Below, in pieces: positions 1 to 64,000 of a stretch of 64,000 nt of DNA (position 1 is its first letter; each line of letters begins with the position of its first letter). Made by a program: the position numbers and the translations under genes. The notes below the pieces were generated by a model. It had not been told where the DNA came from. It saw only the letters and a list, made by a program, of their open reading frames with translations, and ran no database searches. The DNA is taken from contig CM060732.1 of NCBI GenBank assembly GCA_030704615.1, positions 23,684,001-23,748,000 on the forward strand, written 5' to 3'. The stretch comes from Takakia lepidozioides. Taxonomy: Eukaryota; Plantae; Bryophyta.

Positions 1-639
1 GTTGAGAGAGAAAGTAAATTTAATTTAGGTTGCCTTCCAATCTATGACCACATTCAAGAAGCAAAAGACAATCTAACCCTCGCTGAGGTTCTTTAAGGGT
101 TAAGCACAAAACAAACGGCAGTCCTTGACATCAGCTATAAAAGCAGCTTTACAAAGAACGTGATAGTACAAAGAAACACAATTTCTTCATGTCAGCTTTT
201 GTATTCCAAGTTTTGATCAATTACAGAACAAAACCTCCAATGCGCAATCAGCTACATGCAAACTTCAAAGCAGCCCCTCTCCGGACTACCATGTGCTTGA
301 GAACTCCACATCGATTGAACTTTTAATATACGCATACAAAAACAGATCTTGCCAAGTTGTCTGTTGGTCTTGAACATAAATTATAATTCACCGCATGGGC
401 AATTTCAACCAGGTTGTCCCCCTCATGCGTCGTCTTGTTGAGCCGGTACATTCCCCTTTCTATCATATTGAGCATCGGTTATGATGGTCTATACTTAATT
501 TGTTCTTTTTTGGTTAGATAATTCATAAATTTCTCCCACTTTGATGCTGCATTTTGGGCTGTCTGCCAACCTTCCAAATGAGTGTTGTTTGTGCATCTGC
601 TAAGCATATTGTTCGTCCACAGCCGGTACTACAACTTGG

Positions 640-850
640 CATTAGCCACAAGCTTATCACATGTTTTCATCACGTCCTAAAGTTTGGCCTCAAGCTTGGA
701 TTTCAAATCCTCAAGCTTCGGTTTCAAGGTTCACCCCTTGAAATCCGCTTTCATTTCCTTCTTACACTGCTATGATAGCCATTCCCAATACCTTGAAATC
801 TCAATAAAACCTTGAAAATTTTTAAAACCCTAACTTTAGAACCATGAAGT
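640..850 (+). repeat. Dispersed repeat, second copy at ~37660-37895
   Basis: Shared blocks such as CATTCCCAATA-CTTGAAATCTCAATAAAACCTTGAAAA..AAAACCCTAA and CAAGCTT-GATTTCA-ATCCTCAAGCT occur in both places. Confidence 0.7.
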
Positions 851-2018
851 AATTGACAGGTATCTATAACAATTGGCCCAGTCTTGTATCCCTCGATGGA
901 ACCTGTACATCATAGTAGAGATTTTAAAATTTGATGATGATGTGAGCTTTTTGTCACCTCGTTACGACAAACTTTTAATGTCCTATTGCAATACGAGTTG
1001 CCCATTTCATCACTTTATTGCATTGACACTTTATTACATGAAAGTGGCGTCTGCTGATCGATGACGCTTGTATCCCTTTCGCCAGATCGTACACTATTTG
1101 AATCATTCAATTCGGTGCTTATACAAGGCTCAGATTCTAGTTTTTTTACAATCTCACTACATGCCAAATTCCTGATCAATCTAGTAGAGACTTCTAAAAA
1201 CACTCGAGCAACATGTACCATCTCCACTTCCCGCGATCTCATCATACGTTTCCAGATGGAACTCTTTCCAAATCCATTCCACTGTTTTTTAACCAGTACA
1301 ATCCAATTGGCAGAAGGAAAATATTGATCAGACGTCATCATATGGAGGAGAACACGCAGCAGCGTTGAATTCAATTGCCCTCTCATTTGTATTTGCACCA
1401 CATACGTGCTCTCTCCAAAACATTTTGGTGTGAGAGGTAAACATTTGTTTTTCCGACGTAGGCACCAAACTCTGTATATTCATCCCTTCCATCTTGCACC
1501 TCCCCATCGCAAACGTTCACGTAGACGAAGCGAAAATCTGGTTCGTTCATGTCTTTCAGACATTACCCAATCATGCCAATATATGTGTGTAGGCCTTTGC
1601 CTCGTAATAGCTTGCACTGCACATAATGCCCGGCTGGTGCAGATTTTGGATTGTCCCACCCTAAAGCGTTTTTAATTTGTTTGTTCAGCATAATCAAACT
1701 CGAGACGTGAACTTTACACACCATTTGTAAATGGCCATGAAACAAAGTCCCTCCTCTCTCTAGTGAACAAACACCTGACATGCATCGTGTTCCTAGAAAA
1801 CGTTCCATTTTTTAGAGACAACCTGGATCAATGTCTGCTCCTGCTACCGCTATAGTGACGCTTACTTCAAGTATTTTTTTTCCTAGGCGTCTATTTGCAA
1901 TGGCCTTATCTCTAGCCAACATTTTCATGGACTCAATTTTTACAGGACCTGCGTCGACACCTTCTGTATGACCCTTTCTCACCATGATTGCTATCCAGTC
2001 GGTAACCAGTCGCTCAGT

Positions 2019-2600
2019 TCAGCGATACCTCACTCGTTCTGATCGCCCCTCCGGCCTCCCGCACACAAACACGTCTCTGGACTGTGCAAATTTGAACAAC
2101 GAGTTAACACTCTCCAATAATGGCACAATACATGGCATGGACAGAATGGTTTCCACATCCAACAACAAGGCAAGATTGACCTTGGCACTTGCAACTGATC
2201 CACTGTCTTGAGACATCTTCACAATCAGCGTCTTGTACTCCGCGGCTGCCCTCTTCAAAGGCTCCAACATACTAATCCACCGGGTCTTCACATTACGCAA
2301 GATTTTGAGTCCCTCTGTTTCCACAATCTCAGCAAGCTTAGTAAATTCAAGATGGCGTTTTGGAGAGCTAGAGAAATACCTGTACAACGTAGTGAGCAAG
2401 TCCTCCATCTTTGAAACCATGGGTGCTTGCACAGTCTGTTTTGTGGCTTGCAAAACAATTCTGTGTATGCTGTCAGCCATCTCCCAACCTGCATTGTCCG
2501 ACCAATGCTTGGTTGGTTATCAAGAACTTTCAAAAAGGCAAACAAAGACTGTGAGGCCTCGAAGTCAGTCATTGGGCGCCTTTGCTGCAACAAGAGAGAA
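2019..2600 (-). mobile_element. hAT-superfamily (ZNF862-like) transposase remnant, internally deleted
   Basis: ORF 2019..2480 contains LYRYFSSSPKRHLEFTKLAEIVETEGLKILRNVKTRWISML, the hAT/ZNF862-type 'SPKR...TRW' block. An overlapping frame (RPMTDFEASQSLFAFLKV) continues upstream. Frameshifted and truncated. Confidence 0.75.
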
Positions 2601-2949
2601 TTAGAGCAAATTGTACCAACTTCGAAGGTTGGATAGTGCAGCCCCTAAACCAACTCGTTGTTTCCCACAAGCTGCATAAACCCTCATACATTTACCACAA
2701 ACAAAGAACCAAAGGCTGTGAGAGACTTATCTGATTCTGAACCAAGTCAAAAGGCGGAAGAGACCGCATCGACAGCCTGAAGTGCTTCCTTCTCCGCGGC
2801 TCTCCTGCTCCCAACTTTGGCTCCATGAAGATCCAGAAATCTTGCAAAATCCCTAAACCACTAATCCAAAATCCCCCACAATCCACATACGCCCCTAATC
2901 ACTCTCTATACATAACTAATCACTTCTCTACATAACTCCTGGGAACGGC

Positions 2950-3085
<136 letters not shown>

Positions 3086-4729
3086 TTACAGGGCACCATC
3101 TAACATTCTCTTTCATGTTTACAATCTCATTTGAATACCCAATTATATTTTAGGGTCTCTGAAAAAACAGGGCGGGAGGGTGGGATTCCAGGTCATTCGT
3201 ATCATGAAAGCACCATAGTACACATCATCATCTCAAGAATCCATTTTAAACTCATTTCAAAAACCAGATTGCAGGTTTGGTTTGAAGATGATGTTTTAGA
3301 ACCAAGATATAAGCAAGATTCTTAAAAAGGAAGAAGAAACAACAGTATGGAGCCCCCTTAAGCAGGTATAGGCCTAGAATGGTATTTTAAGGCCACATAA
3401 AGTAGTTCTGCCAAGGTGAAAGAGCAGCTCAGAAACCCCAGTTTGTTATCAAGCCATGAAACCAAAATGATATGAGGGCCTTGAAGAATGTGTGTGATCT
3501 ATCAAAGCCTATCCTTTTGATCCATCATAGTCATACCAAGAGTTCTCATTTCAGAGCCAAGTATCAAGGCAGTCAAAGTAATAACTGCTATTTTGTATCC
3601 TTGTATCCTTCATAGCTAAACTCCTACACATGCAAATGTGGTTGTAAAAAACCACAAACAGGGGTAAGGAGAGAAGCAGATCCTTATTGGAGCAATCTTG
3701 GAGCAGGTCTGAAGCGGCATGGTGGCAGTTTGAAACAGCAGATGGCATCAGCAGCTTAGGCAGCAGCAGTATCCACACTTGCAAGAACAGGAACTGCAAG
3801 CTTCAAGAAATCAAGACAAGTGAAGACCCTTACCTGTGCCCGTCCCAAAAACCACCACATAGCGATGTGTGTTAGTGAGGATGCAGCAGGTAAGTGGCAG
3901 GTCTTCACAGTTGCTATCCATGTCAGTGTTGAATTCTAAAGCAAGTATAGATCACAATTCAAGCAATGGTAAACTCAAAAAACCTTGAGTGTTTGTGGTA
4001 TGCCTTGCGCCATGGCGTCCAACAGATTGTCTCCAACAGAACGCAGTCAGAGTAGAAGCGTTCACAGCTAGAGTGTGGCTCATACACAAAGAGAGAGCAA
4101 CAAGTAATCTGTAGATAAATAGGGATAGAGTACTTCCCAACAAGGAGTAAAAGCGCCGCTGCAAAATAAAGAACCATGAGTTCCTGATCAGAGCAATCAC
4201 GGCTTTGTCGTCTGCCATAGAAGAATCTGTTTAACCACCACTGCGCATCCCAAGAGCCAGCAATCACGAGTACCATGTAGCAGCAGGGGAGCAGGTTTAT
4301 ACGGCGCATCATCAAGGTTCACTGAAGCACGAGTTTAGTGCTTGAAGTGTGTCGGCCTGCTTAGGGCAAAACTGCCCGATTTTTCATCCAGGATGGATGA
4401 AAATATCACATTTTACCAAGATAGGCATTTTGTCACTGGATGACATCCCATAGCAATGTATCTTTTAGGGTTATGGTATAGGTTTAGGTTTAATAACTGC
4501 CATCATTTATGATGGTAGTTTTATTATTCTCTTGGATTTTATAATAGGTAACCATTATTTATGTAGATCATCCAGTTTAGATGAAAAAAATAGGTGGTAA
4601 CTCTAGCTTTTTGTATATTAAGTTTCATCATCCAATAAAATAAAATCATCCAGATTTGGATGAAAAAGGCAGGGATGAAAAACTAAATAACCTCAAAAGG
4701 ATAAGGCCAGATGAAATCCAAAGATTTAT

Positions 4730-4744
4730 AGAGGGAGAGGGAGA

Positions 4745-4792
<48 letters not shown>

Positions 4793-4921
4793 ACCTTGCG
4801 GCTATTGCCCTCTGTGGGGGCTGGGCCCTATAATAAACACTCCGGACACCTAATAACCAAGGGTAGTGCCCCATAAGAGTGAACTAAGAGAGAGAGATAG
4901 AGACAGAGAAGACTCCGGCAG

Positions 4922-4957
<36 letters not shown>

Positions 4958-5080
4958 ACCTTGCGGCTATTGCCCTCTGTGGGGGCTGGGCCCTATAATA
5001 AACACAGGTGTCCGGTTGGACACCTAATAACCAAGGGTAGTGCCCCATAAGAGTGAACTAAGAGAGAGAGATAGAGACAG
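4730..5080 (-). repeat. Tandemly repeated LINE 3'-UTR modules separated by (GA)n tracts
   Basis: Units 4791-4925 and 4955-5098 are near-identical to each other and homologous to the 3' UTR of the adjacent element (5110-5190). Confidence 0.8.
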
Positions 5081-6312
5081 AGAAGACTCCGGCAGCCGAC
5101 GTAACTAAGAGCCACTTCACTTGCGGCTACTGCCCCTTTTCGGGGGTAGGCCCTATAAGAAAACAAGTGTTATGCAGGACACCAAGTAACTAGGGGTACA
5201 TAGGGTGCCCAGGGGGTACCCTGGGTATCTAGAGTATCGACGTAGATTTGGATTCATGTTGTCATTTGTTGGTAATAATAGTTGTGAGGGATCGGAGTGC
5301 CGTGAGGTGGATTGCTTTGAAACACTTAGGAATGGGGGGATGGGGATTTTGAAGTTGTCATGTATAGGGTTGATACTGGCATTATGTATGCCGCCTCTAG
5401 TACTGGCAGAAATGACGGTTAGTGGGCCGGTGATCCAGCCTCTACGGCGGATTGCAAAGATGAGCGGGGCATATTTTTGTCATTTTTCCACGATTGAGTC
5501 ATTGGGGTAGCGATCATTACAGTATGTAAATTCGATGAAGTAGATGGTGAGTTGTGGAGATGGTGTAGTGGGTGGTGGGGTGTTAGTGGGTAGGCCTTGG
5601 ACAAGGAGAATATCAGGGCAGAGTCTAGGGGTAAGTGCATGGTGAATGGGTACACGTACATGGGAGGAGCTACGATGGTACAGTGTGGTCTGGTGGTCGG
5701 CCTTGGTAGGTGCCGGCGTTAATGAGTGAGAACCACCTGGTTCAAGCGCGGTACAGAAGGAGTTTATGGATGTGCCAAACTGCGTGGTTGTGACGAGTGA
5801 TATGAAGGGCATGAATGATTGGATGGATACATTGGCTAAGGAGGTGTGGCCAGGTGTCGCGTTCATGATGGGTATTTAAGCATAGTGGGCAATATGGGGA
5901 TGGGAAAAGATGTGGCTAGAAGATGTGTTTACGTTGGTGGCCCATATATTGGGCGTACCTGAATTTGAGTGTTTGTCGGATTTGTGCATCGGTAGTGGCT
6001 TTGGTGTGCCAGAAGTGGTTTGATAGCTTATGATGGAGGACCGTGGACTGGGTCCATTTCTGAATGTGGACTTTGATGTGGCTAATAGATGCTACAGCTT
6101 GTTTGTTTGCTTCACGGGTCATAGTCGTCATAAGATTACGGATTGGTTTGGATGCGGGGGGGTCTGGGACTGGGTGTATGAACCAAAACGGGTGGGTATG
6201 AGCGATGTGAATAGGGTCATCGGTAGGGTCCACTATGGATTTAGAGGTGTCTGTCTAAGCAAGTAGATCCGTAGCCTCATTACCTTTAATGTCAGTGTGC
6301 GATTGTAGCCTA
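5081..6312 (-). mobile_element. 5'-truncated Dualen/RandI-like non-LTR retrotransposon (RNase H end, CCHC finger, RLE endonuclease), degenerate
   Basis: Minus-strand frames give LQSHTDIKGNEATDLLA (RNase H C-terminal motif), LSNHFW..LKFRYAQYMG, CPLC..HLLSQC..ITRHNHAV (CCHC plus RHN) and PDILLVQG..IYFIEFTYCNDRY..KYAPL (PD-(D/E)xK). The element ends in GCCGGAGTCTTC followed by a TC-rich tail. Confidence 0.75.
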
Positions 6313-6459
6313 TGTCCTCCCCGGTTGGATCTTGTTTCTCACACTGATTTTCAGGTTTTAATCTGAACATTGAATTGAAGCAATATGTATGTCTACTACC
6401 ATTAGTACGTTTGTCAAATTATGCATGCTTAGAGAGTTCGTTTGTTTCATTTGTCTTTA

Positions 6460-7430
6460 GAATTCATCTTTGGCCACTGCATCTGAATTGGTCAAATTGT
6501 AAATTGAGAATGTAAACTCAACAGAACCGTGGCTGGAATTGCAGGTTGAGATGGCATTGGATGACGTAGTGGATGGAGCTGTCCTCAGCCTTCCTGAAGC
6601 ATCCGTTGAGCTCGAGAAAAAGTTGCCAGCTGTGCTAAAGAAGAAGAAGAAGAAGAAGAAGAGGACGATGGCATTGGATGATGTAGGTGAGGGAGCTGTC
6701 CTCAGCCTTCTTGAAGCATCCGCTGAGCTCAAGAAAAAGGTGGCAGCTGCAAAGAAGAAACAAAAGAAGGTAAAATTCTCAATATCCAATAGGTTTCTCT
6801 ATCCGAATCGTCCGGCAATGCCATCGGGTGCTGGCCTACTCTCGAAACTATTATCAAATGCAGTCTTCCTTGGATCTGAATAGTGAGGTGAATATGCAGC
6901 GATGTGGTTGCGTTTTCTCGAGAAAATGTAGAAAGCCAGAGTGGACTTCAGCTGAGGATGATCTTGTGATCTTGTCTGGAGTAGGATATGATCAATGACG
7001 GAGAAGGAGCTGGACCTGCTAGTTCGGCGCCTCCGCCAATGAAATCTTCTACAGAGACTGAGCTGCTCAAGAAAGTGGCGATGTTGGAGAGCCTTCTCAA
7101 ACAGCAAAGGTACTAAAGCACCCTCTTGCTTTTCTATTGTTTGGAATTTTTTATTACTTGTGATCACAGCTAATTCATTTATGTGTTCCCTGGCAGTGAG
7201 AATAAAGAGAATGTGATGCCTTTAAAGACATGGAGCGTGTAGTAATGCAAGCATTCGGAACCCATGACATCAACACGATGTATGGGAAGTTGACAAATTT
7301 CATGCGGGGTGAGAATAAGAAACACGATAGAGAGGTTTTCAAGGGCATCAAGGCGTTGAGCACTCGTGAGAAAGTCGTGAAGGTTGCTGAGCACTTGTTG
7401 AGCGCTTGAAACAGGTCCCTGAAAGCCACT
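6460..7430 (+). pseudogene. Unidentified spliced gene fragment with an internal tandem duplication
   Basis: AG/GT-bounded coding-like blocks. MALDDV.GAVLSL.EAS.EL.KK is repeated at 6551 and 6668. In-frame stops are present. Confidence 0.4.
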
Positions 7431-8190
7431 GAAAATGGTCATTGATGGGAAGAGTAAGAAACCCTTTGGTCGAAGGATCAAACATGGATTGGGCTTCTGT
7501 TGTGAAAGGGGATCTTGAAGAGCCTCAAATGGATGAGACAATGTACCCTCTATTCTTTCCCTTGAAGCTGGACCAACCTTGCCAAATAGGTGGAAGTTGT
7601 GGCTGACGAAATTTTGAAGTCCTTTCAGATCTCCATTACAGATCCTCAAGGGAAGCCCTCCTACAGAGGGTGATGGATTTTAGACCATGATGAATAAGGC
7701 CACAGAGGGATGTTGCTTTAAAATGAACTAGCTGAAGCACAACACAAATGTAAGCTTCGTCATTTTGACAAACAAGTAAACTGATGGTCTTGTAAGAACT
7801 TTCCTAAGTAACTTTCATTTTAAAGGTAAGTTCCACAACACAACTGAGGCCTCCCTAGTGATAGAGGGTGCAATTCTCCTCTTCCTCAAAATATCCCCCA
7901 CGTTTCTGCTAAATCTCACTTGGGCATGGAATTTTTGGCCACATGTCTATCACAGCTCGCACAATCCAATGAGTATATCAATAGATCTTTCTGTGAAAGC
8001 CAAACTAGAAGGATGCATTGTGTGGATTGATGGGAGCAGTAGGAAGTGCTGGATTTCAGAATATGCCTCTCTGGAAAAGACATTTAGAAGCTAGCTTTGA
8101 GACAAGAGGGTACTCAACCCTAAACTTCCATAGCAAGCAGTCAAGTGCATGTATATACATTCTTCTCAAAATTATGGTTTGTTGATACAG

Positions 8191-9222
8191 ACCTGATGGC
8201 AGTGTGAAAGAGTTTCTGGTGGAGTTGAAGAGCACAGGCCTTGGTTCATTGCCTGGCACAGCCGCTGAAGTATGATGCTGCTCTATCTCTGTTTATCCTG
8301 TCCGGCTCTGTTTGTCTGACTTGCACTGTATGGAGTTTATGTGCCAAGATTTAACCCAACATTCTCTCTTGAACCATCCTTGTGCAACAGTGGTCCCTTC
8401 TGCCAACTAGAGCATATAGTGCTACCAGAGTCTTGAGTGAAACTTACAGCCTTCAAGGAGTATCTTGTCAAAGTTGTGCAGATGATGAAAATTCTTAGAG
8501 CTAGAGTAGGTATTCGTGTAGAGACTATGATCCAGGAACCAATTTGTGTGCACAGATTCTGGATGATGAGGTGCGAAGTGTGTTGTGTCCCCACAAAATC
8601 AACACCGAGCAGTGGTTTGAGGTGTTTCTCCTCTCTGAAGTGCTTGCCCACAATGAAAAGTAGGGGAAATGTATACTTTGTTGCTTGCCATGTGGGGTTT
8701 AGATAGAGCAGGGGGGAGAGTTGGGAGGGAGACAACAATAGCTCAATAATGGTTTATAGAACAGAATGCTTGCTCCATTAATTGGACTTACATTCGAATA
8801 AAATTAGATTAGGTATTCCAAATGTCTAAGGATGCTCTGATTGCAAAGAGATCAAAATCTTTGGAAAGTAACTTCTTTTAACAAATGTTGACAATTGGTG
8901 TTTCTTGGGGCAGATTATGGAGACAACACATAGTGTAGGACTACAAACCACGTCCACCATTATGTTTGGTCACCTGGATCGCCCTCACCATTGGTATACA
9001 TTGTTTCACATTGTGGCATTGTTGTCAAGTTCCAAACGTGTCATGTCTTTATCTTGATGCATTCCTTGGAAGGTCCTGTAAGAATTTTAAAAAGGTATGT
9101 CTCCAAGAGACAAGACAAGTATCTTTCAGACATTGATATTTTTTGGAAGTTATTTAACCTCAAAATTGGAACGACCTGGAGGATTCACAGAATTTGGGCC
9201 ACTGCCATTTGTTCATATGGAA
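8191..9222 (+). pseudogene. cofH: Intron-containing fragment of FO (8-HDF) synthase, CofH-like radical SAM domain
   Basis: Exons read SVKEFLVELKSTGLGSLPGTAAE (8191-8269), ILDDEVRSVLCPHKINTEQWFE (8556-8621), IMETTHSVGLQTTSTIMFGHLDRPHHW (8914-8993) and GGFTEFGPLPFVHME (~9178-9222). They are collinear with CofH/FbiC motifs PGTAAEILDD, TIMFGH and GGFTEFVPLPFVH. GT-AG boundaries are present; both gene ends are missing. Confidence 0.85.
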
Positions 9223-9880
9223 GTGATGATCCCTTCCAATGTTACTGCTCATGGATGTGCAACGGACAGGATAGTGACCACACTTTTCTGTACTACCTTG
9301 GTAGCCAACTGCATCTTGTTGAAATTCCCTGACCCTCTGCTCATGAACGTCGTTTTCTTTACAGGAGGGAAAGTGCTTTACACAGGTGGTTGACAATGTG
9401 ATGTGTAGTAAAAGCAGCAAAGAGCTTGATCAAGCGGTTCATGTGAACGGGGAGAATGTATCGTCCTTGGGTTTTTCTCTTGGGTTCTGCAACACATCTT
9501 GTAACATGTTTGTGTTTGAATGGAACTAATGGAATCTGTTTGTGTTTGAAGACATCACCTTTACAGTTTAAGGTCTGCAGGTCTAAAGGTAATGGCTGGG
9601 GTGGCTGATTGGTTTGTTGCAGTCAGTGGAGTTCAGTAAAACTGTGAGTCTTTAACTTGGAGAGATTAGTAGTCATGATTCCTGCTTCCCAGGCTTCCAT
9701 TCTTATATAATCATAGATTCAAGTGTACACAGCACCACGCTCGTAAGAATACACTATTTGAATGAGTTGAAGGTGTGATCTATATCACAGGTACAGTCTC
9801 TTTCATCCTTCACCAGCACTGTTAGCAAATCTGTGTTCGTGCAAGATGTGCCTTTATGTGCCTTGCCTTCATTTGTGCAG

Positions 9881-9958
9881 GGAGCAATGCTTACCCACTA
9901 CAATCTGATTCAACGCTGTTGGAAGTACAATGGGCGCCATCCTTTACCCTACAGATGT
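9881..9958 (+). pseudogene. Single frameshifted exon of a long-chain acyl-CoA synthetase (LACS6/7-like)
   Basis: TGCAG|GAMLTHYNLI-(frameshift)-NAVGSTMGAILYPTDV|GTAAG resembles the LACS GVVLTHGNLIANVAG...SDV segment. No neighbouring LACS exons were seen. Confidence 0.65.
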
Positions 9959-10387
9959 GTAAGGGCACTCATTGCTTGGTTTTCATTCCATAACTAAATC
10001 ATTTCAAGTGCCCATGTGTTAAATGCATCAGCACACCCTGTCTTGGGGTGATTCTAGTAACCAAGTAGTGAACTGCGTGTTTTGTGGGCATATTTTATTA
10101 ATTGTGGGGGTTCGTCTTTGTTTTTAGGGCAGGGAGGAGGTGAAGGAAGGAGATGGTAGCGTGAGTGCTGCAGTCACCTCTTGCTAGCTCCTTTGTGACT
10201 TTCAGCAGTTGTTCATGTGCTAAGAAGGGATTGTACAAGGACCTCAACTATGCATTGTATGGCGGACCTCAATAGAGGCAGCTGCAGTAACAATAGCCTC
10301 TTGGCCTTTATTTTAGCTTATGTGCACTGCACATCAGAGACAAACTGCATATGTAGGAAGCAAGGGAAGTTGCTATATATGGACACC

Positions 10388-10660
10388 AAAAGTGTATTAT
10401 AATACCATCAAAAGAAGTACCTGGAAAGTGTATCACAAGACCATCTGGAATATCAAAATATCATGTGGAATATCAAAAAAAGTGCCACCTGAAAAGTGTA
10501 TTATAATGCCATCTGGAATCTCAAGAAAAGTGCCACCTGGAAAGTCTATTATAATGCCATCTGGAATCTCAATAGAAGTGCCACCGGAAAGTGTATCATA
10601 ATACGGCTCATAATACCATATGGAGTTTTTAAGGAAAGTGCCACCTGGAAAAGTCCACTA
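10388..10660 (+). repeat. ~42-47 bp minisatellite, ~6 units
   Basis: Repeated AAAGTGCCACCTGGAAAGTGTATTATAATGCCATCTGGAATCTCAA. Confidence 0.85.
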
Positions 10661-10854
10661 AATTTTGAAAAGGATGTTCGGACTTAATTTCCCTGGTGTC
10701 CAATCAGGGAATGGTTCAATTTGCAAATCCCCTACTTAGTTCTAAATATCAGGCAATCTTCATAGCAATTTTAAACTAATTTCCACATTGGAATTTGACC
10801 AAACTTCCCTGTGTTCACGAATACACTTGTGATTTAGGGTTTACGCGTGACAGA

Positions 10855-12205
10855 TACACACTAATGTTAGTACATGTATATCGTCAGAAAACGAATCGTA
10901 CTTCTTCTACAATTTGGATTGAAAAAATCAATTATCCTCCAATTATCGAGATACAAAATATACGTTTTCTGTTGTGGCTGGTCTGGTCTAGGCTAGTCTG
11001 CGCTCTGTGAGAGCTGTGAGCATATCATCAGGTTCAGGGATCCGAGTGCCAAGAGGTGTAGCTACGCTAACCTTGAACAAATCCCAGTCTTAGAAAGGGG
11101 CCCGGAATTGATCGGTTTGGGAGCTGTGTCCTAGTGGAAAGCTCTTGGATAGTAACTAGTTTTCCTACCTAGGTGTATAATTAGAATGGGCCTGCGTTGT
11201 GGGATGAGGCAGACCTGGCCGAGGGCGGTCGACTTTTACCCAAACCCATTCAGCACGTTGAGCTACGTTAAATCCTCCAGACCCAATTTGAAGTGCAGGT
11301 ATTCCTTGATTTGTTGCCGCCCGCCGTGTAGTATTAAAAGCTGCAGGATCTTGCGGCAGTGTTGCAGGATGAGGGAAGGGCTGCACTCGTGGTGTCCATC
11401 GATTGTAATCAGGGATAAATCCTGGCCCGTAACCGCCCTGGTTTATCATGGGGGAAGGTGGGTCTTCTTGCAATCTTGCTGCAGGACGAGGATGTGGGAG
11501 CACCCGCTCATGGATCATTGAGCGACGTGCAGCATGATCATAAGACAGCTGAAATCCCGAGGAACCCCGTGGGTGGGCAGGTTCGGTATCTGCCGCTTGA
11601 TCAGTTGCAGGATCAGTGCTAAGTCCTTGCTGCCAAGCTGGCTCCCATGGAACCAGGTGAATAACTGGAAGCGGGTGCATTGGCTGCATCACTTGGTCAC
11701 CCACGTAATGTTGATTGCACAACCCCGAGCCTGTTCCAAAACCATAGAACGCACTGGATTAATCTCAACTTGAGGCACAGGAGCTCGTAAGGACACAAAT
11801 GCCAAATTGAACAGAGATCTAGACTGACATCTGGGATGTGGGAACAAAGATAGAATAAATCATGGGAGAAAGCCTTCGGGAACTGACACTACCTTCTGAT
11901 CCTGGTGGAAAGCGCGCCAGGGTAGCTCTCTGCCAGTCCTCGAACGTCACCATCTGCCGGCTCGCATTTGCTGACTCTTTTGGAAAGCGTTCGTAGTGAA
12001 ACAAAGAAAAGTCCTGGCCGGGCTGACGCTTACCCACCTGTGCTGCAGGCTGCTCCTCCATGAGACAGACCGATCGAGAGAAGGAGGGAGAGAGGCAGGC
12101 AGATCGATGAGGCGAGGGCCGTGTGTGGAGCCTGCAAACGAGTGCGGTTATATAGCAAGTACGTAGCGCAGCCTCCACGCTCTGCCTCGGCCGTCGCGCT
12201 GCCTC
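10855..12205 (-). pseudogene. Copy 1 of a duplicated uncharacterised P/Q-rich multi-exon gene, probably truncated
   Basis: ORFs 11819..12178 and 11165..11722 align with 14317..14730 and 13706..14204. Introns and flanks are also shared. Confidence 0.55.
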
Positions 12206-13230
12206 ACTTTCTTTTTCTTTTTCTTTCTTTTTCTAAAAAAAGAAAGGGGACGGAGGCCCTTCTAATCAAATTAATAAAGAAATGCGAAAATGCGGATGCC
12301 AAAGCGAAGGCAGAACAGCAGGAATGCTTCGAACAGCAAGTTTGTGAACGAAGTTGGCAACTCGCTGAGCTTTTATACTCTACGCTGCCAGACCCTCCTA
12401 TTCTAGTAGACGTTGACAACTCGAAAAGTTGTTCGATGTGAATAAAGATTGAAAAGTTCATCGCTTGTGTGGGACTTGGGATGACGTGAAATAGAAAAAC
12501 GTTGTACAGTGAACTACGGTAAAAATAGTACCCAAGAAACATTTTCGTTATGTAAAGGAGGAAAACAAAACAAAACGTTCAAATTAACGGCACCCTCGCG
12601 GAGCAAACAACATCGACTCGATCAGAGAGAGGGACTGAGACACACAATTAGTTCGCTTTCAATATATTAACGTCCTTCCAACATTTTCCATTCCGTCATC
12701 CATAGAGACATCATCTCGAAACAGATCAGAAAGTGGGGAATGCCCTGTGAGCAAGAACGTATGTCATGTGTGTCATGAAGAGAGTATTGTGTCTCAATGG
12801 AAGGTTGTTCAAAACTATTTGCAATTACCAAGAGAAACTAGACATTTGCACTGGTCAGGATTGTGTGTGTGATACGACTCGGATCTAGCATGGCCTAGAC
12901 AAATCAGTGCAAAGAATTGTAGCACGATTACCACTGATCAGAACAAGTCGATTGGATGGGAGCAGAAAACAAACCTATTTCCAAGCTCTTTCCATGGCGC
13001 TAAAAATTACCTTCAAGTCATTGGGATAATTATTTCCGGGCTCACGAAACTAAGAACCCCCTGCACGCTTAACTTGCCAATTTCGATAGTGAATGCATAG
13101 GAGAGGCGGGTTTTCATGCCAGGCAGTCAGAACTGGGAATTAATGCTCCACTGAAACGCGCAATGCATATACCGACCATGATCAGGACCGTGATCCGTCA
13201 AGCAGAATTCCAAGAAGTATTCCTTTATAC

Positions 13231-14715
13231 CTATGTGGGCACACTTAGCACGGATCTGATCATATCAATCGACAAATTATAAGGGGGTCTCCTGCTGGCA
13301 CTGGCACCGACTCCATCCCAATGACTGTCAAGCCGAATGTTCTCAGCCACTGTCTTGCTGGATTTTTCGCCATTGAATGCGCTCAATCTCTGAGGCCAAA
13401 GAGAATGGAGAGAAGGGTGACAGCCTTGGTGTGCACATACATCTTGCACACTAATGTTAGTACATATTCTCAGAAACGAATCGTACTTCTTCTGCATATA
13501 TGCGCAGATTTTCATTCTTTGGATGGACGCGATCCTGCCATTGATCTCAACCTGAAGAACTAAATCGATTGAACAAATCAATTATCAAGATACAAGATAT
13601 ACGTTTTTTGCTGTGGCTGGTCTAGTCTAGGCTAGTCTGCGCTCTGTGAGACCTGCGAGCAGATCATCAGGTTCAGGGATCCGAGTGCCAAGAGGTGTGG
13701 CTACGCTAAGAAAATATCCCAAACCCATTCAGCAAGTTGAGCTCCGTATCCTCCAGACCAATTTGCAGTGGAGTCATTCCTTGATTTGATGCCGGCCGCC
13801 GTGTAGTACTAGAGGCTGCAGGATCTTGCGGCTGTCTTGTTGCAGGATGAGGGAAGGACTGCATTCCTTGCATAACTCCTTGCCCGTAACCTCCCTGGTT
13901 TATTCTTGGGGGAGGTGGAATTTCTTGGAATCTTGCTGCAGGACGAGGAAATGGGAGCACCCGCGGGATCATTGAGCGAGGTGCGGCACAATTTTGACAA
14001 GGAAGTGCATGCACCTGGAGCTGGATCTTTTGATCCCGAGGAACCTTGGGGGGCTGGTTCGATATCTGCCGCATGATCAGTTGCAAGATCAGTGCGAAGT
14101 CCTTGCTGCCAAGCGGGCTCCCATGGAACCAGGTGAATAACTGGAAGTGGGGGCATTGGCTGCATCACTTGGTCACCCGGGGCGTGATGTTGATGCCATA
14201 ACACCGTGGCTGTTCCAAAACCATTGAACGCACTGGATTAATCTCAGCTTGAGGCACTACCCTCAAGGAGCTCGTAAGCACACAAATGCCAAATTGAAGA
14301 ATTCGGGAACAGAGATCTAGACTGACATCTGGGATGTGGGAACAAAGATAGAATAAATCATGGGAGAAAACCTTCGGGAACTGACACTACCATATGATCC
14401 TGGTGGAAAGCGCGCCGGGGTAGCTCTCTGCCAGTCCTCGAAAGTCACCATCTGCCGGCTCGCAGCTAACTCTTTTCCAAAATCAAAGCGTTGAAACCAG
14501 TCTGGCCGTTGAAACAAAGAGAAGTCCTGGCCGGGCTGACGCTTACCCCCCTGTGCTGCAGGCTGCTCCTCCATGAGACAGACCGATCGAGAGAAGGAGG
14601 GAGAAAGGCAGGCAGATCGATGAGACGAGGGCCGTGTGTGGAGCCTGCAAACGAGTGCGGTTATATAGCAAGTACGTAGCGCAGCCTCCACGCTCTGCCT
14701 CGGCAGTCGCGCTGC
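13231..14715 (-). CDS. Copy 2 of the duplicated uncharacterised gene, possibly a pseudogene
   Basis: Reads MEEQPAAQGGKRQPGQDFSLF..RQMVTFEDWQRAT, followed by a P/Q-rich exon. It has extra exon-like 3' blocks (VEINGRIASIQRMKICAYMQKK; RLSAFNGEK..) that are deleted or absent in copy 1. Confidence 0.45.
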
Positions 14716-15629
14716 TCTGACCGCGCACATAACTCCGATGCGATGAACTTACAAGTATAAAGAAAGATCTCTTCAAATTTGCGGTGAGCGAGAGAGAGTC
14801 GTTGAACGGACCCTTGGTGTCTCCCAAGCCTCGTGTCTGCTAACGGGATCGCAGGATATCGTGACCTGACCTCTGCCTTTTCCAGGGCTTTGTCTAGGAT
14901 CAAATCAAAGGTCTCGGGGCCTGATCTGTGAGTTTTCGCTCCCCGGTGTTATTTTTTTTTTTGTTTTTTTGTGTTTTTTCTCCGGTGTTTCCCTTTCAAA
15001 ACAAATTCCAAAAATCCAAAAATAAAAAATCACAGGGTTGAAGCTTCAACTTTTCAAGACGCCTCTTTGTCTATTTCAGTTTGTCTTCGCCTACCCTTTG
15101 GTTCTACATTTGCTTTTCCCATGCTCCAGAGCTTAACGGACCCCAGGAAGTTCATCATTCCTTCGTACTTCCAGAACAATCGCTGCATGGCAACGCCCCT
15201 TTCCTCATTATCCTAGGTTCACCATCCCACCCTTTCCACCATCCCATTGTTCACGACTTCCGCCTTTCAATCATGAACCCAGACTTGAAGGCCGCCACCT
15301 AGAATCGGTCGGCTACCCTTCAGTCACCAGTCTGGAAACTATCGCGGCTCTTCCTTTCTACGCTGCTCAGCTCCTCGTCTAAAGTCTGAATCTCTCCTTC
15401 GAGTTCTGGCTTCGCTCTCTTTGTTAAGTCGCTGCAATATTGGGCCCCAGCAGTAATGCGCATATCAGGCTTGGAGGCCCCATTCAAGGACCGCTTCAAT
15501 GGGGTATTAGCTCGACCTCCATTCACCAAAGATCCCACCCCACCTCTGGAGTGGGCTTCCTTTTAGCACATCAAGCACAAACTACGAAGGTAATCGTGCG
15601 GTTTCCACTCCTCCCTGCCTTTTTATGGG

Positions 15630-17180
15630 TGTAGCTATTGCTACGCCACTCACTCCAACTCACTTCATGTAAAAACTACAATAAAGCTATGAGCATCTAG
15701 TCAAGCCTTTAGGCTTGGTTAGTGCCAAAGTAAGTAAATTATGTTAAAGACAAACCCACATGTTACAGCGCCCTCCTGGTTAGATCCCTTCCACTCATAG
15801 TCAAAAATCAACAAACAAACCCATGGGCCTCTTGGCCACTATGAGGTTAGTATTCTCCCTTCCAAGCTCTCTTCACTCTTCTTGTGGGTTAGTGGAAGTT
15901 GTCAAGGGTTAGAACCAGTGTTGGACCGGTATCATCAACATTTCATACCAACCAGGGTATGGTATTGTCGGTGAAGAGGCCTCCTTCATACCTGCAGGTA
16001 ATGGTATCAAGGTAGGTATTAAGCTTTTAATGTACCAATATGGTATGTATATTGTTTTTGTTCGGCCTATGCTATGGTATCAGTATTTCAAATTTCAAAT
16101 CTTATATTGGGGGTATATCAATACTGGTATCAATACAATTTTATTTTTTATTTTTTATTTTTAAACTGGAAAAAAAAATCTGTCCAAATTATACCGCTGA
16201 GGTGATCACTCCAGCGGCTGAGTGCCGCAATTCATAATAACAAGGAGCTGGATCTCACCTTAGGTAATTTGAGGTCACCTTACAAGAGCCATATTATAGG
16301 CTGATATATGAGACAATGCTCCTCAATATTGACAGCCCCCAAAATCGCCATTTAGATCGCCTCAATCAAAGAGCCGCAACTCTCCATTGCTGCACCCTAA
16401 ATCCTTAACGCTCCAGATATTGATACCTAGGGTGCAAGCGACGGCGGAAGACAAGGTACTGGTATCGACAAAGTTGTGTTCCTTGTGATACCAGGCTGGT
16501 TTGGTAGGAGCCCAGGTATTAGTGTTTTATTATATTGCCCCCAATATGTTCTGCCCGGAGTATTGTCAATTTCTTATCTTCGCTCGGTCTGGTATCTTGC
16601 TGCAATACCCTTACCCGTGCTGATACCCCGCCTCGCCCCCATATACCGGTCCAACACTAGTTAGAACACACGCATATAAGCAAAATAAAAATGAACAAGG
16701 ACCAAGAACTCCTCTACCTATTGGAATGCTCCCAACTTGTTAAATGGGCTACCAAAACCTAATGGGTGGGGTTGTAGCTCACATCTCCTATGGGGTTTGC
16801 TGCTTACTACCTCCACTCTCTCTTAGGGCCTCACCTCACTCCAAGTTTGCAAGACATATTCACTTTTGGGGAAGTCCTCAATTTGCACTTCAATAAAGGG
16901 CACTTGACCAACACAATCTTGAGCTCTAGGGCATAGGCCTCTCCCTCACTCTAGTCTTTCTTAAGTGTTACTAGTTGCCTCCTCCAAGCTTGCTAAAACA
17001 ACTAACAAAGCTCTAAGCTACAAGCAAATTAGGACTTACTATTCTTTGGTTGTCCTTACCAAGCTTTGCTACACACTAATAAACTCTAAGAAACCAACTA
17101 AACATGAACTAAATTTCAAGCAACTAAGAACAAAGCAAAGAAAAGTCATACTCCTATATACGAAAAAAACAATAAACAAG
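15630..17180 (-). mobile_element. LTR retrotransposon remnant (3' UTR, PPT and LTR start)
   Basis: On the minus strand the purine-rich tract GAGTGGAAGGGATCTAACCAGGAGGGCGC is followed directly by TGTAACA at 15767. Outer boundaries are approximate. Confidence 0.45.
15916..16659. mobile_element. Non-autonomous hAT element (744 bp)
   Basis: TIRs CAGTGTTGGACCGGTA / TACCGGTCCAACACTA, flanked by a perfect 8-bp TSD GTTAGAAC (15908-15915 and 16660-16667). Confidence 0.92.
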
Positions 17181-19440
17181 GTTGGATGAAATATCCAATT
17201 ATCCGTGGATAATAAAAGATATTGTCAATTTTCAGTTGATAGGTGGCACTATTCATCCCACCAGTTGAGGACTTTCCTAAATATTTTAGCCTTTTAAAAT
17301 CCCTCCAATTGTATTTGGGTGGCCACGAATGCTCAAAAAACCCCAAAAATGGCTCTCAAAACAAAACTTGGCCATAAATTTTCTTGGGGTGCCCTTGAAA
17401 TCCCCACGAATCTTCAGGTCCATTGGGTTCAACCACCAACATGAAAAAACACTGACCGCAAATCCCCATGGAAATTTTTAGGGTATGGACAAATCAATGC
17501 TTGGCCCTAAAACTTCTCCCGCACCGTCTTGCCCCACCATTAGACACACACAAAAAAACACCAATAGTGCTCGATGACGGCTTCATTATGTCAGTTTGAG
17601 GTCCTTAGTACAGCAAAATCCCAGTCGGCGACTGTTGTTGGATTAAACCTCTTTTGGATTTTTAATGGGAGCCTAAGACACCTTAGAAACTCCTCGAATT
17701 GAATTCACACAAATATATTCAAATTTTCGTCTGGGAAAAAAGATCGACTGTGGGTCGTTGCAACTAGCCACAACGCAATGTTGTTTGTTTTAACAAACCA
17801 AAATACATGGGAACCCATGCTCGATCCCTGTTCATAGCGTATCCGAGGATAAAAGAAGATCACGACCAAAAGTATATGTGCGCCACACCTCCAACGTCAT
17901 ATTTGAAACTGCATTGAAATTACGTAAAAATTTATACTTGGAAAGTAAGATACAGTTGTCAACCGTGTCGTTTAAAATATAGCCCACCAGCCGTTTTGTC
18001 TCTGAGGTCAAACTCTCCTGACTTGACTTTGATTTGACAGCGATCAGACATTGAGACAAAAAACAGGTAGGCGGTTGCCTACAGTTGACTGTTGTATACA
18101 GACCCCTAGATGTCCGAACTTGATGATTGGAACCGTACGCCTTCAACTGTTGTTCCTTGTAGGTACCCTAGTCATATAAACGCATGAGCTCTCTTGGCTT
18201 CATGGTCGTCGCTGTATCGGTGATCCGCATTTTCTGTAACAAATGGTCATGATTCTGCATTGTGTACGTACAACGTTCCACAAGACTCTTCTGGTTCTCC
18301 AAAACTCTCAATCTCATTGATTTATGCACCTACAGCCACCACTTCTTTGTGTGCAGCTGCAAACTGTAAGCTATCTGAAGTTGGTATTGTCTATCTACCC
18401 CCCACATATATGTTTGATATTGCGCATGCGCAGGCACAGATGGCACCAACACTATCTCCCACAAATCGTCCCACACTAACAGGAGAGGAAGGCCTACAAG
18501 TTTGTCTAGTTGCAGATGATGTCGCGCACCTCACTTTGATAAACTCACATTCATGTCATAGTTACTCGCTTTGATACGCGCGCCTAACTCCCAAATTGGC
18601 CGCAGGGCCAACTCGAAGCTAATGGTCCCTCCTTGCTCCCCACTCAACTCTCAATAACGTGGGCTAAGTGGAAATTCCCTTTGATTGTAGTTGACTAGGT
18701 CATTGTCACTGACAATTACGTCATTTTTGTTCAGCGGCTATGCGACTTAGCCAAATTCGGTACATCGGCCACCGACACAGCAAGAGTTAACAGAAATGGC
18801 ATCACTTCATCTTCGTTATCCATGAAAAAAATCTAAGACTGCCAAGCAAGCTAGACGACCCTTTGCGGCCTTGAGGGCAGGGGGTTGGGACACAAGAGGG
18901 GTTGTTTGCGGGTTGTGGTGGGGTCAGCGGCTGTTGCGGCCCTTTGCCTCGAGGGAAGGGGGTCGCGGACAAGAGGGGCTGCCCTTGTGGTGGGGGTAGC
19001 GACAACAAGTAGAAGTGGGGGCTGAATGACCCTTGCAAAGTGCCAAAGGAACTCAAGAGGGCGGAGGCGCTCACTAGGTGAAGCCCTACAACCGGGTTGC
19101 AATGGGGGCTCCGAATAGGGTGGTCGTAGCATAAGAAGTCGACGTAGTGGGGGTGACATAGGACTCACCGGAAGGTTGAGACCTTGTGGTGGGTCAGTCG
19201 TGGGGAGTTTTGGGGTTTACCACGGTCCAATGGGGCCGTGGTGGGTGGGTCAAGAGTCACCACGACTCATCACGTAGAGTCTAGGATCACCGTGGTGGTG
19301 CACCAAGAAGGACATAGGCTGCTTGTGAGACCCCTGTCGACACCTCCAGAAATATATATATATAAATATATATATAGTAGTATCCTGAAGAACTATGCAA
19401 GTCCGCTAGTGAAGCAAACAAGCAAGCCAGAAAGTGACCA

Positions 19441-21479
19441 AAGTGTGGGGAGTTGTCCCGGACTGCTAGGCTGTGAGCCTACGCTCACGCTTTGATGACG
19501 TGGCGTGAACCTAGGCTCACGATTGTCTACGTGGTTGAATTCATGGCCCACGCCACGTCATCTAACTAATAAGGGTGTCTAGTGTCTATTCTCGCGTATA
19601 TGAGTGATGTTTCATGTGCAAGTGTGTGAGCTTGAGAGAGCTTGTGTGCTTGTATCATTCTTCTTTATCACTCGAGAAAGATGAGCTCGTATCTGTGAGT
19701 ACCAGATACGAGTTAGTTGTAGCACTTGTGGTTTTTACTTGAGAATGAGAGAAATCAGGTTTAGATGCGAGAAGCATCATCAAGGTCGTGGTTGTTAGGA
19801 GCGGAGGTGATGTTGGTTACGAGGTGGTAGACCTTGGCATTCGAACTTCAGCTTCAGAGATGAAAGCACCGTGCTGCAGGTAATTCCAGAGCACCTTGAT
19901 GGTTTCAGATTGTGTGCGGTGAGCACGAGTGGGAAGAGGATCAGTCATGAGCCTATGAGGCTGAACAAGAGCAGGTTATAGTGGCTCTAGCCATGAATCT
20001 TAGAACTGGCCTTGGGAATACGAGCTTCCATGGTGTGGAAGAGTAAAAGATCAAGCGAGAGGGCTGATTTGGCTTTGGGGCAAATCAGTGCACTTGGTGG
20101 AGTATGTTGAGATTGGGTTTCAATCTCGAGCTTTAGCATTGAGGGGGCTCTTGCCATGGCAAGAACAAGGCTAGAACAGGAGCTAAGAGGTGTGGTAAGG
20201 CCATGGAATGTGCACCTAGGGTTTCAGAGCTTGGAAAAGGAGCTCATGCATCACAAGATAAGTGTCTTGTGGCTGGTAATATAGACCTTAGGGTTTCATG
20301 AGCTTGGCAAAGGCTATAGGGTGCTTAGTCTTGTTTTAGAGAGCATCGAGGAGCCCAGGAGCCAAGATAGGGGGCTGATACCTCTTGTGTAAAGGGGTTG
20401 CACATGTGTGGAGCATGCATTCAGCCCATTGAAGCTTCTATCTTCAAGCTTGGAGGGCAAGAGGGAATGGCTGATTTCTCTTATGTGGGAGTAGTGTTTG
20501 TGTTGAGCATGTATTCAGCCTAATTAGGCCTCCACCTTTAAGCTATGGAGAGCTAGAAGGGAAAGTAAGGGGCTGATTTGCTCTTAGGTGACGGTCCGGC
20601 ACTTGTAGAGCGTGTTTTGAGTTGGGGTTTCAACGTCAAGCCTAGATAGAGCATGGCTCTTGAAGTGACAGGTGTAGGGGGCTGAAGTAGGCTCTAAGAT
20701 ACATGTTATGGCAAAGGAGAACGCATGAATTAGTGCTTACAAGGGCACCAGCAAGGCATGGTTGCTTGTCACGGTCTTGAGTGGCGTGTTTGGGGGAGTT
20801 TAAGTGAGAAAGAGGGCTTGGATTGTGGCAAGCATCTTCATCATAACTTAGAGCTATTATTGGTGGTGTGTGGGAGCCAAAGAGAGCAAGAATACCTTGC
20901 TGATTTCTTCACAGCTACCATAACTCGTTGCAAGAGAACTCAAGGTTCAAGAATCACAAACCCTAGCTTGGCGTGGCTAAACCCCTTGGAGAAATGGCTA
21001 AACTACCATGAACGGCCATGGATGGGGTTGTAACGGGCTGTGACAGGCTGTGGTTTTGGGGCTATGACGGGCTGTGACGGAATGTGGCATGTGGGGCTGT
21101 GACGGGCTGTGACGGGCTGTGATGGGATGTGACCCTGTGACCTGTGTAGGGCTGTGATAGGCTGTGACTTGTGGCATGTGGGGCTGTGACCCTCTGACCT
21201 GTGTAGGGCTGTGACGGCTGTGACCTGTGGGGCTGTGACGGGCTGTGATGGGCTGTGACATGTGGCCTGTGTGGGGCTGTGACGGATGTGACCTATGATC
21301 TGTGTGGGCCTGTGCTGGTTTGTGGTGGCCCGTGTTGACCTGTGGACGGCCTGTGCTAATAAGTGGAGGCACTAGTGGACTGCCTGAGGACTAGCATGTG
21401 GTCTCGAAGGCCAAATTTCGAAGCTCGTGGAGGGCGATTTGAGGAGTATCTTCATTATATCCCATGGTCATGCAAGTAA
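19441..21479 (+). mobile_element. Gypsy (Athila/Tat-like) PPT and long LTR
   Basis: PPT-like AAGTGTGGGGAGT is followed by TGTCCC at 19454. The sequence is non-coding and LTR-like, with an internal minisatellite, and is interrupted by a CACTA end. Confidence 0.5.
21030..21350 (+). repeat. GGGCTGTGAC degenerate minisatellite
   Basis: More than 20 variant 10-bp units. Confidence 0.9.
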
Positions 21480-22534
21480 CACTACAGGAAAATGGGGCCT
21501 TTGCGACGCCCGGGCCACGCCACAGCGTCGGAAAAACGCGCATTTCGGGCACGGGGCCGGCTCTGAATTTACAACGCCCGGCCGTCGCATGGGCGTCGCC
21601 AAAAAGACGTCGCAAAAATGCGACATATGGGGGTAGCGAGCCCCCGCCCCAACTCCCGCAACTGCCGGACGTCGCTTTTCAGGCCGTCCGCGCCGATGGC
21701 AAGGGCCTCTTTCGAGCGACGTCTCGCCGTCGCTGCCCTCCAGCCAACGGCGTTGGTGGGACGACGGCGCGGCATCGCATCCCCTTTTTTTTCTAACCTG
21801 CCCGGGAGTCCCATCCTAAAACCCAAAAACACATGGCATAAGCCGGGTGGTACGCCAAGCGACGCCAGTGCGTCGCTGCAAGCGACTATTGGGCGTGGCA
21901 AAAAACAAAACAGCAAGAGCAGGAGTCGGGCTCCGCCACGCCCAGGCGTGGGTTTTCGCGACGCTCTGGCGTTGCTTTTTTTATATTTAATCAAAAAATA
22001 AAAGACGTGGCGCAGGTAGGGTGGCGGGCTTCGCGACGCCAGGGCGTCGCGGCTTGCGACCCCCGGACAAAAAAAACACGTCGTAGGGGGTGTCGGGCTT
22101 TGCCGTCCGCAAATGGGATTTGCGACGCCCGTGGACAAGAGGGGGGGTACTGGCCTCGGGGGCAGACGAGCCCTCCGGCTGCGGCTGGCGACGGGGCTGG
22201 GTTAATCGTGAGACGCCCTGGCGCGTCACACGTGCCGGCAGAGCAAACGGATTGTCCACCCCTTTCTTTGGGGCAGGGGACTTCTTCTCTTTCCCCATAA
22301 GCCTGTCATGCAAACCCACAAGTTGGCCTCATTAGGAAACAACCTCTACATTCCAGATCAAAAACAAAAAAAACCAAGCATGTCGGGGGCTAAGAGCAGC
22401 AAGTGCTCGGGGTCTCGAGAGGGGGCAACAAAGAAAAAAGAAAAAGGTGGGGGGGGGGGGGGGGGGTGATTGAGCACCAAGTCACCCACCCCCCCCCCCC
22501 CCCCCCATTTTTTATTTATTTTTTGGTTTCCTGA

Positions 22535-22604
<70 letters not shown>
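22535..22604 (+). repeat. (TC)n microsatellite
   Basis: Seen directly. Confidence 0.98.
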
Positions 22605-22607
<3 letters not shown>

Positions 22608-22659
22608 CTGCTCACAAAAATAAACAAACCACTAGGGAGAGAGGGTGCAGAAAAAGTTA

Positions 22660-23390
22660 AAAAAATTGTACTAATAAGACATTGTTTGTCGTAGCCTTGT
22701 GGCGATTGACCCCGCGCCCAGTTTGAGCGGAAACAAAAGGGACAGAACCTGCCTCTGTCAGGGGCTGACGTTGGTAGTAAAACTTACCTTCATATATAGA
22801 ATTAATCCGGGTTTTCCATATATCCTCTAGAAATCCCTTCACACAAGCATCCATCTGCCGTGTGTGATTTGCCCAATAACTAGGCCTCAGGAGGGCCTGG
22901 GCTTTTGGCTCAGCCTTGAGACTTTCAAAGTTGGTAAACAGGTACACGCACAATTCCCTTGATAGATTTGAAGAGAGCGTCTCTTTGGTGAGAGAACCCC
23001 GGACAGTGTATCAGAAAATAGGTATTGTCTTCAGATTGCCCATACAACGGGAAATTGCACTCTCCCTTTCCTCTCTGCTTCTGTTTGTTGTTCAAAGGTA
23101 GGCTTCCTGCCCTGAGTTTAAATTTCAGTCTAGTGCCGAGAGTGGGTAGACCCTTGAGGTCATCCAAGATGTCCTCCCCCATGTCACTGACTGGAAACAA
23201 GTTCAGGGAAGTTTTCTGCCTAACTTCATTTTCATCAGACAATCTCATGGCAACAGGCATGGCTTTGGACACTACAGCCTCTAAGTCAGATTTATCAACC
23301 CATATTGCAGATCCGTACTCCAAGGCAGGTCTAATAATGCGACAAAGCATGGTTTTCTTAACCTCAGAGTTGACCCCTCTGCAGAAAATG
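22660..23390 (-). mobile_element. RTEX-like LINE 3' fragment, internally deleted
   Basis: Near-identical reverse complement of 41390-42415. EYGSAIWV joins directly to DKSDLEAVV, a deletion of about 320 bp. Confidence 0.9.
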
Positions 23391-24309
23391 TTAAAAAGAG
23401 AGAGGGAGAGGGAAGATATTCACGTCATGTCAAGACATGGATAAGACCCATAAGGGTCATTGTCAATTAAAGACATAAACAGCCCTAGATAGGGCACTAT
23501 CTCACACTTCCAGTCTTGTCAAATCATCCCAAATGACACCACCCAATCATCCAAGAAAAAACAGGGTGGGAGGGCGGGGTTTGTTCTTGTGTGGAACAAG
23601 ATAAGATATTGCTGCCCCTGTGCAGGTTGCAAGGCCTCTTGGATCAGCCTGCACACATACGTACCTTACCAGCAGGTCATGTATTGAAGGAGCACAAAAG
23701 TGTTGAGGTCATGCAAAGGTTAAGGTACCATGGATCAGCCTGCCCTATTACCATTTCAAGACACGTTTTCACACATACATCTTGGACATGACCCATAGGT
23801 TGCAGCATCTTACCTTTTCAGCCATTAATTATGGCAGGTCATGCATCAGCCAAGGCATAAGGACCAGCCTGCAATTTGTCATAATCACAATATGCCACCA
23901 AGCAATCCTACTTGGGCATGACGAAATAAATTCCATATCATTTGTATTCACCTTGAGACATGTGATCATACAAGGTGTCAAGGGAATGTGAATTCAGCCT
24001 ATCAAATTGCAGATTCAAGACTTGGTACAAACAACTTGTTGCTGAAATGTATCGACATGCAATAGAAAGTATAGGCCTTCAATTGTGAACTGTCCCTGTG
24101 ATGGTTGTTGAAGATGAACTGTGGTGAAACGATTGGTTAGATGGGTTGTTAGGAATGATATCATTTTGGGATTTTGTGGGGTTGAAGAAAATCAGCCTTG
24201 CTTCTAGCAGCTAACACTGACAGCATGAAGTTTTTTTTTCCAGCAAACACCTTAACCCTAATGATAAGAGGACAAAACATACTAAAATAGGTTGAAGAAT
24301 AAGGTGCCC

Positions 24310-24420
24310 TCACCACATTGTCTCGCACCCATGTTGGCCATATCCTGCGATCATCGTGTTCCAAGAGACAACATCCCGTTCAGCCATATTGTCAAACTCT
24401 CCCTTTGCAGCTTCGATGCA
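24310..24420 (-). pseudogene. PLS-class PPR gene fragment
   Basis: IEAAKGEFDNMAERDVVSWNTMIAGYGQHG matches the PPR S/P motif. Isolated fragment. Confidence 0.8.
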
Positions 24421-24469
24421 GGGTATCGTTTGGAATGACATCTGGTACAATTCCAGCTTTGATAATGTC

Positions 24470-24645
24470 ACCATGCCCAGTTTGAATGGAACAGACACTA
24501 CCTTTGTGAGGGTCTCACTCTAGTAGTAGGACTAATTACCTTGATAGAAATGTACTCATAAAACGTTGTTTGCCGTAGCCTTTTGGCCATTGACCCCGCG
24601 CCCAGCTGGAGCGGAACAAAGGGAACAGACTACTTTTGTGAGGGG
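24470..24645 (-). mobile_element. Short RTEX 3'-tail copies
   Basis: Reverse complement of TCTGTCCCTTT..GGGCGCGGGGTCAATGGCC..GGCTACGGCAAACAACGT.TTATGAGTAC. Confidence 0.8.
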
Positions 24646-26091
24646 GGGAATATAACCTCTTTTAGCTTTCAGTAAAAGGGGCTTTCTTGTATTACTTTCA
24701 TGTATTCTTTGTCATTCATTTTCCAAAGCTGGTTCGAGAAAGATAAGTCCCATGACTCCATCTCTTTTAGCTTCTGGTCTGATTTTATTGTCAAACCTAA
24801 GCATTGAATAACCATCATCATCTTATTATTGTTGCCTCCATGTTAGAGCATTTGTCATATTGACAATGTGAATTATCCATGTTGGTGGTCTTGTTCTTTG
24901 CTGATCACGAGAGATCTCCCGTCCCTGAATTGAGACATACCTCCATACCGTTCTGAAAGACCATTCTGTTGGTTGTTATTTGGTGTTTATATTAACGGGG
25001 TGTCATTCTTATTGGGCATGGGTATTGTTGCTTCTTTCTCATTTACCATGTCATCTCGTAACATTGATGTCTAGTCACTCAAACTTATCTTGTTTTCAGG
25101 TATAACTCCCAATTCTCCATTCTTCTGATTTGGTTCAAAGAAGGTAAGTTTTGTCATTCCCTTATCTCAGCTTTTGGTTTATGCTTCATTTTTTTCTTTT
25201 CAATCTTTTGTCATCGCCCGCTGTAAAGTCACCTCTAATTAACCAAGTATATATTTTTTTACTATGATTGAACTTATAAATGTTACTGACCCTTGGGTAT
25301 TTGTGGTTGCTCCTACAACAATATTTTTTCGATCCTCATGTCATTCTCTACTTGATTTCTCCTTCAACACGGTATGTTAGAAGATATGAAGATGGTTACT
25401 TATCAAGCAATCAAGCTAATATATATAAAGCTCTGATGGCTCGTGTTTCTTAGCTATGTTGCAATATGCAATTATATCCAAGGTAGATGAGTATTGATCA
25501 TACGTCCATATCAATGGCTTTGATGGGCCTTTACTTTTTGTACAATGGAGATATATCTCATCATATATGGGTCCTCCATGTAATTTATGAAGGAATTTTG
25601 GGGATATTGCGCATCGGATATTTGTAAACTTTGACATTATCAAATCTTCAATGCAATGGAGGACATAACATGTACTTCTATTTGTTTGTCTACAACTATT
25701 TTGTTCATGCATTGTAGGTTCTTTTAAGTGGGTTCATGTACTACATTATCAATGTATAATACTTTAGTAGTAGGGCAATGAAGAACATTGACTTGCTTAT
25801 GCCTCAACTCGTGGTATGCATACTCAGTCACACACCATTGTTCTAGTAGTTATTGTGCCTGATGCTCAAAGCACTTTCATACCACTTAAACAAACCACTT
25901 GAAAAATGGTTAAAATTACTCTAACAAACCAATTACATCATGGTTCATCTAATTAATGACTTTATGAGTGATTATTTTTCTACTATAAGACAGAGTAATA
26001 ATGTAATGTCTCGTGTGAAATGTTATAACCTATGAAGTAACCATTCTCTAAGAAACCCACCATGAAAATAATTAGTGAAATCGTTGTGTTC

Positions 26092-27645
26092 ATTATTATT
26101 ATTATTATTATTTTTTAAATTATAGAAATAGGGGATGGAGGCCCTCGAAGTTGATTGCACCTGCTGATGCAGCAGACCGAGATGCAGAGAAGACAGGCAG
26201 GTACTGGGACAGAGGGAGCGTATGGAGAGACAAATGATGTTCACGAAGAGGACCAAAACTATGAACTAGAGCCTAGAACTTAAGCTGCGTCTTGAGCTTG
26301 GGGTCACAAGCTCGGTGATGACGCCAGCTGCAGTCACCTTCTTCCTTTTCACCAGGGGACTTCCCATTGAGCGGGGAAGGTGTCATTCCACTGGAAGTGC
26401 GACGAGAGCCGAGCATGCCGCCCTTGCCCCAGGAGAGGTCGAAGTCATGATGAAGCTCCCTCCTCCATTGATCCGAAGCTCTAGGAAGAGCTGCACACAA
26501 AGACACCCACGTTTTTCTCCCCTCAGTCATGAGATCCCAGTAAATTCTAAAGAGGATGGATCTGTTGTTGGGGGGTTTCCCTTCATAAACCCAAGAATAT
26601 CTGGCTTTCCAGATGAACCAAAGAGTGTGTGCCCTGAGACATGCCCACACCGGGCATTTAATCGAATTCGTCTCTGGCTGATGGTTGAGCAGGAAGAACG
26701 AGGGTTCCGGCGAGGCATGAGAGAGTTCCAGGCAGAATAAAATAGACATACTTTAGTCCAAACACTATGAGCCCCCGGACATTGGATTAAGCAATGCTCG
26801 ATAGATTCCAAGTCGTTGTTGCATAGTGGGCACGCTGGGCTGTCAGTATCTGTGACTGATTGCACCGGGAGAATCTTGTGTGCTAGCTTCCAAAGAAAAG
26901 CTGAAATTTTAGCAGAGCGGTCTTTTCTCCATATCTCCTTCCAAATTTGATTCCAAGACTGAATATCCAATCTGCCATCTCCCCACTTCCTTTGCCACTT
27001 ACTATGGAAGGACCTTGGAGGACATATGAATGAGTATCCTAGTTTGACAGAGTATGCAAAAAAAAAAAGGTCTAGCAGCGTCTATCCATGTCCATTCAGC
27101 TGGGTCAAAACTTGCCAAAGGGTGTCTCAAAAACCAAATGAATTCAGGATGCATTGCCCATTGCAATTCTTGACCTTGAGGAGGCATGGGGTTGGCTAAC
27201 CCTTTTCCATCAATCACCCTGATATGGTAAAAGGAATTTTCGAATTTGCTGGCCCACCCTCTGAGACGTAAAGACCTTGAGCTCAGAGCTGAGAAGTCCA
27301 ATCCAGAAAATGAAGGTGCCTTCTTGAGCCGTCACTAACACGACAATGGGGGGATTCGTCAAGGAAGAAGCCATCCAAACAGGCGGTTTGAAGTGTTGGA
27401 TTCTGCTCTGAAGAACTGGCTACATATAGGGTGGTATCTGAGAGACGATTTCTTCCCACGACCTAGCTCTTCTGGCAAATTGGATATTCAGTCTTGGAAT
27501 CAAATTTGGAAGGAGATATGGAGAAAAGACCGCTCTGCTAAAATCTCAGCTTTTCTTTGGAAGCTAGCACACAAGATTCTCCCGGTGCAATCAGTCACAG
27601 ATACTGACAACCCAGCGTGCCCACTATGCAACAACGATTTGGAAT
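26092..27645 (-). mobile_element. L1-clade LINE 3' fragment with inverted duplication
   Basis: zf-RVT motif KISAFLWKLAHKILPV..CPLC..ESIEHCLIQC, then LWFIWKARYSWVYEG and an (AAT)n tail near 26092. Segment 27474-27645(+) duplicates 26804-26976(-). Confidence 0.85.
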
Positions 27646-30448
27646 ATATACCAACCCAGCAGGGGTTGGTAATAAACCATCTTCCCACATATCGCCCACA
27701 TGAGTGACTCCACTATCCTCCTACCTAGCACATTTGGGTTTTGGTTTATCACTTCATATGTAGTGAGAACACAAAAGCATGTCATGTGTTCAATTATTAA
27801 ATAGAAAATCTTATTATATAAGGACACGTGTCAAATTATGGTTTAATATCATCTACCACGCAATGGTAGAAATCACTCTGCTACTCTGCTAGCAAGTGGT
27901 ACGTTAATCATTATGACACGTCAACATACTGGGACTAAGAGATAAGTGACCATAACTATTGTCTTCAACCACTCATGACACGCGATGTCTTTTACCATTG
28001 ACTTGACTTGTCCAAAAGCACTCATTCTATACCACTATTAATGGGCTTCAATGGTTGGATGTCTTTTACTACTCAAAATGAGTGACGAGCATAGTGGTTA
28101 TTTTTCGTTTTTCTTGTAGTGGTACACTGGAACTCCATATTGAGTTTCGTTGATGAGATAGAATCTGCAAATTCTTATTGGCCCCTACTCAAATGCTTCG
28201 AGAGACATGTATAAGAATGGAACAATCTTATACTTGGTGCTTGCCGGTGAAACATTGAGCAAAGAATCACTGTGGAAGGAGATATATCTTCTTGAGCAAA
28301 TGGTGAAGGACTTGAGAAGTCTGAGAAACATTCCCTAGGAAATGCTGGTCAATAAGGGCTAGTGACTGACGATGTTGTAGGCTGCATAGTATCCCATTTC
28401 CCACATAGTCGAACAAAAGGCTGAATGGAAAACAAGACTACCCATCCGACTAGGCAAGCGAGATTTGAGCCCAGAATCAGAAGGGTGGCAAGCATTGCAT
28501 AACTTATTTTTGTGAATTTAACCCTTTTATCTACCTTCAATTTTTAAAAACATTTGGTCTAACATGACTACCTCTTCTTTCCTAGATTTTGATCTGCATG
28601 CACAACTCTCAGCTTCCAGACCAGTTGCCATTGTGATGCTTCATTTTCATATGCAATCTTTGTTACAAATGACACTCTTATTCAAGGGATGAGGATGACT
28701 ACACATTTCACCCCTGTAGGTTAAACAAACTTTTTTATACATTTGCTATTTCTCACAAGAGCAAACAACATAGACTTGGTATGATGCCTGTGGAAAATGA
28801 ACTCTAAGACATCCTGCAGTGATCAATGATCTAAACTCTGGTGGAAAAAAGAGAGAAAGAGGGAGAAAGCCTAACAGAACTCCCTCCTTTTGTGTACTCT
28901 TGAGCTGAGAAAGATGCAAGACACCTCCATAGATAGGTAAGGACAAGTCCGTCAACCCAATCCCAACAACCTCTTCTTCACCAACAGATGAAGGTTCATC
29001 TATTGTGCAGAATTACGTCCAAGGGGCGTGTACGTCCAAGGGGTGTTGCAACTCTTGAATCAAACACACTAGGCTCCCGCTTTTGTCTTGTGTTGGCCAA
29101 GTGGTGTAGACGTGAAGAATGAAGGGGTGTGTACCCCACCATTTCGCCCCCTTTCTTACCTAGCATCTTGCTTTGCTCTTGCATATTTGGTCCGCACTTG
29201 TTTTGAGAGCAAGACTTGTGAGGACACTTGCATTGTTGAAGGGAAGCAATGAGGATAGTCAGAAGAGTAGGTCCCAGAGGAAGAGGAAGAGGAAGAGCTA
29301 GAGCTAGGAATGGTAGGGCCAAAAGAAAGACAACTCATGGGAAGAAGAGAAAAACTCCTACAAGAAAAGCACTACAGCAAAGGAAGAAAAGGAAGGAGGA
29401 GAAAGCAGTCGAGGAGAAGGACGTGCAAGAAAAGGTGAGCGATCATAAAGGGAAGAAAGTCCACGATGAAGAGTCCTTTGATGAGGAAGGAGACGACGGG
29501 GCTTCCTGTGATGAAAGAGCTGAAGAAGTGGAGTACTCCTATGATGAGATGAGAGCCAGGAATGAAAGAGGGGGTAAGAAAGAGAAGAGGAGTAGGAGCA
29601 ACAGCTGCAGTGGAAAAGGAAAGCCAAAAGACAAACTAAGATCAGAGCAAGAAGAGAGAAGACAGTTTGACAAGAGAAGGCCCAAGAAAATAAGTAAGAG
29701 AGACGAAGGCACCCAAGTGTTCAAAGGAAGTGAATCAAAGCCAAGTGGATCGGAGGGAAGCGAGTCAATAAACCGGACCCCCCAGGACCATGAGAAAAAA
29801 AATGAATAGAGAAATCCAGGAAACGTCCAAGAGAGTGAAGAAAATAGCTCCAATGAATGATTGTTCTCGTGTCTCTCACCCTCTCTCAAAGGAAAAAAGT
29901 CCAGAGACTCCTGTGAAGATATACACACAACCTGAAGAACATCAAACTCAAAATCTTCGCATGTCAAGTAGAAATTCAAACCACGGTAACAAAATATGCT
30001 GACATTCACAATCTTGTGAGCAATCTGCACTTCATGTACATGAATTCAGATAAGTGTTTTCAAGCTGGTCCTAGACATACTCAGATTTTTGAACAATGAA
30101 AAAAGGTGCCGCAATCAAAACAATGGGGAAAAGAAAAACCACAAGTGCATTGAGACTGCGCTAATGTACACAGAAAACTTTATTTAAAGTCATCCTTGTA
30201 TCGCTGCTGTATATGTGGTGTGACAAATCTCCACCAAAAATTGGAAATTCCTTAACCCTATTTGATGCGCATAAATGCACTGAAAGTGCAGGTCAAGTGT
30301 ACTTACACTTCCCACACCTTATTGCACCTCACTGTCAAGCACCCGTAGGGACTAGTTGTTAACGGGAACAACAAATTTGATGGTACTCACAAATGGCTAA
30401 AACAAATGAAGGGAAGGTAATTGTACCCTGATCTAGATCTATCAGGAT

Positions 30449-33400
30449 CTAATCTGCTGCAATTGCTACCCTGGTCTTGATTGGCTTTAACTTAACCCCA
30501 AGGCTCTCTGGGGACAGAAGTTCTGGTGAGACACAAGGGGGACTAAGAGGACTGGTGGGTGTCGAAGAAAGAGCATGTGTGGGTCTTTGGTAGAATCCAT
30601 AGCCTATTAGGAATAACTCAATTGGCACTATCATCGAATGCGGCTGCTCTTGTGTGACCAAAGAGCCGCATGCTTGCACCTGCACGTGCAATGCCCACAA
30701 TCAGAACTTCTCTCATACATTAAGACCATGAAAGACAGTCACTTACTGAAGACAGCATTTCAGTAAGGACCTCTCTCTCTCTCTCCCTCTCCAATTGCAT
30801 TCACCAACTTTGAAAGTCTCGAGGCTGAGCCTAAAATTTGTCTTAGCCTTGTGGCTGGTGTATGACAGAGGGATAGAGAAAGAAAGAAGCTTTCTTATGT
30901 CCACAGAAAGCTCAAAGTGCTAATGTGGGACAAAAGCAAGCAAGAAATAAGGAAAAAAGAGGAGCCCAAAAAGAAGCCCAGAATCTAGTCTTCTTTATTG
31001 CGAGAGGGAGAGAGCATGTGAAAAATCACAACAGCTGCTGCACTTCCAACTGAAGGTGGAAAAGTAAGGGGAGACAGAAAAGGGTCTTCCTTACCTCAAC
31101 TAGAACATTGTATCGTCTATCCATTTCCTTGCTGATGTGCACAGCTTCATGATGAAAGGGAGAGTGCTCACCAACTATTATCAAAGTACGGCATTTTAGT
31201 TTCTTAAGGCCCTCACTCAGATCTACCCTCCTGCATACATCATAAATACAACAGTCAGAGCACCATTTACAAAAATACACTCCCTGATACCCTCCAACTT
31301 TGTGACTACTGTCGACCCTGAAAGATAAGGAATCGCAGCACGTATGCAGCTGTAGTTTGAAAGAGCTGGCCCAAAATCCAGAGTCACTGTTCGTACCCTT
31401 GAACTTTCCATCCCCCACTTCATCCATTTCCTTTGCTTGAGCCAAATATCTCCATGATTTTTCATCTTCTAAACTACCAAAGTTTAAAGAGTTAGCCAAT
31501 AAAGAGACAGTAACTGACGGTTGGACTTGAAGTTGCAAAACATTGGAGTACAAGTGTGAAGGACTCACAAGTGAATAGCTTGGATGAACCGCATTACATT
31601 CTTACTTTGCCTCTCATCCAATAGCTGCACACATCAACATTTGGGCCATCATGGCTGGATAATCACTAGTGACGACATCAAGAAGCAGCCTACCTCAGGA
31701 AATCATCTCAAACAAGTGCAAGCAATTTGAGGAAAATATTATCTGCTCTCTCTCTCTCTCTCTCTCTCCAAGTCTGTTCCAAGGTATGTCATACTACCGG
31801 CGTCAGCCCTTGACAAAGGCAGTTTCTGTCCCTTTGTGTTCCGCTCAAACAGAGCGTGGGGTCAATGGCGACAAGGCTACAGCAAACGACGCCTTATGAG
31901 TACCTTCTCTCTCAATGGCCACAAGGCTACGGCAAACGTCGTCTTACGAATACATTCTCAATGGCGACAAGGCTATGGCAAACACCGTCTTATGAGTACA
32001 TTCTCTCCCTCTCTCCCTCTCCCTATAATTTTGATAACTTCCGTCCAAAACTGGAATTTGAAGGGCCCAGGAAGAATCTTACTCTGCGGTAAGTTCTCAC
32101 TACATCCAACCCTGCATTTGAGGCATTCCGGACTTCCTGTCAAACATCCAATCACAGCAGCATATCATATATGACCTGATTGTATTACGATCTACCTACA
32201 CCTAAAAAGCAGTAAACTCATTCCTGTGAATTTGTAACGCCAAATACTCTTTCCCACATGCCGAGGGGTAGTTCAAGGCTATCATACAACTTCACAAACT
32301 TTTATAGTCTGGTGAATGCAGCCTCAATCCTTCATCCCCCGTTCGACAGAGTCTAATCAAGAATTTAGCTGACATACCTGACTAAAGTAGCGTTGTAGAA
32401 GTGTTTCCTTTACAAACTTTGACATGCCGCAAAAGTAGAGCAAGTTTATCATCGCCTGCATAACCCCAAGGTACGCCTCCATAAGGACTTGACTGAGGAC
32501 CAGCAACATACCTTCTTTAGATAGCTACAAGATGACAGATGGGACACCTTCAAGGTGAGAACGAGATCAACAAGCTTCTGAGTGTGGCTAATTCCAATGT
32601 TCATACCTTGTTGTAGAGCCACTCCGTCCAGCAGGCTGTCTGGCAAAGAGGAGACACCAGAATGAGACCTAGCATCCGTTCCCTGTATTTTAACTGCAAA
32701 GCAAAACACCAAACAGTCCGTTAAGTTCTGTAGAATTTAACCGTTAAAGCTTCAGATTCTAGAGATCTATGCAGCAAACTCCTTCATGAGACCCTAAGCT
32801 CTCAAGTCAGATGTTCTGGGTTAACTTCATCAACTTTTCACTCCACATCTTTCAGCCAGACAGCTTCCTGGAGATCACTTTTCACAATGTACTTTCAACC
32901 ACATGAGGCTTGTTCCTGACTGTACCGCAAAAAGAGTGAGGATGTAGGCTCCAGCTGCCACACCCAGTCCAATCACTTCTTGCAACCTGTGGCACCATCG
33001 AAAAATACTCAGGACTTGGACCACACAAGGTCATCCTCTTTGTCAATCATACTTGGCCATGAGGCTCACTGCCATCTCATGTGGACAACACTCTTCGCCA
33101 TACAAAAATGTGAGTCAATTGAGAGCATCAAAATTGTTGTCTGAATTGAACATTCCACTGGCACACACCTCACCACACACAAAAGGGATCAACAATCATC
33201 CAACTCTGAAACACAAAGCTAGGCTGCCCCCAGAAATAGTAGTCCAACTGACATTTGTCCTGAAAACATTTCACAACCTTGGCCCTACTAACTTTGTTTA
33301 TGCCTGCACTCCACCTCTCAACTTCAACAAGGAAATTGATCCCTTAATCAGAATACTGAAGCCATAGTCCGGAAAAGGTGCTCACCCAAAGTAATCTAAG

Positions 33401-35090
33401 ACTTCGGCAACTTGGTCTGCCAAATCATCCACAGAAGATAGTGCTTGATTTGTTGGAATTTCACATGCCCCTACCTGCCACATAACTAACAACAGGACGT
33501 TCGGGAGTTTGCCGACCTGCTAAACCCGAGCAAATTGGACAGGATTTGAGTCACTAAAATGAAGAGATCTCAGGCTTGAGAACAGTCATGACTGGTGGTA
33601 TCTCTAGACCTGCTGTGTCCACCAATTCTCAAAAGTGTTCACAAAGGATGAGGCTGCAGCCCAGCGTTATATCTATATCTCTTTCCCTGTCATAACAAAG
33701 TCTAGATACCAAAAGGCATTACACTAACCTTCTTTGAGTATTTCCAAGCTCCATGTCATCGAAACATTTAGTCAAGTCAACAGGAATTTATACAGTCAGG
33801 AAAGCAACATATAGTTAGTATAATGGATTTAGAACGGACCTCATGACCAGGGGCATCAATGTGGTAGATACAGAAGTTATGAAAAAGCACAGATGCCGCC
33901 TCAGTGCACGAGAAAAGGCCTTCAAAGCAAGACAAGTCTGTTATCAAGCACAAGCATGTCACAAATCAGCTGTTTGCTTCTCTGTTTGAACCTAGGGCAA
34001 CATTACCCATAGCCTGTGAAGCCTCTGCCTCAGCGAATCACTTCGCCCTCAATTATTGGCTTCACGGCCACAGACATGGCAATGTGCCAGAACCACCTTG
34101 TATGACATTCTCAAAGCACAGTAGGCCACCGAAATCTACTACAGAAAAAGCTTCTTGTTATGTCACAATCTGTTAAGCGACGACTCGGGACTACCAGAAC
34201 TCTACTCAAGGGCCAGGGGTCGCAGCCTTCACCATCATCTCGTCTCCTCAAGCTGACTGTATGTATTTAGATACGATATTCACTGAAAGGGCTGAGAAGA
34301 AACCTCACAATTAAGGCCCACGTCAGGGTAAGTGACGAGAGCAGGTTTGTCTTGGTCACCGCAGACTAGAACCGAAATCGGACCATGTGATGTGGATACC
34401 ACGAACTCCTGGGGACAAGTATGACAACACAAAATTTTCAAGTTCTACATGTACACAATGCAAAAACTTTCCTGGTATAACACTGTACTGCTGTAAGCTG
34501 AGATGGACATGATCCCCTTGCATACAATGATCTGGCTGTAAAGAAAGATTCACCAACTACGCCATGAAGTGACATAGGAACCACACTCGGACACACAGGG
34601 TGCAGCAGTCAGTTTCTTGCCATGGAGATGAACAATTCACATAACTCATTAAGTCCAAAATTTTCAATGCACAATTATCCTTAGGTGCTCATATTCCCCT
34701 CCCCTTCACCCTGCCCTTTTCTCTCCCTCCTGTTCCCGGGATACCTTCCTCTGGACAGTATGTGGACAAATACATGTAGTGAAAGTAGCTCCTCTATCAA
34801 TCGCAGCTTTCCGAATGAGGGTACTGCGTTATTCCTTCCGATTCCGAGGTAAACACCAATTCCTCTACATTCTCCATGAATCTCGAGATTTGAATACATA
34901 CCACGGCATTTCCTTACAAAATGTAACTGTTCCTGAACCTCAAGATTCCTTCCTCAGAGACGACCTCTAGACATGCACAAGGCTGGATGTAGCAAAGATT
35001 TGTTTGTGTCGAGGGGGACGGATAAGATACCTGGCCTCCCCAAGGCACCAAGTCAATATCCAATCTGATCGCAGCACTCTCTTCCTCCAT
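30449..35090 (-). CDS. NDL: NDL / NDRG-family (SF21-like) alpha/beta-hydrolase-fold protein, 11 coding exons
   Basis: GT-AG exons (some edges approximate): 35090-35031 [20 protein letters not shown]; 34408-34309 ..[17 protein letters not shown]; ~33937-33840 [12 protein letters not shown]; ~33474-33386 [15 protein letters not shown]; ~32987-32923 [13 protein letters not shown]; ~32693-32607 [10 protein letters not shown]; 32455-32378; ~32136-32083; 31624-31569 LLDERQS; ~31230-31094 [16 protein letters not shown]; ~30679-30449 [26 protein letters not shown]. Confidence 0.95.
31782..32020 (+). mobile_element. RTEX 3' tail with triplicated terminus, antisense in an NDL intron
   Basis: CAATGGC.ACAAGGCTA.GGCAAAC..CG.CTTA.GA.TAC.TTCTC occurs at ~31863, ~31913 and ~31959, flanked by TC-rich tracts. 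Confidence 0.85.
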
Positions 35091-37290
35091 AGCCAGCTAC
35101 AGAGAGCGCGAAAATGTTCCGAGGGTGAGGATGCCCCCTCCTTCCTACAAAGCTGTTGTCAATCTGATGAGTCTACTGGTATTCATGGTGAGCACACTCT
35201 CAGGTGAACTCGCTCTCACAGCGCTAGTCTTCGTCTTCAGAGACTAAAAATATGGAGTGTACATCAACAATCCGAATATAAATTCTGCATCAGAATCCAT
35301 GTACTGAGTGAATTGTCAGATATCAGACAGGAGTGTCTGACAGGAGTTTAAATCCTAAACCTGCTCAGGATTGCGCTTCCAGAGCTAACGTGTGATGAGT
35401 GCCATTATTTTGTTATTGGACGTTGACTGCTTGCTAGACTGCAACACGTCTGAAGCAGCAGACATCCGGGCTCCATAATCTCGCCCCCAAATAATGCACG
35501 GGCGAGCAGCTGGAGAAAGCCCGAAATGATGTCACCAGACAACCACTACCCTAGAGTGTGAACGGGGGAGAGGGACAGGGCCAGAGCCCGATAGCGACAA
35601 GCCACTGGAGCGTGCATGTGGTAGTCTGACTGGATGCCACCTGCTCCTCGCCACTGTAGCAGATCAGTGCAACTAGTGCAACACAGCAGATCAATGCCAA
35701 CAATCAGCCGCTAGGGAGAGTGGAGATCGAGGGCCCCACTCTCCCCCCTCTAATTAAAGCGCAAGAATGCTGCTGCCTGCCATGCAGATCATGGCCCGGA
35801 CAAAAGAAATCGCAAACCAAGCGAGACGACGACGAGAGACACAAGAGAGGGGTCCTGCGCGGCAGTTGGGGGGCCACAACGCGCTCTCCGTTTTCACTCG
35901 CAACCTTGCTAGTTTTTACCCCCGCCCGATAACGGGCCCGCGTTCTCCGCTGATCCACCACGCGGCTCACTGCGCCCGCGCTACGTGCGCCGCTCGGTCC
36001 ACACCGACCACGAATAGTAACTGCGTGCGCGCCTGGCTTTTGGCCAACCGGTAGCCGCGGTCGCCCGCGCTCCGTCCGCGGAGAGCGAGAAACGCGGTTC
36101 TGTCCGTTAGGGCATCCCAAGCGGCCTCGCGGAATCCAGCTGGACACTGCCAGGTGGCCTGCCCTCACCTACTTTGCTATCTTCGGGCTTCCTCCCTTTC
36201 TTACCGCCCCAATTGACATAGGGGATAAGTCAGTTATCATTTTCATTTTCGTAATTTAAGAAACGAATAAAAACTGAAATATGTATATCCTCCTTCGTGT
36301 AGCAGTTCGATTTGTTTTCTTTCTTTGTTTTCTCAGTGCATGAAAAAAATTCCCTTAAAATAAATAAATAAATAAAAGAAGGATGTACAGCAGGGTGGAT
36401 GGTCGCGGGAGGTTTAACACGTGCGACAGGGTGAACCTGCCCGTTCCGTGGAATGGGGTAGGGCTATAAAGGCAGCCCCGCTGTCGGAGCCCGTGATGTA
36501 TGGGCCCGGCCCGCGATATAATTGGCGGGGCCCTCATTCAATGCCCGTCGTGCCCCTCATTCTCATAATTTGCCTTCTTTTACACTCCATTTACTTAGGA
36601 GATCCAACGGTTTCAGCAACGGACTGCAGAGTCTTAGCCAACTTGCGCTGCGAGCCTCTAACCGCTGGATAAACCTCCTTCCTGAAAGTCCGACTTATCG
36701 TTTAAGTGACCAACGGTATACTCAATTTCGTCCGCACGTTTCTTCATCCTGTCGGTGTGTTTCATCCATACTAGGCAGATGGATAAATGCGCGCAGATGC
36801 AGCCTCATCCGTTTCCACATTCATCACCCGCCCCAGTTGGACGGATGATTGTTAGTGGGTTGCTTGGGTAGTCCTTTTTGTTTGGACAGCAGGCTGGCCA
36901 CCCCATTTTGTTCATGACCAAGAGTAGGTGAAGAGGAGAGTGGGGTGGGGGGGGGCATCAAAGACTTGCATTGAGTGTGAGGAGTTGGTCTGGTAGAGTG
37001 TATGTACTCTCTGCATACTCAAAGCCTTCCATGGCTTCTTGAGTTATTTTTTATTTATCAAACAACTTATAACCGAAAAATAATGTATCGTAAGTTGGGC
37101 TATGAAAAGTGGGATTACTTATATCATAGATTGATACCAGTGGTCAAAAGTTTGAAGAAAAGTTCCATACCTGTAATCTGGAGTCTGGAGTTCCATATCT
37201 GTAATCTGGAGTTGAGTGCTTAGTGTATGTTTGTGGCTGTAAATCTGTGAGAGAGATGTGTGGGGTGGAAAGACATAAATGATATGGGTG

Positions 37291-37515
37291 ACCAACAGTC
37301 AGTAGCTCAGTTGGTTAAGTGCACTGAGTGCCACCCAGATGATTCTGGGGTCAAATCTTGCTACTGACGAGTGTGGTATGGTTCCTGGGTGGTTCCCTTC
37401 CTACGCCTCATGGCGGGTTACTGTGAAAGAGGTTATTTTCTCCTCTCACTATTAAGGGGCCTGATTTGTGAGCTGGCGCTCCCAGGTGTTTCCCTTAAAA
37501 AAAAGAAAAAAAAAA
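37291..37515 (+). mobile_element. tRNA-derived SINE
   Basis: A box TAGCTCAGTTGG, B-box-like GGGTCAAATC, a unique body and a poly(A) tail. 10-bp TSD GATATGGGTG at 37281-37290 and 37516-37525. Confidence 0.9.
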
Positions 37516-38651
37516 GATATGGGTGGTGAATTTCCATTTTAGATCGCGTTATGCTTTGCAATCTCTTTTTCACTAGTAAATTTTAGGCATATCCAACTTT
37601 TAGAAGGGCCTGGGATGCCAAACATATTCTCCGCCTAATCTGCTACTGTAAATTGGCATTAGCAATAATAGCCACCAGCTTATCACATCATGACAATGTC
37701 GCCCTCAAGCTTAGATTTCATATCCTCAAGCTCCGTTTTTACCCCCTTGAGTGACTTTCATTTCCACCACCTTGAGCTCCAGTTTCACAGCTTTTATGTG
37801 TTGCATATGGTACTTCCTTAGTCATTCCCAATAACTTGAAATCTCAATAAAACCTTGAAAATCAGCTAAAACCCTAATTAATCTATAACCATGGAGTAGT
37901 ATAATAACTGATCCAGACACAATGGTATGACTTGATCAGGTTATTTCCGTCCCTACATTACTGAATATTAAGGGCCATAGTAGAACACGACCAAGCTCCG
38001 ATGATAGATCAGACAGAACACAATACAACCTCGCAAACTTTCTCCACTACAAATCGTATGCACATAGACGGCTAAGAAATTCTACCTCCAGCTGAAGGTG
38101 GAGGTGTGCTCGACGCTCGTAGAGCGCTTAATTTTGGTTGGACAGTGAAACCATGAAGAAATGAACTTACTTACCTCTTTGGCTAGAATAGCATGTGCAA
38201 GTAGGGAAAGATCAATCAACACTCGAACTCATTTAAATATTTTGTCAATGGGATTTTGTTTTCGCTTAAATATTTGTTGCCCTTGAAATATATCTTTTCT
38301 CTTGAAATCTCAATCATGTGTTTCAAATTCGACATCAATATTATTTTTTGTTTCTATCATTTATTCCCAAACAGGGGACAGTGGCATTTATTGAGTATGA
38401 TGCCCGAAAACCTCTAAGACGACTAAATTATTCTGAGAATTCATCCTCCATTGTATTTATAAGTAGAGAGGGAAGAATTTCCTGAAGATGGTTTTCCTAT
38501 TTATTTGATACGTATTTGATCTGGTCTTCTTACATTTCTGGCATGGCTAAATCAATGCATGTGTCTTATGTTCGAGCTTCATTAGCTGATCAAAAAACTT
38601 ACTTACATATTCATTTTGTTAGAGGATCATATGGCTACTATTTCATACATA

Positions 38652-40882
38652 CTAGGGTAGCTTGTGCCGCTGGCCAGTGTCATCTAAGTAAGTTTTTTTC
38701 CACAGAGTCTACGACCAGATTTGAACCAGAGACCTTTCCCTTGATATCTCTCCCATCGAGGCTCCAACCATTGTCCTAGGAATGCCCACTTTGCCATTTA
38801 CGTTTTTTTTTGTGAATTTCCAGTGACCAAAAGTACTTGGAATTCCACATCTCCCTCGTGAAGGGCCAATCATTGCTCCAGGAAAGCCCACTTTGCTATT
38901 TTTCCCGAATTTCCAGCGACCAAAAGTACTTGAAATTCCAAATCTCCCACGTGAAGGGCCAATCATTGCTCCAGGAAAGCCCACTTTGCTATTTTCCCGA
39001 ATTTTCAGAGACCAAAAGTACTTGAAATTCCTTATCTCCCGCACTGAGGGTCCAAAAATCATGAGACAAAGCCGGTGCACCCCTCCTCATCGAGGGCTTT
39101 CCAACGGTACCAAGCACCAGCGCCGGGCCCCGCGGTTTAGGAGATCTCAACGACGCTACAAACAAAACAAACAAAACAAAACAAAACAAACGTCTCGCTT
39201 CATATATTGACTAGGGTAGCATGTGCCGTTGGCCCAAGTGTCCAATGTCATCTAAGTCCAAGTGCATCAATATATGAAGCAAGCCATATCTAATAAAAAA
39301 AAATTCCACAGAGCCTACGACCTGATTTGAACCGGAGACCTTTTCCTTGATATCTCTCCTCTCGAGGCTCCAACCATTGTCCTAGGAATGCCCACTTTGC
39401 CATTTTTGCTATTTTTTGTGAATTTCCAGCGACCAAAAGTACTTGGAATTCCACATCTCCCACATCGCAGGTCCAAAAAATCGTGAGACCAAGCCCGTGC
39501 ACCCCTCCTCGTCGAGGGCTTTCGAACCGTACCAAGCACCAGCGCTGGGGCCTTGCGGTTTGGGACATCTCAACGTGACAAAACAAACAAAACAAAACAA
39601 ACGTCTCGCTTCATATATTGACTAGGGTAGCATGTGCCGTGGGCCCAAGTGTCCAGTGTCATCTAAGTCCAAGTGCAATCCCCTATGTATCAAAGTGCGT
39701 CTCCTATGTTGAGGCCCAAATGCAACCTTTAGGGTAGCCTGTGCCGTTGGCCCAAGTGTCCAGTGTCATCTAAGTCCAAGTGAAATCCTCATGTATTTAG
39801 AGACCCTCCTATCTAGGCCTAGGGTAGCCTGCGCCATTGGCCCATGGGTTAAGAATGACATCTAAGTCCAAGTGCAATCCCCTATGTATTCAAGTAGTGT
39901 CTCCTATGTCAAGGCCCACGCCCACGTGTGAATTTCTTATGTATCCAAAGTGGGTCTCCTATGTCGAGGCCCAAGTGCAATTCAAGTATCCAAGTGCATC
40001 TCCAATGTCCAACGTCATCTAAGTCTAATCATTTTTTTTCCACAGAGCCTACGACCAGATTTGAACCGGAGACCTTTCCCTTGATATCTCTCCCCTCGAG
40101 GCTCCAACCACTGTCCCATGAATGCCCACTTTGGCATTTTTGCTATTTTTTGTGAATTTCCAGCACTTGGAACTCCGGATCTCCCACACCGCAGGTCCAA
40201 AAGTCATGAGACCTCCTCATTGAGGGCTTTCCAACGGTACCAGCACCACCGTCGGGGCCTAGCGGTTAGGGACATCTCAACGCTACAAAACAAAACAAAA
40301 CAAACAAACGTACGTCTCGATTCATATATTGACTAGGGTAGCCTGTGCCATTGGCCCAAGTGTCCAGGGTCATCTTAGCCCAAGTGCAATCTCCTATGCA
40401 TTCAAGTGCGTCTCCTATGTCTAGGCCCAAGTGTGGTCTCCAAGGTAGCATGTGTTGTTCCCCAAGTGTCCAAGTCCAATCAATTCAAAGTGCGTCTCCT
40501 ATGTCTAGGCCCAAGTGTGGCCTCCAGGGTAGCATGTGTCGTTCGCCCAAGTGTCCAAGTCCAATCATTTTTTTACCACAGAGCCTACGACCAGATTTGA
40601 ACCGGAGACCTTTTCCTTGATATCTCTCATGTCGAGGCTCCAACCATTGTCTAGGAATGCCCACTTCGCTATTTTTCGGGAATTTCCAGCGACCAAGAGT
40701 ACTTGAAATTCCACATCTCCCACACCGCGGGTCCAAAAATCATGAGACCAAGCCCGTGCACCCTTGCTCGTCGAGGGCTTTCCAACGGCACCAAGCACCA
40801 GCGCTGGGGCCTTGCGGTTTGGGACATCTCAACGTAAAACAAACAAAACAAAACAAAACAAACGTCTCGCTTCATATATTGA
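38652..40882 (-). mobile_element. Head-to-tail array of four non-autonomous Helitrons
   Basis: On the minus strand each unit starts TCAATATATGAA and ends GCTACCCTAG. Junctions are at 39210/39211, 39621/39622 and 40332/40333. The whole array sits between host A and T with no TSD. Confidence 0.88.
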
Positions 40883-41097
40883 TGAGATGGATAAATCTTG
40901 GAATTCCCTTAAAAAGCTTTATCAAAAAACAAATAGATTTTTTATATTTTGATGACCACCACACAATTTTCAGCGATTATATGTATACATAATGCTCAAG
41001 CCAAGTTTTTGAGTAATGTGTCTTTCAAAATGTAGTTGATGTTAAATTGATAAAAATATCTTTTTGTTCAAATATATTGCCTCTCATATTACCCTTT

Positions 41098-42420
41098 ACA
41101 GGCATAGGGGAGACTCCAACCAATCTCCAGGAGTTGATTGATTGCGCGAAGAGATACTTTGATCTTTGGGGGCTAGAGGCTAATGTCAGCAAATGTGCAG
41201 TGGTAGCATTCAACGACAGAGGAGAGGGAGGAAGTGATCTTAAGTGGCAGTGGGGTAGCCAAGAGATCCCGGTCATCCCTTCCTACACTTACCTGGGCGT
41301 TGAGTTTTCCTCCAATTGTAATTGGGATGCACATATCCGGAAAGTTGTTCAAACTGGCAAGGGCAAAGCTCTGGGGCTCACTAAATTTTTCCACTGCAGA
41401 GGGGTCAACTCTGAGGTTAAGAAAACCATGCTTTGTCGCGTTATTAGACCTGCCTTGGAGTACGGATCTGCAATATGGGTTGGTAACTCCAACCAGCCTA
41501 AGTCTCTAGAATCCATTCAAGTGGCGGTGCTTAAGGAGTGTATGTCAGCATGCTCCAAAACAGCCAATGTGGCTGTTCGGGGTGAGTTTTGCATTCTGTC
41601 CTTAAGCTCCCGACGAGATGAATTCAAGGTCAGATGGTGGGGTCAGCTGCAACATATGTCCAACACCAGATATCCTAAGTTAATCGACTCTATATCTTGG
41701 AAACAGGACCGCCCTGTCAAACAGGCTAAGTCCTGGCAGAAGAGAGTAGAAGAGATCCTCAAGGACCTGGACCTGGATCCGCAAGTCTTGACCCTGCTGG
41801 ATAAATCTGACTTAGAGGCTGTAGTGTCCTCAGCCATGTCTGTTGCCATGAGATTGTCTGATGAAAATGAAGTTAGGCAGAAAACTTCCCTGAACTTGTT
41901 TCCAGTCTGTGACATGGGGGAGGACATCTTGGATGACCTCAAGGGTCTACCCACTCTCGGCACCAGACTGAAATTTAAACTCAGGGCAGGAAGCCTACCT
42001 TTGAACAGCAAACAGAAGCAGAGAGGAAACCGTTGTGTGGGCAATCTGAAGACAGTATTCATTTTCTGATACACTGTCCGGGGTTCTCTCACCAAAGAGA
42101 CGCTCTCTTCAAATCTATCAAGGGAATTGTGCCTGTACCCCTGTTTACCAACTTTGAAAGTCTCGAGGCTGAGCCAAAAGCCCAGGCCCTCCTGAGGCCT
42201 AGTTTTTGGGCAAATCACATGGCAGATTGATGCTTGTGTGAAGGGATTTCTAGAGGATATCTGGAAAACCCGGATTAATTCTATATATGAAGGTAAGTCT
42301 TACTACCAACGTCAGCCCCTGACAGAGGTAGGTTCTGTCCCTTTTGTTCCCGCTCAAACTGGGCGCGGGGTCAATGGCCACAAGGCTACGGCAAACAACG
42401 TCTTATGAGTACAATCTCTA
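41098..42420 (+). mobile_element. 5'-truncated RTEX-like LINE (RT C-terminus, thumb, CCHC finger, 3' UTR)
   Basis: LQELID..WGLEANVSKCAVV..YTYLGVEF..IRPALEYGSAIW..AVRGEF, then TRLKFKLRAGSLPLN and CGQSEDSIHFLIHC. Conserved 3' tail. Confidence 0.88.
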
Positions 42421-42427
42421 ACTCTAC

Positions 42428-42880
42428 CTACCCTCGGCTCTAGAGTGAAATTTGAACTCAGAGTAGTGAGTCTATTGAACACTAAACAGATGCAGAGAGG
42501 AAAGGGAGATTGTTAGTGCCTGCCCAACAGTTAGACCCCAACAAGCCAGGGCTTTAGGCTCAGCCTCGAGATTTCAAAAGTTGGTGCAGGCACTATGTTC
42601 TTGATGATCCTGAAAAGGGTTACTCTCTGGTGAGAATACTCCGGACTTTGTATGAGAAAATGGATATTGTCTTCAGGCCCCTTGCACAGCAGATTGGTGC
42701 TTGTCTGAAGAGCTTTCTAGAGGAAACCTAGAAAGCCCAAACAAATTAGTTATATGACAGTAAGTCCCCATCGTGGAGTGAGCCCCTAACAGAAGTAGTG
42801 TCTGTTCCCTTTTGTCCTGCTGGGTGTCTATGGCCACAAGGCTACGGCAAGCATCTTATGAGTGCATTGTATCTAACTCT
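42428..42880. mobile_element. Older rearranged RTEX fragments, partly inverted
   Basis: Diverged copies of TGAAATTTGAACTCAG, an inverted GGCTCAGCCTCGAGA..AAAGTTGGT block and a tail GGCCACAAGGCTACGGCAAG. Confidence 0.75.
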
Positions 42881-44994
42881 AAAAAAGTTACAGGAGGTCT
42901 AGCAGGCCTACAGGGTCGATGCCTTGAAGGGTCCACCATAGCCAACACTGGCAGTTGGTCAATAAGTACATAACTAGTGCAATAACCACAGGAACACCTG
43001 TTTCAAGGTACAGGGCTAAAGGAGCAGTGCTGGAACCCTCTCATACTTTCTAGCGTGAGTTAGGACCAGCCCTTAAATCAATGGACAGTTCTGGAACCAT
43101 ATTGTCATAAGTTGTGCATAGGCACTACAGCAATTTGGGGCTTAAAATCACAAAACCTGGTCGGCTGAAACCCTACAACTGGTTCAGGATGGTTAGTGGA
43201 CACTACTGTGCAACAGTCAACTCTTGCGAAGAATGGTCAATGATGACATCTTTGTCTCTCTTTCTCTCTACTATCCTTTTCACTCGACGATTATGACGTC
43301 AATCCCTGCGATTCCCTGTGACTGGATTTTTTTATGAGTTGTTCATTAATGCTAAAGAAGTTCCAGGCGGCATATACTCTGGCAGGTTGAATTCCCACAA
43401 CTAGATCCCTTTTTTAATGCCGAGAAGCATTCTTGACGTAGTACGTGCCCTCAGGGACTCTCTCTCTCTCTCTCTCTCCTTCCTGTAGTCAATTTTCTTT
43501 GTTTCTTCTGTCCCTCTCCACTTGGCTAAGGTGAATATGCTCATGAAGCAATATCACAACTCAATTCAATGGGTTACTCTCTTCTCATGTTTTCCTGCTG
43601 TGAAAAGGATTCTTTGCTTGTATTTCAAAGGCCTGGTAAGTTAATGTACGTTACGAGCTAGGTTCAAGCTAAGTTAGGGGACTTGATATGGCTTGTTTTG
43701 CCATGTGCAGGTGGGCAGTGGACCCACAATTGGACATTGTGGTACCTGCAAAGAGCACACCATGGCCTGCCCTCCCTATCCAACAACCTTCACCTCCACC
43801 ACCTCATCCCACCCCCATTGTGGAGGGACCGGGAAGGCAATAAGGTGGCCAGTCGGGATCCCAAGCCCAAGCGGACAAGACGGAAGCGTCAATCTACTCG
43901 CGGTAAAGTGACTGAGGACATGCGGGACTCGACTGTGACCAAAGGCTTACAGTCACGGCAATAAGATTCTTCTGTGCATAATGTGAGGGAGGTCCTCATT
44001 TTGGGGTGTAGTAGTCAAGGTGTAATGAGGTGTATTTGCAACAAGGGAAGGTCTTACAAAGCCCAGATCATGCTATAATTTGAGACATTGTTCGATTTCA
44101 AGAAATCCATAATAGACTATTTTCTATATTTTGATGGACCACCACATAATTTTCTGAAGTTATGTTCTGTATATGTGTGTGTCTATATATATATATATAC
44201 CACAAGCCATATTTTTGAAGTATCTCAAAAAATCCAGTTGAGGTTAAACTGATCTAATAAAATATATTTCTTTCGAATATATTACCCCATAATTTATGGT
44301 CTAGTCGAGCAGAATTTTGTGGGAGTTTTTTTGTAGTAGCTTATAATCTTAGGTCCACGAAAACATTATTATGTATGTATTTCCATAGTGGAATCTAGCC
44401 AACTCCGGAGGTATGATGCATAACTAGGCTCAACGTTAAACAATTGGAATTTATGGATGAATGGTGGTAGGTAGTTGCACTAGTTTTAGTGCAACGGGCT
44501 AACAAAAATGTCCAAAAAAATCAAAACCACCTTAAAATGGTTGATAATGTACGAAGTTGATTTTGAATATTAGCCCATGTTATCAAGCTCTATCACTCAA
44601 TAATAAAGGTGTGTGTTTTTCTGGAAATGAGAGAATGGAAATGCACAATACATAATCTCCCAAATCCTAAGCACATCTGCTCAATGCGTGATCATACATT
44701 GGTCAACCTTCATTTAGCCGACTGGTCTATTACAGGATTTAGCAAAGAACTTGGCTCAAACATGTCGGAACTAATCAATAAACATTAACATATAATTTCA
44801 CATTATCATAAGCTCAGAAACTTCACATCTCCTATTGGAATTCCTCAATCAGCATAGCCGGGCCTGAATCAAACATCAATGGACTAGGCCTTTCGTCTTC
44901 ACTGGGTGTTGCTGCTAAAAAAATAACCGATTGTGAGAGGGTCCCTAAAACATGATTTTCCTAGCTTTAGGTATTGGCCTCTTAACTCCTAGCT

Positions 44995-47034
44995 TTATAG
45001 TGAAACCGGAGCAGGGGTTGGCTCTTGAGATGCAGCTGGGGTTGGAGCTGCAGTTTTGTTTGGAGTAGGTGGAGCACCTGAAGTTGTTGCAGCCGAAGCT
45101 CCGATTTTGCTTTTTCCAGTTGCGGGTGCAGCTGTTTCTTTTGCTTTGCCAATTTGACCGGTGATTGGTTTTGTTTTAGCGAAAGGGTTCACACCTTGAC
45201 TCATGTAGTATTTGTGGGCGTATAGAGTGAGCTCACATGAATGTCTTTCAAAGGTAAACAAGGGATGTTTATTGATCTGCATAAAACAAAAATATTACGT
45301 TGTTAGTTTGCAAAGCGCATTAATGCAATGTAATATGTCATCAGTTATGTTCTACAACTTCCATTTATTGGTGGCCAGCGACAACCAACCATTAGCATAA
45401 GCCACCTCATTAGTGGTCGTGAGTTCAAACCATGTGTTTGCTGTCATAAAGATGTTCATCTTCCCACCAGAAGTCAGTAACACTTCGGGGTAAGTGATAC
45501 CATAAGTTACATTTGTTTCGACAACCTATTGACACTTTTTTTTTCAAATTTTGGTGTGCGCTATAAAGTATCTTCAACTTTTCCTACCCCAAAACATTCA
45601 AAAAATAGAGTAAAGTAATCAAAGTTGTTTAAGTGCTTCCCCCCTAGCCTCCCTCCCAACTACATTAGAAACAAAGGTCTTAAAGGTGTGAGGCTTTTTC
45701 CTTGGCTTTTTCTTTCTTCCTGTCCTTTACAGTAGGCTTAGGTTTCTTTCAAGTGAAAGATTGGAATGGCTCTCCAATTAGAGACATGCAATTCAAATAT
45801 AAATGAAAAGAAACGGTAGACTTATAAAAGGCAAGATACCAAGGGCTTGGAACTCCAACCATATTCTTGGGTGGTGGTCAAAGGCAGTTCGTATTTATCT
45901 GGGGGTGGCATTTCTGGGTTCTTTATAGGTGACAGTTTTTCCATCAGCTTGATTGCATCCTCAAACTCTTTCATTGTAACTGCCCAACACAATGTATTTG
46001 CATATCTAGTGTCAGTTGAAAGTTCCAGACTAAGTATATCACCTAACTCGGAAGAGTTTATATACCACATGAGGTCTGTGCTTAGAAAGCTCCGGCTTGT
46101 GTCCCTCCACTATAATGATATAGTAGAGTGAGACTAGACAAAAACTGTGTCATCTAGAAGCTTATACAGTACATATCATGAATGATGTGAACTCACAAAA
46201 TCGTGCTTTCTCATCAATCAACCCTGAATTGATTCTCTACTATCATGTCGGTAGCTATGTGTGAGTATTTACTATTAATTACTTAAGCAATTTTGAACTG
46301 AGTATACCTACCCTGGTATTCCCATCTCATCGAAGTGTTAGATACCTCAATGATATTGAATCATTAGAACCCCTGCAAGAAATCTGTTTTTTGATCATTA
46401 AGAAAATATCACCAAACAAAAGCGAGGTGTAATAAAATGAGTACCTCTGATGGAAGGCTTGAAATTCGTGGGCTTGTCTGTGATGGTGAACACTGGAGAA
46501 CAATAAAATAAAATAAAAGAGTAAGCTCTCTCTCCCTATCTTTCCCCATCAAATGATGGACCATTGAATGGATGCACTTAATAGGTCAAAAGTATTAAAT
46601 AAAACCCTTCAAATTAGCAGTTATTTTTTTAGGGTGACTGTAACTGTGTTTAAGAACATTGCTTTTCCTTACCAGATTATCCGTCGCAAACAAACAAGAA
46701 AAGGAATTATAAATCATGGAACCTTCTGGTTCATTTTCTTAAGCAGCTATATTGTAGTTCTCAAGACACAGAAAGAAATGTATTTATTATGTCTACGGGC
46801 CGGGGGGGGGGGGAGGAGAGTACTAGTGCGAGGATCAATTTGGAAATGCCCTTGAATTATGGGCAAAGCATCGCACTTGTCACAATGCTCCTTCCACACC
46901 TTGTTGGCTGATATTGGATCCATTGGTGTTGGCTTCCTGAAGACTCGTACCCTTTCTGGTGACCCTGGGGGCCCCGACGAGGTTGGCTTAGCCATTGGGG
47001 TGGGCTTAGCCGCTGCAGTTGCCTTAGGTTCCAT
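44995..47034 (-). CDS. CFAP144: FAM183/CFAP144-like ciliary microtubule inner protein
   Basis: Exons 47034-46824, 46492-46445, 45979-45840 and 45276-~44995 splice in frame at GT-AG. They read MDPISANKVWKEHCDK..FQIDPRTMFTITDKPTNF..PPPDKYELPLTTTQEYGWSSKPL..FERHSCELTLYAHKYY..NPF, similar to FAM183A (NQILRELYLKE..VNP..ITRKP..PTKKYPEAQTENQEIGW..SDITLY). Confidence 0.8.
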
Positions 47035-49071
47035 AGCTGCTCATACAATATATACGTAAGTTACCGCTCACAAATCAAAGCAAGAATGTTCAACTTGTTT
47101 CGTTTTTGTAACCCTTGTGATTTCGAAAAATGGTCGTTATGTTGGGATGGCCATAGCTGCACACATGGAAGAATATTTGATTGAACCAAATCAATTCAAA
47201 AGAGTAGATAATTGCTAATTGTCGATGGTTAAAGCGTAACCATGGATTCAATGAACAAATCATTGTCTAATCACTCGGTCAGTCGTTGCAAGTTGGAGTT
47301 GTCCTGAAATTTCTCTTAAGCCATATCAACTCATATGTGTATAAACTGTAATATAACAAAGTTGATACAAAGACGAAAATCTTCTTGTTTTGGAAGAATC
47401 AGAACCTAGTTTTTGACCACCGATTGGCCTTAGTAATTAGGTGTAATATTTAGTCATAACATCTGCTTCTTTTGATCTCATATTCTACAAAATTATAGTT
47501 GAGTTGGAGAGCAACAAATTTCTATTGGCAATCCAGAAGCTTCAACACCGTTCTCTTGTTGTTCGAGGAACTTTTATATGCATTAAACCCATGCAATATG
47601 TTGTTGACCAAGCAGACTAATGAGTCCTCAGTAGAGTAAAGATCAGAATTAGGAAAACCATGACACACACGTTAACAGGTTGAATAGTTTTCAATGTGTA
47701 TCTCACTCCAGTGATCAGTATAAACTCATTTTGGCCGAGCCAAATTTCCTACATATTTTGATATAGTAATGAAGATTTCATAAAAGGCAAAATAGGCTTG
47801 AATGATGTAGGTAGTACACAATAGAGAGCTCCACGAGAAGTACAAAAACTATGGCCTCAGCTATATCAACTATTACAAAATATGAACAAAATGAAAAGAA
47901 AATGAGAGAGTGAGAAAGAGTTCAAGAACACAAATAGAATTAGAGGAGAATAAAAACACAGACAAAAATCAAGAAGATGATTAAAAAGCCAGATGGACCT
48001 TTTACGGAGAGAAAAGAGTAAGAACACGTGAGGACCTCAATGGTTCAGATCTGGTATCCACGGAAGTCAAAAAGAGGAGCAAAGAAAAAACAAAATGTCA
48101 GTACAACTGTTTCAAGCAGATATTAAACTGCCCAGTGTCAGTCCTTGAAAAATCCATTTGTCCATATCTGAATTCTGGATGCAATACACAAAATTATATG
48201 TTGCATGATAGGTGGTTACGGATCCCAATATTCCAAAACTCTAAAACCGCAAGATCACTAAAGAAAGTTTTTGTAAGATATTCAGAATCAATAGATAAAA
48301 AATAAAAATAAAACATCCGCATAACATTGGTTTAAATTTATTTATAATACATTGTCATTGTCACACCACTTAGTGTGGAATGCTTAGAAGTATGACATAT
48401 ATTTTAAAATCTCAACCCTAGTGACTTAATGAACAACTAACGATGCAAATCAGATCTTCATTCATTTATTATTGGCTCCTCCCTTAAGGAGAGACCACGC
48501 ATTGGTGCCAAAACCAAGAACGATCATAATATACCTCCCTCAGATAAGCCTATATAGACATACCTTTCTCATATAAAACGTATTGAGACGTGGAACCTCC
48601 ATGGGATAGCGCCTTGTATGGGTCCCCACCTCTGGAGTTATTATATCTTTCCCCAAAGATGAAAGAGACGAAAACGGAAAGGTATTTGTTGTGTGGACAG
48701 AGGGGGAAAAAAGACAAAAAAAAATGCCCCTGATAGTTGAATGAGATATATGAGAAATATATCAAATAAAATATATGTTTAAAAAGAGACATACTACTCA
48801 AATAATACACAATATAATATATTTAGTATATGGTGGATTTGAGAGGTGAGGAGAATGCAGGTGCACTCAAACTATTGAATGCTAATGATTGTGAAACTTT
48901 CGTACATATTTTATGTGAAACATAATGCACAAGAAGTTGTGTTTAGATCGTTGGTAAATCAGAGGCTTGTTGACGAATAAGTGTTGTGTTCAAAATTGCT
49001 ACATACATTTTTCTGCAATGAAAGCACGGACACCACATCTGGTGCATGGTAAATTTGAGTGGTTAGGCTAA

Positions 49072-49539
49072 GAGCACCCCCAACGCAGGTACGCCATGCC
49101 ATTTCCAACGCCATTTTGGCATGGCGTTTCCTGGATTGTGCCCCATCGTACCCCGCCAACACTATATTTGGCGCGGAGGGACCTATGCCAAGGGCAGGGG
49201 GTATGCCATATTTTCAATCTTTGGCGTACCTCACCAAGCCTCCGCCAAGCGCGCACGTGCACGCCCAAGCACAGGGAGCAAATCTGGTGCGTGCACGTCG
49301 CGCAGGAGTTATGAGGAATAGGCGCTCTTGCTTTTGGGGATATGAAGAGTAGATGCGGCGCAGACTAGAGCCACCACGTGGCTTCGGCAGGCTGGCAAGC
49401 CCACCTTGGTGCTAGATTTGACGTGACCCCGGTGGACGTCCCTCCGCCAAACTTCACGCCATGAGCCAAACCCCACGCCAAAGCTCTATGCCATGAGCAG
49501 CTTGGCGGGGCCCGATGGCGTTCACAGTTGGAGATGCTC
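49072..49539. mobile_element. PIF/Harbinger Tourist-like MITE (468 bp)
   Basis: TIRs GAGCACCCCCAAC / GTTGGAGATGCTC with a TAA TSD on both sides. Confidence 0.92.
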
Positions 49540-50385
49540 TAAGGCAGGTACACTCAAGCTATCCAAAGCAAATGATTGTAAAAGTTGTATATATAAAAAT
49601 AATCAGTATTATACATGAAATTATCATTAGGTAGACGGTAAAATAAAAGAGACACGCAGTAGAAATAGAAATGTTGTGTTCGAATTCCACTGAAGCATTT
49701 TTTTCTCCTAAATGCATAGATTCGATGGAAAATGTGGCAAATAATAAAATGATGGCGGCAGAGAGGGACGGAACTCTAAAACGGTGATAGAAATGCCCAA
49801 ATTGTAGATGTATTCTATATTTTTACATCCAAAAATGGATGAAAAGACACGTGTCGCAAAGCTTAGGACTTTATTTTAATATTTTTTTTAAGAAAAAGAA
49901 AAAGAAAAAGAAAAAACCATATCTTTTACGAGATGTTGTCACGATGCTAAGATTGCTCTTGTGGTTAGTTCATATAGCCTTATCTCATTGTGGCACAATG
50001 CATCCGAAGTTCAAATCTCTTCATCATTATCTTTTAGTTATATCAAGTTAGGGGTTACAATTTTCTGCCCTAACCTAGCTAACTAACCCTAACACCCCAA
50101 CATTGTCGCATCGCTTCTTTGCTTGTCTTTCTCTTATTTGTTTTGAATTTTTGCGGGCGTTGCAGGGTGTTTGGACGGTGCACTAAAAACAACCCATTCC
50201 TACACCACATCGCAACATTTGCATTCCCACACATCATATGGTTCTCCCATGAAGTAATCTGTAAGTATAAATTTCCCTCATTCCAGCATTCTTTCTATCT
50301 TACTTTCGCTAGTTTGCTCATTTTGTTTACACCTTTGTAAGTCGGCTTGCTTTTGTTTTTACTCTTGCTTTTGCTTCTTCTTTCA

Positions 50386-51203
50386 TGACTACCATCAAGC
50401 GCAAGAGAGAGTGTTAGTTCTTGTTGGTAGATGATCTAGATCTATCCGTTAGAGATGCTATTTTTGAAGGTCAAGTTTTGAGCCGCTGTGGGAATTTCTC
50501 CAAACCTTCTGCCTTGGACTCTCCATCAACTTGGCAGTATCTGCATTGTAATATCACAGATAAGGAGGGCTTAACTACTGTCAGCATTACTATTTCATAT
50601 CTCTTATTCAGACCCCCACTGACAAATTTATTAGGGGCGGGTAGGTCCGTTTAAAGAATTTTTGTGTTTGTCCCAAGCTCAAGTTTGAGAAGTGAGACCT
50701 TGATTTTTGTATGAAGATAACTGCTGCTATGTGCAAACCATTGCACCTTTTCCAATCCATCATGTCTTGAATTTTTTGGCCAATGACACAATTTCCAGTT
50801 TTTCCAAGCGTTTTCATGATAAAATTGCAACAGCGACCATTGTTGTTTTTATTATCAGGGTCCATGGTCAGGTGAAACAATGCTTCGACTCGACTATGGC
50901 AGATGGTCTATCACAGAACGACATCCAAATTGTAAGATCATAATTCACTTTCAGTTCCATTCATGTTTTGTTATGTATTTTTACATTATTGAATGATTGT
51001 TTTTTTTATTGCATATGTACTATGTGAATTTTTATGTTACGTTTCATGCTGAGTATGAACGGCTAGTCCAAGAATTTCGTATAAGGGCTGCCACATATGT
51101 GCTATTCAAAAACATTGGTGCAACCTCCACTGGAGATGCCCGCCTCCTGACTCTTCTTTGCACTATTTTCTCTACTATGACGGATGTGGATGTTTCAGTT
51201 TAG
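50386..51203 (+). pseudogene. RPA1-like tandem OB-fold ssDNA-binding protein remnant (Helitron accessory gene)
   Basis: Broken frames read YLHCNITDKEGLTTVSITIS..DKFIRGG*VRLKNFCV.PK.KFEK, ATIVVFIIRVHG..MADG..DIQI and YVLFKNIG. This resembles DUF223/RPA70 OB folds. Confidence 0.5.
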
Positions 51204-51896
51204 GGTTTACTGTCACATTTTAGGTTTTAGCTTCTTCATGTTATCTTCTATGCTCAAAAACTATCTCTGTATTTTACAATTTTATGGATTTTCAGTATAT
51301 ATCTCTTCAAACATATAAAGACATCTAGATAAGTTTCTCAGTAATTATTTCAGTATTTTTGTCAGTATTTCAGTCAAAAAAATACTTTTCAGCTCATAAT
51401 AAACGTCATGTTTTCAAATGTCATATTATAATTTTATTTTCAAATTACTTCTTTATATTTATATTATCTCAATTACAAAAAAACAAAAAATTGTTCCATA
51501 TTTCTCATATTTATTTTATATTATTCTACTGCATGCCCAACCCATATATCTAATGTTTTCATTTTCACCAATTTTATTTCATAGTTTGAACATTTTAAAA
51601 TCTGACAATTGAATAAGACCAATGTATTAACTGGAAGTTTAATTTTTTACTTCATATCATATGATTTAATTACAGTAAAATAATTATATTCAAAATATTT
51701 TAATATAATTTTTTCACTAATATAATTTGTATTATATTTTTTATTCACCGATTATTGTTACGATTAACAACAAAATTTCTAATATTTACATAATTCTTAT
51801 TTTTATATTTATTAATATTTACATATTTAACTACAACATACTAAATTGCATCCAAAAAAATTCATCCATCCAAAAAAATTTACATTCATTTTCAAT

Positions 51897-52400
51897 ATGG
51901 ACATAGATTCAAATTTTGCATAGTTGGCAGCACTTTATGCAAAATTATCAATATATTGCTGGTGATTGTTTGTTTGATTTTATTGCATATTTATTGTATT
52001 ATGCGTAAACATCTACATCCTTAAGTTGTGACAACGTAACTAATTTCTTGCAAGCTTTGCAAACTCAAAATAATGATAGAACTGAAACAATTCAATCCAT
52101 TATTCTCAAGAAATTTTATATGAATTGCATGGCGTTCATTCGTTGCATAAGTTTACTCAAAAAATGGCTATCAGTGCTGCAAATAGAGGAACTTTGGAAG
52201 GTGATAATCTTTCCATCGTATGTTTGGCAAATGTTTTACAAACACCAATACATATGTGGTCTCGTATGAACAAACATATTATGTTTTCTGCAGACGATCA
52301 ATTTTCTACACATAATCCTCTACAAATTATGTATGATGATACATGTTCAACACGAAGTGGTCACTACGAACCCATTGTCTCCAACAATTTCAATTTGGCT
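51897..52400 (+). pseudogene. OTU-family cysteine protease domain remnant
   Basis: YIAGDCLFDFIAYLL (catalytic Cys loop, ~51950-51995), LEGDNLSIVCLANVLQTPIHMW and LQIMY..GHYEPI (catalytic His). Stops and frameshifts are present. Confidence 0.75.
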
Positions 52401-52734
52401 TATGTTGCTACAACACATATGTCATACAAACAATCCACATTTATTATCATGAGCATCAACATACATCACAAAAGACAGATACCACTATTTCTCACCAATT
52501 TCAAAATATCGAAAGCTCGATCTTGTCATGTCCATTAGTTGAATCCAAACCAAATAAAAATCGACAAAAAATAGTACATTTGCAACAAAAATTAAAACCA
52601 ACACGGTGTCATTGGTTGCCAATGCGTGATCAAATAATGACCGAATTAATAATTGAAATGTCAACTTCTACACTCAAAGATATATCTCAAGTATTTGCAA
52701 AAAAAATCGTGGATTTGAATTTGACCTTCACTCA

Positions 52735-53783
52735 GAGAGAGAAGACTCCGGCCAAAGCTGGTGTATCTAAGAGCCACTTCGCCTTACGTGGATGGCTTTA
52801 AAGCATTTGTGGATAGGGGGGATAGGGATTTTAAGATTGTCATGTAACGCGTTTATACTGGCGATATGAATCCCACCTCTAGTACCTGTTGTGATAACTG
52901 ATAAGGGGCCGGTGTGCCACCCACACTGGCGGATGGCGAGGATGAGGGGGGCATATTTTTGTCGTTTCTCTAGAATGGAGGGGGCTGGGTATCGGTCATT
53001 ACAGTATGTGAATTCAACAAAGTGAATGGTTAATTTGGGGAAGGGGAAGTAGGTAGGGGGGTGTTGATGGGTAAGCATTGGACAAGTAGGATATTCGGGC
53101 AGAGCCGAGAGGGACAGGTACAGGGTGAGTGATGACAACTACACGGAAGTATCCAGTGAATGATAGTGTGGTCAGGGGGTCAGCCTTGGTAGGTACCAGC
53201 ATTGATAAATAAGAACCATCTGGTTTCTGATCTGGACATGAGAAGTTTATGGATGTGCCAAACTGCGTGATTATGGCGAGTGACGCGGAGATCATGTATA
53301 ACAGGGTGAGTACATTGACTAAGGAGGTGGGGCCAGGTGTCACGCACTATATGTGTATGTGAGCATAATGGGCAGTTGGGGGATGGGAATAGGCGTGGCC
53401 AAAAGATGTGCTTGCGTTGGTGTCCTATGTATTGGGCGTAACGAAATCTGAGTGTTTGTCGGATTTGCGCGTCGGTGATAGTCTTGGTGTGTCAGAAGTA
53501 GTTTGACAATTTGTGATGAAGAACTGTAGATTGTGTCCATTTTTGGATATGGGCTTTGGTATGGCTGGTAGAGGTTGAGGCTTGTTTGTGTGCTTCGCGT
53601 GTAAGAGTGGATTTTAAGTTACGTATAGGTTTGGTAGTAGGGGGTCTTGGTACTGGGTGAATTAGCCAGAATGGATAGGGTCGACCGTGGGATCCAGTGG
53701 GGATTGGGCGGCCCCTACCTAGGCGAGGAGGTATGCGTTTTTGTTACCAGTGATACCAGTGTGGGAGCAAACTTTGAGAAAGT
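52735..53783 (-). mobile_element. Second 5'-truncated Dualen/RandI-like LINE, nested in the Helitron
   Basis: Homologous to 5081-6312: HFLKVCSHTGITGNKNAYLLA (RNase H) and LTIHFVEFTYCNDRYP..EKRQKYAPL (RLE), with the same GCCGGAGTCTTCTCTCT terminus. About 200 bp of 3' UTR is deleted. Confidence 0.78.
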
Positions 53784-54350
53784 GTAAGAGGTCCATGGCG
53801 ACATTGTCAGAGCTGCAATTGTACCACATGTCATTCTAAACAATACCCTCGTGGACATGTATGAAATGAACGAGATGTGGTGTCGTGGAACTCGATGCTT
53901 GCAGGGTATGCACAGCAGGGGCACTGGATGGAGGCTTTGGCACCAGATGTTGTGCTTGGCACACTATGTAAACCCAATAAGACCAGGGAGTAGTTGAGCA
54001 GCTCAGTCTCAACCCTTTCCTAGTGCCAACAAACTCTGACGTGGATTCACGCCAAGAAAGGTCTGGAAGCTGGAAAGCAGGTGCACACTCACAAGCATCG
54101 CAGGGTATGCACAGCAGGGACGTGGGATGGTGGATTTGGAGACCTATGATCAAGTTATGGGGGAAGGGGTGAAGCCCAACCACATCATGTTTTTGTGTTA
54201 TTGCAATGTTTGTGCAAGCCTGACAGCCCTGGAAAAGGTCAAAAGAGGTCTATGGTGACATTGTCAAAGCTGGAATTGTACCACATCTCATTCTGAACTC
54301 TGCCCTGGTGACATGTATGTCCAATGTGGGTGCATTGAGGATGCAAAGCA
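53784..54350 (+). pseudogene. Scrambled, duplicated PLS-class PPR fragments
   Basis: EVHGDIVRAAIVPHVILNNTLVDMY..ERDVVSWNSMLAGYAQQGH, and GVKPNHIMF..CASLTALEK..EVYGDIVKAGIVPHLILNSALV.MY..CGCIEDAK, with frameshifts. Confidence 0.85.
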
Positions 54351-55499
54351 AGGAACTTATGTGTACTCTGTTTATGTACTGGGTGTGGCAGGGAGGCTTT
54401 GGAGATTGTGAATGGGTGATGCGTGGTAGATGAACCTCATGTGTATTCTGATGCCTGTGCTAGTCTTTGAGCACTGAAAAAGTGGAAATGGATCTGTATG
54501 TATTTGTAAGCCTATACGTTCTGATGTGAGGTTCTCTGGTTTTATGACAGGAACAAAACAATTGTGAGCAGGAAGTGAAGGGGTAATCAAATGATGCTTC
54601 CAGGTACATTTTCTATTATGCATTTACGGCAAGAGAAAATATCTTTGTTGTACAGTCAGATTTCATTGATTCTGGTCCTTTAGGTCAACACCTAATCCTT
54701 GCATAGTAGGTCCCTAGATTACTGGCCAAGAAGTGGCAGTAAGTTTCTCTGTGCTGGGGACTAGTGAATTTAGATGTGATCCAAGCTTAGAATTACCACC
54801 TGTGTTGTGACGTCTATCTCTTTCACTAATGGGCTATTTGGAAGCAGTAGCTAGGACTCAAAAGCATAGCATTTGCCTCCTACCATAGCCATGGTTGTCC
54901 ACTGCCTCTTGAAAGCTCTTCTGGCTGCATCATGCTCTACTTCTACCGACATGTCTGCTAGATAGACGGTTGGACCACCAAAAGAAAGCTGGTCGGGAGA
55001 TACTGGTGGGTCCACAGCCAGCCCAAATTTCTGACAGTGCACCACACTCATATCTTCGTATGAGAGGATCTCGAAACTATCCTGAAAGCTCATTCCTGAG
55101 CTCGTATAGATTTCTGCAAGCTTTTCATACACATGAGCAGTGGCAGTAGTACTCATGCCACTCTGAAGGTGTTAAGATTGATTATATCAATATCAATATC
55201 ATATCAATTTTATCATCAATTTTATCATTATCATTATCATTATCAATATTATTATCAACATCAGTATCGCTATCATTATCAAGACAAATGATTTTGATCA
55301 AAAACGTTTATTTTTATCAAGCCGGATTTTTAACAAGGATAATTATTTTTATCAAGACACGAGTTTTATCAAAAACAACTATTTTCATTAAAATTTCATA
55401 TAAACCTGAACAGTCATTATTTATTTTATCAAAACGCTAATGTCATGTCCACCGTGAATATAATTATTTATTTATAAATCATATTTTCAGATGTGTATA

Positions 55500-58400
55500 G
55501 TTCTAAATTAAAATAGAAAAAGAAATTACTAATGCTAAGAGACGGGCAAAGTATGCTTTAAATAAAGAGAAATTATATGATGGGTGACGGAAAAGATGTA
55601 AATCTCAACCGACTCCCGATTTAGACATAAAAAATGCTAAACGAAGGGAAAAATACAAATTGGAACATCCACCACAAACCACACAAACAGATCCAGACGA
55701 AACAAATGCTAAACGCAGGGAAAAATTCAGAATCGAAAATCCACCACAAACTATGAAAATAAATCCACACGAAACAAATGCTAAACACAGGGAAAAATTC
55801 AGAATCAAAAATCCACCACAAACCACCGAAAATAGATCAAGACAAGACAAATGCTAAACGTAGGGAAAAATTCAGAATCAAAAATCCACCACAAACCACC
55901 GAAATAGATCAAGACGAGACAAATGCTAAACGCAGGGAAAATTTCAGAATTGAAAATCAACCACAAACCACGAAAATAGATCCAAACAAAACAAATGTTA
56001 AACGACGGGGAAAATACAAATTCGAACATCCACCACAAATCACAGAAATAAATCCAGACGAAACAAATGCGAAACGAAGGGCAAAATATGCATTCCAAAA
56101 AAACCAAGATCCATTGATCAAAAATAAAATATGTGCTGCACAAATTCAGAAATATATTACAAACGAAAATGAAGAAAAAGAAAAACTCAAAAGAAAAAGA
56201 GAGCAAATGTATTGCACTCTTGCAAAAAAACCAAAGAACGATCATGAGTTCCCACCAGAAATATGCCTGGAGAATAACTTGTTTTGTTTATCCAACTTCA
56301 ACGAATACATTAGTAATGCGACTTTCACAAATCTGTATTGTTGTGTTTGCAGCAGAGACATAGCAACCTCTAACATGTTGAAATGGAGAATCGATGAATT
56401 ACACAGCAAGATCTTAAAACACATGAAAAAATGGCTCAGCCTACAAGTAGAAAACCACTTCGAAGAACATATTCTTCTACAGGAGGTTCCCCAAGAATTG
56501 ATCAATGACACAAAACATCAGCTGGATGAATTAAATGGGTTGTTATTGGACAAACGAGGAGTATCAAATATTGCACGTACCATCTTCAATTGTAAAAACT
56601 GCAGTTTCATCTTGAAAAGAACAAGTTGCCAAAGTTTACACTCGCACGGTTTGTGGATCGGAAAAGTTCACGACATTTTGCCAAATTAACCATGGTTGAA
56701 GAAGCGTTAATAGCAAGATACCGTTGTCGTGTGATGTTGTTCAAATTACGATATGTAAATAAGGGCGGAAATGGACAACGCGCATTGAGAGGAAATTTGA
56801 TGAGTTTTGCTCAAAATCCAGGTCGTGCGGTCGAATTGCTGAACAAATTGCCACCACCCTTAGTTTCATTATCCGATATTATCGCCGTCCACTTCGTCGA
56901 CACTTCACATCCACCCGCTAACATCGTGAAAACATATAATTTGCTATACGTACGTAGACTTGCAGTGACGACATGGTTAACATGGCTGAAAAATAATCAC
57001 ACGGGTTACAAGGACATTCAAATTGATAACGACATAGGACTACCAGAGAACGATATTCCATCATCAATCTTGAGATCGGTGTTTGAATCCACGGACATTG
57101 ACTTCGCCAACGCTGAACATCGTACCAACATAACGGATTTACACAACAAAAAAACACCAATAAACAAAGATGACGATACGATCCAGCCCGTCATAGACAC
57201 GTTTGGACTCATCGATTTTGACGGAATCGACATAAAACACGACGACCTAATCTCCAACGCTTTAAATGGATTACAACTACAACAAAACATGTACCTGTCA
57301 TACACGCATGAAACCGAAATGGTGAATGAATACGTAAACCCAAAACTGATCGCGTGCATGTTTCCAACGTTATTTCCGTTTGGAATTGGCGTAACCGAAA
57401 TGAAAAACCGTCAAAATAAAGTAACTTTGGAGGCCCACGTTGAGTATTTGATGAGTCTGACTGATATCCATCACGACTTTTGGAAACACCACATGTTTCC
57501 ATTCTTCATGTTCAATTTGATGCAACATAGACAAATATGCCTAGGCGCAAAATTGACAGTGTCGAGATCGGCATTTCAAAGTGAAGCACAACTCCTTAAC
57601 AATATCCGTTCAGAAGACTTCAACGACATAATAGACGACGTGAAAACAATAAACAACAAACCGAAAATATAAAAGTTATTGCGACACTTGAAAGTATCAA
57701 GTATACACGTGATGGCATCTGGAAGCAGTCGCGCAACACAGAGAAACGAAATATTCAGCATGATACAGCAGTTGGGAACACCAAATTTATTCTTCACTTT
57801 GAATCCAACATTCGTACATCATCCTCTAGTGTCCCTACTAAGTGGGAACGACATCAATCTTGACATTTTTTTCGATAACAACCTCCCGGACCACAATAAA
57901 AGACGTGCAATTGCCACTACGAATCCGAGATCTCAAGCTAAATTTGTACACATCATCGTGAATGCAATTTTTAAATACCTACTCCGTGTCAGAGAGACTG
58001 CCAAAACTACCATAACAAATACGGGAGTACTTGGAAACATAAACGCATATTACGGTTGTTACGAAACCGCGAAAAATGGTTCACTTCACATACACACATT
58101 GTTGTGGCTAGAAAATGTCCCAAATCCAAACAACCTCGTACAGAAATTGAAAGACGACGAAGAATTCAAATGTAAAATGTTGGCATATTTGGACAACATC
58201 ATAGTATGCGACTTGATCCAATTCAAATCCAAAATACCAGTCGACGACGATATTCCAGCCACTACCATTGACTCTGAGAACGAAGAAAACAATGTAAACA
58301 CCGAAATTCATCCGTGCACTACTAGACCTCCCGATGTTCACTCTAAAAAATTTCATGCTCACTTTGCGCGCGACGTTTCAAAACTGCTGAATGTATGCAA

Positions 58401-59500
58401 TCGTTACGTCTGCAATCCCTCGTGCTACAAAACCAACAAAGACGTTTTCAAAAAGAATTGTAGATACAGATTTCCCGCTGTCTTAGTTGAAGAAACACAT
58501 TTCGACGACGAAACCGGGCTGTTGCATATAAAACGAACCGACGGATGGTTGAACAACGCAAATCCATGGATGTTAGTATCAGGAAGATGCAACCACGATT
58601 TGAAATTCATCGGTGCTTCAGGGAAACGCAAAGGCTCTGATATACTACATCACGGATTACATCACAAAATCTTCCGTCTACACATCACACATGTATTCGC
58701 TCTTGCAAATAGCCGTAAAAAAAATCAAAACGACTTATGACGATCTATATTCCGAATATTCAGTTGAGAAAAGCCGCAAATTGTTGATTCGATGTTTAAA
58801 CATGATCGGATCGCAACAAGAGATCTCAGCAACAAGGGCAGTCAGTTACCTTATGAAATATCCAGACCATTTGACAGTCCACCAGTTTGCATATTTGCCG
58901 TGATATAGTTTATCGGCATGGATTCGCGAACAAGAAAAATCTCAATCGAACGAAGATGGAAACAACGATCTGAACAGCACACCTGACGATAACGACCCCG
59001 AAAACACCTTCGAAACATTCAAAATTGAGAGATCCAAACATAATGACAAGTTGATTATGTATAATTTTCGTATCGACTACCAAAGCAGACCACACAAGTT
59101 CGGGGAAATGTCACCTTACGAGTTCTGCAGTAAATTGTGCAAGGTAAAAAGCCCGTACTACTACAAATTCATGCATGAACATCTGCAAAGTGACACCCAC
59201 AGTGTATATGAATCTCAAGTAACCAAAGTGCCGGTAATGCAAGGCTACAAAATACCATCGAAAAAAAATGATGCGGCAACGTACGCTCACGCTATTTGTA
59301 TTCTGTTCATGCCATGGAGATATATCCACGACTTAAAGCCAAGATCACAACAAAGTTGGGAAGACACTCTTGACGAACTATATCCAACATGTTCGGAATT
59401 CAACAGAAAAATCATCGCAAATATCAACATGCTACATGAATGCAAAGAATCACGAGACTCCGACAGACTGTTACTGAAGAACGAAAATCCAGACGACGAT
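55500..59500 (+). pseudogene. Helitron Rep region (zinc-finger-like, DUF6570-like, Helitron_like_N, HUH-Y2), frameshifted
   Basis: LTMVEEALIARYR..QRALRGNLMSFAQN, MFPTLFPFGIG, GTPNLFFTLNP, HUH GSLHIHTLLWL, CRYRFP, RCNHDLKFI and Y2 motif ALIYYITDYITK. Confidence 0.92.
55630..56100 (+). repeat. 72-bp (24-aa) coding tandem repeat, ~7 units, at the RepHel N-terminus
   Basis: Repeated NAKRREKFRIKNPPQTTEIDQDET-like units. Confidence 0.9.
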
Positions 59501-59909
59501 GAGAACCCAAAAGACATCAACATCGATCCCTTATACAATGAGATGCTAGACGAAATGCACGAAGACGATGACAACGATATATATGTAGACGAGAATTCGG
59601 CGTCGCAACATATAGAAGACATAGTCACAAATGGCCAGAAGTTACAAATCGAATATTTTATGTGCAATACAAGCGAAAACAATTACGTGGCCAATATTAT
59701 CAACAAGCTCGTTACGGATGCCAACGGGAAAATATCACCACGACCCCATACCGCACCAAAAATAAGAATGGTCCAAACTGCATCCAAAAAATCAAAGAGA
59801 ACCCAAATCAATAAATGGTTGAAAACATTACGCGAATCCAAAAATCCGCCCGCTGGCATTGACAACGGACTGTACGAGTCCGCAAATGCAACTACAACCA
59901 TAAGTCCAA

Positions 59910-60240
59910 TGGGCTTAGAGGTAGAGGACGCGTCCGGTGGTTGCTATGTTGCAACCTCTCGAGCTATGGGTGAGCAACGCAGAGTGCGGAATACACTTCC
60001 CTTGCTGGTCTCTCTGCCTACCGAGACGGTACAGGTAGTGAGTGGGGGCAAGCATGTGAGGACCATGGGGTGCATGCATCCATGGCACACGTGGGAGGTG
60101 CTTGAGGTTCAGAGGGAGTTGGCAGCCAAGGCGGCGGTGATGGATGAGTTTGGGGATTTTTCTCGGGTTGAGGAAGTCCTCGAGGATGAGATGATGGGGC
60201 AGGATGAGGCCTTGTCATTGACTGAGCAGGCAGGGAGTCA
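59910..60240. mobile_element. 331-bp TG...CA insertion with a 5-bp TSD (solo-LTR-like)
   Basis: G-rich segment inside the A/C-rich Helitron ORF, flanked by TCCAA at 59905-59909 and 60241-60245. Confidence 0.7.
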
Positions 60241-60485
60241 TCCAAAAATAATAACCTTCACCACAAAAATCCAGAATTGAGGGAAATTCCAAAAAACGAA
60301 CCAAGGGACATCCCAGATGACGACAATTACGATGTAGATCCCGATATCGTGCACAATGCAGATCAACATCAAATAGCTAAATATTTTTTCATGAAAAAAT
60401 ACAAGCTCAACACTTCGCATGAATCAGCATTTGAACGTTTCATAGACCCACAAAATCACCATCTCGATGTAAGGAACAAACGTTA

Positions 60486-61880
60486 ATGTACGTGGGAGGT
60501 GCTGCCAAAACGGGAAAGACCGAAATAATTAAAGCAATGCAAACGTACTTCATAAAAACCAAGAGACCAAAAATCTTGAAAATCGGTGCTTACACAGCCA
60601 ACGCCGCAACCCTCATACGGGGATCAACCATCCACGCTCTATTGGGATTCAAAATCAGCCAGAACATCAATGAATACACAAAAAATTTCATAAACGAATG
60701 GTCGGGAACTGAATATTTGATTATAGACGAAGTATCTATGGTCGGATGCAACATGATCGCCGATATTCATCTGAAATTACAAAAATTCAAATCAAACATG
60801 TTACCCTTTGGAGGACTCAACATAATATTCATGGGCGATTTCATGCAGTTCCCACCAGTCACCGACGCGCCTCTCTACTCAACGAACATACATCCCATAT
60901 TCACATTCACAAAATACACAGAGAAAAAAATTATAGGCAAAAGTCTATGGGAAAATTACATACGCCCTAACACAATCATATTGACCCAGCAAATGAGACA
61001 AGCCCACGATGTACAATATGTGAAATTGCTACCAAATCTATGCGAAGACAACTTCACCCAAACGGATTTCGAATTATTACATACAAGATTCATGTCAAAC
61101 CTGAAAGTCAACCTGCTCAACGAACCCTGGGATAAAGCAACGTACATTGTACCTCGTAACCAGTTAAAAAACGTCAACAATCACCAAATGATAAAATATT
61201 ACAGACGTAAATCTAACCACGCGTCCTACACCATAGTAGCCACAGACACCTACAAGAAATACACACTCCGCGACAAGATCCAATTCGCAATCTGACAGAC
61301 TGAACCTGGGAATAGAAACCACAACCTTCTTCCATTTTTTAGATTGTACAAAGGAATGACAGTCATGCTTACCGACAATTTGTATCCTAGATTGGGGCTT
61401 GTAAACGGTGCAGTCAGACAAATAGTGGGGATCTCAACAACAGACGACGATTGGATCGTACGGGAAGATAACTTAATGCACCCGCCACATCACGTACTAA
61501 TCGACTTCAACAAATTCATGAGTCAACAGCAAACATTGAGCAACGTAAATTTAGAAAATCTCCCAGAAAACGTAGTGCCGATTACACCCGTTTCAAGAAC
61601 GTTCGATTATCTCCACACGGAGGATGAACAAAAAAAACCAAAGAAATTCAAAATCAGCAGACACCAATTGCCTCTGATACCCGCCTATTGCCTAACCGAC
61701 TACAAAGGCCAAGGCAAAACTTTCGACAGAATAGTCATCGACTTACAAAAATCACCAGATGGACACCCCTTCAACATGCACAACATCTACGTCACACTGT
61801 CTCGTTTGCGTTCCCTACAAGGACTAGTAATACTTCGAGAAATCAAGTTCGAAGACATCCAGGCAGCCAAATTCAAGACA
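60486..61880 (+). pseudogene. PIF1-family SF1B helicase of the Helitron
   Basis: GGAAKTGKT, IIDEVSMV, GDFMQFPPV, LTQQMRQ, GLVNG, RHQLPLIPAYCLTDYKGQGKT and YVTLSRLRSLQGL. Confidence 0.93.
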
Positions 61881-62199
61881 TGCTCACTGCAGTTCATGGC
61901 TCCACAAACCGATTGTAATGTCCAAGAACAAAAATCATACAAGACCACGGAACACATCAGCACGGTGAATACCAACCCTGCCATCAAAACACCACATCCA
62001 CATCCAATCCAACCGAGACACGTATCCAAAAAAATACAAGTGACAACCGATTCTAAAGCCAAACATCCCACACCAATAGAACCAAATGAAAACCGAACTT
62101 GCTCAGAATTATCTCCCACACCAGTCAAAGTCATAGAAATCGACTCCGAAGACGAACAATCCAACACAGAACACGCAGATATACATCAAGAAACATATT

Positions 62200-62747
62200 G
62201 GCATGAAGATCTTCTATTGACGATGCACGACGAACAAATCTTGTTGGATGATAACGGATGGTTGTGTGACCAGCATTTGGCGGCCGGGATGCAAATACTA
62301 TTTGATCAGGAACTAGAAACAAAAAACTACCGGCAACATGCGTATTCGACTTTACTGGGGCAGAACGAAATACACCAAGAAATGTCTGCAGAACATGTTC
62401 GTGAACAACAACCATTGGATTTTAACCATGATAAACCCGAACGGAACGAAAATCATCAATGTACGGTGTTTGATTCCAGCATGCCCGCGGATAAGAAGTT
62501 ACCGAGCGAAATAGAACAACATCTAAAAAAATTAATCCCAGTCCCACAATTCAATTATTTCTATGCCGATGTCATGCAACAAAGTGACAGTTCATCATGT
62601 GGCGTATTTGCGATAGCTTATGCCACGGATATAGCATTCGGATTAGCTCCCGCAGATTCCCGATACGCAACATCGGCCATGAGAACCCACTTGAGAGATT
62701 GCATAAACGATCGAAGAATTGATCCATTTCCAAAACAACATTCATAA
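62200..62747 (+). pseudogene. Ulp1/C48 SUMO-protease-like domain fused to the helicase C-terminus
   Basis: GWLCDQHLAAGMQIL, catalytic His in NNNHWIL (shifted frame, CAT at 62413), VFDS and QQSDSSSCGVFAIAYA. Confidence 0.85.
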
Positions 62748-63150
62748 TATGAAGACCCGATATGACGTGACATTTGTTCTTATCGTTCCGCCTCAGTGTC
62801 TTGGTGCTTTGGAGTTGAATTTCTCGATTTTCTAGGTGGATTTTCTTTTTTTGGGCTGGGGGTATTCAATGTAAATGTTAACAGCACTTCCAAATATCAC
62901 TTCAATTTCGTAATAAACACATTTCAATTCACTAAAACTTCATAATAATATTGATTCTGATTTTTGTCTCTCGTCTATATTTTGAATAGTTGAAAATGTA
63001 GATATATTAAATTACTATTACCCATATTCCCTCGCCCTCATTTTAAAAGTGACCTTGAATTGAAGGGAGTGTATATAATAATTTTAGTCCAGATGCCAGT
63101 GGATCATTGGCGGGTTACGACTACTACGCCGCCTAAACAAACTACACATA

Positions 63151-63442
63151 CCGTACTTACCTAGCTTATTAGGCAATTATTAATTTAAAATAAGTGCGTA
63201 ATTAAATTTAGAACATTTTTGGAAAATGTGCCTAAAACTTGGAAAATTTTCTTGAGAAGTGCCTAATAGCCCGGAAATTCTGAAAAATACCAAAATTTCC
63301 AAATATGTGGAAACAATGCATAAATTATATTATTTAAAATCCAAAAAATAGAAAAATAAAAACAAAAAAACAACATACCATTTAAATTTTCATTTTATTA
63401 ATTATTATTGGTGGAAGTGCCTAATAAGCTAGGTAAGTATGG
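63151..63442. mobile_element. Tc1/mariner(pogo)-like MITE
   Basis: 25-bp TIR CCGTACTTACCTAGCTTATTAGGCA with one mismatch. TA lies at the left flank and AA at the right. Confidence 0.75.
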
Positions 63443-64000
63443 AAGTTTTTGGCTGTGTGAGGGATCTGATCATATCTAGGGATTTAATTTTAGTTGAAAC
63501 GAAAAAGAGGGAATATCGGAGTTCCCGGTCGGAGTTCTTATACGAGTCATCCGCCATGAGAACAATAACAATAACTTCTCTAACTCCTTGAATTGCTTAA
63601 AAACTTGTTGAATTGCTTAAACTGTCTAAAAACTTCTTAAACTGCTTTAAACCGTCATTTCTTGATGTCATTCCTTGAAGGTGGGAGTAGTGAACGCGCA
63701 GGGAGAGAGAGAGAGAGTAGTGAATAGACAAGGAAAGAGAGAGAGAAGTAAACAGGTGGGGAGGGGGAGTAGTCAACGCACGGGGGAGAGAGAGAGAAGT
63801 GAACGCACGGGAGAGAAAGATTGATTTGCGGGACTAGCGAAAGGCTTCAACCCCAGAGCTGCAGGCTTTAGGTTTTGGTGTGCAAATTGTCGCTCCAACT
63901 TCTGCATCGCATCACGGAATCAGGGTATGGACAAGCAAGGCACTCACTCTCACTCTTGCCAAAAGGTCACTGAGCCAGTAGCCTCTTCCAGTTGCTTATT

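Follow-up and report, generated by a model that had tools for sequence, protein, structure and literature searches.

In the HELIANO definition (Li et al., NAR 2024, PMC11417382), HLE2 elements combine DUF6570, an HUH Rep domain and a PIF1 helicase in one gene, and DUF6570 is reported to be specific to them. The same study described HLE2 from land plants in 2024, including HelenSM92 of Sphagnum magellanicum, named DUF6570, OTU, RPA and Peptidase_C48 among HLE domains, and listed OTU, UCH, Herpes_teg_N and Peptidase_C48 as their ubiquitin-like-modifier proteases. In this catalogue RPA and OTU lie upstream of RepHel in HLE2, and all domains except DUF6570, Herpes_Helicase, Herpes_teg_N and UvrD_C_2 occupy separate ORFs (PMC11417382). 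Two RefSeq "uncharacterized proteins" of the sand fly Lutzomyia longipalpis, XP_055685061.1 (P0043) and XP_055685660.1 (P0008), are Helentron-type polyproteins with DUF6570-Rep-PIF1 and C48-like domains. Finally, KI-MULEs (Ulp1-carrying Mutator-like elements) and Ginger1 (with a C-terminal Ulp1 or OTU; Bao, Kapitonov and Jurka 2010, PMC2836005) associate a transposon or transposase with a clan-CE Ulp1-like protease.

We show that the window (the whole stretch of 64,000 nucleotides analysed) holds a degraded HLE2 transposase gene at 55.55-62.75 kb on the + strand, in which a C48 protease domain belongs to the transposase ORF itself instead of being loose cargo. The core, ~55.2/55.5-63.1 kb, is very probably a rolling-circle transposon of the HLE2 (Helitron2/Helentron) group, a dead copy of what was once an autonomous element. 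Like the HLE2 of HELIANO, it has DUF6570, Rep and PIF1 in one gene, and it shares with HelenSM92 its occurrence in a seed-free land plant. The Pfam domains all lie on one strand in the order DUF6570, Rep, PIF1 and are followed by C48 (Table 1), catalytic motifs are found in all three enzymatic domains, and the gene is collinear with the full-length HLE2 proteins P0086, P0109 and P0127. The copy is called dead, as an earlier note had proposed, because it contains three in-frame stops and at least seven frame changes. The components of the architecture are already listed for HLEs, land plants included (PMC11417382). Because the fusion recurs in related elements of other genomes and in intact proteins of insects, elements of this kind, with a fused SUMO-protease-like domain, are under-described, yet not new; what is new against that catalogue is the place of C48 within the transposase ORF.

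Table 1. Features annotated between positions 51,955 and 63,150 of the window.
Feature	Position	Strand	Evidence
OTU-like cysteine-protease remnant	51955-52379	+	Motifs by eye; ESM-Atlas neighbours
Unrelated block between OTU remnant and RepHel	52734-55150 (2.4 kb)		blastn/tblastn in window, composition shift, direct repeats
AT-rich non-coding leader	55172-55545	+	Repeat analysis, TRF
Tandem array, 72-nt units encoding basic 24-aa repeats (TNAKRREKFRIENPPQT...)	55546-56192	+	Repeat search, TRF, translations
Cys-rich N-terminal region (CCVC ... CKNC)	56201-56686	+	tblastn, cysteine motifs
DUF6570 domain (HLE2 marker) and linker	56596-57669	+	Pfam PF20209, E 1.3e-29
HUH Rep endonuclease domain	57673-58900	+	Pfam Helitron_like_N (57673-58737), E 3.9e-19
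Rep-helicase linker	58904-60483	+	Two frame changes
PIF1-type SF1 helicase	60486-61895	+	Pfam PIF1 (60435-61292), E 3.7e-17; Pif1_2B, E 1.6e-4
Low-complexity linker	61896-62183	+	Same open frame as helicase and C48
Ulp1/SENP-like (C48) protease domain	62184-62747	+	Alignment, profile vs PDB, Pfam on relatives
3' non-coding tail	62748-63150	+	Fold and terminus comparisons, none significant

The single large gene would encode one polyprotein running from the basic 24-aa repeats through the Cys-rich region, DUF6570, HUH Rep, PIF1 and the low-complexity linker to the Ulp1/SENP-like protease, and its active ancestor would have moved like other Helitron-like elements, through nicking by Rep and unwinding in the 5'-to-3' direction. 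The 24-aa repeats, DUF6570-type Rep-HUH and PIF1 helicase named in the earlier note are all confirmed. A repeat search finds seven copies of the 72-nt unit, and TRF gives a period of 72 with 6.3 copies, 84% matches and no indels; within the transposase reading frame the array forms the N-terminal part, and its basic repeats could possibly serve nuclear targeting. The DUF6570 segment is closed by an in-frame stop at 57670-57672. Rep retains its HxH motif (LHIHTLLW, 58084-58107) and, downstream of a frameshift, its two catalytic tyrosines (IYYITDYITK, 58640-58669). The linker that follows has no Pfam domain and includes a GC-rich stretch at ~59800-60230. The helicase has Walker A (GGAAKTGKT, 60495-60521), Walker B (60717-60740) and the 2B domain, is interrupted by an in-frame stop at 61293-61295, and is matched in tblastn by P0086, P0109, P0127 and P0008.

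We compared pieces of the window by tblastn with 71 fetched loci. Related loci (L001-L031, L034-L035, L038, L043-L045, L050, L052 and L058-L064, from ENA assembly ERZ25073694 and JGI metagenome contigs Ga0116226-31, Ga0209208 and Ga0209611) have, like the window, the Cys-rich region, DUF6570, Rep, linker, helicase and C48 in that order. The Cys-rich region is conserved in L002, L005, L006, L024, L026, L027 and L044, a piece of the Rep-helicase linker in L004, L005, L009, L030, L043 and L044, and five loci (L005, L006, L009, L030 and L044) are collinear with the window over the whole gene. The related loci share a helicase clade with the window, which groups there with L001, L002, L006, L015 and L044 (SH-aLRT 100). 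As in the window, every copy is decayed, and deletion derivatives occur. Amino-acid identity to the window is just 35-55%; moreover, the related loci lack the 24-aa repeat array and the OTU, have a conserved same-strand upstream gene of unknown family that is absent from the window, and end in a 3' terminus (GTTGTCAYTGGTAG...GAGCCC[AT]A) that is not recognisably retained in the window.

The extent of the element depends on what lies upstream of the transposase gene. Of the OTU domain that the earlier note had placed there, the motifs stand: translations read by eye, and only in this way, give a Cys motif (IAGDCLFDF, containing GDCLF; 51955-51981, frame 0), followed by a single in-frame stop and a single frameshift, a central LEGDNLSIVCLANVLQTPIHMW (52194-52259) and a His motif (SGHYEPIV, containing GHY; 52356-52379), both in frame 2. 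An ESM-Atlas feature search agrees, with OTU in 24 of the 30 nearest named clusters (score 0.94, 201/256 features shared). Homology did not follow, the piece having no Pfam, NCBIfam, PDB or PHROG match and no homologue, and we regard the OTU assignment as weakly supported. The remnant lies on the same strand ~3.2 kb upstream of the transposase gene, or 0.8 kb once the foreign block between them is discounted. On its left this block has a dispersed repeat, 52734-53674, which matches 5075-6191 of the window with 74% identity; GC-rich PPR-like fragments with an internal duplication follow at ~53788-54430, and the right edge is approximate. The block has no Pfam match, and no target-site duplication was found.

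On balance, the OTU remnant was probably once part of the same element or its N-terminus. Its same-strand position immediately upstream of RepHel is the published HLE2 pattern (PMC11417382), and its distance to DUF6570 without the insert, ~600 aa, resembles that between the N-terminal protease and DUF6570 in P0008, ~520 aa. Both observations count against a less likely alternative, in which the element is only ~8 kb long (~55.17-63.14 kb) and the remnant comes from some other decayed element or from a pseudogene, the two being neighbours by coincidence in a region rich in transposons; so do the remnant's nearest Atlas clusters, which are auto-named "hypothetical protein", partly Pfam-annotated, and come from eukaryotes as diverse as oomycetes, Preaxostyla and rotifers. 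In favour of this shorter element are the foreign block and the AT-rich, repeat-bearing leader directly before the transposase gene, the latter (an ATCA-rich microsatellite at 55184-55282 and three 35-36-nt repeats at 55290-55392) being a possible alternative 5' region. Two independent copies also mark the element span in relatives (L005 2225-10632 against L044 2871-10599), and the 8.4 kb that they share agrees with 8 kb and contains a different upstream gene in place of an OTU. A weak 23-nt inverted match (55236-55258 with 62939-62961) would fit the same limits, but it is low-complexity and AT-rich.

The earlier note had instead delimited one 13.25-kb element, 49864-63116, with an RPA-like OB-fold gene, OTU, RepHel-Ulp1 and a 3' end formed by a subterminal repeat and hairpin. 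A compositional break near 49.6-49.9 kb, the same-strand OTU remnant and the placement of RPA and OTU in published HLE2 (PMC11417382) would suit such an element; nevertheless, we consider it unlikely. The OB-fold/RPA gene placed at 50.4-51.2 kb is not supported, since 49.8-52.0 kb lacks such a signal in every frame and on either strand (no Pfam, NCBIfam or PHROG match, no usable Atlas match), and this segment is T-rich on the + strand, unlike RepHel, whose coding sense is A-rich. None of ~26 related loci has anything that matches the OTU or "RPA" pieces beside RepHel-C48, even with hits up to E 0.5 admitted. Nor is 49.86 kb linked to 63.1 kb by a terminal repeat, inverted or direct, and a 5' end at 49,864 is not supported. 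The hairpin reduces to a 5-bp GC stem (63109-63133) that folds no better than shuffles (z-score 0.13). The true 3' end is somewhere within the 3' tail, in which TCATTGG...GCCGCCTAA recalls the conserved terminus of the relatives only loosely and not significantly, with no nucleotide similarity to their termini. Of the canonical HLE2 features, neither the short terminal inverted repeats nor the 3' stem-loop nor the TT target could be shown, and the 64-kb window holds no second copy of the element.

The C-terminal C48 domain seen in the earlier note is upheld by a family profile, Pfam alone giving a sub-threshold match (18.1 bits, cut-off 20.7). This profile, built from the window pieces and relatives, matches SENP5/2/1 and Ulp1 structures in the PDB at E 2e-8 (SENP5) to 8e-5 (Ulp1), and the C48 of the relative P0009 reaches 36 bits in Pfam. 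The window copy keeps NGWLCDQH (62253-62276), the His (NNNHWILT, 62404-62427, in another frame), the Asp (TVFDSS, 62463-62480) and the Gln and Cys (QQSDSSSCG, 62577-62603), with two frameshifts splitting the domain, and the ORF ends ...PFPKQHS before its stop. A stop-free segment of 483 codons (61296-62744) carries helicase, linker and C48 in one frame. Thus, the protease is bound more tightly to the transposase than the earlier note supposed, lying in the same ORF, in frame at the helicase C-terminus and not in a separate one as in the HLE2 of HELIANO; also unlike HLE2, the window element has no endonuclease, GIY-YIG or RPA domain.

By sequence comparison, we show that related elements forming a well-supported clade have kept the helicase-C48 fusion, and that it is also present in intact ORFs found elsewhere. 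The helicase C-terminus directly precedes C48 in ~26 of the 71 loci (metagenome or assembly), and the HW and YDS motifs, which played no part in retrieving the loci, are conserved across related ones. The C48 catalytic residues are likewise conserved throughout this clade and in intact proteins from other sources. Ulp1 is a common cargo of MULEs, which speaks for a recent, lineage-specific capture of the domain as passive cargo, from a host ULP gene or a Ulp1-carrying Mutator element. Such a capture is nonetheless very improbable, even though HELIANO treats Peptidase_C48 as captured and as having an ORF of its own (PMC11417382), given that the same C48 subfamily is helicase-fused across the whole clade at 35-55% amino-acid identity, that intact ORFs of a metagenome (P0028, Rep-PIF1-C48, C48 at 1484-1643 of 1661 aa) and of a sand fly (P0043, with a C48-like domain downstream of the endonuclease, residues 2588-2754 of 2755) have the fusion, and that the window C48 is marginal to the general Pfam model and close to the transposon-borne subfamily.

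The sand-fly proteins have C48-like domains of the window's subfamily (hhalign probability 97-98%, E 9e-11 and 5e-13). P0043 (DUF6570-Rep-Hel-EN-C48) ends in this domain exactly as the window gene does, and likewise in ...PFP. P0008 carries in addition a DUB-type protease at its N-terminus (Herpes_teg_N), so that two protease types are already united with RepHel in one RefSeq transposase. The sand-fly proteins differ from the window in their animal hosts, intact ORFs, extra C48-like copies between DUF6570 and Rep, an AP-endonuclease domain in P0043, and helicases distant from that of the window in the tree; nor do their N-termini resemble the OTU piece.

During transposition, the fused protease would have SUMO or some other ubiquitin-like modifier as its target; candidate substrates are SUMO, NEDD8 and ubiquitin. 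The leading hypothesis is that it would desumoylate chromatin or repair factors, or else the covalent Rep-DNA intermediate itself, letting the intermediate escape silencing or removal. Anti-silencing, protection of the Rep-DNA adduct and self-processing are roles that it may have had. KI-MULEs and Ginger1, which share this type of protease, are DDE cut-and-paste elements, in contrast to the HUH/helicase rolling-circle element of the window, and the Ulp1 of plant MULEs usually has a gene of its own instead of being fused to the transposase. In some relatives of the window C48 (P0089, P0103 and P0149, from the Atlas or library) the protease is followed by a PHD finger, the arrangement also seen in Ginger1.

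We find that the transposon carries a single long broken gene on the + strand (~55.55-62.75 kb), recognized by translation into stop-free pieces, on each of which Pfam was run separately. The gene has three coding features by which the HLE2 (Helitron2/Helentron) group is known: a Rep with an HxH motif and two tyrosines, a PIF1 helicase that follows Rep within one gene, and a DUF6570 domain N-terminal to Rep. The 24-amino-acid repeats, the DUF6570-type HUH Rep and the PIF1 helicase, all of which the earlier note had read from the sequence, were recovered with the matches and motifs listed in the table, and TRF agrees on the repeat array (period 72, 6.3 copies, 84% matches, 0 indels). Three full-length HLE2 proteins (P0086, P0109 and P0127) are collinear with the gene in tblastn over the stretch that starts with DUF6570 and closes with the helicase. 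In-frame stops interrupt the gene at three places (after 57669, 58900 and 61292), its frame changes at least seven times, and the same note's judgement that this is a dead copy is therefore confirmed. In contrast to Helentrons sensu stricto, which carry a C-terminal endonuclease, the window gene ends in a C48 (Ulp1/SENP-like) protease domain, and no window piece had a Pfam match to the Exo_endo_phos (apurinic/apyrimidinic) endonuclease that marks those elements; P0043, a protein of the sand fly Lutzomyia longipalpis, has both domains. Within the linker between Rep and helicase, the stretch 59800-60230 is richer in GC (0.45-0.53 versus ~0.40) and unlike the remainder in composition, while its frame stays open. 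A captured fragment or a minor insertion might account for it, and no second copy of it lies elsewhere within the window.

Features of the element, its upstream region and the upstream gene of related loci
Feature	Position	Strand	Basis
OTU-like Cys motif IAGDCLFDF (GDCLF)	51955-51981	+	by eye
OTU-like central motif LEGDNLSIVCLANVLQTPIHMW	52194-52259	+	by eye
OTU-like His motif SGHYEPIV	52356-52379	+	by eye
72-nt tandem array, 7 copies, encoding 24-aa repeats	55546-56192	+	repeat finding
DUF6570 (PF20209)	56596-57669	+	Pfam, E 1.3e-29 (103.8 bits, cut-off 24.3)
Helitron_like_N (HUH Rep)	57673-58737	+	Pfam, E 3.9e-19
Rep HxH motif LHIHTLLW	58084-58107	+	translation
Rep catalytic tyrosines (two), IYYITDYITK	58640-58669	+	translation
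PIF1, AAA_19, AAA_30	60435-61292	+	Pfam, PIF1 E 3.7e-17
Helicase Walker A	60495-60521	+	translation
Helicase Walker B	60717-60740	+	translation
Pif1_2B and sub-threshold Peptidase_C48	61296-62744	+	Pfam, Pif1_2B E 1.6e-4, Peptidase_C48 E 2.5e-3
C48 WL.D.H motif	62253-62276	+	A3 alignment
C48 catalytic His, NNNHWILT (HW)	62404-62427	+	A3 alignment, other frame
C48 catalytic Asp, VFDSS (DS)	62463-62480	+	A3 alignment
C48 Gln/Cys, QQSDSSSCG (QQ...SCG)	62577-62603	+	A3 alignment
Upstream gene of related loci	L005 3404-3930; L044 4048-4643; L015 5247-5522; L024 7517-7992; L006 92-304		

One open frame of 483 codons (61296-62744) comprises the C-terminus of the helicase, a low-complexity linker of ~100 amino acids and the protease, and the gene closes with ...MRTHL...PFPKQHS before its stop. 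Two frame breaks fall within the C48 domain, whose middle part, including the catalytic His, has slipped to another frame, and three window pieces together tile the domain in an alignment with library relatives (A3). Aligned in this way, the His-Asp-Cys triad and the oxyanion Gln are all present in canonical order, and the A3 profile matches the solved structures of SENP5 (E 2e-8), SENP2 (7e-8), SENP1 (1e-7) and Ulp1 (8e-5). Judged by these residues and profile matches, the domain is a predicted clan-CE protease of the C48 type, as the earlier note had proposed for the C-terminus. Pfam Peptidase_C48 gives 18.1 bits on the window piece alone, under the cut-off of 20.7; among the relatives, it is matched at E <=0.1 by five of the nine rows in A3, and one protein, P0009, exceeds the cut-off with 36 bits.

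The arrangement of helicase and protease recurs well outside the window. An exhaustive representative search with the 483-codon frame returned 2889 matches, the top ones being short fragments of 45-50% identity. Two of these lie on long ENA contigs (L001 and L002), where single tblastn alignments run collinearly through helicase and C48-like region, and a metagenome scan with a second C48 alignment (A4) yielded 69 loci. In tblastn with window pieces, C48 lies directly downstream of the helicase C-terminus in ~26 loci, and five (L005, L006, L009, L030 and L044) preserve the whole order of Cys-rich region, DUF6570, Rep, linker, helicase and C48. Most loci keep the HW and YDS motifs, though these were outside the retrieval patterns. 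In a helicase tree made up of HLE2-like matches only, the window clusters with L001, L002, L006, L015 and L044 (SH-aLRT 100), and the sand-fly proteins and the metagenome protein P0028 are placed apart from this group. The tree is compatible with one origin of the C48 association as well as with several. For the tree, the one in-frame stop of the window helicase was read as X, which was dropped in the local BLAST locator, and stop-containing pieces of the relatives were likewise read with X for the tree and the local HMMs.

All related genomic copies are decayed, and intact reading frames come from proteins. P0028 (1661 aa) combines Rep, PIF1 and a C48-like domain at 1484-1643 in an intact ORF. 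P0043 (XP_055685061.1, 2755 aa) is intact as well and carries DUF6570, Rep, PIF1, the endonuclease and a C-terminal C48-like domain at 2588-2754, which hhalign relates to the family with a probability of 97% (E 9e-11). It belongs to a set of intact Helentron-type RefSeq proteins of 2569-2935 aa from Lutzomyia longipalpis (P0008/P0156/P0157 and P0043/P0159) in which DUF6570 and Rep are separated by one or two internal C48-like domains; P0043 and P0159 add the further domain at the extreme C-terminus. P0008 (XP_055685660.1) joins an N-terminal Herpes_teg_N protease to two such internal domains (hhalign 98%, E 5e-13). At E <=0.001, Pfam reports C48 neither in P0028 nor in the long Lutzomyia longipalpis proteins.

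Several loci depart from the full arrangement. L001 and L002 are internal-deletion derivatives in which the start of DUF6570 is joined straight to the helicase and Rep is lost, and L001 is also split by an LTR retrotransposon. L024-L027, a single locus assembled in several metagenomes (>99% identical), is a deletion derivative with DUF6570 joined straight to the last third of C48. A separate C48 subfamily, with RQSNHYDCG and KQPNSYDCG motifs, is found in L032, L039-L042, L047-L049, L051 and L053-L057 (WLWD/WLWI contigs); on these long, eukaryote-like contigs, no RepHel (Rep plus helicase) lies within 10 kb of the domain, and this subfamily presumably belongs to another kind of element or gene.

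Much of this biology has precedents. According to the HELIANO report (PMC11417382), HLE2 elements are known from six land-plant classes, DUF6570 is an HLE2-specific marker, OTU and RPA genes upstream of RepHel have already been reported for HLE2, and Peptidase_C48 is among 20 stably associated domains, described there as separate ORFs. It was also known that animal Helitrons can carry OTU and that Ulp1 or OTU occurs on other transposases (PMC2836005). Since these reports cover the components, the element belongs to an already known kind: it is itself a dead copy of a transposon group whose host range has been reported. What differs is the position of the protease, which occupies separate ORFs in the HLE2 elements of HELIANO, whereas in the window and its relatives it is in frame with the helicase. 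Literature searches returned no description of a RepHel-Ulp1 fusion. Our data offer a modest refinement, namely that in several HLE2 lineages the transposase includes C48 as a conserved part in the same frame.

The useful result is that a SENP/Ulp1-like protease is repeatedly fused in frame to a Rep-helicase. This fusion, catalytic residues included, is conserved in a plant-associated clade and also in intact ORFs of insect and metagenome origin. Current annotation under-reports it: in the full-length proteins, the domain escapes the Pfam C48 model. The fusion suggests that HUH/helicase transposases need, for mechanistic reasons, to deal with SUMO or ubiquitin-like marks. While Rep and helicase would carry out rolling-circle transposition, the fused protease might remove SUMO-like marks during the process, and its possible roles include countering silencing, protecting the Rep-DNA adduct and processing a polyprotein. 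SUMO on the covalent Rep-DNA intermediate, or on repair or silencing factors, might be stripped off, letting the intermediate escape SUMO-dependent DNA-protein-crosslink repair. If the protease does protect the covalent intermediate, transposition would be linked to that repair pathway. A broader proposal, which we consider rather unlikely as it stands, is that the Ulp1/SENP-like domain is an ancient integral catalytic module, not cargo, shared by a wide range of HLE2 transposases in hosts from insects to mosses, that it is largely missed by standard Pfam and needed for rolling-circle transposition in chromatin, and that in some lineages it acts alongside an N-terminal deubiquitinase of the OTU or Herpes_teg_N type.

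Upstream of the repeats, the earlier note had placed an OTU domain and an RPA-type OB-fold gene, both as companions of RepHel. Motifs of an OTU protease can be read by eye in the order Cys, central, His, across one stop and one frameshift, and 24 of the 30 named ESM-Atlas neighbours of 52086-52400 are OTU clusters (top score 0.94, 201/256 shared features, recognition 2906). Pfam gave no OTU (PF02338) match at E <=10 for 52086-52535 or neighbouring pieces, which also had no NCBIfam, PDB or PHROG match; a homology search with the OTU piece found no homologue of 82-262 aa, BLASTP against the sand-fly proteins gave no match, and a single-sequence AlphaFold model was unusable (pLDDT 36). In our view, an OTU remnant is probably present. 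Its connection with RepHel is tentative, because a block of different composition intervenes between the remnant and the repeats, because a search for a target-site duplication flanking that block (52.7-55.15 kb) gave none, and because the upstream pieces of the window, the OTU piece among them, have no counterpart in 71 related loci even at E <=0.5; very loose tblastn of these pieces against L001 and L002 gave noise only. The block begins with a dispersed repeat (52734-53674) that is 74% identical over 890 bp to window 5075-6191; it is preceded by (GA)n and an AGACTCCGGC...CTAAGAGCCACTTC module, and what follows it differs between the two places. After it come fragments that look PPR-like by eye (~53788-54430), with an internal duplication spaced by 457 nt.

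The RPA claim found no support. Pfam was blank for all stop-free pieces in 49.7-52.0 kb of >=30 aa on the + strand and >=38 aa on the - strand. For 49.7-51.3 kb, 21 such pieces (14 on the + strand and 7 on the - strand) gave no relevant match (DUF223, Rep_fac-A) in Pfam, NCBIfam or PHROGs, and the best OB-fold candidate had no usable Atlas match. The relatives do have a conserved gene on the same strand ~1 kb upstream of RepHel. Pfam, PDB, PHROGs and homology searches assign it to no family, and HMMs of this gene found no counterpart in the six-frame translation of the window. In its C-terminal half (FDKENKLIDGASIVGGDFVLVKCYIKYW...GLTLEL), the gene recalls, by eye, the ssDNA-binding proteins of the phage T7 gp2.5 type, which we offer only as a lead.

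The ends of the elements were compared among copies. L005 and L044 are independent copies whose similarity spans L005 2225-10632 (8.4 kb), with no clear terminal inverted repeats at the ends of the shared stretch. A 3' terminus GTTGTCAYTGGTAG...GAGCCC[AT]A is common to the L005/L044/L006 group and the more distant L001/L002 pair, two families in which shared sequence has only ~66-70% DNA identity, and this terminus is probably a Rep recognition or termination signal of the clade. HLE2 termini are described as short terminal inverted repeats with a stem-loop after the right repeat and insertion between T and T. The ends of the window element had no significant similarity to the relatives' termini, and its row in the MAFFT 3'-end alignment is unreliable. 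Nothing significant was found in the way of terminal inverted or direct repeats in this one copy; the one inverted match between its ends, 55236-55258 with 62939-62961, is of low complexity. The 3' hairpin that had been taken for the end of the element is not supported: its stem is just 5 bp of GC with a fold z-score of 0.13. The ends given in the earlier note, 49864 and 63116, are putative positions. The stop codon (62747) and the start of a MITE-like insertion (63151) must bracket the 3' end. This insertion, just past the 3' tail of the transposon, measures 292 bp (63151-63442); its terminal inverted repeats are 28 nt long and 93% complementary, and it contains internal repeats of the AAGTGCCTAA type. 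Elsewhere in the window, an ORF on the - strand (31029-31568) matches the Ndr family (E 1.7e-9) and probably represents a host-gene exon.
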